DNA from: Sulfurovum sp. enrichment culture clone C5
GTDB lineage: Bacteria > Campylobacterota > Campylobacteria > Campylobacterales > Sulfurovaceae
Assembly (NCBI GenBank): GCA_001493195.1
Contig: FAXN01000013.1
Coordinates: 791-64,790 of the forward strand
Direction: 5' to 3'
Length of the DNA: 64,000 bases
The translations under genes were made by a program, and so were the position numbers. This document shows positions 1 through 64,000 of this stretch, piece by piece. The notes beneath the pieces were generated by a model. That model saw only the letters and a program-made list of their open reading frames with translations, did not search any database and was not told the origin of the DNA. The first letter of the stretch is position 1. Each line of letters opens with the position of its first letter.

Positions 1-414
1 ACTGATAAATTTTTTCAAATTAGATACTTTTCAGATATTAGAGCTAGTGCCGGAGGTGGTGCTGAAGTATTTGGAGAAGATTATGAAATTTTAAATGTGG
101 ATAAAACAATTGTGCAAAATATGGTTGGATTTGGAAATACGAAGCTTGAAGCTATTCATGTTGATGGTGAATCTATGGAGCCAACACTAAGCGATGGCTC
201 GATTGTTTTTATTGACCGTGAACAGATAAATATAAACAAAGATGGTATTTTTATAGCTTCTACAACCGCTGGACTTTTTATAAAAAGGATTAGAAGAAGA
301 GCTGATGGAATGATAGAGCTTATTAGTGATAACAAAGCCTATTCACCAGAAGTTCTCGCTCCTGATGAGGTAAATATTGTTGGTAAAGTGGTTGGTAATA
401 TAGAGAGCCTTTAG
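1..414 (+). CDS. LexA/CI-type S24 peptidase-domain repressor, C-terminal part (5' end lies outside the window)
   Basis: Frame 1 is open from nt 1 (TDKFFQIRYFSDIRASAGGGAEVFGEDYEILN...). 'VDGESMEPTLSDGSIVFIDRE ... GLFIKRI' matches the S24 Ser/Lys signature (GxSMxPT ... KR). Confidence 0.75.
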   Translation, partial: TDKFFQIRYFSDIRASAGGGAEVFGEDYEILNVDKTIVQNMVGFGNTKLEAIHVDGESMEPTLSDGSIVFIDREQININKDGIFIASTTAGLFIKRIRRRADGMIELISDNKAYSPEVLAPDEVNIVGKVVGNIESL

Positions 415-806
415 AGCTTCCCACTTATCTCTCCAAGTGCTTCTTTGGCATTTGTTTTTTCGCCATTATATTTTTTCATTTTTATCCCAAACTCTTTCAT
501 AGAGTTTGCTGTATTTTTACAAGCAGATTTTATGACCAGATACTCGCAATCTTTGATTGCTTCAGACATCAAATCATGTGATTTTATATGCTCCATATCA
601 TCAGCATCATGTTCGCAGACATGTTTTCCACTGTGTTCTTCTTCGTCTACTTCATGTCCTGCCATTTTTGGATTTGCTCTAAGTTCTTCTAGTGTTATAG
701 TTTTAAACATCCCGCCACCTATATTAAAGATAGCGAAAAATGGTGTATGTCCTGCATTTTTTGCAATTCTCAAGCTATCATCTATTACTGGTATAGCCAC
801 TTTCAT
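411..806 (-). CDS. NifX/NifB-C-terminal-like (dinitrogenase FeMo-cofactor-binding family) small protein
   Basis: 'MKVAIPVIDDSLRIAKNAGHTPFFAIFNI' N-terminus and 'YLVIKSACKNTANSMKEFGIKM' C-terminal half resemble the PF02579-type fold. A His/Asp/Glu-rich insert lies in the middle. Confidence 0.5.
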   Translation of the reverse strand: MKVAIPVIDDSLRIAKNAGHTPFFAIFNIGGGMFKTITLEELRANPKMAGHEVDEEEHSGKHVCEHDADDMEHIKSHDLMSEAIKDCEYLVIKSACKNTANSMKEFGIKMKKYNGEKTNAKEALGEISGKL

Positions 807-924
807 ATTTTTCCTTTATTGATAATTATTGTCAGAGTTTAGCATCGCATACTTAATATAATTTGAAAAAAGACAATTTAAGAGTAAATTTGTATGATTT
901 ATATAAAAAGCTAGAGATATGAAT

Positions 925-1380
925 CTATTTTAAATTATTTTCCAACTCTTTTAAGTCTGAGACAAAATCTATACTTTTTATCTTATCGTTATCAAGTTTG
1001 ATTATCGTAAGTTTATCTTCTCTATAAGGATATTTAAAAGCCGTATTTTCATTACTTATAAGTAAAACTAAATAGTTATATTCTCGCATTTTTGGTAATG
1101 CAAAATTAGTTGTAACAAAAGAGGGCATTTGTGAGATATCAGCTAAAAATAACATATTATTATTGGCTAAAAAACCATTATTTTTGTCTTTCATATATTC
1201 ATTAAAAATATAACTACTCTCTTTTTCAAAAGCTATTATTATAGTTGTTGGTAGTTTTGATATATTGTGATCTTTGTCAAATTGATCTTTGAGATTTATT
1301 GGTTCTATTTTTTCTCCAACATTGTATTCATTGGCAAATAACCAAATTGTCAAAAGTAAGATAGTAATAAGTTTTTTCAT
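925..1380 (-). CDS. exported hypothetical protein
   Basis: ORF with N-terminal hydrophobic signal-like segment MKKLITILLLTIWLFA. No recognisable catalytic motif. Confidence 0.55.
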   Translation of the reverse strand: MKKLITILLLTIWLFANEYNVGEKIEPINLKDQFDKDHNISKLPTTIIIAFEKESSYIFNEYMKDKNNGFLANNNMLFLADISQMPSFVTTNFALPKMREYNYLVLLISNENTAFKYPYREDKLTIIKLDNDKIKSIDFVSDLKELENNLK

Positions 1381-1712
1381 TTTAGGCCTTTTATTTTAAA
1401 TCCAAGTTTTATCAAGTTTTCCCTTAGTTTGTCTTGCAGTTCGCCTTGGAACTCAAGTGAATTATCTTTTATTGTTCCTCCAATGGCAAGCGATTTTTTT
1501 AGAGTTTTTAAAGCAACCTCGAGATCTTCACGTGAGAGAAAAAATGGTTTTACAATAGTTATAGTTTTACCATTTCGCTTTTCTTTCGCAAAGTGGAGTT
1601 GGTGTTTATTTGGTGGTTTGATTTCACTTTCTTCTTTTTTTGAAGTAGTTTTATTGTCACTACTCCAACCATCGTCCCACGAGGCACCCATTTCAAAAAT
1701 ATTCTTTTTCAT
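1377..1712 (-). CDS. yciH: SUI1/YciH-family translation initiation factor-like protein
   Basis: C-terminal 'KEKRNGKTITIVKPFFLSREDLEVALKTLKKSLAIGGTIKDNSLEFQGELQDKLRENLIKLGF' is the SUI1 fold signature. I chose the internal ATG (MKKNIFEMG) rather than the upstream TTG of the track ORF. Confidence 0.75.
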   Translation of the reverse strand: MKKNIFEMGASWDDGWSSDNKTTSKKEESEIKPPNKHQLHFAKEKRNGKTITIVKPFFLSREDLEVALKTLKKSLAIGGTIKDNSLEFQGELQDKLRENLIKLGFKIKGLK

Positions 1713-1852
1713 CTTTATCCTATCATTTTTATACAAATATTTTAGCTTGTTTGTTTTGAGGATTTGATTATAATTATTATTTGGCTTATTTTTATTATAA
1801 ATAGTCAAAAATTTAAAAATAAATTGATATTTTATTGATTTATTGATTTCCC

Positions 1853-2323
1853 CTAAACTCCCCCAGATGCCTTTTGTTCTAAAATGTCAATAAAATCTGG
1901 TTCTAGAATAATGATAAATTGTTGATTGTTTTTTTCGTCTGATTGAACATGGTATGTAATAGTTATAGCTATTTCTTTTTTATGATTTGAAAATATTCCG
2001 TTATTTATATCGAAAACTGCTTCAGCTTCACAAGACCTTCTTTGTATAGATTCATCATATCCTATAGAACGAGGCATGTCCAATCGTTTCATAGACGGAG
2101 GCAAAGATAAAGACACCAGAAAAAAATTTGTTAAATTCGTATTTTCACCTATATCTTTTCGCATATCCTTATATAGTGGATTTATTAAAGATGTTACAGA
2201 TTCATCTGAACATTCAGGCAATGGGTACATTAATTTATTATATGTTTTTTGGGCAAAGTTGCTAATTGATGAAAACGATAACAAAAATAAAACTGTTGAT
2301 ACTATTATTATGATTTTTTTCAT
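1853..2323 (-). CDS. exported hypothetical protein
   Basis: Signal-like N-terminus MKKIIIIVSTVLFLLSFSSISNFA. No family recognised. Confidence 0.5.
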   Translation of the reverse strand: MKKIIIIVSTVLFLLSFSSISNFAQKTYNKLMYPLPECSDESVTSLINPLYKDMRKDIGENTNLTNFFLVSLSLPPSMKRLDMPRSIGYDESIQRRSCEAEAVFDINNGIFSNHKKEIAITITYHVQSDEKNNQQFIIILEPDFIDILEQKASGGV

Positions 2324-2428
2324 TTTATCTCCTTATTTAATTTATAAAAGTATATATTGCTATTTTGACAGCATAATGTCTGGTTGTGTATGTTATACTT
2401 TTTACAATAAACTTAATGGAAAAACAGT

Positions 2429-3346
2429 ATGGCATACAAACACGATTATGATAAGATTTTGACAAGATTAGTAACTATTCTTTCCAAACTAAATGACGGA
2501 GAAGCTCTTTCGGTCAAAGAGCTTGCAATAGAATTTAATATCAGTGTAAGAACCGTACAAAGAGATTTTAACGAAAGGCTTACCTCTTTTCCTATCTATC
2601 AAGAAAATAAAAAATGGAAGATGCAAGATGGCTTCAGGCTTGAAAAATCAAAATCTATTGAAGACGAGATAATTTTAGATATCATAGAAAAGATCACAGA
2701 AAGTATAGGCGGTGCATTTGCTTCAAAATCAAACAAATTACTTTCCAAAATAAAGAATGACCAATTCAGTCCAATTTATGCAAAACTAAACATTGAGGAT
2801 ATAACCGATAAAGTAAAAGAGATACAAATACTCGAAACTGCTATAAAACAAAACAGGGAAGTAGCGTTTGTTTATGATAGCGGGAAAAGAAATGAAAAAA
2901 TATCTAGACCGTTAAAAATAGTAAATTTTGAAGGATTTTGGTATTTGTTGGCACAAGACAATGCCATAGTAAAAAAATATTATCTCAAGAATATTTCCAA
3001 TGTAAAGTTGACTGATAGCTTTTTTGAAGTCAGCAAAACATTAGAAGATACACTCAAGAACTCTATATCTATATGGTTTGATGAAAATGCCAAGCCTTTT
3101 GAGGTTAAAATCCTAGCAAATGCTATTGCCGCAAAATATTTCAAAAGAAGACCCCTCCCCACGCAAAGCATAGAATCAATTTACGCCGATGATTCTTTTG
3201 TATTTACGGTTAAAGTTACTCATGAAATGGAGATTATGCCCATAATCAAATATTGGTTACCACATCTTGAGATATTAGAACCACAATGTATGAGAGATAC
3301 ACTAAAAGAAGAGCTTAGAGCCTATATGAGCAATTTGGATAATTGA
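2429..3346 (+). CDS. HTH-WYL-WCX transcriptional regulator (YafY/BrxR/CapW-like architecture)
   Basis: N-terminal wHTH 'LSVKELAIEFNISVRTVQRDFN'. The central WYL-type motif is 'KIVNFEGFWYLLAQDN'. Length of ~300 aa is typical of the family. Confidence 0.8.
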   Translation: MAYKHDYDKILTRLVTILSKLNDGEALSVKELAIEFNISVRTVQRDFNERLTSFPIYQENKKWKMQDGFRLEKSKSIEDEIILDIIEKITESIGGAFASKSNKLLSKIKNDQFSPIYAKLNIEDITDKVKEIQILETAIKQNREVAFVYDSGKRNEKISRPLKIVNFEGFWYLLAQDNAIVKKYYLKNISNVKLTDSFFEVSKTLEDTLKNSISIWFDENAKPFEVKILANAIAAKYFKRRPLPTQSIESIYADDSFVFTVKVTHEMEIMPIIKYWLPHLEILEPQCMRDTLKEELRAYMSNLDN

Positions 3347-3424
3347 TACTCTGTTTGATGTATTAAAAACTCAAATGAGTTAAGTGTTGGAATATGTTTT
3401 TATATTTTATCTTTGTATCTAGTT

Positions 3425-3733
3425 TTATAAATTTACTTCGATATGATGAAACTTCACGATGTTGCTACTTTGAAAAACTTTCCAAAACTCATCCTTGGTT
3501 AGTTTATTTGGATAATCATAACCACAGTTATCAAGTAAAGTTATAAGTGCATGATCTTCGTCTTTGGCTTCGCAGTCAATAAATATTTCTACCATGATTT
3601 TGTCCGTGTTGACTATGAGAACATTTATCTGTCCATCTTTGTCTAGTGAATAGCATGCATCTTGGGCAAGCAGATCAAGCTCATCACTTGAAAATATTTT
3701 TAATAATTTTGGATGGTATTTGTTTGTGCTCAT
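3425..3733 (-). CDS. hypothetical small acidic protein
   Basis: 102-aa ORF on the same strand as, and downstream of, the DUF262 pair. No motif recognised. Confidence 0.45.
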   Translation of the reverse strand: MSTNKYHPKLLKIFSSDELDLLAQDACYSLDKDGQINVLIVNTDKIMVEIFIDCEAKDEDHALITLLDNCGYDYPNKLTKDEFWKVFQSSNIVKFHHIEVNL

Positions 3734-3964
3734 TTATCTGCTTCTGCTTTTTAACTTATGTAGTGTAAGTATAGAGGAGTGCTTAGACAGCTTTATGTCT
3801 GCACAATCCATAAATCTTTTTTCCATTTCTGTATAGTTTAAATATTTCATTGAAATTAAACACTACTCGCTCTTCCATTGTCAATCCTTTGTTATATTTT
3901 TTAGCCACAAAGATTTTGGACATTGCAAACCTCGAGCATATAAAGATTTAGATAAATTCAATAA

Positions 3965-6082
3965 TTATTTCTCCTGTATATATAAACCTTGAATTAATTC
4001 GTTTTTATCTTTAAAATATTCATATTTACCATTTGATTCTATTTCATATTGCCAAACATCATCATAATTATCATAAGTAATTTTTACATTATCATTGTCT
4101 AATGATATGTATTTAATTAATTCTATTGAACTTTGATCTTTATATTCCGCTTGCATAGTTGGAAACTTTTCTTTTGTTTCTAAATATAAAGTGTAAGTAT
4201 AATATTCAGCGTGCAAACCACTTGTCCGCTCTTTACTTAAGAGCAGAATATCTTTTTCAGATTGCATCCTAATTTGATACTGTTTGCAATATTTTAAAAC
4301 CTCATGATATTTAATAAAACCATATCTCCAGTCATTCTCATCAGTAAATCCATCAATAATTTCAATTAAGCTTTTATCATCTTCTAACAAACTTTTTAGA
4401 ATATCCCTCTTATAATGAAAAACTTGTTTCCAATTATCATCTTTTGCCCTTTGACTTTCTGCATTAAAAGAACAAAAAGTTCTATTTTTCCATTCACTTA
4501 TTTCACCGACTAAATAATCACCTTTGGCTAAAAGAGCTCTTTGAAACAAAAATTTCTCTTTATCTTCTTTAAATTCTCTATTGAATTTTTCAAAATATTG
4601 TTTAAATTTTTCAATATTATTACCAGCAATTTCAATTAAAAAACCAATATGTCCATCCAAATAGGAATTTCTCGTTTGCAATTCAGAGTTTATAATTACC
4701 TCTTTCCAATCATTGTTTTCTATAATCAATCTTGCTTTAAGTTGTTCCTCTTGTTGTTGAAACTCTAAACTTCTATGCCCTCTATTCAGTTTTTCAGATG
4801 ATAAAAATTCTTCGGATGATAAATACTCATACAAATTATCAATATGTTCACTCATTGTAGATATAAGTTTTAAAGTGTCTTGAAATTTTTCTAACTTATC
4901 AATATTGTAGTTATCAATAATATTCTTTGTAACTCTTTCCCAATCTTTATATTTATCACTTTCAAAATCTATATTATTTTTATTGGTTAAAAGATACGTT
5001 ACCAAAATATGAAATTTTGCTCTATCCCAATAAGAAATATCTTTTTTTTCTATGAAATTCTCAAAATAAGGAATTGGAATATTCTTTTTGTTTTTTAAAT
5101 CACTTAAGACATCAAGAACCTTTACCAGATTAATTAAGTTTTCATTATTTTCACCACCGAAAATCTTTTGATACACATCTATAATATCAATTTCTTTTAA
5201 ATCTTTTTTTTCAACTAAGGCATTTGATATAATCCCAAGATTAACGGTCAAGTTTGTGAAGAAGTTTAAAAACTTATCATCAATATAGTAGTATCCGTCT
5301 TTATTAGTATCTCCCTTGAAACTCCAAAATAGATCAGTCCATTCATTATCTAATTTTGAAGCCATTTCAGGTTCTAATAATTCTACAAAATTGGATTTGA
5401 AGTTCTCAAAATGAGTTAGAGGTTTACCTCTAGCATTCATTTTTATATAGAGCTCATCACTCAGATTGAAATCATTTAGTGGTAAATAATCAAAAGTTAT
5501 TGGTTGTTTGTCTTCTTTATCACAAATTAAATTATCAAATAAACCTTTAGCATTTTTAAATCTCTCGTGGATCGAATCAAGCATTATCAACATTGATTTA
5601 ATGGTAGGATCTTTTTTCCATGATTTGAAAAACCAATTTTTATCTTCTATTAATGATGATAATTTTTGATTTTCTTCTGGTAAAAAATTAATTTCATCCA
5701 AATTAACTTGAGTTGTTGATAACGCTTTACAAAATTCTCTTGAACTAATTCTTGTTTCGTATGTAAACTTTTGAAGCTTCTCAATTACTTTATCATTTAA
5801 TGTTTCATCTTTGATTGCCAAATACCAATGAAGTAAAAAAAGTGTTGTAAGTCTTTGCTGACCGTCAAGGAGAATAAGTTTGTTATCAATGATTCGTCCA
5901 TACACAAAATCAAGATTTACAGTTTCATGTACATTTTCTATTTTATTATATAAAACATCTAAAAATTTATCTCTAATTTTATTTTCTTCTTCTCTGCCTT
6001 GTGCATAATCTCTTTGAATTATTGGAATTTCTATTGTATTTTCATCTAACAATTTCCAAAAAGTATATTTATTATTCATCAC
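3965..6082 (-). CDS. DUF262 (ParB/GmrS-like NTPase) domain protein without recognisable nuclease domain
   Basis: N-terminus 'IPIIQRDYAQGRE' and 'LLDGQQRLTTLFLLHWYL' (DGQQR motif). In the long C-terminal region I could not find the DUF1524 His-Me motif. The start overlaps the upstream gene by 11 nt. Confidence 0.8.
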   Translation of the reverse strand: MMNNKYTFWKLLDENTIEIPIIQRDYAQGREEENKIRDKFLDVLYNKIENVHETVNLDFVYGRIIDNKLILLDGQQRLTTLFLLHWYLAIKDETLNDKVIEKLQKFTYETRISSREFCKALSTTQVNLDEINFLPEENQKLSSLIEDKNWFFKSWKKDPTIKSMLIMLDSIHERFKNAKGLFDNLICDKEDKQPITFDYLPLNDFNLSDELYIKMNARGKPLTHFENFKSNFVELLEPEMASKLDNEWTDLFWSFKGDTNKDGYYYIDDKFLNFFTNLTVNLGIISNALVEKKDLKEIDIIDVYQKIFGGENNENLINLVKVLDVLSDLKNKKNIPIPYFENFIEKKDISYWDRAKFHILVTYLLTNKNNIDFESDKYKDWERVTKNIIDNYNIDKLEKFQDTLKLISTMSEHIDNLYEYLSSEEFLSSEKLNRGHRSLEFQQQEEQLKARLIIENNDWKEVIINSELQTRNSYLDGHIGFLIEIAGNNIEKFKQYFEKFNREFKEDKEKFLFQRALLAKGDYLVGEISEWKNRTFCSFNAESQRAKDDNWKQVFHYKRDILKSLLEDDKSLIEIIDGFTDENDWRYGFIKYHEVLKYCKQYQIRMQSEKDILLLSKERTSGLHAEYYTYTLYLETKEKFPTMQAEYKDQSSIELIKYISLDNDNVKITYDNYDDVWQYEIESNGKYEYFKDKNELIQGLYIQEK

Positions 6083-7910
6083 CTTTTACCCCATTTACAT
6101 AATTCTTTAAAGTTGTTACTATTGCACTTTTATATTTTTCGGCATCATCTTTGGTCCACTTCTGCAAATCTGTTGCATTCTCTGAATAATATTTCAAAAA
6201 TACATTTTTCGTACAAATTGGGATAAAGGTTCCATTTTTATCATTTTCAATTATAGTGTATCTTTTTATTGCGAAAAAGGCATTACCGTAAGACCTATTA
6301 GTGGATAAATCCAAAAGAGCTAAATTACCAATATCATCTTTATTTAAAGCATCATCACCTTCAAATTCTTTTTGCCTATTATCAAAAAAACTATTGAATT
6401 CTTTCTCTTCCATTCTTAAAACTTCTTCTTTGCTTTTAGTATTTTTATCTTTAATGTCACTTATCCATTCACTCTTTTCTTTTTCAGTCTTTGGATATTT
6501 ATCAGTTTTTGAACGAATATGTTCTATATCCCAATCTTGTTCTTTATATCTATCAAATTGAAATCTTAGATTTGCTTTTTTATTATCAAGTATAGTCTGA
6601 ATATTAAACATAAGCAATACCTTTCGCAAAACATTTGTCTCTCTATATGTTAAATTTTCAATATCAATTTTTTTAAATATTTTCTTGATGTCATTATCTA
6701 AAAATTTTCTAAATTCAGTTTTTGTACTATTTTCTTTGGTGTATTCAGCTATAAAATCAAGCATGGTTTTTTGTGAATATATAACCAAAAAGCCTATTTT
6801 ATGAAAAAATTCTCTATCTTCATACCACTCATTTAGTATTCTAAAATAGTTTTTGACTTCACTCCACAGTTTTTCATAAATAGTTTCTTTCTTTTTTTCC
6901 TCAGCATTTCTCTTATCATTTTGTAAATAATGGTTTATAAGATGAAACTCGTAGTATTTATCTATTGACTGAGATTTTCTTAACTCTTCTAATTCTTCTT
7001 GATTTTCATTGAAGTATTTTTCAGCAATTAGTTCAAATATAAACTCAATCTTAGTTGCTTTCTCATTTTTATCCTTATTGATAAAATACCAAAAATCATC
7101 ATTTTGTAGTGAATACTCTATAAAATCCCATTCAGAAGCTAATTCAAATTGCCTATTTTCTTTGGTAATTTCATTATTGTCATAACCTTGTATTAATAAC
7201 GCTTTTATAAGTTCCGCATTAGTAAGAGGAATCTTCCCCATATTAATTCTAGTAAAGATTTCTATATCTTTATGATATTTATTATTTGTATTTAATAACT
7301 CATTTTCTGCTTCAACTTCGTACCAAATTACTCTAATATTATTTTCAATATCTTTTATCTTTCCACCATTATCTTCAATTTTATGTTTTAATAAGACATT
7401 TAAAAAATCTATTCGATGAATTTTATTTATATGAAACCATTTTTCGATAAAGTCATATGTTTTTTTCATATGAAAAAAATCTATATATTTATCCTCATCC
7501 TTTACATTTGGAAAACTAGATAAAAATTCACCACTTTCTAATCTTGTTTCATAATTGATAGTATATAAATTATCTATATAAAAGTAATCTTTTACTTCTT
7601 TTTCCAAAAATTTTAAAATTATATAAATTGTAGTTAATCTTTGTTGTCCATCTAGGACATCCCATTTATGATCCAAATTTTTACTTTTTTTTACGACTAT
7701 TGGTTGTAAACAATAAAATTCACCGTCTTGTTTGTTCCTTTTAGATGTAAACTCCCATATATCTTCTAATAACTCTTTAACTTGCTGTGTTGTCCATCGA
7801 TATCCTCTTTGATAAGATGGTATAAAAAAACTTTCAGGCTTCCCTTCTTCATTATATAATAATTCGTAAATCGATTTTAATTTTAATTTTTCATCCATTT
7901 TGCCACCCAT
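6072..7910 (-). CDS. GmrSD-family type IV (modification-dependent) restriction-like enzyme, DUF262 + DUF1524
   Basis: DUF262: 'IPSYQRGYRWTTQQVKELLEDIW' and 'VLDGQQRLTTIYIIL'. DUF1524/HNH-like: 'WDIEHIRSK ... IGNLALLDLSTNRSYGNAFFAIKR ... FIPICTKNVFLKYY'. Confidence 0.85.
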   Translation of the reverse strand: MGGKMDEKLKLKSIYELLYNEEGKPESFFIPSYQRGYRWTTQQVKELLEDIWEFTSKRNKQDGEFYCLQPIVVKKSKNLDHKWDVLDGQQRLTTIYIILKFLEKEVKDYFYIDNLYTINYETRLESGEFLSSFPNVKDEDKYIDFFHMKKTYDFIEKWFHINKIHRIDFLNVLLKHKIEDNGGKIKDIENNIRVIWYEVEAENELLNTNNKYHKDIEIFTRINMGKIPLTNAELIKALLIQGYDNNEITKENRQFELASEWDFIEYSLQNDDFWYFINKDKNEKATKIEFIFELIAEKYFNENQEELEELRKSQSIDKYYEFHLINHYLQNDKRNAEEKKKETIYEKLWSEVKNYFRILNEWYEDREFFHKIGFLVIYSQKTMLDFIAEYTKENSTKTEFRKFLDNDIKKIFKKIDIENLTYRETNVLRKVLLMFNIQTILDNKKANLRFQFDRYKEQDWDIEHIRSKTDKYPKTEKEKSEWISDIKDKNTKSKEEVLRMEEKEFNSFFDNRQKEFEGDDALNKDDIGNLALLDLSTNRSYGNAFFAIKRYTIIENDKNGTFIPICTKNVFLKYYSENATDLQKWTKDDAEKYKSAIVTTLKNYVNGVKGDE

Positions 7911-8010
7911 GTTTTGCTGTCTTTGTTATATATTTTTATATGTAATTAAAAATAAATATTACAATATAATACTCATAATTTATTAAAAATAATACTTATC
8001 CGGATGCTTT

Positions 8011-8472
8011 TCAGTCATCCTCGCCAAACTCTTCATCTATTGCCTTTATCCTATTTTTGTGAAACATTATTGCATCTTCATATTCCATAACCCACAATAC
8101 TTTGTTATTTACTGTTGCATCTTTATAAGGATCGCCATATTTTTCGCTTAATGCATTATATACATCACTGCCAATATCAGTATTTATCGCATAACTTCCG
8201 AGATATGGGTATATGAGATAACTATCTGAGACCAGATCAAATACCTGTAAAATCTCAGTATCTGGAAAATTTGTTTTCATAAAATCCAAAAACTCTTTTT
8301 GTGCCACTTTGTCGGTAAACTTTTCTTTTAGATATTTTTCAAACAGATCTTCCTCATCTCTTTTTTTAAAAGCATGAACATTATTGTATATTGTATTAAA
8401 GACTATCCAAATTGTCGGTTTTTTCCTTACGGTTGCTATATATTCATCTATCGTATAAAGTGCTTGAGCCAT
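8011..8472 (-). CDS. hypothetical protein with acidic tail
   Basis: 153-aa ORF, last gene of the Sir2-containing same-strand cluster. The C-terminus is 'AIDEEFGEDD'. No family recognised. Confidence 0.5.
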   Translation of the reverse strand: MAQALYTIDEYIATVRKKPTIWIVFNTIYNNVHAFKKRDEEDLFEKYLKEKFTDKVAQKEFLDFMKTNFPDTEILQVFDLVSDSYLIYPYLGSYAINTDIGSDVYNALSEKYGDPYKDATVNNKVLWVMEYEDAIMFHKNRIKAIDEEFGEDD

Positions 8473-8514
8473 ATTTTCCCTTTTAATAAATTAATTTTAA
8501 TCAAAATAAATAAA

Positions 8515-9332
8515 TTATTCCAATAAAGCTTTTATGCCATCCAATGCACCCATAGGCAAGCCTATGCCAAGTTTCTTTTCTGCATGGTAATCATAAGGAT
8601 TTATGCGTATCAGGTTTGCGCCCGAAAGTTTTTTAGCCAATTGATCGCCATAAACTTGTACGGTGGGGATTGCCGTACCTGCTCCGATTTCAATGATGAC
8701 TATTTTTTTTAAACGGTTTTGTTTTATCCATCTATTAAATTTTTCTTTTTGGTTTAGCATTCTTGAAGCTTTCCAGCCGAAATCACTAAACATAAGGATA
8801 TTCGGCCTTGCTAGTTCACCGCATATTTTACATATAGGTAAATTTAATGCTTGAAAATTATCCATATCAACAGTTATGTTTTCATATTCAGCGTTCCATA
8901 TCCCGTGAGATATGTATCTAGTGCACTGAAAATGGTGTATGCTGCCATGAATTTCGCAAATTTTATCTTCGCTAAATCCTGCCTTTTGAAACTGTCCGTC
9001 TACATTTGAAGTAAAAATAAAATAGTTGTCATTTTTTTTGTTAAATCCAAAAGCATTCTGAAACCATCATGAGGAATAGTTTTTCTATACAGATCAAGCC
9101 TGTGCCCATAAAAAGCCCATACAAGTTTTGGATTATCGATAAATAACTTTTGGTTTGCCATTTCACTGAAATTAAGCCCCAGTTTTTCAATGGGCGGATA
9201 AGCTTTCCAAAAGCCTTCGTCTCCCCTGAAATCAGGCAATCCGCTATCAACCCCGATCCCTGCTCCAGCAGTAATTAGTATTGCATCTGCTTGTTGTATC
9301 AATTCTCTGGCATTCTTAATATCAATATTCAT
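8515..9332 (-). pseudogene. sirtuin-type Sir2 NAD-dependent deacylase/ADP-ribosyltransferase, interrupted by a 1-nt frameshift in an A8 run
   Basis: The N-terminal ORF carries 'ITAGAGIGVDSGLPDFRGDEGFWKAYPP'. After the A8 tract (T8 on + strand, 9032-9039) the other frame reads 'NDNYFIFTSNVDGQFQKAGFSEDKICEIHGSIHHFQC...VDMDNFQAL...' and runs without a stop into the 8515-8865 ORF. Confidence 0.85.
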
Positions 9333-9408
9333 TTATAGCCTTATATGGTTTTATTTATTTTATATTTTTTTCAAGAAAGCTTTATGTCCGTTTTGCAAAA
9401 ATACAATT

Positions 9409-9804
9409 TCATTTATGACCGCTTTCATGCGTTTCGTCTGTATCATCTTCATATGATGGAGCAAATCTTATCTCTGGATATTCATTCTTTAGTTTTTCAT
9501 AATTCCAAATTTTATTGCCAAGCCTGTAATATCTTACATTTGTATATGCAAATCCTATATTATTTTTTTCAAGCTCTTTCATGACATCCATTGCTTTTTT
9601 AAAGGGCAGTTTATATTCATCTTTAAAAAATACTTCCGTGGCATTTTCAAAATTTGAATTTTCAGGATATACCCAATAATAGTATTTATATAGTTTGACA
9701 TTTGGATGCAAACTAGAACCGCTTATAAAAAATATTGGAGTTTGCTGATTTAAATTCCTTTCTTTTTGAAGCCAATCTTTTGTAATGGTTTCCAGGGGTC
9801 TCAT
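9409..9804 (-). CDS. hypothetical protein
   Basis: 131-aa ORF that starts 10 nt after the stop of the upstream 309-aa ORF. No family recognised. Confidence 0.5.
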   Translation of the reverse strand: MRPLETITKDWLQKERNLNQQTPIFFISGSSLHPNVKLYKYYYWVYPENSNFENATEVFFKDEYKLPFKKAMDVMKELEKNNIGFAYTNVRYYRLGNKIWNYEKLKNEYPEIRFAPSYEDDTDETHESGHK

Positions 9805-9814
9805 ATGTTATCCT

Positions 9815-10744
9815 CTATAAAATATGTGGCCATATAGAATACTCCATATCGCAATCGATCTCTATTGTTAGATTTGAAAAAGGGCATGAAGAAGAGCTCA
9901 AGATTTCTTTATTTAAATCTTTGATCTCTGCGATAAATCCGTTTTTGCTGCAATACAGTTTTGCTTTTGAATTTAATACTTTACAGTGCATTTTTTTCTT
10001 GTTTAGTATGATTTGTTGACCATTGTACCATAGTTTGCAATCAGGAAATTTATATTTTTCCGATTGATCATGTACCCATAAAAGATCACATAAGTTAGCC
10101 AATTTTAGATAGGATTTGTTCCTAAACATTGATATATATGCTGTATTTTTAGGATTTAATGCCCAATTTATAGTATGAAAATAGATTTTTCTGACTATTT
10201 GATCATTATCCAAAAACTTATCGGCGCAAGGGAAAGTAATAATGAGTTTTACATTGTTTATTCTGTAGTCATCAAATTCAGCATCTTTTGTTCTGAGTTT
10301 GTGCAAAAAAGGTCTTTTGCTTTCAAAAAAAGTAAATCTTTCAAATAATGCTTTAAATTCGGCATCTATAGATTTTTTAATATGTTTGTGAAAATACAAT
10401 AATGTATCTTTAATATAATCGTTCTCGGTTGAAATATTATGGAGCATTAGAAAGATATCTTCTTTTCCTATTGCTCGTAAAAAAGCATATTGTCTCAAAG
10501 TCTTCAAACCTGTTTTTATAATGTCGCAGTATTCTTCTTCAAAATCCTTTGAAAATACTTTTTCTTCTTTGACTTTATCTTCGGCATATTTTGAAAAGTC
10601 TTTAACAAATCTTTTAATCTTTTGAGTGTTGATGTCCTCGGATAAAATGTCTTTTATCTGAAGACAAAATCCATTTCTTTTGTTTAGATCTTTAAAGTCA
10701 ATGAACATTATATTTTCGATGTTATAACTTTCGTAATCTAGCAT
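9815..10744 (-). CDS. hypothetical protein (Cys-containing C-terminal region)
   Basis: 309-aa ORF, first gene of the cluster. The C-terminal third has scattered Cys (DCKLW...HCKVL...YCSKNG...SCPF...IDCD). No family recognised. Confidence 0.5.
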   Translation of the reverse strand: MLDYESYNIENIMFIDFKDLNKRNGFCLQIKDILSEDINTQKIKRFVKDFSKYAEDKVKEEKVFSKDFEEEYCDIIKTGLKTLRQYAFLRAIGKEDIFLMLHNISTENDYIKDTLLYFHKHIKKSIDAEFKALFERFTFFESKRPFLHKLRTKDAEFDDYRINNVKLIITFPCADKFLDNDQIVRKIYFHTINWALNPKNTAYISMFRNKSYLKLANLCDLLWVHDQSEKYKFPDCKLWYNGQQIILNKKKMHCKVLNSKAKLYCSKNGFIAEIKDLNKEILSSSSCPFSNLTIEIDCDMEYSIWPHIL

Positions 10745-10976
10745 TATCGCCCTTTTTATTTAAGATGCAAAAACAAAGGAATATTATTTGTATTGTTTTA
10801 ATAACAGAATTATTGTGAAAGAATAGGACAGCTTTGTGTCTGATAAAAAAATATTATAGATATTTTTTCATTTATTCTCCTAAAAATCAGTATCAAATAT
10901 AAGCCCAAGTACCACCATAAGTACAATTGAAAAAACATAGATTTTATATATAGTATCGTCGTCTGGCAGTTTCATT

Positions 10977-11717
10977 TTAAATTCCTATTTCGTAGATAAC
11001 TTCGGTTTTATTTTTTTTAGTTTGCAATTCAATGATTTGCAAGCCTTCTATATTTAAAGCCAAAAAGTCCTTTGTGTTTTGAATGTCATTTTTAGCACAC
11101 TCTCTAAGCACTTTGCCACGATATGCTTTTGCCCAATGGCTGACAACTTTTCCGTCTTTTAAAAATTTTAGAGTTGTATAGTTTTTGGTCGGGATATAAA
11201 ACTTATCATAATACCCTGCACGAATATCAAGTATGTCATCATCTCTTAAATATTCATCAAGCAAACTGGAGCTATATTTTTTGTATATTTCGTCCGTTTT
11301 TTTATCTCGCACATTTTCCCCTTGTTGCAATCTATAAAGTGGCAATGTATCACCTGCTAACACTGGACCAAAAAGGTTAGAGAAAATTATGACATTTTTT
11401 TCTATGTATATTTTTGCTTTTGTTTCAAGCAAATCGTATTTGAGATAATCAAATGCTATTCCAGTATAAAGCTTAATTGCCTTACAAGCAGGAGATTGAT
11501 TGTCTATCGTTTTTAAATATTGAGCTATATCATTATCTTTTTTTAACCCAAACATCTCTTTGATCTCTTCTGGATTGTTATCTTTTATAATCTCATTATA
11601 TTTTTCTAGTATATCTTTTCTTTGTGGTAAGAGATTTGCAAATAATAGACTATCTATATCAAAATTTGTATCTTTATATAATGTTTTAGTTTCACTTGGT
11701 GCTAATAATATTTTCAT
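10977..11717 (-). CDS. yaaA: YaaA (DUF328) peroxide-stress protein family
   Basis: 'MKILLAPSETK' N-terminus, 'YTGIAFDYL' and 'SHWAKAYRGKVLR' are typical YaaA motifs. The start is set at the internal ATG. Confidence 0.8.
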   Translation of the reverse strand: MKILLAPSETKTLYKDTNFDIDSLLFANLLPQRKDILEKYNEIIKDNNPEEIKEMFGLKKDNDIAQYLKTIDNQSPACKAIKLYTGIAFDYLKYDLLETKAKIYIEKNVIIFSNLFGPVLAGDTLPLYRLQQGENVRDKKTDEIYKKYSSSLLDEYLRDDDILDIRAGYYDKFYIPTKNYTTLKFLKDGKVVSHWAKAYRGKVLRECAKNDIQNTKDFLALNIEGLQIIELQTKKNKTEVIYEIGI

Positions 11718-11912
11718 AAATATCATTTTACCATTTAAAATATTTCAAAATACACTATTTATTTTTTCTTAAAATAAAAATTTAAATTATAACTTCAACT
11801 TAACACAAAATTAACAAAATGGATGTAAAGTTTTAGTTGCTAATGGAAATAGTTGTATAATGAAAGTTCTATAATTATTGCCATGATGGTAAATTTTTTC
11901 AAGGAGGATTTT

Positions 11913-13259
11913 ATGGAAATGTTGGGACTTTATCCTGTATTTTATTTTCCAAATTATGGTTCAGCGTGGCTTATGGGGCTGACGGGTACGATTCATATTA
12001 TGGCGTCTCACACATCTGTTGGTGCTGGTTTGCTGTTCGCATTTTTGGCACATAAGGCATACAAAGAAGATAGACCAGAATTGTATGATTATATGAAAAG
12101 ATATGGGATGTTTTTGCTTATCTTTTCATATGTAATAGGTTCTATTACTGGACCTGGCATATGGTACACAGCAACCGCTGCAAGTCCAAGGGGGATTAGT
12201 GCTTTGATTCACAATTTTGTGTGGGTATGGGCAACTGAGTGGGTATTCTTTATTTATGAGGTAATAGGCGTATTTGCACTTATTTATTTTATAGACAAAG
12301 TAGATCGCAAAACACATCTTAAGCTAACTTATACTTTTGCTATAGCTTCTGTTGGAACTTTGGCATTGATTATCGGTATTATAAGCTTTATGATGTGGCC
12401 TGGAAATGATGCATATTATAATACAGGAAGCGCAAGTGATGCATTCTTTGGTGTAAATACATTCCCTCATATGTTCTTAAGAATAGGATTTATGATAATG
12501 ATGTCTGGTATCATAGGTATGATTATTTCTAGTTCAATGAAAAAAGAGAATTTATCTTTATCAAAAGAGTTAACCCAAAAAATGGGGATAGTTAGCTTAC
12601 TTGGTGGATTTTTAACTTTACTTTCTTTTATGTGGTATATTATGACACTACCAGTAAATGCACATGCGATTCTTGGAATAACTTTAGATTCTATCATAAT
12701 GAATCGTATAATTCTTTCTATCCTGTTCTCTGTTTACTTTGGCATAGCTATATTTAAACCACAATGGATTAGCAGAACATTAGCTATCACAATGATGTTT
12801 GTTATAGGCATTGCTGGTGTATGGCCTGGAGAAAAACTTAGAGAATCTATGCGTAAACCGTATGTTGCTGGTCAATACATTTATAGTAATAATATTATAT
12901 CTAGAGATGTTCCAGGTAAAGGTATCAAAAATGAAGTTCCTCTTCTTGCTGCAAATGGATATCTAAAAATGGATCCATGGGTACCGACAAGACTTCGTAC
13001 TATCACTCCAGAGAATAAACTTGAAGTTGGTAAGATGTTGGTAACTAGAGCATGTTCAAATTGTCATTCATTGGAAAAATATGGTTCTTATAGACCAATG
13101 ATGGGCTTGGTTGGCAAAATAGCACAAGATGAGGCAGGGATTAAAAGTTATATTAAAAATGTAATAGGCACAGGGTCAAGTCCATATATGCCAAAAATAG
13201 CTCTTCCAGATGAAGAGTATGATGCGATGGCTGCTTGGATTGCCACGCAAGCAAAATAA
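11913..13259 (+). CDS. cytochrome bd subunit-I-like polytopic membrane protein with C-terminal mono-haem cytochrome c domain
   Basis: Strong SD 'aaggagg' precedes the ATG. Multiple TM segments. 'IHIMASHTSVGAG', 'GSITGPG', 'ATEWVFFIYEV' and 'PGEKLRESMRKPYV' align by eye to CydA H19, E99/E107 and the GRQPW region. The C-terminus carries 'CSNCH' (CXXCH). Confidence 0.55.
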   Translation: MEMLGLYPVFYFPNYGSAWLMGLTGTIHIMASHTSVGAGLLFAFLAHKAYKEDRPELYDYMKRYGMFLLIFSYVIGSITGPGIWYTATAASPRGISALIHNFVWVWATEWVFFIYEVIGVFALIYFIDKVDRKTHLKLTYTFAIASVGTLALIIGIISFMMWPGNDAYYNTGSASDAFFGVNTFPHMFLRIGFMIMMSGIIGMIISSSMKKENLSLSKELTQKMGIVSLLGGFLTLLSFMWYIMTLPVNAHAILGITLDSIIMNRIILSILFSVYFGIAIFKPQWISRTLAITMMFVIGIAGVWPGEKLRESMRKPYVAGQYIYSNNIISRDVPGKGIKNEVPLLAANGYLKMDPWVPTRLRTITPENKLEVGKMLVTRACSNCHSLEKYGSYRPMMGLVGKIAQDEAGIKSYIKNVIGTGSSPYMPKIALPDEEYDAMAAWIATQAK

Positions 13260-13272
13260 AGGAGTGAGAATA

Positions 13273-14463
13273 ATGGATGCAACTTTCATAAATTTAATGA
13301 GAGACCCTGCTGGCGTACCGTTTTTTCCGGTCGTTTTTCAAGGACTCTATATATTGACTTGGGCTCTACACGCAGCCTTTGTTTTATTGGCACTAGGCGC
13401 TTTAGGACTTTCATTGTATGGAAGCACTAAGCAAAAAACAGATAGCAATTGGAAAATTTTCAATCCGCATCTTATAATGACTGGTAAAATTAGTGTATCT
13501 ATGCTAATTTTGCTTGGAATAGCTCCACTTTTATTTACTCAAGTTATTTATGACTCTGGGTGGTATGTGGCAAATACGCTTTCTGGTGCATTTGTATTTA
13601 TTTTTGTTTATGCACTTATAGCTGGATACATGATGTATTATTGGTATTCTTCAGCAAACAAAAAAAGCAATGGTGGCACTTTAATAGGTCTTATTTCTTT
13701 TGTAATACTTGTATTTTGTGGAATTTTAATGCACAACTTTGCTGTTGAGTCGATTTCACCTGATAAATGGCAAGAGTGGTATGCACCAAATGGCGTTATT
13801 GATAATTCAGGATTGAACTTTCATATTGATATCATTAGACTTGCATTTATGGTTAGTTTAACTATTCCAGTAGTTGGAATTTTTATGCAAAACTATAGTG
13901 ACTTTTTAAGCACAAGAAAAGATTTTTCATCAGAATATCTTACATTTGTAAAAAATCTTGGTACTAAACTAGCAGTTGTTGGTTTGCTTATAAGTGCTGT
14001 ATTGTTTGTTGTTTGGATGTTGCAAGTTGGACTTCTTTTCCACCCAGTGGTATTGGCAACTATAGTTTCTGTTGTTATACTACTTTTACTAGCTATGAGA
14101 AATAAAAACAGTTATGTAACTACAGGTATACTCGTAGTTGTAGCACTATTTATTTCTGGTGTTAGAGAACTTATCAGATACAACATTATGTCAGGTCTTG
14201 GATATGATCTTTATGGTTATCCTATGAACTTAGAATGGGAAACAATTATAATGTTCTTGCTGACTTTCGTAATTCTAGGCTTTACTGGTATAGCATTTAT
14301 ACTTACTATGGCATGGAAAATAGGTAAAAGAGAAGGCGTTTTCGATGCGAGTAAAGACGTTGCAGTTACAAGACTTGCTAATGTTACATTGGCAATATTT
14401 GTAATATGGATTGTTGTTTATTTTGCTTGGGGAATGGTAGCTTTATTTAAAAACACTCTATAA
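13273..14463 (+). CDS. polytopic membrane protein, presumed partner subunit (CydB-like position and size)
   Basis: SD 'aaggag' precedes the ATG. About 10 hydrophobic segments. It starts 14 nt after the upstream stop. The assignment rests on context only. Confidence 0.4.
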   Translation: MDATFINLMRDPAGVPFFPVVFQGLYILTWALHAAFVLLALGALGLSLYGSTKQKTDSNWKIFNPHLIMTGKISVSMLILLGIAPLLFTQVIYDSGWYVANTLSGAFVFIFVYALIAGYMMYYWYSSANKKSNGGTLIGLISFVILVFCGILMHNFAVESISPDKWQEWYAPNGVIDNSGLNFHIDIIRLAFMVSLTIPVVGIFMQNYSDFLSTRKDFSSEYLTFVKNLGTKLAVVGLLISAVLFVVWMLQVGLLFHPVVLATIVSVVILLLLAMRNKNSYVTTGILVVVALFISGVRELIRYNIMSGLGYDLYGYPMNLEWETIIMFLLTFVILGFTGIAFILTMAWKIGKREGVFDASKDVAVTRLANVTLAIFVIWIVVYFAWGMVALFKNTL

Positions 14464-14469
14464 AATAAC

Positions 14470-14494
14470 AAAAGAGTCATTTTTTGGCTCTTTT
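14470..14494 (+). terminator. hairpin terminator candidate after the membrane-protein pair
   Basis: aaaagagtc-attttt-ggctctttt forms a 9-bp stem (one G-U pair) whose 3' arm ends in a T-run. Confidence 0.5.
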
Positions 14495-14533
14495 GTAAAC
14501 TACTACTAATTTATCAAAAATCTAACAAAATAC

Positions 14534-14561
14534 TTGACATTTAATTTTTTTTCTATATAAT
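14534..14561 (+). promoter_or_regulatory. consensus sigma70-type promoter for the tRNA-tuf operon
   Basis: TTGACA (14534-14539), a 16-nt T-rich spacer, then TATAAT (14556-14561), about 30 nt upstream of the first tRNA. Confidence 0.6.
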
Positions 14562-14592
14562 TATGTTCCATTTTTGAATGGCACTAAAAGGT

Positions 14593-14668
14593 GCTGGTGT
14601 AGCTCAGTTGGTAGAGCAGCTGATTTGTAATCAGCAGGTCGGGGGTTCAAGTCCCTTCACCAGCTCCA
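14593..14668 (+). tRNA. thrU: tRNA-Thr (anticodon TGT)
   Basis: Acceptor stem gctggtg/caccagc, encoded CCA, anticodon arm gctga-tt[tgt]aa-tcagc, T-loop ggttcaagtcc. Confidence 0.9.
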
Positions 14669-14717
14669 TAAAAAATAAAATTTATCAGTGTTTGACCGGT
14701 ACGACAATTAATATTAA

Positions 14718-14802
<85 letters not shown>

Positions 14803-14824
14803 CTTGTCGTAACAATTTAGAGAT

Positions 14825-14901
14825 GCGGGAATAGCTCAGTTGGCTAGAGCATCAGCCTTCCAAGCTGAGGGTCGCGGGTTCGAGTCCCGTTTCCCGCTCC
14901 A
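14825..14901 (+). tRNA. glyT: tRNA-Gly (anticodon TCC)
   Basis: Acceptor stem gcgggaa/ttcccgc plus CCA. Anticodon arm tcagc-ct[tcc]aa-gctga. Confidence 0.9.
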
Positions 14902-15036
14902 TATATCTGGGAGCTGTGAGAACTAATATTAACTTCTTCACTTTTAAGCTTTCCAATATATTATATTTTGCAAAATATAAACATCAAAGACATTTAGGTA
15001 TGACATATATCTAGCACATTGTTGTGTTAGATATAT

Positions 15037-15111
15037 GCCCAGATAGCTCAGTGGCAGAGCACTTCCTTGGTAAGGAAGAGGTCGGCGGTTCAATCCCGCT
15101 TCTGGGCTCCA
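15037..15111 (+). tRNA. thrT: tRNA-Thr (anticodon GGT)
   Basis: Acceptor stem gcccaga/tctgggc plus CCA. Anticodon arm cttcc-tt[ggt]aa-ggaag. Confidence 0.9.
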
Positions 15112-15121
15112 GATTGTACTT

Positions 15122-15161
15122 ATGGACAAAAGTATTACCAATAGGTAACAGTTTTGTCCAT
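15122..15161 (+). promoter_or_regulatory. 40-nt stem-loop between tRNA-Thr and tuf (processing or attenuation hairpin candidate)
   Basis: atggacaaaa ... ttttgtccat forms a perfect 10-bp stem that encloses an inner ttacc-aata-ggtaa hairpin. A TATAAT lies further downstream, upstream of the tuf start. Confidence 0.35.
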
Positions 15162-15233
15162 ATTATTAGTATGGGGTCTAAGTAAAATCTGATATAATAT
15201 CAGCCGTATTTTAAAATTCACTAGGAGAAAAAA

Positions 15234-16442
15234 ATGGCAAAAGAAAAATTTACACGTAATAAGCCGCACGTTAATATCGGTACAATCGGTCACGTTGACC
15301 ATGGTAAAACTACATTGACTGCTGCTATCACAGCTGTACTAGCTACTAAAAATAACTCTGCATTTATGGATTATGATCAAATTGATAACGCTCCAGAAGA
15401 GAGAGAAAGAGGTATCACAATCGCTACTTCACACGTTGAGTACGAAACTGATAATAGACACTATGCACACGTTGACTGCCCAGGGCATGCTGACTATGTT
15501 AAAAACATGATTACTGGTGCTGCTCAAATGGACGGTGCTATTCTTGTTATCGCTGCTACTGACGGACCAATGGCTCAAACTAGAGAGCATATCCTTCTTT
15601 CAAAACAAGTAGGTGTTCCATATATCGTAGTTTTCTTGAATAAAGAAGATCAACTTGATGATGAAGACAGAGAAGAGATGTTAGAACTTGTTGAAATGGA
15701 AGTAAGAGAACTTTTGAGTTATTATGATTTCCCAGGTGATGATACTCCTATCATTGCTGGTTCTGCTTATCAAGCACTTGAAGAAGCAAAAGCTGGTACT
15801 CTTGGCAAATGGGCTGATAAAATCCTTGAGCTTATGGCTGCTGTTGATGCTTATATCCCTGAGCCAACTCGTGAAACTGATAAAGATTTCTTGATGCCAA
15901 TCGAAGATATTTTCTCTATCCAAGGTAGAGGAACAGTTGTTACAGGTAAAATCGAAAGAGGTAAAGTTTGCGTTGGTGATTCTATCGAAATCGTTGGTAT
16001 CAAAGATGTTCAAACTACAACTGTAACTGGTGTTGAAATGTTTAGAAAAGAGATGGATTGTGGTGAAGCTGGTGATAACTGCGGTGTTCTAATCAGAGGT
16101 ATTGACAAAAACAATGTACAAAGAGGTATGGTTCTTTGTAAGCCAAAATCAATCACTCCACATACTAAATTTGAAGCAGAAGTTTATGTTCTAACAAAAG
16201 AAGAGGGTGGAAGACATACTCCATTCTTCAACAATTATAGACCACAATTCTATGTAAGAACAACTGACGTTACAGGTTCAGTTCAACTTCAAGAAGGTAC
16301 AGAGATGGTTATGCCTGGCGATAATGTAAAAGTTAACGTTGAATTAATTAACCCAATCGCACTTGAAGACGGTACAAGATTTGCTATCCGTGAGGGTGGT
16401 AGAACTGTTGGCGCAGGTGTTGTAACTAAAATTATTGCTTAA
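15234..16442 (+). CDS. tuf: elongation factor Tu
   Basis: '[10 protein letters not shown]', 'DCPGHADY', 'NKED'. Full-length 402 aa. Confidence 0.98.
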
Positions 16443-16498
16443 TTTATAATTTTCTGATGTGCAAACATCGGAAAATATATTAGGCTCATGGAGACATT

Positions 16499-16651
16499 AT
16501 GAGAGAAAATATACATTTGGGTTGTGAAAAGTGCACAAGAAGAAACTATCACACTACAAAAAATAAAAAAAATACAACTGAAAAACTTGCACTTAAAAAA
16601 TATTGTAAATGGTGCAAAGAACATACAGTACACAAAGAGATGAAGCTATAA
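16499..16651 (+). CDS. rpmG: 50S ribosomal protein L33
   Basis: 50-aa ORF below the track cutoff: [50 protein letters not shown] (CxxC...CxxC). It sits in the canonical tuf-rpmG-secE position. Confidence 0.85.
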
Positions 16652-16675
16652 GCTTTACTCTTTAGTTAACATTAT

Positions 16676-16751
16676 AGGCCTATAGCTCAGTTGGTAGAGC
16701 ACTGGTCTCCAAAACCAGGTGCCGGGGGTTCGAGTCCCTCTGGGCCTGCCA
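16676..16751 (+). tRNA. trpT: tRNA-Trp (anticodon CCA)
   Basis: Acceptor stem aggccta/tgggcct plus CCA. Anticodon arm ctggt-ct[cca]aa-accag. Confidence 0.9.
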
Positions 16752-16768
16752 TATAAGGTAATTAGATT

Positions 16769-16948
16769 ATGAAAAAAATTACAACATTTGTTGCTAATGC
16801 AAAAGAGGAATTATACAAAGTTATATTCCCTACAAAAATACAAGTAAGACAAGCATTTTTTGCTGTGATGATAGTAGTTACTGCTATTGCACTGTTTTTA
16901 GCATTGGTGGACTTTATCATGTCGCTAATTGTCTCATCAGTTATATAA
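16769..16948 (+). CDS. secE: preprotein translocase subunit SecE
   Basis: 59-aa ORF MKKITTFVANAKEELYKVIFPTKIQVRQAFFAVMIVVTAIALFLALVDFIMSLIVSSVI with a single TM segment, immediately upstream of nusG. Confidence 0.85.
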   Translation: MKKITTFVANAKEELYKVIFPTKIQVRQAFFAVMIVVTAIALFLALVDFIMSLIVSSVI

Positions 16949-16959
16949 AAGGATTTTAA

Positions 16960-17490
16960 ATGGCTTTTCAATGGTATGCAATCCAAACTTATGCTGGTAG
17001 CGAACAAGCAGTTAAGCGATCAATAGAACAATTGAGTATTGATTATGGTTTACAAGAGCAAATTAAACAAGTTGTAGTTCCCACCGAGGAAGTTATCGAA
17101 GTAAAAAATGGCACTAAAAAAATTTCTGAGCGATCACTCTATCCAGGATATGCTTTTGCACATATAGATCTGGATACTAGTCTTTGGCATAAGATACAAA
17201 GTTTACCTAAAGTATCTAGATTTATCGGTGAACAAAAAACACCAACACCATTAAGCGAAGCTGATATCAATGTTATCTTGAGTAAAATGGAGAAAAAATC
17301 AGCTCCAAGACCAAAAGTTGACTTTGAAAGTGGTGAAATGGTGCGTATTGTCGATGGACCATTCGCAAACTTTACTGGCATGGTAGAAGAATATGATTTT
17401 GATCATGGAAAACTGAAACTTAATGTTTCAATTTTTGGTAGAAATACACCAGTAGAAATCTTGTATACACAAGTAGAAAAAATTATATAA
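16960..17490 (+). CDS. nusG: transcription termination/antitermination factor NusG
   Basis: 'WYAIQTYAGSE' NGN domain and the C-terminal KOW motif 'GEMVRIVDGPFANFTGMVEE'. Confidence 0.95.
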   Translation: MAFQWYAIQTYAGSEQAVKRSIEQLSIDYGLQEQIKQVVVPTEEVIEVKNGTKKISERSLYPGYAFAHIDLDTSLWHKIQSLPKVSRFIGEQKTPTPLSEADINVILSKMEKKSAPRPKVDFESGEMVRIVDGPFANFTGMVEEYDFDHGKLKLNVSIFGRNTPVEILYTQVEKII

Positions 17491-17511
17491 AATCGCTTAT
17501 AAGGAAAATAA

Positions 17512-17937
17512 ATGGCAAAAAAAATACAAACAAAATTCAAGCTGATAATAGCAGCTGGTGCAGCCAATCCATCTCCACCTGTAGGTCCTGCGTGTGGTCA
17601 AAGAGGGATTAACATAATGGAGTTTTGTAAAGCTTTTAATGAAAAAACAAAAGACAAAGCAGGATTTAGAATACCTGTAGTTGTAACTGTTTATACAGAT
17701 AAAACTTTTACATTTGAGACAAAACAACCACCAGTTACAGATTTGATTTTCAAAGCTGCTAATCTTAAAAAAGGTACAGATAATCCTCTTTTAAATAAAG
17801 TTGGTACTATAACAAAAGCTAAACTAGAAGAGATTATAGATCAAAAAATTGCTGATCTTAATACAACAGACAGAGAAATGGCAGCTAGAATTATAGCTGG
17901 TTCATGTAGAAGTATGGGTGTTGAGGTAGTAGACTAA
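17512..17937 (+). CDS. rplK: 50S ribosomal protein L11
   Basis: '[29 protein letters not shown]'. Confidence 0.97.
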
Positions 17938-17989
17938 TCTTTACCACAGGATTTAAAAATTAGTGGGAGCAAATAAAGCGGAGAAAAAA

Positions 17990-18694
17990 ATGGCAAAAAA
18001 AGAAACAAAAAGAGCGGAAGCTTTAAAAAGTAAAATAGATAAAACAAAAATATACAATATTGAAGAGGCTGTTGAGCTTTTAGGAGATTTAAAATCTGCT
18101 AAATTCGACGAAACTGTTGAAATTGCACTAAACCTAAATGTAGACCCTAGACATGCTGATCAAATGATTAGAGGATCTGTTGTTCTTCCAAATGGTACAG
18201 GCAAAAATGTAAGAGTTGCAGTATTTGCAAAAGATGTAAAAGCCGATGAAGCGAAGGCTGCTGGTGCTGATATTGTTGGTAGTGATGATTTGATTGAACA
18301 AATCCAAGGTGGAAATATAAATTTTGACATGGTTATTTCAACGCCAGATATGATGGGTGTTTTAGGTAAAGTTGCAAGAATACTTGGGCCAAAAGGTCTT
18401 ATGCCAAACCCAAAAACAGGAACTGTAACAATGGATGTTGCAACTGCTGTTAAAAATGCAAAAAATGGTCAAGTAAACTTTAGAGTTGACAAAAAAGGTA
18501 ATATCCATGCAGGTATTGGTAAAGTTAGCTTTGATAAACAAAAAATCAAAGAAAATTTAGTAGCTTTTGTTGAAACTATCAATAAAGCTAAACCAGCTGC
18601 TGCAAAAGGAAGATATATTACTAATGCTGCTGTTTCATTAACAATGAGTCCTTCTGTAAAATTAAGTACTCAAGAATTGATGGATATAAAATAA
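17990..18694 (+). CDS. rplA: 50S ribosomal protein L1
   Basis: '[21 protein letters not shown]' and '[15 protein letters not shown]'. The start is set at the ATG after SD 'gcggag', not at the track GTG. Confidence 0.95.
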
Positions 18695-18809
18695 AATTAC
18701 AGCTTTTGCTGTGTTTATCTTAGGTCTGAGAATATAGGGGCTAAAAGCTTAATTTCGAGGTTACTTGAACGTCGCAAGACAACCCTATATGAGGTCGAAA
18801 GGAGAGAAA
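18695..18809 (+). promoter_or_regulatory. rplJ leader (possible L10/L12 autoregulatory leader)
   Basis: 115-nt untranslated spacer upstream of rplJ. The function is assigned only by analogy with the E. coli rplJL leader. I did not fold it. Confidence 0.3.
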
Positions 18810-19298
18810 ATGACTAAAGCAGAAAAACAAGAACTAGTTGCCGAGTTGACATCAGAGTTTAAAGATGCAAGTGCTATCGTAGTTTGCGACTATAAAGGTA
18901 TGACTTGTCATCAAATAGAAGCTTTAAGAGCAGATGCTAGAGAAAATGATGCTAAAGTTAAAATTGTTAAAAATACTTTGGCATTAATTGCTTTAAAAGA
19001 AGCTGGACAAGCATCTTTGGAAATCAAAGATACAAATTTGGTTATCTGGGGTAATGATCAGCTTACGACTTGTAAAGTTGCTGATCGTGCTGCAACAGCT
19101 AATAAAGAAAAATTTGCTGTTAAATCAGGTATATTAGAAGGAAGTGCTGTTGATGCTAAGACTGTTATCGCTATGGCGAAACTTCCAGGCAGAGAAGAAC
19201 TTCTTGGTATGTTGCTCAATGTTTGGAATGGTCCAGCAAGAAGTATTGCTATCGGACTTCAAGCGTTGGCTACAAAAAAAGCCGAAGCAGCAGCTTAA
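18810..19298 (+). CDS. rplJ: 50S ribosomal protein L10
   Basis: 'MTKAEKQELVAELTSEFKDASAIVVCDYKGMT'. SD 'aaaggagag' lies upstream of this ATG. Confidence 0.95.
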   Translation: MTKAEKQELVAELTSEFKDASAIVVCDYKGMTCHQIEALRADARENDAKVKIVKNTLALIALKEAGQASLEIKDTNLVIWGNDQLTTCKVADRAATANKEKFAVKSGILEGSAVDAKTVIAMAKLPGREELLGMLLNVWNGPARSIAIGLQALATKKAEAAA

Positions 19299-19390
19299 TA
19301 AGAGTGACAAGCTTACTCTAGCTGTTTACTGAAAGATTTGATTTTTGGCTTTGCTTAAAATCAGAATTAAAAATATAAAAAGGAAATATT

Positions 19391-19765
19391 ATGGCAATCA
19401 CAAAAGAAGATGTAATTGAATTTATCTCTAACTTAACTGTTTTAGAGCTAAGTGAACTAGTAAAAGAATTTGAAGAAAAATTTGGTGTTTCTGCGCAAGC
19501 TACAGTAGTAGCTGGTGGTGCTGGTGCTGGTGCTGCAGAAGCTGCAGAAGAAAAAACTGAATTTAATGTTGTTCTTACTGGTGCTGGTGAGAAAAAAATC
19601 AACGTTATTAAAGTAGTAAGAGAAGTAACTGGTCTTGGTCTTAAAGAGGCTAAAGATGCAACTGAAAGCACACCTTCAGTACTTAAAGAAGGTATCAGCA
19701 AAGCTGAAGCTGAAGATATCAAGAAAAAACTTGAAGAAGCTGGAGCTTCTTGCGAACTTAAATAA
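19391..19765 (+). CDS. rplL: 50S ribosomal protein L7/L12
   Basis: Ala/Gly hinge '[14 protein letters not shown]' and '[16 protein letters not shown]'. Confidence 0.97.
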
Positions 19766-19773
19766 TTTGCTTT

Positions 19774-19799
19774 TTGCGAAAAGAAAATTCTTTTCGCAA
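19774..19799 (+). terminator. rplL-rpoB intergenic attenuator hairpin
   Basis: ttgcgaaaag-aaaatt-cttttcgcaa is a perfect 10-bp stem. It occupies the same position as the known partial terminator between rplL and rpoB in E. coli. Confidence 0.5.
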
Positions 19800-19928
19800 T
19801 TACACATGTCCGCTAGAGATAGCGATAAACTATTCGGAGACACTTTCATACCCTACGCTAATAGTTTTTTTGTATGTCTATGGGCAAAACAACAAAATTT
19901 ACTCCTAAAACTTAAAACATAAGGTTAG

Positions 19929-28602
<8,674 letters not shown>

Positions 28603-28609
28603 CTATACA

Positions 28610-28634
28610 CTTATCCCCAAATTTTGGGGATAAG
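28610..28634 (+). terminator. hairpin terminator candidate after rpoC
   Basis: cttatcccca-aattt-tggggataag is a perfect 10-bp stem, 8 nt after the rpoC stop. Confidence 0.5.
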
Positions 28635-28773
28635 AATAAAATAAGCATTTTTAGATATAATAAGTACCATTTTTTCTGAGAATATAACACATAAAGTTAT
28701 CAATGGATAGTTTTGTGTGGTGTATTTCACCCAGATTTTATTCAAAAAAAAACAAAAAAAGAAAGGAAACGAT

Positions 28774-29151
28774 TTGCCTACTATAAATCAATTGATTCGT
28801 AAAGAACGTAAAAAAGTGATTAAGAAATCAAAATCACCGGCACTTGTTAAATGTCCTCAAAGAAGAGGCGTTTGTACTAGAGTTTATACTACAACTCCAA
28901 AAAAACCTAACTCAGCTCTTAGAAAAGTTGCAAAAGTTAGATTGACTAGTGGATTTGAAGTAATCTCTTATATTGGGGGAGAAGGTCATAATCTTCAAGA
29001 ACACTCAATTGTACTAGTAAGAGGCGGTAGGGTAAAAGACTTACCAGGGGTTAAATATCATATTGTTCGTGGTGCTCTTGATACTGCGGGTGTTGCAAAA
29101 AGAACAGTTTCACGTTCTAAATATGGTGCAAAAAGACCAAAGGCTAAATAA
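28774..29151 (+). CDS. rpsL: 30S ribosomal protein S12 (TTG start)
   Basis: The conserved N-terminus '[13 protein letters not shown]' begins directly after a TTG, with SD 'aaaggaaa' 5 nt upstream. The track's GTG start would add a 19-aa non-conserved extension. Confidence 0.9.
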
Positions 29152-29240
29152 TAAAGTTTGTCTCAATAGAGGCTAAATACAGGTATTACTAATATCCTTA
29201 TTGGAGTAATGCTTGAGTAAATCAAAAAACAAAAGATTGA

Positions 29241-29717
<477 letters not shown>

Positions 29718-29729
29718 AAGGTATAAATC

Positions 29730-31811
29730 ATGGCTAGATCACATCCACTTGAAAAAGTTAGAAATATTGGAATTGCGGCACACATTGATGCTGGCAAAAC
29801 TACAACAACTGAGAGAATCCTGTTTTATACAGGTGTTTCTCATAAGATAGGCGAAGTTCATGATGGTGCTGCTACTATGGACTGGATGGAGCAAGAGCAA
29901 GAAAGAGGTATCACAATTACTTCTGCTGCAACAACTTGTGAGTGGAAAGGTATGCAAATTAATATCATAGACACCCCAGGTCACGTTGACTTTACAATTG
30001 AAGTTGAGAGATCTATGAGGGTTCTTGATGGCGCTGTTGCAGTATTTTGTTCAGTTGGCGGGGTTCAACCACAATCAGAGACTGTTTGGAGACAAGCAAA
30101 CAAATATGGCGTTCCAAGAATGATATTTGTTAACAAAATGGATAGAACAGGTGCAAACTTTTATGAAGTTGAAAGACAAGTTAAAGATAGATTAAAAGCC
30201 AATCCAGTACCTATCCAAATACCTATCGGCGAAGAAGAAAACTTTAAAGGTATCATAGATTTAGTAACTATGACAGCTACAATTTGGGATGATGATCAAA
30301 CTCTTATGGGTCAAAAATTTGAAGTTGTAGAAATTCCAAGTGAATTTGCTGATAAAGCTGCTGAATATAGAGAAAAAATGATTGAAGCGGTAGCTGAGTC
30401 AAGTGAAGAGTTGATGGAAAAATATCTTAGCGGGGAAGAGATTAGCGAAGCTGAGATAAAAGAAGGTATCAAAAAAAGATGTCTTGCTATGGAAATTGTT
30501 CCTATGACATGTGGTACTGCATTTAAAAACAAAGGTGTTCAAACACTTCTTGACGCAGTAGTGGATTATCTTCCAGCTCCAACAGAAGTTGCGGAGATGA
30601 AAGGTCAATACGAAAATGGAGAAGAAGTTGTTGTAGAGTCAACTGATGATGGCGTAGTTGCTGGTCTTGCATTTAAAGTTATGACTGATAAATTTGTTGG
30701 TCAACTTACATTTGTCCGTGTTTATAGAGGTGTTCTTGAGTCTGGTTCATATGTTTATAATACAACTAAAGACAAAAAAGAGAGAATCGGTAGAATCGTT
30801 AAAATGCATGCAAATAAGCGTGAAGAGATTGATGCTTTGTATGCAGGCGAGATTGGTGCTGTTGTAGGACTTCAATCAACTCTTACAGGTGATACTCTAG
30901 CTGGTGATAAAGACAGAGTAATACTAGAGAGAATGGAATTCCCAGCTCCAGTTATATCTGTTGCTGTTGAGCCAAAAACAAAAGCGGACCAAGAAAAAAT
31001 GGGTATCGCACTTGGTAAACTTGCTGGAGAAGATCCATCATTTAGAGTAAGTACTGATGAAGAATCTGGTCAAACACTAATCGCGGGTATGGGTGAACTA
31101 CACCTTGAGATTATTGTTGATAGAATGAAGCGTGAATTTGGTGTTGAAGCGGAAGTTGGTGCTCCACAAGTTGCTTATAGAGAAACAATTAGAAATGCTG
31201 TAAATAAAGAGTATAAATATGCTAAACAATCAGGTGGACGTGGTCAATTTGGTCATGTTTACCTTAAAATTGAACCACAAGAAGCAGGCAGTGGATATAC
31301 TTTTGTTGATGAGATTAAAGGTGGTGTAATTCCAAAAGAATACGTTCCTGCAGTTGATAAAGGTATCCAAGAAGCTATGACAAGAGGTATTCAAGCTGGT
31401 TATCCTGTTGAAGATATCAAAGTTACACTTTATGATGGAAGCTACCATGAAGTTGACTCATCTGAGATGGCATTTAAACTTGCTGGTTCTATGGGATTCA
31501 GAGAAGGTGCAAGACAAGCAAATCCAGTAATACTTGAGCCTATCATGAAAGTTGAAGTTGAAGTACCTGAAGATTTCATGGGTGATGTTATCGGTGATAT
31601 CTCAAAAAGAAGAGGTCAAGTTAACGGTATGAATGAAAGAAGCGGTAATAAAATCGTTGATGCTTTTGTTCCACTTTCTGAAATGTTTGGTTACTCTACA
31701 GACTTGCGTTCTATGACTCAAGGAAGAGCAACTTATGCTATGGAATTTGATCACTACGAAGAAGTTCCTAAAAATATTGAAAAAGAGATTATTGCCAAAA
31801 GAAATGGCTAA
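29730..31811 (+). CDS. fusA: elongation factor G
   Basis: '[19 protein letters not shown]' and 'DTPGHVDF'. 693 aa. Confidence 0.98.
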
Positions 31812-31820
31812 TCTCTCCTC

Positions 31821-31843
31821 TCAAGCCAAAAATTTTGGCTTGA
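31821..31843 (+). terminator. hairpin terminator candidate after fusA
   Basis: tcaagccaaaa-a-ttttggcttga is a perfect palindrome with a GC-containing core, 10 nt after the fusA stop. Confidence 0.55.
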
Positions 31844-31955
31844 ATTCATTCTAAATATTATACAAACCCTACAAAAATAATCAAATCATTTAATATAAAA
31901 TTAATGCTTAATTTACTATGATATCACTATTATATTTACAATAGAAGGATTTATT

Positions 31956-34900
31956 ATGGCAAATTATCTTTATGGAAAGTCTGTATCGGATGTACCAGAA
32001 GCTGATAACTCCATAATAAATACTTTATTGTATGGAATTAAGTGGGAGATTAGTAGTATAGGAACTGCTATAAATTTAACATATAGTTTTCCATACACTA
32101 CCAGTTCTACTGCAAATTGGACATCTGATTATTATTATCTTAATGGTGAGCCATATTTCACTACAAGTGGGCTTAGCTCGACACAAATAATAGCAGCAAT
32201 TTCAGCCATGCAGTCATGGGCAAATGTAGCAAACATTACTTTTACTGAAGTCGTTGAGAATGGAGATGAAGTTGGAGATATAAGATTTGCATTTTCATCT
32301 GCTGTTGAAGACGCATGGGGATGGTCTTATTTGCCAAATGAATATGCATTTGCTGGAGATATATGGATAAGCCCAGATAATGATTCAGATTTTTCAGTCG
32401 GCAGTTATAATTATATGGCACTTATTCATGAGCTCGGTCACTCTTTAGGACTTAAACATCCAGGATATTATGGAGAAGGGGACGAAGCTCCATTTTTACC
32501 TTACTCTACAGACAATAAACAATACTCAGTTATGTCATATCATGATGCATTTGGTAATAGAATGTATGAAAATCAACCTTATTATAGATATATGTGGGCT
32601 GATGAGGGAACAGGTTACTATGTTGTACCAGAAGCGAAAACACCAATGGTATATGACATACTAGCAATGCAGTATCTATATGGTGCAAATATGTCATATC
32701 ATAATACTGATGATACATATCTATTTGATGAAAATACAGCACCATTTTTGATGACTATTTGGGATGGCGGAGGAAATGATACCATCTCAGTCGTTGGTTC
32801 TGTAAATTCTTCTATAATTGATTTAAACGAAGGAGCATATTCTGTTATCCAAACATCTCGCTTTAGAGGATATGATACTATTTCTGACAAATATGTAGAT
32901 AATATGTATAACTTAGGCATAGCTTATGGAGCAATTATAGAAAATGCCATAGGTGGAGAAGTTAACGATACACTAACTGGTAATCAAGTAGATAACATTT
33001 TAGAAGGAAGAGGCGGAGACGATACCATCGATGGTGGAGCTGGAAATGATACTATGGATGGTGGAGACGGAAATGATACAGCAAGCTATCAAAGTTCAAC
33101 ACTAGGAGTCGTCGTAGATCTTTCTAAAACTACGGTACAAGATACAATAGGTGCTGGAACTGATATGCTTACTAATATAGAAAATTTAACAGGGTCAAAA
33201 TATAATGACATATTAATTGGAAATAGTGAAAACAATATATTAAACGGCGGAGCTGGAATCGATACAATAAGTTATAAAAATTCTACAACTGGAGTAACTG
33301 TAAACCTTGCCACAATTACTGCTCAAAATACAGTTGGTGCAGGAACTGATACCCTCGCTAACTTTGAAAACCTAATAGGCTCAGACTATAATGATACCTT
33401 AACTGGCAATAGTTCAAATAATGTTTTAGAAGGTGGCTTGGGCAATGACATAATAAATGGTGGAACTGGAATAGATACTGTAACTTATGAAAACTCTACA
33501 GTTGGAGTAAGTGTAAACTTAACACTAACATCTGCACAAACTATTCAAGGAACTGAGAAAGACACAATAACAGGTGTTGAAAACCTAATAGGCTCAGACC
33601 ATGATGATATATTAATTGGTAATAGTTCTGCCAATACCATCAATGGCAATGGCGGTAATGATACACTTGATGGTGGAGCAGGGAATGATATACTAAATGG
33701 TGGAGATGGAGTAGATACTCTCTCTTATGCAACAGCAACAGCAGCTATAAAAGTAAATCTGTCTACTGCATCAGCTCAAGCAACAGGTGGAAGTGGTACT
33801 GATACTGTTTCTAACTTTGAAAATCTAATAGGTTCTAAATATAACGATACACTAACAGGTAATAATAACAATAACACCATAGATGGTGGAGTTGGTAATG
33901 ATATCATAGAAGGTGGCTTAGAAAATGATACTCTAATAGGAGGAGTTGGAGTAGACACTATCTCTTATGCAACTTCATCTCAAGCCATAAGTATTGATTT
34001 ATCAATTGAAGATGCACAAGACACTATAGGTGCTGGAATGGATACAATAACTGGCTTTGAAAACCTAACAGGTTCAAACAATGATGATACACTAAAAGGA
34101 AATGCTCTAAATAATATCATCCTTGCAGGACTTGGCAATGACATACTAAATGGCGGTCTTGGTAATGATACACTTGATGGCGGAGTAGGTATTGATACCG
34201 CAAGCTATGAATATTCAAATGTTGGTGTAACTGTAAATCTTGCTTTGACATCTGCGCAAACCATTCAAGGAACCGAAAAAGATACTATAAAAAATATAGA
34301 AAACTTAACAGGTTCAGATTATAATGACATCCTAAAAGGAAGTACACTGTCTAATACTATAAATGGATTAGATGGTAATGATACTATAATAGCAGGCACT
34401 GGTAAAACAAATGATATATTTGATGGTGGAGATGGAATAGATACTATATCTTATGAACAAGCAACATCTCTTGTAACCATTGATTTATCAAATATTTCTT
34501 CTCAAGTAACAACAGGTTCAGGAAGTGACACTATAACTAACTTTGAGAACCTAACAGGTTCTAAATACAACGATACACTAAATGGAGATAGTAATAGTAA
34601 TATTATACTTGGTGGAGCAGGTAATGATACCATTAATGGCAATGGCGGTAATGATACACTTGATGGTGGAGCAGGGAATGATATATTTATTTTTGATCAA
34701 GTATTGAGTATAGACAATATTGATACAATACTAAATTTTTCATCAGTATATGATACTATCAAAATAGACGATTCAATTTTTGATGTATTTACTAATCTTG
34801 GTACAATACTACAAAGTAATTTATTTTCTAGTATAGATGGAAATGCATTAGATGGAGATGATTATATATTATATAACACTACAACTGGCGAATTGAGTTA

Positions 34901-35000
34901 TGATAATGACGGAAGTGGTAGTAATGCCGCTTTGGTTTTTGCTACACTGGGAACAACGTTACATCCAACTATTAGTTATACTGATTTCGTTGTGATATAA
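31956..35000 (+). CDS. serralysin-like (M10B) zinc metalloprotease with extended RTX calcium-binding repeat region
   Basis: 'HELGHSLGLKHP' (HExxHxxGxxH) plus a Met-turn 'YSVMSY'. No N-terminal signal peptide. It has many GGxGxD nonapeptides and a C-terminal tail '...YDNDGSGSNAALVFATL...DFVVI' typical of type I secretion substrates. Confidence 0.85.
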   Translation: MANYLYGKSVSDVPEADNSIINTLLYGIKWEISSIGTAINLTYSFPYTTSSTANWTSDYYYLNGEPYFTTSGLSSTQIIAAISAMQSWANVANITFTEVVENGDEVGDIRFAFSSAVEDAWGWSYLPNEYAFAGDIWISPDNDSDFSVGSYNYMALIHELGHSLGLKHPGYYGEGDEAPFLPYSTDNKQYSVMSYHDAFGNRMYENQPYYRYMWADEGTGYYVVPEAKTPMVYDILAMQYLYGANMSYHNTDDTYLFDENTAPFLMTIWDGGGNDTISVVGSVNSSIIDLNEGAYSVIQTSRFRGYDTISDKYVDNMYNLGIAYGAIIENAIGGEVNDTLTGNQVDNILEGRGGDDTIDGGAGNDTMDGGDGNDTASYQSSTLGVVVDLSKTTVQDTIGAGTDMLTNIENLTGSKYNDILIGNSENNILNGGAGIDTISYKNSTTGVTVNLATITAQNTVGAGTDTLANFENLIGSDYNDTLTGNSSNNVLEGGLGNDIINGGTGIDTVTYENSTVGVSVNLTLTSAQTIQGTEKDTITGVENLIGSDHDDILIGNSSANTINGNGGNDTLDGGAGNDILNGGDGVDTLSYATATAAIKVNLSTASAQATGGSGTDTVSNFENLIGSKYNDTLTGNNNNNTIDGGVGNDIIEGGLENDTLIGGVGVDTISYATSSQAISIDLSIEDAQDTIGAGMDTITGFENLTGSNNDDTLKGNALNNIILAGLGNDILNGGLGNDTLDGGVGIDTASYEYSNVGVTVNLALTSAQTIQGTEKDTIKNIENLTGSDYNDILKGSTLSNTINGLDGNDTIIAGTGKTNDIFDGGDGIDTISYEQATSLVTIDLSNISSQVTTGSGSDTITNFENLTGSKYNDTLNGDSNSNIILGGAGNDTINGNGGNDTLDGGAGNDIFIFDQVLSIDNIDTILNFSSVYDTIKIDDSIFDVFTNLGTILQSNLFSSIDGNALDGDDYILYNTTTGELSYDNDGSGSNAALVFATLGTTLHPTISYTDFVVI
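32970..34690 (+). repeat. in-frame array of ~7 degenerate ~200-nt (about 68-aa) RTX-containing modules
   Basis: The recurring module is 'GG.G.DT.SY....G/A..V.L......T.GAG.DT...FENL.GS.YND.L.GN'. I counted it seven times in the translation. Boundaries are approximate. Confidence 0.7.
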
Positions 35001-35211
35001 GTTAAAAATAATTAGACAATATTTTTTCTTATATAGTAATTTTATTTTATTTTAATTTTAATTGCACTACTATAATAAATGAATGAATTCATTTATTCAT
35101 TAAACATGCTTTAGTCGCATCTCTTCTTAAATTTATTTTCTACATAGCAAGAACGAGTATGGGTCTATTTTTTCTCTTTAGATATCGAATCACTATATAA
35201 AAGGATAAATT

Positions 35212-37464
35212 ATGTGGAAAGTAAAAAATAATTTTGGATTTGAAGAAAGTGAATCAGTGGCAAATAATATATTTTTAAATGAATATTATAACAATATACA
35301 CAATGTCTATGAATTACAAAGTCAACAAAGTACATATATAAATAAATCTGATAATGCATATATCTTATATGATTCAGATAAGACAACTAAAATATCCGAT
35401 ATTCTCTCTATTGCCCAAGCAAAATTGTGTTTTATGGACACAAGTAGTGGTTGTTATAAAGAGATAGATTCAAACTATGATTTTCAAATTGATGCCATTG
35501 AAAAAACCATAACAATAGCAGGCGATGAAATAGAAACAACAATAGTCCAGTCATATGATATTATTGGATTGAACGATTTAAGAAATGATCCAGAATTTGC
35601 AGGGATGGATGGTAGTGGTTTTGCAATAGCAATAATTGATAGTGGGATTGATTTAGATCATAGTTTTTTTGGTCCAGATGAGAATAATGATGGAATATCG
35701 GATAGGATAGTATATGGCTATGATTTTACCGATGAAGGTGATAATACAGTAAATGATGAAAGGGGTCATGGAACTGCCATAAGTTCTGTTGCTGCTTCGA
35801 GTGATTTGCAGTATCCAGGGGTAGCTTCAGGTGCTGATATAGTAGCATTACAAATTCTAGGCACAACCTCATATATTCATTTAGAAGAAGCTTTGCAATG
35901 GTTGATAGAAAATGCAACAGAATATAATATTGTTGCAGCTAATATCTCTTTAGGTGGAGCATTCGTTAAAGAGGACTATATTTCCTATCTTTCGGATGAA
36001 CTTGCAACTTTAAAAAATATGGGTGTTATGGTTGTAGTTAGTGCTGGTAATGACTATTATAGCTATCAAGAAGAGGGAGTTTCTGATTATGCAGCAGACC
36101 CAAGTGTCATATCTGTAGGTGCTGTTTATAATGGAGATTTTGGACCAGTTTCATATCAAAATGGAGGAGTAGATTATACAACAGATGCATATAGAATAAC
36201 ATCTTTTTCTAATAGAAGTGAGACATTGGTAGATATTTTTGCTCCAGGAGCTTTTATTACAGTAGCCAATATTAATGGAGGTATTGGTAATTTTGCAGGG
36301 ACTAGTTTGTCGGCTCCTTTTATAACAGGTTTGGTTGCTTTAGCACAAGAAATAGCCATGAGAGACTTAGGAAGATTGCTAACACAAGAAGAATTTGTAT
36401 CTTTAATGGTAAGTACTGGGACAAGCATTATAGATGGTGATGACGAAGATGATAACGTTATTAACACTGGAAAAACATATGAAGTTGTTAATGTGTATGA
36501 GTTCGCAAAAGCAATTAAATCTTTAATCGGAAACATTAATGGCACAAGTGGAGATGATATCATTAATGGCACAAGTGGAGATGATATCATTAATGGATAT
36601 GCAGGCAATGATACCATAGATGGTGGCTTAGGGAATGATCTTTTAATCGGAGGGGATGGAATAGATACCATCTCTTATGTAACTTCATCTCAAGCCGTAA
36701 GTATTGATTTATCACTTACAAATTCTCAAGATACATTAGGTGCTGGAATAGATACAATAACTGACTTTGAGAATATAACAGGTTCAAATTATGATGATAC
36801 ACTAAAAGGAAACAATCTGGGCAACATAATTATTGGTGGTCTTGGTAATGATATTATTACAGGAGGTCTTGCCGATGATACGCTTAATGGTGGAGATGGA
36901 ATAGATACAGTAAGCTATCAAAGTTCAACGACTGGAGTAACTGTAAACCTTGCCACAATTACTGCTCAAAATACAGTAGGAGCAGGAACTGATACCATTT
37001 CTAACTTCGAAAACCTAGTAGGCTCAGATTATAATGACACTCTAACTGGCAATAGTTTAAATAATATTTTAGAAGGCGGTTTAGGTAATGACATAATAAA
37101 TGGTGGAATTGGAATAGATACTCTTAGTGGCGAAGTAGGATCCGATATATTTATTTTTAATACAGCACTTAGTTCTTCTACAAATATGGATACCATTTTG
37201 GATTTTTCACATACTTATGATACTATTAAATTAGAAAATTCGATATTTAAAAAACTTATAATTTCAGGAACATTAAATAGTATGTATTTTAGAGCAAATA
37301 GCACAGGAGCCGCAATAGACTATAATGATTATATATTATATAACACAACAACTGGAGATTTAAGTTATGATGCTGATGGGAGTGGAAGGGGTGCTGCTAT
37401 AGTATTTGCAACATTATCAAATATACCAACAGATTTAACTTATAATGATTTTGTTGTGATATAA
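35212..37464 (+). CDS. subtilisin-like (S8) serine protease with RTX repeats
   Basis: Catalytic triad contexts are 'AIIDSGIDLDH', 'RGHGTAISS' and 'AGTSLSAPFITG'. There are two of the same RTX modules, and the C-terminal tail is nearly identical to that of the neighbouring metalloprotease. Confidence 0.85.
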   Translation: MWKVKNNFGFEESESVANNIFLNEYYNNIHNVYELQSQQSTYINKSDNAYILYDSDKTTKISDILSIAQAKLCFMDTSSGCYKEIDSNYDFQIDAIEKTITIAGDEIETTIVQSYDIIGLNDLRNDPEFAGMDGSGFAIAIIDSGIDLDHSFFGPDENNDGISDRIVYGYDFTDEGDNTVNDERGHGTAISSVAASSDLQYPGVASGADIVALQILGTTSYIHLEEALQWLIENATEYNIVAANISLGGAFVKEDYISYLSDELATLKNMGVMVVVSAGNDYYSYQEEGVSDYAADPSVISVGAVYNGDFGPVSYQNGGVDYTTDAYRITSFSNRSETLVDIFAPGAFITVANINGGIGNFAGTSLSAPFITGLVALAQEIAMRDLGRLLTQEEFVSLMVSTGTSIIDGDDEDDNVINTGKTYEVVNVYEFAKAIKSLIGNINGTSGDDIINGTSGDDIINGYAGNDTIDGGLGNDLLIGGDGIDTISYVTSSQAVSIDLSLTNSQDTLGAGIDTITDFENITGSNYDDTLKGNNLGNIIIGGLGNDIITGGLADDTLNGGDGIDTVSYQSSTTGVTVNLATITAQNTVGAGTDTISNFENLVGSDYNDTLTGNSLNNILEGGLGNDIINGGIGIDTLSGEVGSDIFIFNTALSSSTNMDTILDFSHTYDTIKLENSIFKKLIISGTLNSMYFRANSTGAAIDYNDYILYNTTTGDLSYDADGSGRGAAIVFATLSNIPTDLTYNDFVVI

Positions 37465-37476
37465 AATTTATAAATA

Positions 37477-37695
37477 TCAATTTAATTTGAATAGAATCTG
37501 ATTGATATTTAGATTGTTTTTATTGCAAAATATTGCAATTTCTTTAAATGGTATTTTCTTTCTTTTTTTCATAACAGCGAAGTATTGTGCATCTAGCTCA
37601 AGTGCTAAAGCAATATCTTTGTCATATATCTTTTGCATTGAATTGCTATTTGATAATACAGCTCTTAATCTTTTTATAATGTCATCAAATTCCAT
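37477..37695 (-). CDS. small CI-repressor-like HTH protein
   Basis: 'MEFDDIIKRLRAVLSNSNSMQKIYDKDIALALELDAQYFAVMKKRKKIPFKEIAIFCNKNNLNINQILF' resembles the phage CI repressor HTH family. The start is set at the internal ATG to avoid overlap with queF. Confidence 0.5.
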   Translation of the reverse strand: MEFDDIIKRLRAVLSNSNSMQKIYDKDIALALELDAQYFAVMKKRKKIPFKEIAIFCNKNNLNINQILFKLN

Positions 37696-37771
37696 AAAAC
37701 CTCTTTGTATATTTATGGAATTATAGATGATATTTTGGTTTGTTTCTATTTTTATGGCAAATTGTAATATT

Positions 37772-38149
37772 TTATAGGTTAGAGCTATCAATAGTGATAA
37801 CTGTATGAACATTTCCTCTTGGGTTAAAATCGGCTACTAACTTCATCCATTTTGGTTCTAAATTTTTATACAAAGCATCAAATATTTCATTTGCTGAGTT
37901 TTCATGTGAAATATGTTTATTCATAAAAGAGTTTATATATAATTTTAGAGCTTTTAGCTCTATTACTTTTTCATTTGGCTGATACCAAATGTGCATTTTT
38001 GCGAAATCAGGATATCCAGATCTCGGACATTTGCACATAAACTCAGGAAGCTCTATATCTATAGTATATGTTTTTTTATGTTCATTGGGCCAGTAATTTT
38101 CATTTTTGTTGATGTCAAAATTTATTATCTCTTCTTCGCCGTACTTCAA
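37772..38149 (-). CDS. queF: NADPH-dependent 7-cyano-7-deazaguanine (preQ0) reductase, type I
   Basis: 'CKCPRSGYPDFA' (catalytic Cys context), 'IELKALKLYINSF' (QueF motif) and 'NPRGNV'. Confidence 0.85.
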   Translation of the reverse strand: MKYGEEEIINFDINKNENYWPNEHKKTYTIDIELPEFMCKCPRSGYPDFAKMHIWYQPNEKVIELKALKLYINSFMNKHISHENSANEIFDALYKNLEPKWMKLVADFNPRGNVHTVITIDSSNL

Positions 38150-39573
38150 ATATCATTCTCCATGCCGTTATTTTTTAAAAATTCATCTTCATAAAGTGGT
38201 TTATGAACTTCAAACCCTTGTATATAATCAATATCAAATGCTTCTAATAACTCTTTTTGTTCTCTTTTATCTACCCATTTTGCAATAGTTATAATAGAAT
38301 TTTTCTTTGACATTTCAATCATACTGGCTAAAATGGAACTCGTTTTATCATCATAAATATTTTGCGTATAATCTCTATCAAATTGAATCATATCAAATTT
38401 GAAATGTCTCAAATAATCCATAGATGCATTTGAAGAGCCAAAATTATCTATGCAAATTCTTACTCCTTCATCTCTTAGAGTTTCAAGAATTTTTAAATAT
38501 CCACTTAAATCATGATGTGTTTTTTTCTCGTATAACTGTATTATTATTCTGCTCGGATTAATTTTACTTGATTTTATAACTTTGAGTAATTTTTTTTGGA
38601 ATCCAGCATCTCTTAATGAAAATGGAGATAAATTAAAAGCTATGGATATATCATCATTCACTTTTTCTAGTAGACTTATAATATGTTTGGCTATAGTCAA
38701 GTCATATTCTCTACTTAGCCCAAGACTATTTAAAATTGGTAAGTAAAACCTTGGTAATAAATCTTCACTATTGTTTGCTTTTAGTTTAACAAAAACTTCA
38801 TAAATATTTATATTATTGTCTTTTAGCTTCATGAGCGGTTTGTATGTAAAAAGAAGATTTTTATGCTCAAGTGCTTGAAGTGTTATTTTTTCCAAGTCTT
38901 CAATTTTAATATCATTTTCTAAATTGTCATTTTTTGAAGTACTTTTTTGTATTTTAATCAAATCTTTTAAATAGAGAATTGTTTTGTCATATAGCTTTGC
39001 ACAGTCTGTAATAGCAAAGTTGTATTCTACATCTATGGTGTTTATTTTTTTATTTTTGTCTATAAAAATTTTTATAGCATCAAGCAATTTTTCTTTATCA
39101 TCACCTTTTGTAGCTATAAGAAAACCATTATGATTTCTTCTACCCATTATGGTAAATTTGAAGTTATCTTGATTGAGCGATATATTCAGTTTTTTAACCA
39201 AAATTTTTAACATATTTTCTATTTCAAAAGTATTATAAAATTCCTCAATAGTGTCAAAATTACTAATTTCAATAAGAGCCATAACATCTATTTTATTTTT
39301 TTTTGCTACTTTTATGAAAGATTGCTCTTTAAATATATTTGTGACATCATCTAACATTTTTTCAGATGCACTAAGTTCTATTATAAAAAATATAAAATAA
39401 ACTGTAATGAAAGACATTGCAACAAATAGCACTATTGCTAGAGTATTTAATATAATGTTTTCTTCTTGAAAAATACTATATATAATCAAACCAAGCAATG
39501 CTAAAATAGGAAGCCCGGCCCTAAGTGCAAGTTTAAATTTTCTTTCTCTTTCGATTTTTTGTGAAATTAACAT
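38146..39573 (-). CDS. membrane-anchored degenerate GGDEF-EAL domain protein
   Basis: N-terminal TM helices. 'GRRNHNGFLIA' sits where GGDEF is expected. The EAL-type C-terminus has 'YEVFVKL', 'FNLSP', 'DNFGSS', 'IQFDRDY' and 'AKWVDKREQ...IQGF', with several canonical acidic or Lys positions substituted. Confidence 0.7.
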   Translation of the reverse strand: MLISQKIERERKFKLALRAGLPILALLGLIIYSIFQEENIILNTLAIVLFVAMSFITVYFIFFIIELSASEKMLDDVTNIFKEQSFIKVAKKNKIDVMALIEISNFDTIEEFYNTFEIENMLKILVKKLNISLNQDNFKFTIMGRRNHNGFLIATKGDDKEKLLDAIKIFIDKNKKINTIDVEYNFAITDCAKLYDKTILYLKDLIKIQKSTSKNDNLENDIKIEDLEKITLQALEHKNLLFTYKPLMKLKDNNINIYEVFVKLKANNSEDLLPRFYLPILNSLGLSREYDLTIAKHIISLLEKVNDDISIAFNLSPFSLRDAGFQKKLLKVIKSSKINPSRIIIQLYEKKTHHDLSGYLKILETLRDEGVRICIDNFGSSNASMDYLRHFKFDMIQFDRDYTQNIYDDKTSSILASMIEMSKKNSIITIAKWVDKREQKELLEAFDIDYIQGFEVHKPLYEDEFLKNNGMENDI

Positions 39574-41889
39574 TTATACATCCAAGTGTTTTACATCTTT
39601 TGCATGGGCTTCGATGTAATTTCTTCTAGGTTCTACTTCATCGCCCATAAATAGTGTAAATACTTCGCTTGCAGTATCAACATCATCTATTTTTACTTGC
39701 AAAAGTCTTCTATTTTCTGGCATCATTGTAGTTTCCCATAATTGTTCTGGGTTCATTTCCCCAAGACCTTTATATCTTTGTATATAAGCACCTTTTTTTG
39801 CAGATGCTTCTATTTGACCCAGCATTTCAAGTAAATCTTTACCTTCAAATTCTTCTGTTGTGTGATCAACAATTTTTTTGTATATATAAAGAGCTTCATT
39901 ATAGTGAGGATTTGTAAATAAATTATCATCAATGACTAGTTCTTCGAGCCCATCATCTGTTTGAACAAATAGATGAATTCTCTCTTCATTGGCAGAGTGG
40001 TTAAGTATATTGAAACCTAAATTTTCTATATATGTTTTTAAATTTTTCAAAAGAGCATTATTGTCAGTAATAATATCAGGATTTTCTATCATATACCTAA
40101 TAACCTGAGGAAGAGAAAATCTTTTTTCGAGTTCTTTGAGTGTCATTTTATAATATGATACTAACTTAAATAAATCAGCCAAATCGTTAAAGCCCATAGT
40201 AGAAGCTTCTATATCGGATATTCCATTTTCTATTAAATAATCATTCAATGCTTTATCATCTTTTAGGTAAGTTTCATTTTTACCTTTTTTATATCTATAT
40301 AGAGGTGGTTGGGCTAAATAAAGATATCCATTTTGCACAATTGGTTTTAAGAATCTAAAGAAAAATGTCATCAATAGTGTTTGTATATGACTTCCATCAA
40401 CATCGGCATCGGTCATAATAATAATTCTATGATATCTGAGTTTTTCTTCATTAAACTCATCTCCAATTCCACATCCAAGAGCCGTTATCATATTTTTTAT
40501 CTCATCTGATTGAAGTACTTTTTCAAGTCTTGCTTTTTCAACATTTAAAATTTTACCTTTTAATGGCAATATAGCTTGAAAAACTCTATCTCTTCCTTGT
40601 TTTGCAGATCCGCCGGCAGAATCTCCTTCCACCAGATACAGCTCACATTCTTTTGGATCCTTACTCTGACAGTCTGCAAGTTTACCAGGAAGGGTTCCTA
40701 TACTCATAGATTCTTTTCTTTTTACTAAGTCTTTTGCTCTTTTTGCGGCATCTCTACCTCTTGCGGCAAGTAGTACATGAGCCATTATCTCTTTTGCTTC
40801 AAGTGGTATCTCTTCTAAGTATCTGTTAAAATTTGCAGAAAAGAATTTTTGAACCAAAGGTCTTACATAACTTGAACCTAGTTTTCCTTTAGTTTGACCT
40901 TCAAATTGAGGTTCAGGAACTCTAACAGAAACAATGGCAACTAAACCTTCCGCGGCATCTTCGCCTGTAATTTTCGTGCTTTTTTCTTTTGCGTTTGCAT
41001 TTTTTTCTATATAGCTTGAAAGTGATCTTGTAAGCCCAGCTCTAAATCCAGCTTCATGTGTACCACCATCTGGAGTTTTGATATTATTTACAAAAGATAA
41101 CACCAAGTCTGTATCGCTGTCATTGTACATTATAGCAATGTCAATTTCTATATCTTCATCTTTACCTTGAAAAAATTGTGCTGATGACAAAGGAGTCTTT
41201 TTATTCATATCTTCTACAAACTGTTTTAAGCCGCCTTCAAAATGAAATGTCTCTTTTGTATCATCTCTTTCATCATTAAAAATAATACTTATTTTAGGAT
41301 TTAGATAAGCTAATTCTTTAAATCTCTTCATGAGAATATTTTTATCAAATACATTGCCTTCTGTGAAGATTGTTTCATCTGGCCAAAATTCTACTTTTGT
41401 ACCTTTTTTCTTTGTGTCGCCAGTAATACTTAGGATATCTTGAGGAATACCTTTGGCAAAAGTTTGCTCATGTATGTGACCATCTCTAGAAACAGTAAGT
41501 CTTAGCTCGCGAGATAGTGCATTAACAACTGATACACCAACACCATGTAGTCCACCAGATACTTTATAGGTATCTTTATCAAATTTTCCACCAGCATGAA
41601 GTACGGTTAGTACAACAGTAGCAGCTGAAATTTTTTCAGTTGGATGTTCTGATACTGGGATACCTCTACCATTGTCTTCAACAACAGCAGATCCCTCTTT
41701 TGTAAGTGTTACTTTTATCGTATCACAGTACCCAGCCATTGCTTCATCTATGGAGTTATCAACAACCTCATATACTAGATGGTGAAGACCTCTTATTGAT
41801 GTATCACCTATGTACATCCCTGGTCTTTTTCTAACTGCTTCAAGTCCTTTTAGAACCTTGATATTACCTGCGCCATAATTGTTTTCCAT
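39574..41889 (-). CDS. gyrB: DNA gyrase subunit B
   Basis: 'YGAGNIKVLKGLEAVRKRPGMYIGDT', 'LYLVEGDSAGGSAKQGRDR' and 'IMTDADVDGSHI'. Confidence 0.98.
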   Translation of the reverse strand: MENNYGAGNIKVLKGLEAVRKRPGMYIGDTSIRGLHHLVYEVVDNSIDEAMAGYCDTIKVTLTKEGSAVVEDNGRGIPVSEHPTEKISAATVVLTVLHAGGKFDKDTYKVSGGLHGVGVSVVNALSRELRLTVSRDGHIHEQTFAKGIPQDILSITGDTKKKGTKVEFWPDETIFTEGNVFDKNILMKRFKELAYLNPKISIIFNDERDDTKETFHFEGGLKQFVEDMNKKTPLSSAQFFQGKDEDIEIDIAIMYNDSDTDLVLSFVNNIKTPDGGTHEAGFRAGLTRSLSSYIEKNANAKEKSTKITGEDAAEGLVAIVSVRVPEPQFEGQTKGKLGSSYVRPLVQKFFSANFNRYLEEIPLEAKEIMAHVLLAARGRDAAKRAKDLVKRKESMSIGTLPGKLADCQSKDPKECELYLVEGDSAGGSAKQGRDRVFQAILPLKGKILNVEKARLEKVLQSDEIKNMITALGCGIGDEFNEEKLRYHRIIIMTDADVDGSHIQTLLMTFFFRFLKPIVQNGYLYLAQPPLYRYKKGKNETYLKDDKALNDYLIENGISDIEASTMGFNDLADLFKLVSYYKMTLKELEKRFSLPQVIRYMIENPDIITDNNALLKNLKTYIENLGFNILNHSANEERIHLFVQTDDGLEELVIDDNLFTNPHYNEALYIYKKIVDHTTEEFEGKDLLEMLGQIEASAKKGAYIQRYKGLGEMNPEQLWETTMMPENRRLLQVKIDDVDTASEVFTLFMGDEVEPRRNYIEAHAKDVKHLDV

Positions 41890-41997
41890 ACCACAAACTC
41901 CATATATAAACTAAATTAATTATACCCAAAATATTCTTTCTTTGGGTATAATTAATTTGAAAGTATTTTTCAATATTTTAAACATCAAAGAAGAATA

Positions 41998-43269
41998 ATG
42001 GAGACACTCTTTATCCAGAATACTATTTTATCCATAGTTTTAGGTTTTTTGATAGGATTGCAAAGAGAAATGCACATCATTTATTCCCAAAAAGATAGAG
42101 ATTTTGGTGGGACAAGAACTTTTGCCATAATATCTCTCCTCGGATTTTTGAGTGGATGGATTAATGAAATTTTCCCATATACATTTGTTGTTTTTATTGT
42201 AATGTTTTCTTTGATGTTGACAGTAGCTTATGTGGTAAACAGCATAAGCGGTTCTCATAAAGGTACGACAACCGAATTTGCCGCAATGGTTGTGTTTATA
42301 ATCGGAGCTCTATTAAATTTTTCTACACCAATTGTAGCCGTTTTTTTAACAATAATAATAATGTTTTTATTGAATCTAAAAGAACAAATTCAAGATTATG
42401 AAAAAAATTTAACAAAGCAAGATTTTGCTGCAACAGTGTTTTTTTTATTGATGACATTTGTTATTTTACCAATTTTGCCAAATCGCCCCATAGATTCATA
42501 TGGACTTATAAATCTTTATAAAATATGGATAATGGTTGTTGTTGTAGCTGGAATTTCGTTTTTTGGTTATATCGCAATAAAATTACTAAAAACAAAAAAA
42601 GGAATTGCAGTAGCTGGAATTTTTGGAGGATTAATATCTTCAACAGCTGTTGCAATGAGCATGGCAAGAAAAATACATGAAAATGGATTATTGGCTAAAA
42701 ATCTTGCCATTGCAATAGCACTTGCTTCTTCTGTGATGATCATCAGAATAGGATTAATATTATGGACATTTAATTCAAATCTTGCAAAAATTTTAATAGT
42801 TCCACTATTAATAGGATTAGTTACTGGTTTGGGTTATATACTGTTTATATATTCTAAAATAGAAAAAGGTCAAAACATTTCTAGTGAAATTGAGTTTAAA
42901 AATCCATACGATTTCAAAGAAGCACTTTTTATGGGGGTTGTATTTGGGTTTGTATTGGCTTTAGTAGAGCTTACAAATAGGTATAGCGGCTCGTACGGCG
43001 TATACCTAATCTCTTTTTTATCTGGTATGGCGGATGCGGATGCTATTGTTCTTTCATTATCTTCACTTTCAAGTAATGGATTGAGTTTGGACGTTGCATA
43101 TATTGCTATTGTTATTGCTTTGGTAAGTAATACAATAGCAAAGCTAGGATTAGTTTTATTTCTTGGGAATAAGACTATTTTTAAAGAAGTCCTTATATAC
43201 TATTTGATTTCAGTTGGAAGTTTAGTAATTAGTGCCTGGTGGCTTGCAGCTAGTGGTTGGCTATCATAA
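41998..43269 (+). CDS. MgtC/SapB-family membrane protein with DUF4010-like extension
   Basis: 'GFLIGLQREM....RDFGGTRTFAII' N-terminus followed by ~10 TM segments. Confidence 0.65.
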   Translation: METLFIQNTILSIVLGFLIGLQREMHIIYSQKDRDFGGTRTFAIISLLGFLSGWINEIFPYTFVVFIVMFSLMLTVAYVVNSISGSHKGTTTEFAAMVVFIIGALLNFSTPIVAVFLTIIIMFLLNLKEQIQDYEKNLTKQDFAATVFFLLMTFVILPILPNRPIDSYGLINLYKIWIMVVVVAGISFFGYIAIKLLKTKKGIAVAGIFGGLISSTAVAMSMARKIHENGLLAKNLAIAIALASSVMIIRIGLILWTFNSNLAKILIVPLLIGLVTGLGYILFIYSKIEKGQNISSEIEFKNPYDFKEALFMGVVFGFVLALVELTNRYSGSYGVYLISFLSGMADADAIVLSLSSLSSNGLSLDVAYIAIVIALVSNTIAKLGLVLFLGNKTIFKEVLIYYLISVGSLVISAWWLAASGWLS

Positions 43270-44274
43270 TTCTCCATTTTGTCTCTTTTTGGAGATAAGA
43301 GTAGAGATACTTTTATGGTCCATTATTTGATTATCCAAGAAATAATCAATAGCGATTCTTCCTACCATTGCTGAATTATCAGAACAGTATTTTAACTCTA
43401 CAAAATGCTGTTTTATGTTTAATTTATCACATAAAGAAGCAAAAGTATCTCTTATGGATTGATTGGCAGCAGCTCCACCCACTATAGCAAAATCTTTTAT
43501 ATTTTGAGCAGACATTATTTTTTTACTTTTCTGTAAAAGATGAGCAGTTATAGCTTTTTGAAAAGATGCAGAGATATCGCATCTATCTTTGTAGCTTAAA
43601 TTGTCAGCTCCACCAAGCTCTTCTATTTTCACTCGAATAGCATTTTTTAATCCAGAGAGAGAGAAAGCTAGCAATGGAGAGTTTGAAAGTGGCACAGGGA
43701 AGTTAAATCTATTTTCATCGCCTAAAACTGCCAATTTTTCTATCTGAGGTCCTCCTGGATAATCTAAATCCATCATTTTTGCACATTTATCAAAGCTTTC
43801 CCCTATACTGTCATCCATTGTTGATGCTAGGATTTGCATTGAGTTTAATGACTCTACTTTTACTATCATTGTATGTCCGCCAGATATTAACAATACAAGA
43901 ATTGGAAATATAGTTTCTTTCTCTATAAATAAAGAGTAAATATGAGCTTTTAAATGATTAATTGCAATTATTGGGATATCTAGCATGGCAGAGACTGTTT
44001 TTGCCATTTCGACACCTTCCATAAGTGTAACTCCAAGTCCAGGACCATTTGTAACAGCAACTGCTCTAAGTTTTGGGAAAAACTCTTTTGTCTCTTCTAG
44101 TATTTTTGGCAGAGCAACCGCATGAAGTCTTGAGGCAAGTTCTGGTACAACACCTCCAAATTCACTATGCTCTCTCTCTTGAGAGATTTTTTTATAAAAT
44201 AAAAGTTTTTTACTTTTAACTTCTGTTACAGATATAGAGCTATCATCACAACTACTCTCGATGCTCAAAATCAT
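43264..44274 (-). CDS. tsaD: tRNA N6-threonylcarbamoyladenosine synthesis protein TsaD
   Basis: 'ILSIESSCDDSSISV', 'GGVVPELASRLH' and 'LLISGGHT'. The start is set at the internal ATG. Confidence 0.9.
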   Translation of the reverse strand: MILSIESSCDDSSISVTEVKSKKLLFYKKISQEREHSEFGGVVPELASRLHAVALPKILEETKEFFPKLRAVAVTNGPGLGVTLMEGVEMAKTVSAMLDIPIIAINHLKAHIYSLFIEKETIFPILVLLISGGHTMIVKVESLNSMQILASTMDDSIGESFDKCAKMMDLDYPGGPQIEKLAVLGDENRFNFPVPLSNSPLLAFSLSGLKNAIRVKIEELGGADNLSYKDRCDISASFQKAITAHLLQKSKKIMSAQNIKDFAIVGGAAANQSIRDTFASLCDKLNIKQHFVELKYCSDNSAMVGRIAIDYFLDNQIMDHKSISTLISKKRQNGEL

Positions 44275-44810
44275 TTTTTTCTCCCTAGTAATTTTTCCAT
44301 ATATTCCCATTTTCCAAATCCACTGTCACTATTGATGTGTCCAGCATCATGTAATATTTCTAGATTTATATTATACTTGTTTGCTAAATTTTGAGCTTCG
44401 TCCATTTTCATATAAGGATCATTATCTGATACTATAAAATTTATTTTTAAAGCATTCAGAGAATACGGAAGAGGGCATGGAAAAAAACTTTTTACAGTTT
44501 CTATTTTAGTATCTAAACTAGGAGGAGATACCAAAATTAAATGATCTATTTTATATGCATTTTCATTTGCTAGCCAAAACCAAAGTATACATGCCAAAGA
44601 GTGACATACAACCGTATTTGGTTTAAATTCAGCCAATATTTGTTTAGTTTGTTCTAACCATCTATGTTTGGTAGGAAAGTGTGGATTGTCAAGTAGTGGA
44701 AAAGATACTGTGCCATAATCACAAGCTAAGCTTGAGGCAAGCTGGGCTTGCCAGTGCGGATAATCACTTCCTCCCCATCCATGAAGTATCAATACCCTAT
44801 TTGTTAACAT
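44271..44810 (-). CDS. YdeN/RBBP9-type alpha/beta serine hydrolase
   Basis: 'VLILHGWGGSDYPHWQ', nucleophile elbow 'CHSLA', and C-terminal 'DAGHIN'. Confidence 0.65.
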   Translation of the reverse strand: MLTNRVLILHGWGGSDYPHWQAQLASSLACDYGTVSFPLLDNPHFPTKHRWLEQTKQILAEFKPNTVVCHSLACILWFWLANENAYKIDHLILVSPPSLDTKIETVKSFFPCPLPYSLNALKINFIVSDNDPYMKMDEAQNLANKYNINLEILHDAGHINSDSGFGKWEYMEKLLGRKK

Positions 44811-45867
44811 AGTCTCTTACTTCTTTGTTTATTATTATTGTCTCTTCAATGTTGCTTGGTTTTAAATAATCAAATTTTTTATAAGCATCAAGGACAATTT
44901 TACTTATTCCTATAAATGAACATTTTCCGCTTTTGTACTTTTCTATCGCTTCTTCATTTGCTGCATTTATCACGACACCAAGGTGTGGTTTTGCCAAAAT
45001 TTCATCTTTTATTTGCCATATCGGGTAACGCGCAGTTTCTATAGGTAGAAATTCAATAGCACCTATTTTAAGAAGATCAACAGGTTTTAATAATTCACTT
45101 TTCACATCCCCAAGAAGTGCAAAAGCAATTGGGAGTTTCATGTCAACACCAGCCAAATGTGCTGTAGTAGAGCCATCAACAAATTCCACAAGAGCATGTA
45201 TGATAGATTTTTTCTCTATTACAGCATCTATGTTTGTAGTATTAAAAAGCCATGCGGCTTCAAGTAATTCAAATAGTTTATTTGTCATTGTTGCACTGTC
45301 TATAGTTATTTTGCTACCCATAGACCAGTTTGGGTGATTTAGTGCATCTTTTAGAGTCGCATCTTTTATCTTTTCTATATCCCAATCTCTAAAAGCTCCA
45401 CCACTTGCGGTTATATATAATTTATTAAATTTTTTATTTTGTGCTAAATACCAAAGTCCAAAATGCTCACTGTCAATAGGTGTTATTTTTGAAATATCTA
45501 TCAAATGTCCAGCAACAACAAGTGATTCTTTATTTGCAAGTGCAACTTTTTTACCAAGTTTTATAGAGTGTAATGTTGGCATCAGTCCTGCATATCCCAC
45601 GAGTGCATTTACAATAGTTTCACTTTCGCACTTGGAGAGCATATCGAGTATCTCTTCTTCACCACAAAAAATATTTGTATGATTTACTAGATGCTTCTTA
45701 TCACTCTCTTTTATACCCACATATTTTGGTTTATATATACTAATTTGTTCATTTAAAAGTGAGATATTATCTCCTGCAACTAAAGCTTCAATTTTTATAT
45801 TAAAACGAGATGCTATTGCAAGCGTATTAAGCCCAATAGAGCCAGTGGAACCTAGTATTACAATCAT
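44797..45867 (-). CDS. dxr: 1-deoxy-D-xylulose 5-phosphate reductoisomerase
   Basis: 'ILGSTGSIGLNTL', 'LANKESLV', 'PIDSEH' and 'HPNWSMG'. Confidence 0.95.
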   Translation of the reverse strand: MIVILGSTGSIGLNTLAIASRFNIKIEALVAGDNISLLNEQISIYKPKYVGIKESDKKHLVNHTNIFCGEEEILDMLSKCESETIVNALVGYAGLMPTLHSIKLGKKVALANKESLVVAGHLIDISKITPIDSEHFGLWYLAQNKKFNKLYITASGGAFRDWDIEKIKDATLKDALNHPNWSMGSKITIDSATMTNKLFELLEAAWLFNTTNIDAVIEKKSIIHALVEFVDGSTTAHLAGVDMKLPIAFALLGDVKSELLKPVDLLKIGAIEFLPIETARYPIWQIKDEILAKPHLGVVINAANEEAIEKYKSGKCSFIGISKIVLDAYKKFDYLKPSNIEETIIINKEVRDYVNK

Positions 45868-46629
45868 TTATGAAGGCAAAGCACGAAGGGCGATTACCAT
45901 CATAACAACACCAAAAAGGTATCCATCTATTCTATCGAGTATTCCCCCGTGTCCTGGTAAAATATTACCGCTATCTTTAACACCAGCTTCTCGTTTTAAA
46001 TAACTTTCAAAAAGATCTCCAAATACAGATGCTATGGATATGGCTAGTGATACCATTATAGATTTTGATAAACTATAAGTATATAATCCTATCAATGTAC
46101 CTATGGCTGTAGCTATCAAAACACCGCCTACTACACCTTCTAAAGTTTTGTTTGGTGACGTAGAGGAGAACTTAGTTCTACCTATGGTTTTTCCAACAAA
46201 AAATGCTCCAATATCAGTAAGTGAAACTGTTATTAAGAGCCAAAACATATGGCTTACACCATAATCTTTATATAATGTTAAAAAGAACATAGCTCCTATC
46301 GTAGGATATAAAAAAGGCAAAAGAAGTCTTTTGTCAAAATTATGAAAATATGCCAAACTAGCACCAAATATAATCGCAATAAGGAAAAACATATCGTCTG
46401 GACTTGGATAAAAGTATGCAGTTATCCATAAAAATAGAGCCCAAAAATATGTAGATGGAAACTCAAGTTTATAGAGTTTCATTGCTTCATAAAATGCGAA
46501 CATATAAATAATGCCTAAAAATAACCACATAATAAATAGATTATCTATAAATCCGATAAATGCAACAAACCCAAGTAGAGCAAATCCAGTCATCCATCTT
46601 TCTTGATAATCTGTAAAAAGTCTTTTCAT
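45868..46629 (-). CDS. cdsA: phosphatidate cytidylyltransferase
   Basis: Polytopic protein with the C-terminal signature 'SYLKREAGVKDSGNILPGHGGILDRIDG'. Confidence 0.92.
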   Translation of the reverse strand: MKRLFTDYQERWMTGFALLGFVAFIGFIDNLFIMWLFLGIIYMFAFYEAMKLYKLEFPSTYFWALFLWITAYFYPSPDDMFFLIAIIFGASLAYFHNFDKRLLLPFLYPTIGAMFFLTLYKDYGVSHMFWLLITVSLTDIGAFFVGKTIGRTKFSSTSPNKTLEGVVGGVLIATAIGTLIGLYTYSLSKSIMVSLAISIASVFGDLFESYLKREAGVKDSGNILPGHGGILDRIDGYLFGVVMMVIALRALPS

Positions 46630-46678
46630 TCTTTAATAGTCCTATAAAATATATTACATAATTATATCATATATCGTG

Positions 46679-48019
46679 TTAAGTTCTTATCTCAATACCT
46701 TCTTTTCTTGTATATGTTGAGTCATAATTTGTATAAAAAACATTTGCATCTTCTCCAGGCTTTACAAATTTCCTTTTTGTATAATCAACTACATAATCAC
46801 CAGCATTTTTGACAGAGTATTCAACACAAAGGTGTGCAGCATTTTTTATGACACTATCAGGAACGCTTTGCTTATCTGTTTTTATGATGACATGAGAAGA
46901 TGAGACATCTCTTATGTGCATCCATATATCGTTTGATTTTGATATTTCAAGCAGTGTTTTGTTTTCATTTTGATTTCTACCGATATAAACTTTGTATCCT
47001 TCTATCCATACAACATTTAGATTTTCATCAACACTTTTTGATTTTTTTTGTGATGATTTTTGTGGAATAAAATATGAGAGTTGCTCGTACTCTTTTGCAT
47101 TTTGTATTAAATTTATAGTTGTTTCTAAAAAGTCAAGTTTTTCATTTATATTTTCTTTTTGGATATGCATATGCAATGCTCTTTTTTTTGCTTTTTTTGC
47201 TTTATTGAAAAAATAATTACCCATCTTATTTATATTGATATTTTTTGGCAATGGTATAGATATAGGATTTCCATCAAAATCGAAAGTATCAAATTTCAAG
47301 CTATATGGAATTATTTGATTTAGATTTGACAATATGATGGTTCCGTATAGATTATTTACTCTAGACTCATTTTCTAACTCTTCTATTTTTGGCATAGATT
47401 TTAATATATTTTTTAAACTCTTTTGTTTTGTTAACATAGATGAGAGTAGTTTGTGTTTTACATTGTCTATTTTTGATTTTTGATTATTTTCATAATTTTG
47501 AACCATAATATTTTCTATATCTATTTGTAAGATGTCATCTTTTTGTACCCTTGGAATGAGTGGAAGTAGTTTAACATTGGGTCTAATAACCCTAAAAGAT
47601 TTTGAACTATCTATGTGCCTTAAGGCTTCTATGATAATTTCGTCTTCATTTAAGATAATAATATTTGTAAATTTACCAGTGAATTCAAACTGCAAATAAC
47701 AAGTTTGTGTTTTATAGCTATTTTTTGTTTGAAGTGTAAATCTAAGCACTCTATCATTTGATACTATATCAATACTTATAATTTTACTATTTGTTACAAG
47801 TTGTTCCAAAAGATTATCAAAAGGTGCATTGTAGTTTTGAAGAAATGTTCTTTGTTTTGCTTTATAAACACTACTATTTCCACGACTCATTACAAATCCA
47901 TATTCATAATCTTTATCAAATCTGAGTATTACAGTATTGTCATCTACTCTTTTTGCTCTATAGATAGTATCAAAAGTTTTTAGATAAGACTGCAGGGCAA
48001 GTAACTGGCTATAATTCAC
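46679..48019 (-). CDS. NFACT/FbpA-like protein with DUF814 (RqcH-related) domain
   Basis: C-terminal 'GYKVYIGRNQNENKTLL...NDIWMHIRDVSSSHVIIK' is the NFACT-R/DUF814 signature. Confidence 0.7.
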   Translation of the reverse strand: MNYSQLLALQSYLKTFDTIYRAKRVDDNTVILRFDKDYEYGFVMSRGNSSVYKAKQRTFLQNYNAPFDNLLEQLVTNSKIISIDIVSNDRVLRFTLQTKNSYKTQTCYLQFEFTGKFTNIIILNEDEIIIEALRHIDSSKSFRVIRPNVKLLPLIPRVQKDDILQIDIENIMVQNYENNQKSKIDNVKHKLLSSMLTKQKSLKNILKSMPKIEELENESRVNNLYGTIILSNLNQIIPYSLKFDTFDFDGNPISIPLPKNININKMGNYFFNKAKKAKKRALHMHIQKENINEKLDFLETTINLIQNAKEYEQLSYFIPQKSSQKKSKSVDENLNVVWIEGYKVYIGRNQNENKTLLEISKSNDIWMHIRDVSSSHVIIKTDKQSVPDSVIKNAAHLCVEYSVKNAGDYVVDYTKRKFVKPGEDANVFYTNYDSTYTRKEGIEIRT

Positions 48020-48092
48020 ATATACTCCTTGTATGGGTGGTATTTTACCCTATTTTTGGTATAATCTCACAATTTTATACTTAGGAATATAT

Positions 48093-49370
48093 ATGGGACA
48101 AACTATTACTGAAAAGATATTTTCAGCTCATGCTGGACATGATGTAAAAGCTGGAGAAATTGTAAGAGTTGATATTGATATGATTATAGGGAATGATATA
48201 ACAACTCCTATTTCTATACGCGCTTACGAAGAGAGTGGAGCAACAAAACTAGCTCGTCCTGATAATTTCTGTATAGTTATGGATCACTACATTCCAGCAA
48301 AAGATATAGCATCAGCAAATCAAGCAAAAATTAGTAGAGATTTTGCGTACAAACATGACTTGAAGAACTTTTTTGATGAAAAAGATATGGGGATAGAACA
48401 TGCACTTTTGCCTGAAAAAGGTCTTGTGGTTCCAGGAGATGTTATAATCGGAGCAGATAGTCATACCTGTACGCACGGAGCACTTGGTGCATTTAGCACA
48501 GGTATGGGTAGTACAGATTTGGCTTTTGGAATGATAACAGGTGGGAACTGGTTTAAAGTTCCAGAATCTATCAAAGTAGAGCTTATTGGTAAGCCTGCTA
48601 AACATATATATGGCAAAGATATAATCTTAGAAGTCATTAGACAGATTGGTGTGGATGGAGCTTTGTATAAAGCATTAGAGTTTGTAGGAGATGGAGTTGC
48701 ATACCTTGGTATGGCTGATAGATTTTCGATTTGCAATATGGCTATCGAGGCAGGAGCAAAGAGCGGAATTATCGCAGTTGATGAAGTAACATTAGCTTAT
48801 CTTGAAGAGAGACGTGCAGCAAATGGAAAATTAAGAGATGAGCCAAAAATTTATTATTCAGATTCCAATGCCTCTTATGTTCAAACTTTAAGAATCGAAC
48901 TTGATAAACTTTCTCCAGTAATCGCTTATCCATTTTTACCATCAAATGGTAAAAGTATAGAGCAAGCTGTTGCTGATGATATAAAAATAGACCAAGTAAT
49001 GATAGGAAGTTGCACCAATGGAAGATTAGAAGATTTACGCATTGCAGCATCTATAATGAAAGGCAAAAGAGTTGCAAGACATACCAGAATGATAGTAACG
49101 CCTGCAACGCAAAAGATTTTTATGCAAGCTGAAAAAGAAGGACTCATAGATATACTCATAGAAGCCGGAGCAGTTGTAAGCAATCCAACTTGTGGAGCAT
49201 GTTTGGGCGGTTATATGGGCATACTTGGCGATGGAGAGAGATGTGTAGCTACTACTAACCGTAACTTTGTAGGTAGAATGGGCGCGAGAACTAGTGAGAT
49301 TTACCTAGCAAACTCTGCTGTTGCAGCCGCAAGTGCCATTGCCGGAAAAATTGTAGACCCTAGAACTTAA
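48093..49370 (+). CDS. leuC: 3-isopropylmalate (or homo-aconitate type) dehydratase large subunit
   Basis: 'TITEKIF', 'GADSHTCTHGALGAF', 'IGSCTNGR' and 'NPTCGACLG' are aconitase-family Fe-S ligand motifs. No leuD is adjacent. Confidence 0.85.
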   Translation: MGQTITEKIFSAHAGHDVKAGEIVRVDIDMIIGNDITTPISIRAYEESGATKLARPDNFCIVMDHYIPAKDIASANQAKISRDFAYKHDLKNFFDEKDMGIEHALLPEKGLVVPGDVIIGADSHTCTHGALGAFSTGMGSTDLAFGMITGGNWFKVPESIKVELIGKPAKHIYGKDIILEVIRQIGVDGALYKALEFVGDGVAYLGMADRFSICNMAIEAGAKSGIIAVDEVTLAYLEERRAANGKLRDEPKIYYSDSNASYVQTLRIELDKLSPVIAYPFLPSNGKSIEQAVADDIKIDQVMIGSCTNGRLEDLRIAASIMKGKRVARHTRMIVTPATQKIFMQAEKEGLIDILIEAGAVVSNPTCGACLGGYMGILGDGERCVATTNRNFVGRMGARTSEIYLANSAVAAASAIAGKIVDPRT

Positions 49371-50598
49371 TATTTTTTATAGCATAGAAAAAATATAATG
49401 ATATTGCACTCATGATAAGTAGTGCTGGAGCAAAGAAAAGCGATGTAATTTTTGTCAGTGTTGCCATGATAGCAGGAGTGGTGCCTCCTACTATTCCAGA
49501 CGCAATCCCAAGAATTAAAGCTGTAAAAGAAGCCCTATATCCATGTTTGTCTATAGCATTTACACATAGTGCAAAGATAGGAGCTTGAGCTGAACAAAGA
49601 AGTATCGTCATAACAAAAATAGCTACAGAGCTCATAATAATATCTCCTTTTGACATAAGCCAAAAAAGAGGTATTATCAAGACAAAAGTAAACAAAAATG
49701 ATATATGTATTACTTTTTTTGAGCCTATTTTGTCTGCTATCATAGCCATCAATGGAATTAATACAACCCCAAGTGCAATAGAGAAAGTATTTAATCTTGA
49801 TGCTACTTCTTTTGTGAGTCCGCCATATGTTTCAAGCCACAGAGGAAGATAAATAAATAGAGTATAGTAAAATATCCAAATAGCACTTGCCATTATCAAA
49901 AAATACCAAAAAAGAGAACGATAATTTTTCATTATTTCAAAAAGTGGAATCTCTTTACTTTCGATAGCCTCATATCCACTCTCTAGATTTTTTCTAAGCA
50001 TAAAGCCTATTATTGTTAAAACTATACTAAACAAGAAAGGCACTCTCCATGCCCAAGAAACCATCTCTTGTTCTCCGTACATAAAAAGCAAAAGTGTACA
50101 TACTGCAGAACCTATCGCCATTCCTAGTTTTGCTCCTAAAGATACAAAAGAGCCATATAAATTTTGATTTTCTTTTGGAGATTCTTCAATAAGATAAACA
50201 ATAGAACTTGAGTACTCTCCACCAACAGAAAAACCTTGTATCATTCGTAGAATTACGAGCAAAATAGGTGCTAAAATTCCAACTTGTGCATATGTAGGCA
50301 AAAAACCGATAAAAAATGTAGGGAATGCCATCATGGCAAGAGATCCAAAAAGTGCATATTTGCGATTTACTTTATCCCCTATATGCCCAAAAAATATAGC
50401 TCCAATAGGACGCATTACCATTCCTGCTGCAAAAGCTCCTAGTGAGCCAAGGATTGAGATAAATGGGTCATTTGAGGGGAAAAATAGTTGCCCCATAACA
50501 GTAGCCAAAAATCCAATAAGTGCAAAATCATAATACTCTATAACATTGCCTATAATCCCAGCTGCTATAATACGCCATTTTGCTTTGTGTTTCAACAT
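49360..50598 (-). CDS. MFS transporter (metabolite:H+ symporter-like)
   Basis: 12 hydrophobic segments and 'RPIGAIFFGHIGDKVNRK' (MFS motif A-like). Confidence 0.8.
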   Translation of the reverse strand: MLKHKAKWRIIAAGIIGNVIEYYDFALIGFLATVMGQLFFPSNDPFISILGSLGAFAAGMVMRPIGAIFFGHIGDKVNRKYALFGSLAMMAFPTFFIGFLPTYAQVGILAPILLVILRMIQGFSVGGEYSSSIVYLIEESPKENQNLYGSFVSLGAKLGMAIGSAVCTLLLFMYGEQEMVSWAWRVPFLFSIVLTIIGFMLRKNLESGYEAIESKEIPLFEIMKNYRSLFWYFLIMASAIWIFYYTLFIYLPLWLETYGGLTKEVASRLNTFSIALGVVLIPLMAMIADKIGSKKVIHISFLFTFVLIIPLFWLMSKGDIIMSSVAIFVMTILLCSAQAPIFALCVNAIDKHGYRASFTALILGIASGIVGGTTPAIMATLTKITSLFFAPALLIMSAISLYFFYAIKNIKF

Positions 50599-50697
50599 AC
50601 ACTTATCCGTTTTTGTCTGATTTGATATATTTTACCCAAATAACTTACATAAAGCCAACAAGGCTATAATTCTCTTATATAAACAAAGGCTTCATAT

Positions 50698-51216
50698 ATG
50701 GCACATTTTTTAGAAAAATTAGAAGACAAAGATAAAATAGCACTTAGAGATGAACTTCTTGTTTTTGCGGATGTATTGGGCGGTAAAAATGCTTTTTTGA
50801 AAATATTAGAAAGCATACGCCACTCATCGCCTCATCCTTTGGTATCTAAAGATCCAATACTTAGATTTGTTGGTGGATATATAAAATGGAATAAAAATGT
50901 ACATAAAAATAACCTCATGCTTTTAAGCATAAGAATGAATGCTAGAAGTGATGAAGTTCAAAATCTTATGCCAGAAAAGTCTGATAAATCATATAGAAAT
51001 AGTTTTAATATGCTTCGTTCTCTTTCGCCTCTTACATTTGAAGTGGTATTAAACAAAGATCCACAAAAAACAGTTTTTAATTTCAAAATGTTTGATATTA
51101 TTGACAATGAAACTACAAATATGAACAAGATATTTGAGATTATTTTCTTTTCTCCCATAAATATGGTAAAAAAACTCCTTAGTTTTGAAGATAAAGAAAT
51201 TGAGACGTCTGATTAA
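50698..51216 (+). CDS. hypothetical protein
   Basis: 172-aa ORF. No family recognised. Confidence 0.45.
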   Translation: MAHFLEKLEDKDKIALRDELLVFADVLGGKNAFLKILESIRHSSPHPLVSKDPILRFVGGYIKWNKNVHKNNLMLLSIRMNARSDEVQNLMPEKSDKSYRNSFNMLRSLSPLTFEVVLNKDPQKTVFNFKMFDIIDNETTNMNKIFEIIFFSPINMVKKLLSFEDKEIETSD

Positions 51217-51908
51217 TTAAAATCAAATCCACCAAAGCCAAAATCCATATTTGCAAAATTTGGATCGCTGTATCCGCTTTGCACACTTATACTTCTTAAG
51301 TTCATAATATCCATTTTTGGATCAATCCCTTGAGGACAAACGAGAGTGCACTCTCCACAAAGCGTACAATCCCAAACACCATTCGTCTGGATTGCATCAA
51401 TGCTTGTTTTATTTTCATTTGATTGGAGTGTATAACGATAAACTTTTGTTAGCGTAAAAGGTCCTAAGAAATCACTATTAACCGCCATCACAGGACAAGC
51501 CGAGTAACAGCTGTCGCACAATATACAGTCGCTCTGTACTATAACTTTTGGCGAATTTTCAAGTCTAGCTTCACCATGAAGCTGGGCATTGGCAGTAGAA
51601 AGAGTTTTGTGAGATTTAGTTTTGTCAACTATCAAATCTCTTTGCACTTCATGATAATTTAATGGTTCTATCATATCGCCATCATTTGGTTTATAGCTAC
51701 ATGCAAGTTTTGCTTTTCCATTAACCATCACCGCACAACTTCCGCAAACACCAGAACGGCAAACACCACTGAAAGATAAAGTCGGATCAATAGTGGTTTT
51801 TATTTTTAGAAAGTTTTCTAAAAGTGTCAACCCTTCAAAAATAGGATAACTCATCTCAATACTTTGAGGTTCTTTGTGTTTATCAAATCTTTTTATTGTT
51901 ATATTCAT
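51213..51908 (-). CDS. sdhB: succinate dehydrogenase/fumarate reductase iron-sulfur subunit
   Basis: 'CRSGVCGSCAVMVNG...LAC' (2Fe-2S), 'CILCDSCYSACP' and 'CTLCGECTLVCP'. Confidence 0.85.
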   Translation of the reverse strand: MNITIKRFDKHKEPQSIEMSYPIFEGLTLLENFLKIKTTIDPTLSFSGVCRSGVCGSCAVMVNGKAKLACSYKPNDGDMIEPLNYHEVQRDLIVDKTKSHKTLSTANAQLHGEARLENSPKVIVQSDCILCDSCYSACPVMAVNSDFLGPFTLTKVYRYTLQSNENKTSIDAIQTNGVWDCTLCGECTLVCPQGIDPKMDIMNLRSISVQSGYSDPNFANMDFGFGGFDFN

Positions 51909-53506
51909 TTGATATCCTTAAACTCGGCACAAAGTACACCGTCCTCTTTCCAAAAAATACTATGAGATTTAAAGGTATCGTTAGTTTGAGGATAGTCTTC
52001 TCTATAGTGAGCACCTCGGCTTTCACATCTATGTAATGCACCAACAAGTAACATTTCAGCAACCTCCAAAGTGTTGCCAAATTCTATAAAATCGATTAAA
52101 TTTGTATTGAACTCTTTTGACTTATCGCTTATCCCCATAAAAGTAAACTCTTTTTGCATTTGTCTCAGAGCCGCAAGAACTCCTTTAAGCCCCATATCGT
52201 TTCTCATAACTCCCGCATTGTGATAAAGAATCTTTCCTAAAAACTCTCTTTTTTCATAGAAATTGATTTGATTTGTAAAAGTGTTATAAACAGCATTGAT
52301 AAATGCTTTATCTTTTGCTAATTGACTATGTTGACTTAAAGTATTTTTTGGAGTGTAATTGGTAGCATTTTCGCCAGCCATCATTCCCATGGAGATGATT
52401 TCCAAAAGCGAGTTACCACCAAGACGATTTGCGCCATGGATGTGTGCATTTGAGCATTCGCCAACAGCAAAACATCCTTTAAGCCCATTTGTTTGTAATT
52501 TTTGATCTACTTCTATGCCACCCATTGTGTAGTGAGCTACACTTTTGACTGGAATGAGATCAGTAGCCATATCAAGATCTTCGTGTATTTTACAAAGTTT
52601 GAGTTCTTGAGGAAGAAGATGAGATAATTTTTCACTTCTAAGATGTCTAACATCCAAAAACACTTCTCTTTTTTCACTTATCTCTTTTGATATTGCTCTG
52701 CTAACTTCATCTCGTGGTAATAGTTCATCTATAAATCTTACACCATCACTATTGACTAGATATCCACCTTCGCCACGTGCGGCTTCACTTATAAGAATTG
52801 ATGATTTTTTAAGAGCTGTCGGATGAAATTGTACAAACTCAATATCACTTGCCACACCACCAGCTCTTATGACAGAAGCTATGCCATTACCACTGCTTCC
52901 AAAGCCATTCGTCGTAAATCCATGGTAAACTCCGCTATATCCACCTGTTGCAATAATCACACTTTTAGATCGTATCTCTTGTACTTCTCCAGAGCTGATA
53001 TCAAAAAAAGTTGCTCCACTAACTTCTTTGCTATCCTCATCGACTATTAAGTTCAAAAGATAATAGTTTTCTTTGAAAGTTATGTTGTTTTTTAAACATG
53101 TATCATAGAGAGTTTGCAAAATTTTTAGTCCCGTATAATCCTCAGCATAATATGTTCTTTTATTTGTACTTCCACCCATAAATCTATTTACAAGTTTTCC
53201 ATTATCATCAAGACTAAATGGAACACCAAGAGCAATCAACCAGTCAAGTGCAGCATTTGATTTTTCGCACATTGTTTTTATCATAACAGGTGAACCAATG
53301 CCCCTTGAAGCCTTTATTGTATCATCTATATGAGTTTGTACATCATCATTACTTGAAGCATTAAAACCACCTTGCGCCATACACGTATTGGCATTTGTTG
53401 GTAAGGTTTTGGTTGCTACTATAACATTACATCCAAGTTCTTTTGCCTTTAGTGCCGCACTTAGTCCTGCTCCACCACTTCCGATTACAAGAATATCCGT
53501 AGTCAA
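51905..53506 (-). CDS. sdhA: succinate dehydrogenase/fumarate reductase flavoprotein subunit (variant lacking the covalent-FAD His)
   Basis: 'ILVIGSGGAGLSAAL', 'HPT', 'HYTMGG' and 'RCESRGAHYREDYP'. The 'ANTCMAQGG' segment replaces the usual SHT(x)AAQGG. Confidence 0.8.
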   Translation of the reverse strand: MTTDILVIGSGGAGLSAALKAKELGCNVIVATKTLPTNANTCMAQGGFNASSNDDVQTHIDDTIKASRGIGSPVMIKTMCEKSNAALDWLIALGVPFSLDDNGKLVNRFMGGSTNKRTYYAEDYTGLKILQTLYDTCLKNNITFKENYYLLNLIVDEDSKEVSGATFFDISSGEVQEIRSKSVIIATGGYSGVYHGFTTNGFGSSGNGIASVIRAGGVASDIEFVQFHPTALKKSSILISEAARGEGGYLVNSDGVRFIDELLPRDEVSRAISKEISEKREVFLDVRHLRSEKLSHLLPQELKLCKIHEDLDMATDLIPVKSVAHYTMGGIEVDQKLQTNGLKGCFAVGECSNAHIHGANRLGGNSLLEIISMGMMAGENATNYTPKNTLSQHSQLAKDKAFINAVYNTFTNQINFYEKREFLGKILYHNAGVMRNDMGLKGVLAALRQMQKEFTFMGISDKSKEFNTNLIDFIEFGNTLEVAEMLLVGALHRCESRGAHYREDYPQTNDTFKSHSIFWKEDGVLCAEFKDIK

Positions 53507-53545
53507 TCTTTTCCCTATTTTTTATATTTATTTTTGCAAAATGGT

Positions 53546-54709
53546 CTATTTGTCTGAAATTTTTCCAGCAATCTCAAGTGCTTTTTCTTTTGCATATTCT
53601 ACTTCTCCAAATACAAGAGACACTGCCATTCTTCTACCAATATGAGATTCAGGTTTACCAAAAACTCTCACAAAGCTATCTTTGCTAAATGCACTGTTTG
53701 GAATTTCTAAAACAGGATTGTGACTTTCATTTTTGGCTTTGTATGCTCCACTAGCTCCACTTCCATAAAATGTAAAATCAAGCGGCAACCCAAGAACAGC
53801 TCGCACATGAAGTGCAAATTCGCTTTGGCTTTGCGTGATAAGCGTAACCATGCCTGTATCATGTGGACGTGGGCTTAGTTCCGAGAAATACACTTCATCA
53901 CCAAGTACAAAAAACTCAACACCAAATATCCCTCTGCCACCCAAACCATCAGTTACAGCTTTTGCTATTGTCTGAGCTTTTTTAAGTGCTTCGTTGCTCA
54001 TCGCCATTGGTTGCCAAGAGAGTATATAATCACCATCTTTTTGTACATGACCTATTGGCTCACAAAAAACAGTTTCATTTTCTGTTCTAGCCGTTAATAA
54101 TGTTATCTCATAATCAAATTTGATAAATTCCTCGACTATAAGCTCACTCGCATCGCCTCTAGCCTCTTTTGCTATCTCCCATGAACGCTCTATATCATCC
54201 GCACTTTTAGCTATGCTTTGACCGTGTCCTGAACTACTCATAACAGGTTTTATAACACACGGATATCCAAGTCTATCCCCAGCATCTTTTAATCCTTCTA
54301 AAGTGGTTACAAATTCATATTTGCTAGTTTTTAGTTTCAAATCTTCAGAAGCAAAAACTCTTATGTTTTTTCTATTCATTGTTTTATTTACAGCTTCGGC
54401 ATTTGGTATGACATGAAACCCTCGTTTTTCAGCTTCAAAAAGTGCTTCTATGCTGATAGCTTCTACTTCTGGTAAGATATATGTAGGTTTTTCTTTTTCG
54501 ATGATATCGAGAATAGCATCTTTGTTTTTCATATCAACAGCATAACTACGATTGGCTACAAGATGTGCAGGAGCATTTTCGTATTTATCAACTGCTACTA
54601 CTTCAACTCCAAGTCTTTGTGCTTCTATGGCAACTTCTTTGCCAAGTTCCCCACTTCCAAGTAACATGATTTTGATAGAATTTTGTTGTAATGGTGTAGT
54701 AAATTGCAT
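53546..54709 (-). CDS. purT: formate-dependent phosphoribosylglycinamide formyltransferase
   Basis: '[24 protein letters not shown]' and the ATP-grasp motif '[16 protein letters not shown]'. Confidence 0.92.
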
Positions 54710-54787
54710 ATTTTCTCACTTTTGATTTATTAGTAAGATTTTAGCAAAATAGTTATTAGTGTTTGGTAATTAATATAAGTGTGAGTG

Positions 54788-54818
54788 TATGGATTCCTGC
54801 CTTCGCAGGAATGACATA
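54788..54818 (-). repeat. REP-like palindromic element (gtcattcctgc-gaag-gcaggaatcca on the minus strand)
   Basis: An 8-bp stem attcctgc/gcaggaat with a 4-nt loop, immediately downstream of rpsU. The same arms recur at 58138-58182. Confidence 0.65.
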
Positions 54819-54820
54819 TT

Positions 54821-55033
54821 TTAGAGTCTTGACTCGTATCTTCTAAGAGTGTAGATCTTTTTAAGGATTTTCTTTCTTGTAGCGATTTTTTCTTTTTTAC
54901 GCTTTTCAGTTTCAGTTTCGTGATACTGTCTAGCTCTCGCTTCTGTAACTATTAGATTACGGTCGCATTGTCTTTTGAATTTTCTGTAAGCATCATCAAA
55001 AGAGTCTCTTGAGTTAACAACTATTCCTGGCAT
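54821..55033 (-). CDS. rpsU: 30S ribosomal protein S21
   Basis: '[39 protein letters not shown]'. The start is set at the internal ATG. Confidence 0.93.
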
Positions 55034-55260
55034 AAAAATCACCCCCTTCCTTTTATAATTTTCTTCTTTTATAGAAGCATAGCTCCTATAAAATTCATCT
55101 CACTAAAGCCTTGTCTTTGACTCGGTTTTACTATCAATACATCAGAGCAAAACCCTGTTATTGCGTTTTAATGGACGGATTATACCAAAATAAGTTTAGA
55201 GTTTGTTGATAGTGATATTTTGTTATAATATAGTAAAAGTTTGCTTGCAAGGATAAAGTT

Positions 55261-56661
55261 ATGCAAAAAGTATACGATAGCTGCTTTGATTTGGATAAGC
55301 GATGTTATGATGAGTATGGTTTAAATGAAGATATACTCATGGAACACGCAGCGAGTGGTATGGAAAATTTTATAAGAGAAAACTTTGCTATTGGTTGCTC
55401 CGTTTTGATAGTTGCGGGCAAAGGGAACAATGGTGCAGATGGAATTGCACTTGCTAGATTGTTGTATGGCGATTATGATGTAAGACTCCTTTTAGCTAGC
55501 AAGCCAACATCAGATATGGCAAAATTACAGCTCAAAAGAGCAGAAGCTGTTGGTATCAAAACAACAAAAGAGATTGCGGATGCCGATGTAGTAGTTGATG
55601 CCATATTTGGTTCTGGGCTAAAAAGAGAGCTTGATGATGAGACTATAGCTCTTGTAAATACTCTCAATGAACTTAGCGGATACAAGATAGCTTGTGATAT
55701 ACCAACAGGTATAAATGAGCATGGAAATATTGAAAATGTGGCTTTCAAGGCAGATGCAACATTTGCTATGGGAGCTTTGAAAAAGAGTTATTTTTTAGAT
55801 AGTGTAAAAGATTTTGTAGGAGAGATAAGAGTAGTAAATCTTGGAGTCAGCCAAAAGTTATATGACATTGAAACAAAGATGTTTGTTTTAGAAAAAAATG
55901 ATCTTGTATTGCCATCTAGAAAGTTGCAAAGTGCCCACAAGGGAACATTTGGTCATGTGGCTATACTTTGCGGAGAAAAAGAAGGTGCTGCTGTGATAAG
56001 TGCAAAAGCATCCATGAGATTTGGAGTAGGGCTTGCAACTCTTGTTATACAAGACAAAGTTTATACTCCACCATATCTCATGCAAAGCACCACATTGCCT
56101 GCCAATACAACTGCAATAGCTGTCGGTATGGGACTTGGCACTTTTTTCGAAGAGAGTTTTTTAGAAAAACACATAGTGTCAAATCTGCTTCCAATCGTCA
56201 TAGATGCTGATGCTCTGTATTCAAAAAAAATACTTAGTGTTTTATCGCAAAAAAGAAAAATAGTAGTTACTCCTCATCCAAAAGAGTTTATATCTATGTG
56301 GAAGATATTGACTGGCGAAGAGGTAAGCGTGGATGAGCTTCAAGAAGATAGATTTGAATATGTCAAAAAATTTAGTTTACAATTTCCAAATGTGGTACTT
56401 TTGCTCAAAGGTGCAAACACCATCATTTCCTATAAGGATCAAATATACATAAATCCTCTTGGTTCATCCAAACTTAGTAAGGGTGGAAGTGGTGATGTGT
56501 TAAGCGGACTTATAGCGTCCCTGCTCGCTCAAGGATATGATGCTTTGCATTCTGCTATTCATGGTTCACTTGCTCTTACAATGGCGGCTAAAAATTTCTC
56601 TGGCTCAAGTTACGCTATGTTACCAACGGATCTGATAGATGAGATAGGCAAGTTGGAATAA
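55261..56661 (+). CDS. nnr: bifunctional NAD(P)H-hydrate epimerase / ADP-dependent dehydratase
   Basis: N-terminal YjeF-N 'GKGNNGADG' and C-terminal carbohydrate-kinase domain 'HKGTFGHV...GGSGDVLSG'. Confidence 0.9.
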   Translation: MQKVYDSCFDLDKRCYDEYGLNEDILMEHAASGMENFIRENFAIGCSVLIVAGKGNNGADGIALARLLYGDYDVRLLLASKPTSDMAKLQLKRAEAVGIKTTKEIADADVVVDAIFGSGLKRELDDETIALVNTLNELSGYKIACDIPTGINEHGNIENVAFKADATFAMGALKKSYFLDSVKDFVGEIRVVNLGVSQKLYDIETKMFVLEKNDLVLPSRKLQSAHKGTFGHVAILCGEKEGAAVISAKASMRFGVGLATLVIQDKVYTPPYLMQSTTLPANTTAIAVGMGLGTFFEESFLEKHIVSNLLPIVIDADALYSKKILSVLSQKRKIVVTPHPKEFISMWKILTGEEVSVDELQEDRFEYVKKFSLQFPNVVLLLKGANTIISYKDQIYINPLGSSKLSKGGSGDVLSGLIASLLAQGYDALHSAIHGSLALTMAAKNFSGSSYAMLPTDLIDEIGKLE

Positions 56662-56689
56662 GTTATAAAATTTTTGCTACAATTCGCCC

Positions 56690-57238
56690 ATGAAAAATAT
56701 AGTAATCCTTTTTAGTGGTGATGGTACAAATTTTGAGTACCTAGCCACACACTTACCACAAGACAAAATTTGTATCAAAAAAGCAATTTGTAACAATCCG
56801 AAAGCACAAGGTATCAAAAAAGCGATAAAGCACAATATTCCTTTGGAGATGATCGATTCGTCAATATATAAAAATCGCGAAGAGTTTGATGAGGTATTGG
56901 TAGAAGAGATTAAAAAAGCAGATGTTGATTTGGTTGTATTGGCTGGATTTATGAGGATACTAACTCCTGTTTTTACCAAACAAATCAAATCTATCAATCT
57001 TCATCCATCACTCCTTCCTAGACATAAAGGCACAAATGCTATAGAAAAAAGCTTTAATGATGAGTTTCGTGAGGGTGGTGTGAGTGTACATTATGTAAAT
57101 GATGAACTTGACGGTGGAGAGATAATCCTTCAAAGAGAGATTTCTAAAGATGGTTTAAGCTTTGATGAGTATCATCAGAAAATAAAAAACTTAGAAAAAA
57201 AAGCTCTTTTGGATGCCATTTTGGTAGCTTTGAGTTAA
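56690..57238 (+). CDS. purN: phosphoribosylglycinamide formyltransferase (folate-dependent)
   Basis: '[11 protein letters not shown]', 'LAGFMRIL', '[13 protein letters not shown]' and '[17 protein letters not shown]'. Confidence 0.9.
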
Positions 57239-57249
57239 ATGGAGAAATT

Positions 57250-58023
57250 ATGGATATACTAAAAATCGGAAAATATGAATTAAACAGTCGTCTAATCGTC
57301 GGAAGTGGTAAATATGATAGTTTTCAAACTACTCTTGATGCGACATTAGCTAGTGGAAGTGAACTTATCACTGTTGCAGTTAGAAGGGTAAATATTACCA
57401 ATCCAGCAGAAGAAAATCTCATGACATATTTTAAAGATACAAATGTCAAGTTTTTGCCAAATAGTGCCGGATGTACAACAGCTGAAGACGCTATAACGCT
57501 ATTTCGCTTAACTCGTGAGGCGACAGGGATTGACCTGATTAAACTTGAAGTTATCGGCGATACAACAAAGACGCTTTATCCTGATGTTATAGAGACTATC
57601 AAAGCTTGTGAGGTTTTGGCTCGTGATGGATTTACTATCATGGCTTATACTAGTGATGATCCTATCATGGCAAAACGCCTTGAAGATGCAGGTGCTCATG
57701 CTATCATGCCTTTGGCTTCTCCTATCGGAAGTGGACTTGGTATCCAAAACAAATTCAATATCCACTTTATCCGTGAAGCAGTAAAAGTTCCTGTTATCGT
57801 TGATGCTGGCATCGGATGTGCGAGTGATGCAAGTGTGGCGATGGAGCTAGGAGCTGATGGAGTATTGACAAATACAGCAATCGCACAGGCAAAAGATCCG
57901 ATTATGATGGCAACCGCTATGAAGCATGCAGTCATGGCTGGACGAATGAGTTATCTAGCAGGTAGGATTCCGAAAAAGCCGTTTGCTACGGCATCTTCCC
58001 CAGTAGATGGTATGATATTCTGA
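57250..58023 (+). CDS. thiG: thiazole synthase
   Basis: 'LIVGSGKY', 'LPNSAGC', 'IKLEVIGD' and 'VIVDAGIG'. Confidence 0.93.
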
Positions 58024-58132
58024 TATTTTTGCCATATTGCTTCATATAGCACTATTTTGCTCAGTCACTTACCATCAGTAAGCTCCTTTGCAAAAATAGC
58101 ACTCTCTAAAACAATCTAACAAAAATATCTAT

Positions 58133-58190
58133 ACTTCGTCATTCCTGCCGTCATCCTCGCGAAGGCGGGGACAGGAATCCAGTCGATAAT
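58133..58190 (+). repeat. nested REP/MITE-like palindromic element flanked by a 10-bp direct repeat
   Basis: gtcattcctgc[cgtcatcctcgc-gaag-gcgggga]caggaatcca has the outer arms of the 54.8-kb element, with a second similar hairpin nested in the loop. It is flanked by aaatatctat at 58123-58132 and 58191-58200. Confidence 0.65.
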
Positions 58191-58428
58191 AAATATCTAT
58201 TTTCAAACAAACCTCACACAAACTTACGATAAATCCACGAAATATCACTTTCTAACATAATCTAGTGAAAATCTTTATAATTAAATTTGCAAAAATAGCA
58301 CTCTTTAGAATAAGTTTGCAAAAATATTTAAGAGTTTTTGTGAAATTATATAAATATTGTAAATTATAATTATTGTTTTAAAATAATTTAAATATAATCA
58401 TTCAAATTATTTTTAAAAAGAGGAACAA

Positions 58429-59136
58429 ATGAGACAAAAGTTAATATTACTAATTATGGCCATTTCTACAATTTTATTTTCTGGATGTGGAGAATTTTCC
58501 AATGTTAGTTTCAATGCAGAAATGAATAAAAATATCAATAAAATAGCTGTTATACCTCCTCTAAAAGAAACAAAAATAAATATTTTCTATTTCAATCATC
58601 CAGGTATGAATTTTGGATTAATTGGATCTGTTGTAGCACTTGCTGAATTTGACTCAAAAGAAAAATCCTACAATAAGCTGATAGAGTCTGAAAAATTTGA
58701 TGCAAATAGTTATTTTATAGAAAAATTAAAAGGATATTTGGAAAATGATAAATATAGTATTAATTTACTTCCAGTTGAAAACAAGGAAAAATTTAAATTT
58801 TTAAAGACTTATCCAGAAGCTGATGCTGATGCATATTTGGATTTATTATGTTCTGTTGGGTATATAGCAGGAAGCCCAACATCAACATATAAACCAACTG
58901 TAAAACTAAAGGTTCGTTTGGTTAAAAAAATAGATAAAACAATAATTTACGATAAAATGATTGCAATTGGTGAGAATTATGGTTTGGATCAAAATGTAGA
59001 ATATATCGGTTGCGAAGACAATAGTTGCTATAGTGATTTTTCAAAATTAAAAGAAAATCCAAAACAAAGTATCGATGGGCTCAAAATTAGTTTAGATAAA
59101 ATAGCCTATCATGTGGCAAATTCTCTTAAGAAATAG
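58429..59136 (+). CDS. putative lipoprotein
   Basis: Signal peptide ending in 'ILFSGC' (lipobox-like). No family recognised. Confidence 0.6.
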   Translation: MRQKLILLIMAISTILFSGCGEFSNVSFNAEMNKNINKIAVIPPLKETKINIFYFNHPGMNFGLIGSVVALAEFDSKEKSYNKLIESEKFDANSYFIEKLKGYLENDKYSINLLPVENKEKFKFLKTYPEADADAYLDLLCSVGYIAGSPTSTYKPTVKLKVRLVKKIDKTIIYDKMIAIGENYGLDQNVEYIGCEDNSCYSDFSKLKENPKQSIDGLKISLDKIAYHVANSLKK

Positions 59137-59145
59137 GAATAACTA

Positions 59146-59778
59146 ATGAAAAATTATTTGAAGATTTGTATAATATTGATATCATTTTTTGGTTGTGCAA
59201 AAACAAATATAGACTATGATATTGTTAGAAACAATTCCAAGATACAAACTAAAACATTAGCCACACTTTCACCTAAAAATATATCATTAAATAAAGAATA
59301 TGAAGCGCAATTAGGAGATGGTGATAATGAGATAATTGATTTAAATGGAAATAGAGTTTTTGCTTCAAAATTTATTCTACCACAAGTTGATACCCCATTT
59401 TCTTTGAATATAAGCAGTTCTTCTAGCGTTGGTTTTTTTGCACCAAGAGTATTTTTTCTTGATGATAAAAGTAAAATAATACGCACAGTAGAAGCAAAAA
59501 ATTTACAATTTGATAGAGGTTTCTATAAAGGAACGATTTTTATTAACACGGAATACAGTAAGATAAATTCAATAGTAGTAACACAAGATACAGAAGAGTC
59601 TAATGCAAAACATAATATTAAATATGTCGAGGGTGGTACTGTATATATTCCAATTGGAGCAGCAATGGTACCAATAACTTTTTCTTCTGGTGATTTGAAT
59701 AAAACATTAAAATATTCATATGGCGGAATGGTAAAAATCACTTTAAAAGCCTACGAACCAGTAGCACTTAGTGAATAA
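59146..59778 (+). CDS. putative lipoprotein (possibly MalM-like periplasmic family)
   Basis: Signal peptide ending in 'SFFGC'. 'FILPQVDTPFSLNISSSSS..FFAPRVFFLDD' is reminiscent of MalM-family proteins. This is a weak call made by eye. Confidence 0.5.
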   Translation: MKNYLKICIILISFFGCAKTNIDYDIVRNNSKIQTKTLATLSPKNISLNKEYEAQLGDGDNEIIDLNGNRVFASKFILPQVDTPFSLNISSSSSVGFFAPRVFFLDDKSKIIRTVEAKNLQFDRGFYKGTIFINTEYSKINSIVVTQDTEESNAKHNIKYVEGGTVYIPIGAAMVPITFSSGDLNKTLKYSYGGMVKITLKAYEPVALSE

Positions 59779-59791
59779 TAAGCTATTTTAT

Positions 59792-60439
59792 TTAGCCATT
59801 ATAAGGTAGCCACTTTTCTTCTTTGTCATTTTTATATATATTTTCTCTAATTATGTTTCCATTTTTATCATATTCTCTTTGAATACCATTTTGTAAGTCA
59901 TTTTTATATTCTACACTTAATTGGAGTATTCCATTCTCATAAAACTTTCCTAAACCTTCTCTTTTCCCATTTTTATAGGGTATTTGAAAAACAACTCTAC
60001 CTTTTCCATCATATTTTGTTGACATACCATTTTCTAAACCATTTGAGTATTCAGTTGTAAATTGCAAACTACCATCTTCTCTATATGTTTCAAAAGTATC
60101 TTGAACCTTGTTTTTAAAGTATTTAGTTTTTGATTTTATTTTGCCATTTTTATAATATGATATACTTTCACTTCTATCTTTATCGATATGTTTAAATTCA
60201 CTTTCAAGTTCTCCGGTATCATAAAATGATTTCATCGCACCTACAATTTTTACGTCTTTAAAGCCATCTTTATTTATAGGGAGATTCTTTGTGTATTCTA
60301 TTGTGCTTGTAGCTTTGGGTTTCCCATTATTATAGTATTCTTGTTTAGTATAAGATGGTTGTTTTATGTAGATGTTATTTAAAGAATAATAAATTAAAAA
60401 AAGAAAAATGATTCCTAGCAATACTATTATAGTACGCAT
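59792..60439 (-). CDS. MORN-repeat (YwqK-like) protein with N-terminal membrane anchor or signal
   Basis: Repeated 'Y.NGK..G....Y..NG' units, for example 'YYKNGKIKSKTKYF', 'PYKNGKREGLGKFYENG' and 'EYKNDLQNGIQREYDKNGN'. Confidence 0.7.
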   Translation of the reverse strand: MRTIIVLLGIIFLFLIYYSLNNIYIKQPSYTKQEYYNNGKPKATSTIEYTKNLPINKDGFKDVKIVGAMKSFYDTGELESEFKHIDKDRSESISYYKNGKIKSKTKYFKNKVQDTFETYREDGSLQFTTEYSNGLENGMSTKYDGKGRVVFQIPYKNGKREGLGKFYENGILQLSVEYKNDLQNGIQREYDKNGNIIRENIYKNDKEEKWLPYNG

Positions 60440-60599
60440 TGTATGACCTCTTTTATATTTATTATGTGTGAAGTATTATATCAAATATTTATTCTAACTT
60501 TTAAGTGTATATTGATACTGATGAGGTATTCTATTTTTTATGTCTAAGGTAGCGATTTATGTTAGTATATAGACAATATGAACAATCTAACAAAAATCT

Positions 60600-61286
60600 C
60601 TATCTATCATTTTTGATTTTTACAACAATCTTACTTTTTCTATCATCAAGATAGCTTATTTCAAAAATATTACTATATTTTTTAAAAATATCACCCCATG
60701 TATTGGCACCATAATTTTTTGCTATAAACGATGAATTTTTATTTTTCAAATATGTTCCAACTGTAGAAATCAATGTATAATCATTTTCTTCTTTTGTACT
60801 ATTAATCGCATCTTTCAATATTTCTATCAAGCCCTCATCATTACTATCGGCAGTTTTATTTTTGATAGGCAACTCAATAAAAGTAGAATATGCATTACGC
60901 AAAGATTCAGGTGTTTTCTTTTCTCCAAATCCTATAACTTCAAATCCTTTTGATTTGATGTCTATAACAAGAGATGTAAAATCACTATCACTTGAGACAA
61001 GTGCTATCACATCAATTTTAGAAGAAATCATAGTATTCATAACATCTATTACCATTTTTATATCAGAGGCATTTTTGTTTAAAACATTTGGGATTATATG
61101 CATAGGCTCTATGGTAAATTTATGAAATTTGTCATTCCATGCTTTGTTGTTTTTATTGCTCCAGTCCGCATATGCTTTACGAATGATGACTTCACCATAG
61201 TTTGCCAATTCGTCAAATGTTTCTTTTACATAAGTTGCACTAATGTTTTCACAATCAAAAAATACAGCCAATTTTTTATTATTCAT
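60600..61286 (-). CDS. NYN (LabA-like) nuclease domain protein with C-terminal OST-HTH/LOTUS domain
   Basis: 'LAVFFDCENIS', 'KAYADWS' and 'IALVSSDSDFTSLVIDIKSKGFEVIGFG' form the NYN acidic motifs. The C-terminal 'LIEILKDAI...YTLISTVGTYLKNK...FIAKNYG' is LOTUS-like. Confidence 0.75.
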   Translation of the reverse strand: MNNKKLAVFFDCENISATYVKETFDELANYGEVIIRKAYADWSNKNNKAWNDKFHKFTIEPMHIIPNVLNKNASDIKMVIDVMNTMISSKIDVIALVSSDSDFTSLVIDIKSKGFEVIGFGEKKTPESLRNAYSTFIELPIKNKTADSNDEGLIEILKDAINSTKEENDYTLISTVGTYLKNKNSSFIAKNYGANTWGDIFKKYSNIFEISYLDDRKSKIVVKIKNDR

Positions 61287-61469
61287 TTTATATCCTTGTG
61301 TGTGTTTATGAGAAATTTAAAAACAAATCTCACACAAACTTTACGACACTTAGACTATATGACATTTTTCTTATTTTGTCAAGTTTTTGTACCAGTCCAA
61401 AAAAATATGACAATTTGAAATATTTTTTATACTAATAAATGATTTTTGTTAATATTTTCATATAAAACA

Positions 61470-62003
61470 ATGGAGATGTTAATGGAAAATTTACCCATAG
61501 AGGATATCACATCAAAGATATATGAGATACGCGGGCAAAAAGTAATGCTTGATAGTGATTTAGCAAATTTGTATCAAGTAGAGTCAAAAAGATTAAATGA
61601 ACAAGTCAGAAGAAATATAGAGCGTTTCCCAAGTGATTTTATGTTTCAGATTTCTGAGATTGAGCATGAAAACTTGAGGTCGCAATTTGCGACCTCAAGT
61701 TTTGAACATGGCGGTAGACGGTATTTGCCATATGTTTTTACCGAACAAGGTGTTTATATGCTTGCAACTGTGCTTAAAAGTAAAGTAGCGATTGATGTTA
61801 GCATACAAATTATGCGAACATTTACAGCACTTAGAAGATACGCACTTACTTATGATGAATTGGCAAAAAAGATAGTAGAGATAGAAAGCAGAGTAAGTGA
61901 TAGTGAAAAAAGAGACCAAAAGATTATAGGAATTATAAATCAGCTTATGAGTGATGATGAGGAGTCGGAAGTCAAAAAGATAGGGTTTATCAAAGATAAA
62001 TAG
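61470..62003 (+). CDS. ORF6N (KilA-N-related, antirepressor-like) DNA-binding domain protein
   Basis: 'IRGQKVMLDSDLANLYQVESKRLNEQVRRNIERFPSDFMFQ...ENLRSQFATSS..GGRRYLPYVFTEQGVYMLATVLKS'. The start is ambiguous among ATGs at 61470, 61476 and 61482. Confidence 0.8.
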   Translation: MEMLMENLPIEDITSKIYEIRGQKVMLDSDLANLYQVESKRLNEQVRRNIERFPSDFMFQISEIEHENLRSQFATSSFEHGGRRYLPYVFTEQGVYMLATVLKSKVAIDVSIQIMRTFTALRRYALTYDELAKKIVEIESRVSDSEKRDQKIIGIINQLMSDDEESEVKKIGFIKDK

Positions 62004-62007
62004 AGAG

Positions 62008-62106
62008 TTTGAAAACTTGAGGTGCCAATTTGTCACCTCAAATCATAGTGGCATCAGATATGCACTTACTTATGATGAATTAGCTAAAAAGATAGTAGAG
62101 ATATAG
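62008..62106 (+). pseudogene. decayed, internally deleted fragment of a second ORF6N gene
   Basis: 62008-62044 matches gene nt ~61665-61701, and 62054-62106 matches gene nt ~61833-61885. It would read ENLRCQFVTSNHSGIRYALTYDELAKKIVEI*. Confidence 0.65.
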
Positions 62107-62305
62107 AATAGAGCGAACTAAAGGTGAAGCTAAATTATAATAATTTTCCTTTATGCCTAATTTTATGAAAATTTGGAATATTTTAATATTTATCAATAAA
62201 ATTTATATATAATAAACAAACAGATGGAATATCATAAAAATTATTATAAAAAATAGATGTTCAAATGGATTTGGATTTTAAATCAAAGGGAAAAAAGAAA
62301 AATCA

Positions 62306-63877
62306 ATGGCAAATGTACCGCATCAATTTGAAAAATTAACCTCCAGAGAAGAAAACGTAGTGGTCATGATTGGTGCAGGTATGTCATACGGTTTGGTGCC
62401 AATGGCAAACGAGTTAAAACAATCATTAGAGTTGGTTACTAACAACTTATCTATTGAAGATGATGAGCTATTAACAGAAAATGATCCGTACAAATATGCT
62501 GATATTGTCCTGAAACATATTCCCAATCAAGATAAATTAGTCCTTGTACAAAATATGGGGATTATCAATAATCCAAAATGGTTCGCTAAAGTTGGTCTAC
62601 CTCTAAGAGGCACGGCACCACGGCATAGAGTTGTTGCCCGTTTTGCCAGAGAAAACCTACTTCATGAAATATGGAACTATAACTGGGATACTATTTTGGA
62701 ATCGGCTTTTGAATCCGTTGGATTTACACGTGGACGAAAAGATGGAATAAAACAGCCTTGGAATACACTTTTCGATACCATAATCACGTATGATGATCTT
62801 ACTGCTACTCCTACAGATGGTTTTTTTAAAATTTACAAGCCTCATGGTTGTTTACAAGCTATGAAAGAAGCTCAGGAATTACAAATGAGTAATCCTGTGA
62901 AATCAAAAAAAATTGCTGAGCGTTTTATGATAGGACAAAATGAACTATCATTAGATAAGCAGTGGACAGACCAAGAGCCTGGAGGTACTTTTCTAAGTTT
63001 GATGCATACAAGTCTAAATCATCATGTTATGGTTATCGGATGGAGTCTGCCAGAAAAATATGTGCATGACAAACTAAAGTATATAATGGAATCTATGACA
63101 GCAGAAATAGAGCATCTCTCTATTATCGATCCTTTTTATCAGGCAGGACATACCACTATTGCTAATCGTTACAATCTGAATCAAAATGAGATACATTTTG
63201 AAGTTTCTTCAACTCAAACAGGTTTAACAACAGATAACCTCTTTTTGGCATTACAAACAAAATATTCATTGAAGCAATTGTTGAAAAATACAGATGAACA
63301 AAGTGACGAGTGGAATACGATTCAAGGTGTTCTTACTCAATGTGATTTGGGAAATACAAAGGATACACTACTATCTTGGGCAGATAATTTTTTACCAGCA
63401 TGGATTCGTTTGTGTTGGCGTACTGAACACCTAAAAGTTAGAACTTTCAATCCTTTCGACATTCGATTAGAAAAACAAGATGTCCATATTCCTTATCAAG
63501 GTATTGAAACTACTCGTATCGATATGGAGATGGCAGCTACAATTTTTCATTACATTCAAAACTCTAAAATAAATTGGGATTTCTCAACATTTGCAGGAGG
63601 ACTTTGGGATTATGAAAACACTCGATTGGTAATTCCTCTACCAAATGCAACATTTTCAACATTACATGTAATAAAACCTCTTGTTAGAATGATTGAAGAA
63701 AAAGTAGCATACATCACAAGTATCGCTATTATGCCAATAACGCATAATTCTCTTCATAATTCATCAGCTAATATATTAAAAAATTCAATCATGCAAATTG
63801 TGTCAAAGCCACAATTAATGCGAGATAATTTCTGGAAAAGTACCAACAATCTTATAGACTATGAGGACATAATATGA
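62306..63877 (+). CDS. SIR2_2-like (defence-type SIR2) domain protein with unassigned ~250-aa C-terminal region
   Basis: The ordered motifs are 'VVVMIGAGMSYG', 'EIWNYNWDTILESAF', 'KIYKPHGCL' and 'VMVIGWSLPEKYV'. These correspond to the GAGxS / TTNYDxLLE / KLHGS / GySxxD pattern of SIR2-like defence NADases. Confidence 0.7.
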   Translation: MANVPHQFEKLTSREENVVVMIGAGMSYGLVPMANELKQSLELVTNNLSIEDDELLTENDPYKYADIVLKHIPNQDKLVLVQNMGIINNPKWFAKVGLPLRGTAPRHRVVARFARENLLHEIWNYNWDTILESAFESVGFTRGRKDGIKQPWNTLFDTIITYDDLTATPTDGFFKIYKPHGCLQAMKEAQELQMSNPVKSKKIAERFMIGQNELSLDKQWTDQEPGGTFLSLMHTSLNHHVMVIGWSLPEKYVHDKLKYIMESMTAEIEHLSIIDPFYQAGHTTIANRYNLNQNEIHFEVSSTQTGLTTDNLFLALQTKYSLKQLLKNTDEQSDEWNTIQGVLTQCDLGNTKDTLLSWADNFLPAWIRLCWRTEHLKVRTFNPFDIRLEKQDVHIPYQGIETTRIDMEMAATIFHYIQNSKINWDFSTFAGGLWDYENTRLVIPLPNATFSTLHVIKPLVRMIEEKVAYITSIAIMPITHNSLHNSSANILKNSIMQIVSKPQLMRDNFWKSTNNLIDYEDII

Positions 63878-64000
63878 ACAAAATTGAAACAATAAAAACA
63901 TATCTCACAAAAAATTATCAAAATCTTTATGATGATTCTTTTTCATTTTGTGAGTCTTTGAAACAAACACAAACAAAACCAGCATGGCTTTGGATTGATG
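63874..64000 (+). CDS. hypothetical protein, 5' part only (runs off the window)
   Basis: The ATG overlaps the upstream stop (ATGA at 63874-63877). The frame stays open to nt 64000: MNKIETIKTYLTKNYQNLYDDSFSFCESLKQTQTKPAWLWID... Confidence 0.55.
   Translation, partial: MNKIETIKTYLTKNYQNLYDDSFSFCESLKQTQTKPAWLWID

What the first reader, a model, noticed from the sequence alone, without database searches (positions are those of the whole stretch)
62306..64000. Defence-style SIR2-like protein translationally coupled to an unidentified partner cut by the window edge
The first ~270 aa of the 523-aa protein carry, in the right order, the four landmarks of the SIR2_2 clade. ThsA, DSR1/2, SIR2-HerA and SIR2-APAZ use this clade as an NAD+-depleting effector.
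- The landmarks are GAGxS (VVVMIGAGMSYG), N-containing NYNWDTILESAF, H-containing KIYKPHGCL, and VMVIGWSLPEKYV.
- The remaining ~250 aa match nothing I recognise.
- The stop codon overlaps the ATG of the next gene (ATGA), which implies an operon.
- The locus sits in an accessory patch with a NYN-LOTUS protein, an ORF6N gene and a pseudogene remnant.
- Size and layout recall SIR2-APAZ + short pAgo or SIR2 + HerA. However, the 42 visible residues of the partner look like neither family's N-terminus as far as I remember them.

This could therefore be an undescribed SIR2 pairing.
Basis: partly seen in the sequence, partly recalled or inferred. Interest (0 to 1): 0.7.

Follow-up and report, generated by a model that had tools for sequence, protein, structure and literature searches.

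The report
Lamassu-like SIR2 plus Rad50-like defence pair
The gene encodes a defence-type SIR2 (NAD-destroying) enzyme that is always paired with a Rad50/SMC-like zinc-hook ATPase, which makes it a rare, fused-domain relative of the known Lamassu anti-phage systems rather than a wholly new SIR2 pairing.

Summary
A 523-aa ORF (62306-63877, +) carries a defence-type SIR2 domain, and its stop overlaps the ATG of the next gene (ATGA).

**SIR2 protein.** Asn126, Asp128 and His180 are invariant in 80 homologues. The AlphaFold model (pLDDT 87.6) matches KomC, ThsA, SIR2-HerA and DSR2.

**Partner.** The window shows only 42 aa of it. Relatives reveal a ~942-aa protein:
- a 236-aa N-terminal domain with no detectable homologue;
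- a Rad50/LmuB-like ABC ATPase with an invariant Walker A and a single CxxC zinc hook;
- a non-canonical hhhhDD Walker B.

**Pairing.** The two genes are adjacent (-17 to +12 nt) in all 26 distinct loci with enough downstream sequence, across about seven phylum-level lineages. No third gene is conserved.

**C-terminal domain.** The SIR2 protein's 218-aa C-terminal domain occurs only with this SIR2 domain (140 hits in 1.84 billion representative proteins).

**Classification.** Lamassu (ABC-3C) systems with a Sir2 LmuA are the closest known kind, especially the 'long' type. Three things differ here:
- there is no separate lmuC;
- the ATPase has an N-terminal fusion;
- no PADLOC LmuA or LmuC model matches.

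I rate it a new variant of a known kind.

**Likely mechanism (inferred).** The ATPase senses foreign DNA and releases or activates the SIR2 NADase, giving abortive infection.

The parts
62306..63877 (+). Effector gene, 523 aa: an N-terminal SIR2 domain plus a C-terminal domain private to this family (LmuA-like architecture).
   Evidence: ORF. Pfam SIR2_2. 86 homologues. AF2 model with Foldseek hits to defence SIR2 proteins.
62306..63220 (+). SIR2 (SIR2_2-type) Rossmann domain, aa 1-305. It contains GAGMS (aa 23-27, nt 62372-62386), Asn126/Asp128 (nt 62681-62689) and His180 (nt 62843-62845).
   Evidence: N126, D128 and H180 are invariant and S27 is at least 90% conserved in 80 sequences. Structural matches to KomC, ThsA, SIR2-HerA and DSR2.
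63221..63874 (+). C-terminal domain, aa 306-523: helices, a conserved acidic loop (consensus R-D-E-H-I-P-W; LEKQDVHIPY here, about nt 63461-63496) and a beta-sheet. It is the presumed docking domain for the ATPase.
   Evidence: Confidently modelled. No Pfam, PDB or PADLOC match. A profile search of 1.84e9 representatives found 140 hits, and all 63 full-length hits carry the same SIR2 N-domain. Invariant positions include D360, W366, C370, P396, R404 and G431.
63874..64000 (+). First 42 codons of the partner gene, cut by the window edge. The full protein is about 942 aa: a 236-aa N-terminal domain of unknown fold family followed by a Rad50/LmuB-like zinc-hook ABC ATPase.
   Evidence: ATGA overlap. 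The 42 aa are 81% identical to the N-terminus of P0087 and closely match the 942-aa L001 protein. The remainder of this genome's copy is P0100 (BN3087_160001, 643 aa), at the start of another contig of the same assembly.

Best explanation
This is a two-gene, Lamassu-type (ABC-3C-like) abortive-infection defence module.

**Gene 1** is the effector. It has a SIR2 NAD+ hydrolase domain, followed by a C-terminal domain private to this family that tethers it to the sensor.

**Gene 2** is the sensor. It is a diverged Rad50/SbcC/LmuB-like ABC ATPase that dimerises through a CxxC zinc hook. Its Walker B is the slow-hydrolysis hhhhDD type. It also carries a fused 236-aa N-terminal domain in the operon position where Lamassu systems have the small 'middle component' LmuC.

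**Proposed mechanism, by analogy with solved Lamassu complexes (inferred, not shown here).**
1. The ATPase dimer holds the SIR2 protein in an inactive, probably monomeric, state.
2. The ATPase engages foreign DNA, such as DNA ends or replication intermediates of a phage or plasmid.
3. The effector is released or rearranged and oligomerises.
4. It depletes NAD+, which stops the infected cell.

**Shown here:** the domain identities, the catalytic-residue conservation, strict gene pairing and coupling, co-divergence of the two proteins, and patchy, mobile or defence-island-associated distribution.

**Inferred:** physical complex formation, the DNA trigger, NADase activity and the abortive-infection outcome.
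For: **SIR2 effector.**
- Pfam SIR2_2 hit.
- Invariant N126, D128 and H180.
- AF2 model with pLDDT 87.6.
- The top Foldseek hits are almost all defence SIR2 NADases: KomC, ThsA, SIR2-HerA, DSR2 and SPARSA.

**Partner.**
- AF2 model with pLDDT 88.8.
- Foldseek matches Rad50 of MRN (7zr1, E 6e-13), SMC heads and Salmonella LmuB (9hqu_B, E 1.5e-8).
- Invariant Walker A (GPNGxGKS), a single invariant CxxC (C601/C604) and Walker B D854-D855. PMC12663957 reports a single CxxC and hhhhDD as the features of 'long' LmuB.
- In 37 of 37 family members the best PADLOC model is LmuB PDLC03859 (best E 6e-23). It is the only model aligned from head to head.
- Curated Rad50/SbcC/RecF NCBIfam models touch only the P-loop, at no more than 26 bits.

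**Pairing.**
- The partner follows the SIR2 gene in all 26 distinct loci with room downstream, with gaps of -17 to +12 nt.
- Those loci span Campylobacterota, Gamma- and Betaproteobacteria, Verrucomicrobiota/PVC, Desulfomonilia, Acidobacteriota and Bacteroidota.
- Pairwise distances of the two proteins correlate at r = 0.96, and 0 of 2000 Mantel permutations reached that value.
- No third gene is conserved within 4 kb on either side.

**Context.**
- Neighbours include Tn7-like transposition genes, GmrSD, WYL, TIR+nSTAND, HicAB, Fic and integrases.
- One copy is disrupted by an IS element.
- In the window the pair lies at the end of an accessory stretch that begins with a low-GC segment.

**Architecture.** The order effector-CTD, then N-domain, then ATPase mirrors lmuA-lmuC-lmuB (PMC10586767, PMC12663957). 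The modelled CTD (helices, an acidic conserved loop and a beta-sheet) fits the published verbal description of long-LmuA CTDs.
Against: - None of the 80 SIR2-family members hits any PADLOC LmuA model.
- None of the 24 N-domains hits an LmuC model, a Pfam family or a PDB sequence.
- hhalign of the N-domain against SbcD-like proteins is null, at probability 0.1%.
- The LmuB model is not specific. A canonical SbcC-like protein scores higher on it (E 2.5e-27).
- Solved short LmuBs are not found by sequence search.
- The CTD is never found with another effector domain, whereas Lamassu is known for effector swapping.
- Nothing here tests activity, complex formation or phage defence.
- One context (L009) shows no defence genes nearby.
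Confidence: 0.62

Rival explanations
1. This is an independent defence system, not a Lamassu descendant. A Rad50/SbcC-like ATPase was recruited separately, together with its own N-terminal sensor domain, to control a SIR2 NADase. It works like Lamassu but arose by convergence, so it would deserve its own name.
For: - No LmuA or LmuC homology is detectable.
- The CTD and the N-domain have no homologues outside the family.
- The LmuB model also matches true SbcC.
- By sequence the nearest solved proteins are Rad50, not LmuB.
- In some Campylobacterota the pair sits directly after an Mre11/Rad50 pair. That leaves room for a separate origin of the partner from an SbcC-like gene.
Against: - The hhhhDD Walker B plus a single CxxC is the published hallmark of long LmuB (PMC12663957).
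- The gene order and the effector-plus-CTD logic are those of Lamassu.
- LmuA CTDs and LmuC are known to diverge beyond sequence recognition (PMC12663957).
- The LmuB model scores far above the Rad50/SbcC models for this protein.
Confidence: 0.25
2. This is a DNA-repair or chromosome-maintenance accessory rather than immunity. The SIR2 domain would act as a regulatory deacylase or ADP-ribosyltransferase working with a Rad50-like ATPase, perhaps together with the neighbouring Mre11/Rad50 pair.
For: - In L004/L005 and L007/L008 the pair lies immediately downstream of Mre11-like and canonical Rad50-like genes, and in L004 the two genes share 1 nt.
- The Rad50 fold of the partner.
Against: - The Mre11/Rad50 pair is absent from the window, from the closest GTDB relative L014, and from all loci outside Campylobacterota.
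- The family is very rare and scattered across phyla: 24 loci from a scan of 185,579 species genomes, and 140 representatives in 1.84e9 proteins.
- It is carried as transposon cargo or sits next to defence genes.
- It decays by IS insertion.
- The SIR2 fold is closest to NADase effectors; a sirtuin deacetylase (SIRT2) appears only at rank 42.
- The degenerate signature motif (NGAE) and the DD Walker B are atypical for repair Rad50.
Confidence: 0.06
3. The adjacency has no functional meaning, or the SIR2-like domain is catalytically dead and the genes are selfish or decaying cargo.
For: - The Pfam score is borderline.
- Some copies are truncated or interrupted (L037 and L027).
Against: - The catalytic triad and the Walker motifs are invariant across homologues that are only about 25-35% identical.
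- Adjacency holds in 26 of 26 loci.
- The two proteins co-diverge.
- The models are confident.
Confidence: 0.03

Closest known systems
Lamassu / ABC-3C systems with a Sir2 LmuA effector, especially 'long' Lamassu (Millman 2022, bioRxiv 10.1101/2022.05.11.491447; PMC10586767; PMC12663957)
   Same: - The effector protein is an N-terminal enzymatic domain (SIR2) plus a C-terminal docking domain.
- The sensor is a Rad50/SbcC-derived ABC ATPase with a coiled coil, a single CxxC zinc hook and an hhhhDD Walker B.
- The effector gene comes first and the ATPase gene last.
- The genes are tightly coupled.
- The context is defence islands or mobile elements.
- The best PADLOC model for the ATPase is LmuB.
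   Different: - There are two genes, not three, with no separate lmuC.
- The ATPase carries a conserved 236-aa N-terminal domain with no detectable similarity to LmuC, SbcD or any other family.
- The SIR2-CTD protein matches no PADLOC LmuA model.
- Its CTD is never combined with another effector.
- The ATPase is about 940-975 aa overall. Its Rad50-like part is about 700 aa, between the published short (about 600) and long (about 800) LmuB classes.
- The ABC signature motif is NGAE.
Type I Lamassu (LmuA-LmuB two-gene systems, e.g. Bacillus cellulasensis; bioRxiv 10.1101/2025.06.23.660979)
   Same: It is a two-gene effector plus SMC-like ATPase operon without a separate LmuC. The effector is sequestered by the ATPase dimer until DNA ends are sensed.
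   Different: - Type I uses a Cap4 nuclease effector and a short LmuB of about 600 aa with no N-terminal extension.
- It belongs to one clade of short Lamassu that lost LmuC (PMC12663957).
- Here the effector is SIR2 and the ATPase has long-type motifs plus an added domain.
SbcCD / Mre11-Rad50
   Same: The partner has the Rad50 head, coiled-coil and zinc-hook fold. In some relatives a real Mre11/Rad50 pair lies directly upstream.
   Different: - There is no Mre11 nuclease in the conserved module.
- The Walker B is DD, not DE.
- The signature motif is NGAE, not SGGE.
- Curated Rad50/SbcC models match only the P-loop.
Other SIR2 defence systems (Thoeris ThsA, DSR1/2, SIR2-HerA/Nezha, SPARSA SIR2-APAZ + short pAgo, Kongming KomC)
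   Same: They share the same SIR2_2-type NADase fold and catalytic Asn/His, and probably NAD+ depletion as the output.
   Different: The sensor partner is entirely different. There is no SLOG, HerA, APAZ/pAgo or KomA/B partner, and the CTD has no counterpart in them.

Membership tests
SIR2_2 / defence-type SIR2 superfamily | Significant match to the SIR2_2 profile | tested here: met
   The Pfam PF13289 hit scores 24.9 bits against a cutoff of 24.5, E 2.5e-5. This is borderline. Many homologues also carry PF13289 in precomputed annotation, and a family-profile search of PDB sequences finds a SIR2 family protein (8yhx) at E 4e-5.
SIR2_2 / defence-type SIR2 superfamily | Rossmann-type SIR2 fold | tested here: met
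   The AF2 model has pLDDT 87.6. Foldseek gives probability 1.00 to KomC (TM 0.70 on the target), ThsA, SIR2-HerA, DSR2 and SPARSA.
SIR2_2 / defence-type SIR2 superfamily | Catalytic Asn and His and the GAGxS NAD-binding loop are conserved | tested here: met
   N126, D128 and H180 are invariant and S27 is at least 90% conserved in 80 sequences.
SIR2_2 / defence-type SIR2 superfamily | NAD+ hydrolase activity | not testable with these tools
   This needs biochemistry.
Lamassu (LmuA/LmuB/LmuC; ABC-3C) | LmuB: a Rad50/SMC-like ABC ATPase with a coiled coil | tested here: met
   The partner folds as Rad50/SMC/LmuB. LmuB PDLC03859 is the best PADLOC model in 37 of 37 members and aligns head to head. 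The caveat is that a true SbcC-like protein also matches that model.
Lamassu (LmuA/LmuB/LmuC; ABC-3C) | Long-type LmuB motifs: prototypical Walker A, a single CxxC zinc hook, and an hhhhDD Walker B (PMC12663957) | tested here: met
   GPNGxGKS, C601/C604 and D854-D855 (VLDDP) are invariant in 54 sequences. The neighbouring canonical SbcC-like protein has FDE and FSGGE instead.
Lamassu (LmuA/LmuB/LmuC; ABC-3C) | LmuA: an N-terminal effector domain plus a C-terminal docking domain, encoded upstream of lmuB | tested here: met
   The architecture is SIR2 (aa 1-305) plus CTD (aa 306-523). The gene lies upstream and overlaps the ATPase gene.
Lamassu (LmuA/LmuB/LmuC; ABC-3C) | Sequence homology of the effector protein to known LmuA families (including LmuA-Sir2) | tested here: not met
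   None of 80 members matches any PADLOC v2.0.0 LmuA model at E<=1. DefenseFinder's newer Lamassu-Fam profiles could not be run.
Lamassu (LmuA/LmuB/LmuC; ABC-3C) | LmuC, a small middle-component gene (absent in type I) | tested here: not met
   There is no separate gene between the two, since gaps are -17 to +12 nt. The 236-aa N-domain of the ATPase occupies that position but shows no LmuC, Pfam, PDB or SbcD similarity. A structural comparison of the isolated domain could not be done.
Lamassu (LmuA/LmuB/LmuC; ABC-3C) | The partner branches within the LmuB clade rather than with SbcC/Rad50 | not tested
Only score comparisons were possible: about 78 bits on LmuB PDLC03859 against no more than 26 bits on the Rad50/SbcC/RecF models.
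Lamassu (LmuA/LmuB/LmuC; ABC-3C) | Anti-phage or anti-plasmid activity that needs both the ATPase and the effector | not testable with these tools
   This needs experiments.
   The partner is a Rad50/SMC-type ABC ATPase. There are no PADLOC HerA or pAgo hits for the partner. The SIR2 family shows only weak SIR2-domain matches to Aga_SIR2 models.

The most novel reading that the evidence does not exclude
The pair may be a distinct, so far unnamed defence system. On this reading a Rad50-like zinc-hook ATPase acquired its own N-terminal sensor domain and a private docking interface to a SIR2 NADase, independently of Lamassu. Alternatively it may be a deep, unsampled branch between SbcCD and long Lamassu. 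The direct Mre11/Rad50 adjacency seen in Campylobacterota would then be a living trace of how repair machinery was converted into immunity.
Probability: 0.25. Interest if true: 0.65.

Novelty: new variant of a known kind. Interest (0 to 1): 0.45.

Why it matters
- Lamassu systems are widespread, but the solved and functionally dissected examples cited here are nuclease-effector systems, almost all of the short type. I found no report of a functional or structural test of a Sir2-bearing or 'long' form.
- This family is a compact two-gene version with a fused extra domain and an exclusive effector-docking domain.
- It could show how a Rad50-like sensor controls an NADase, and what stands in for LmuC.
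- In some genomes it sits directly behind an Mre11/Rad50 pair, which bears on the proposed SbcCD-to-Lamassu evolutionary path.
- PADLOC v2.0.0 has no model for the effector, so genome surveys using it would not call this family as a complete system.
- The family is rare and confined to environmental lineages, and its logic is not new.

Tried and rejected
- **Exact-sequence contig look-ups.** Look-ups of the window's SIR2 protein and of P0100 found nothing. The window's own downstream DNA could not be recovered. The partner was reconstructed from relatives and from P0100.
- **SIR2-APAZ/pAgo and SIR2-HerA.** Rejected, because the partner is an ABC ATPase of the Rad50 type.
- **A four-gene system with Mre11/Rad50.** Rejected as the conserved unit, because that pair is present only in some Campylobacterota loci.
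- **A conserved third gene.** None was found within 4 kb on either side.
- **Identifying the partner's N-domain.** All of the following gave nothing:
  - Pfam, PADLOC and PDB sequence searches;
  - hhalign against SbcD-like proteins;
  - a word-indexed homologue search, which returned only 4 gene fragments;
  - Foldseek with the whole-protein model, where Rad50 hits swamped the list.
- **Effector swapping on the CTD.** Not found.
- **Plasmid and phage collections.** No homologue.
- **Promoter and terminator scan.** Nothing above chance. There is no tRNA nearby.
- **Krishnan et al. 2020 (ABC-3C classification).** The paper is not held in the library.
Full report
**1. Observation**

The ORF at 62306-63877 (+) encodes 523 aa. 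Its TGA stop (63875-63877) overlaps an ATG at 63874, which opens a frame running to the window end with 42 aa visible.

Pfam SIR2_2 is only just significant: 24.9 bits against a cutoff of 24.5, E 2.5e-5. PADLOC v2.0.0 and NCBIfam give nothing for this protein.

Independent evidence supports the SIR2 assignment:
- In an alignment of 80 homologues, N126, D128 and H180 are invariant and S27 of GAGxS is at least 90% conserved.
- An AlphaFold2 model built on that alignment is confident (pLDDT 87.6, pTM 0.90).
- The top 50 Foldseek hits in the PDB are, with one exception (human SIRT2, rank 42), defence SIR2 proteins. They are KomC (E 8e-8, TM 0.70 on the target), ThsA, SIR2-HerA, DSR2 and SPARSA.

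The SIR2 fold covers about aa 1-305. Residues 306-523 form a separate, confidently modelled domain of helices, a long conserved loop and a small beta-sheet. That domain matches no Pfam, PDB or PADLOC entry.

- a NYN+LOTUS protein at 60600-61286 (-);
- an ORF6N protein at 61446-62003;
- a decayed second ORF6N copy at 62010-62103.

GC content drops to about 27% over 58000-61500, against about 36% in the purT/purN/thiG block. The window comes from a 64,868-nt contig of Sulfurovum sp. enrichment culture clone C5.

**2. The partner**

Close relatives of the SIR2 protein (74-86% identical) are always followed, with a 4-nt overlap, by a gene of about 942 aa. Its N-terminus is about 81% identical over the window's 42 visible residues. 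The remaining roughly two-thirds of this genome's own copy is P0100 (BN3087_160001, 643 aa). It lies at the start of a separate 5.2-kb contig of the same assembly, so the gene simply spans a contig break.

The partner has two parts.

*A Rad50/SMC-type ABC ATPase, from about aa 240 to the end.*
- Walker A (GPNGxGKS) is invariant.
- There is a long coiled coil with a single invariant CxxC (CPSCG here).
- The signature-motif position reads NGAE.
- Walker B is VLDDPAQEMD, with both aspartates invariant.
- The AF2 model (pLDDT 88.8) matches Rad50 of MRN (E 6e-13), SMC heads and Salmonella LmuB (E 1.5e-8). In the viral library it matches phage Rad50/SbcC-like proteins.

*A 236-aa N-terminal alpha/beta-plus-helical domain.*
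- It has its own invariant residues: Y15, W38, D59, G63, W105, W111, R129, E137, D141, R167 and W181.
- It is present in every family member.
- It has no Pfam, PADLOC (including LmuC) or PDB-sequence match.
- It shows no profile similarity to SbcD-like proteins.

**3. Is the pair a unit?**

Yes.
- In 26 distinct loci with enough downstream sequence, the partner follows the SIR2 gene at -17 to +12 nt.
- Those loci come from Campylobacterota, Gamma- and Betaproteobacteria, Verrucomicrobiota/PVC, Desulfomonilia, Acidobacteriota and Bacteroidota.
- Pairwise distances of the two proteins correlate at r = 0.96, and 0 of 2000 Mantel permutations reached that value.
- No other gene is conserved within 4 kb; the largest cluster spans 3 loci.

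Some Campylobacterota loci have an Mre11-like gene and a canonical Rad50/SbcC-like gene directly upstream. The latter has FSGGE, FDE and CPTC motifs and scores E 1e-47 on an NCBIfam Rad50 model. These two genes are absent from the window, from the closest GTDB relative (L014) and from all loci outside Campylobacterota. They are therefore not part of the conserved module.

The genomic contexts are typical of accessory or defence DNA:
- Tn7-like transposition genes with GmrSD (L007);
- GmrSD_N, WYL and a DUF4011 helicase (L004);
- TIR plus nSTAND-WD40 (L010);
- HicAB and Fic (L001);
- an integrase and a DUF927 protein (L012);
- one copy cut by an IS630-like element (L037).

These come unless noted. 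One locus (L009) has no obvious defence neighbours.

The family is rare. A pattern-limited scan of one genome for each of 185,579 species returned 24 loci. No homologue was found in the plasmid or phage collections.

**4. The effector's C-terminal domain**

I searched a profile of aa 306-523 against 1.84 billion representative proteins. It found only 140 proteins. All 63 full-length ones (at least 480 aa) also carry the same SIR2 N-domain, and the rest are fragments. The domain is therefore exclusive to this SIR2 protein. Its most conserved features are FLPxWVRLCWR and an acidic loop R-D-E-H-I-P-W.

**5. Comparison with what is known**

Lamassu (also called ABC-3C or DdmABC) systems have three parts. 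LmuA is an effector with a variable N-terminal enzymatic domain and a C-terminal docking domain. LmuC is a small middle component. LmuB is a Rad50-like ATPase (PMC10586767). SIR2 is one of the listed LmuA effector domains (bioRxiv 10.1101/2022.05.11.491447; PMC10586767).

PMC12663957 divides Lamassu into short and long types. Long LmuB is close to SbcC, always has one CxxC, and has an hhhhDD Walker B. Long LmuA CTDs are described as helices plus a conserved negatively charged loop plus a beta-sheet. LmuC lies just before lmuB and, in the long type, resembles the SbcD C-terminal domain. Sir2 effectors occur in both types.

The present pair shares these features:
- the effector-plus-CTD architecture;
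- the gene order;
- the zinc hook;
- the DD Walker B;
- a CTD that fits that verbal description.

LmuB PDLC03859 is the best PADLOC model, and the only one aligned head to head, in 37 of 37 partners (best E 6e-23). Curated Rad50/SbcC/RecF models touch only the P-loop.

It differs in these ways:
- There is no separate lmuC.
- A conserved, unassignable 236-aa domain is fused to the ATPase exactly where LmuC would be encoded.
- None of the 80 effector proteins matches any PADLOC LmuA model.
- The CTD shows no effector swapping.

The LmuB model is also not specific, because the canonical SbcC-like neighbour scores higher on it. I found no description of a fused LmuC-LmuB or N-extended form in the papers read. 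A search of PMC12663957 for 'fused' and 'fusion' gave no hits. The Krishnan et al. 2020 classification could not be read.

**6. Mechanism**

The mechanism is inferred from solved Lamassu complexes (PMC12663957; bioRxiv 10.1101/2025.06.23.660979).
1. A zinc-hook dimer of the ATPase sequesters one inactive effector through the CTD.
2. The ATPase recognises DNA ends or replication intermediates of an invader. ATP turnover is kept slow by the DD Walker B.
3. The SIR2 protein is released, oligomerises and hydrolyses NAD+.
4. The result is abortive infection.

The N-domain is the best candidate for the DNA or specificity factor role that LmuC plays. None of these steps was tested here.

**7. Verdict**

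I rate this a new variant of a known kind. It is a rare two-gene, Lamassu-like Sir2 system with a fused N-terminal domain and a private docking domain. Interest is moderate (0.45). There is about a 25% chance that it is an independent system or a deep intermediate between SbcCD and Lamassu, which would raise its interest.

Noticed in passing
window 61446-62003 (+) and 62010-62103: The ORF6N-domain protein matches the PADLOC candidate defence family PDC-S05 at E 4e-61. Just downstream lie two short remnants (62010-62041 and 62056-62103) of a second, decayed copy of the same gene, 88-94% identical in nucleotides.
   Followed up: partly
window 60600-61286 (-): A NYN ribonuclease-like domain is fused to an OST-HTH/LOTUS domain (228 aa). 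It lies in the low-GC accessory stretch next to the SIR2 operon.
   Followed up: no
window 58000-61500: GC content falls to about 27%, against about 36% in the adjacent purT/purN/thiG housekeeping block. The stretch encodes two lipoprotein-like ORFs, a repeat protein (215 aa) and the NYN-LOTUS gene.
   Followed up: no
L004 6527-10001, L007 6526-10000, L001 5380-8857: In several Campylobacterota relatives, an Mre11-like phosphoesterase and a canonical Rad50/SbcC-like ATPase (789 aa) sit directly upstream of the SIR2 gene. In L004 their last gene shares 1 nt with the SIR2 start. In L007 all four genes lie next to TnsA/TnsB/TniB/TniQ, like Tn7 cargo. This could be a functional partnership or an evolutionary trace of the SbcCD-to-Lamassu path.
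   Followed up: partly
L001 8869-10000: A Fic/RhuM gene lies between the SbcC-like gene and the SIR2 gene. A 44-aa ORF just before the SIR2 gene is a remnant (70% identical) of the C-terminus of the L004-type SbcC-like protein. This points to rearrangement of a former four-gene arrangement.
   Followed up: no
L037 6001-7510; L027 7629-10474: These are decayed copies. In L037 the SIR2 homologue stops at about aa 150, followed by IS630-like transposase ORFs, and the partner is gone. In L027 the partner reading frame is interrupted after 366 aa.
   Followed up: partly
L004 14415-21593 (also L005, L006): A DUF2779/Cas4-like gene overlaps the partner's stop by 4 nt. It is followed by GmrSD_N, WYL and a 2,099-aa DUF4011 helicase protein. 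This arrangement is not conserved in other loci.
   Followed up: no
partner protein aa ~163-310 (P0087, P0103; L001 11572-14400): Long PtuA (Septu) PADLOC models of 726-773 positions align to the partner starting about 80 residues before the Walker A strand. The match therefore covers the last helices of the N-terminal domain (E 1e-8 to 2e-11). The meaning is unexplained.
   Followed up: no
window 63874-64000 and protein P0100: The rest of the partner gene in this same Sulfurovum assembly is annotated as a 643-aa protein (BN3087_160001) at the start of a separate 5.2-kb contig. The gene is therefore split by an assembly break, not truncated biologically.
   Followed up: partly
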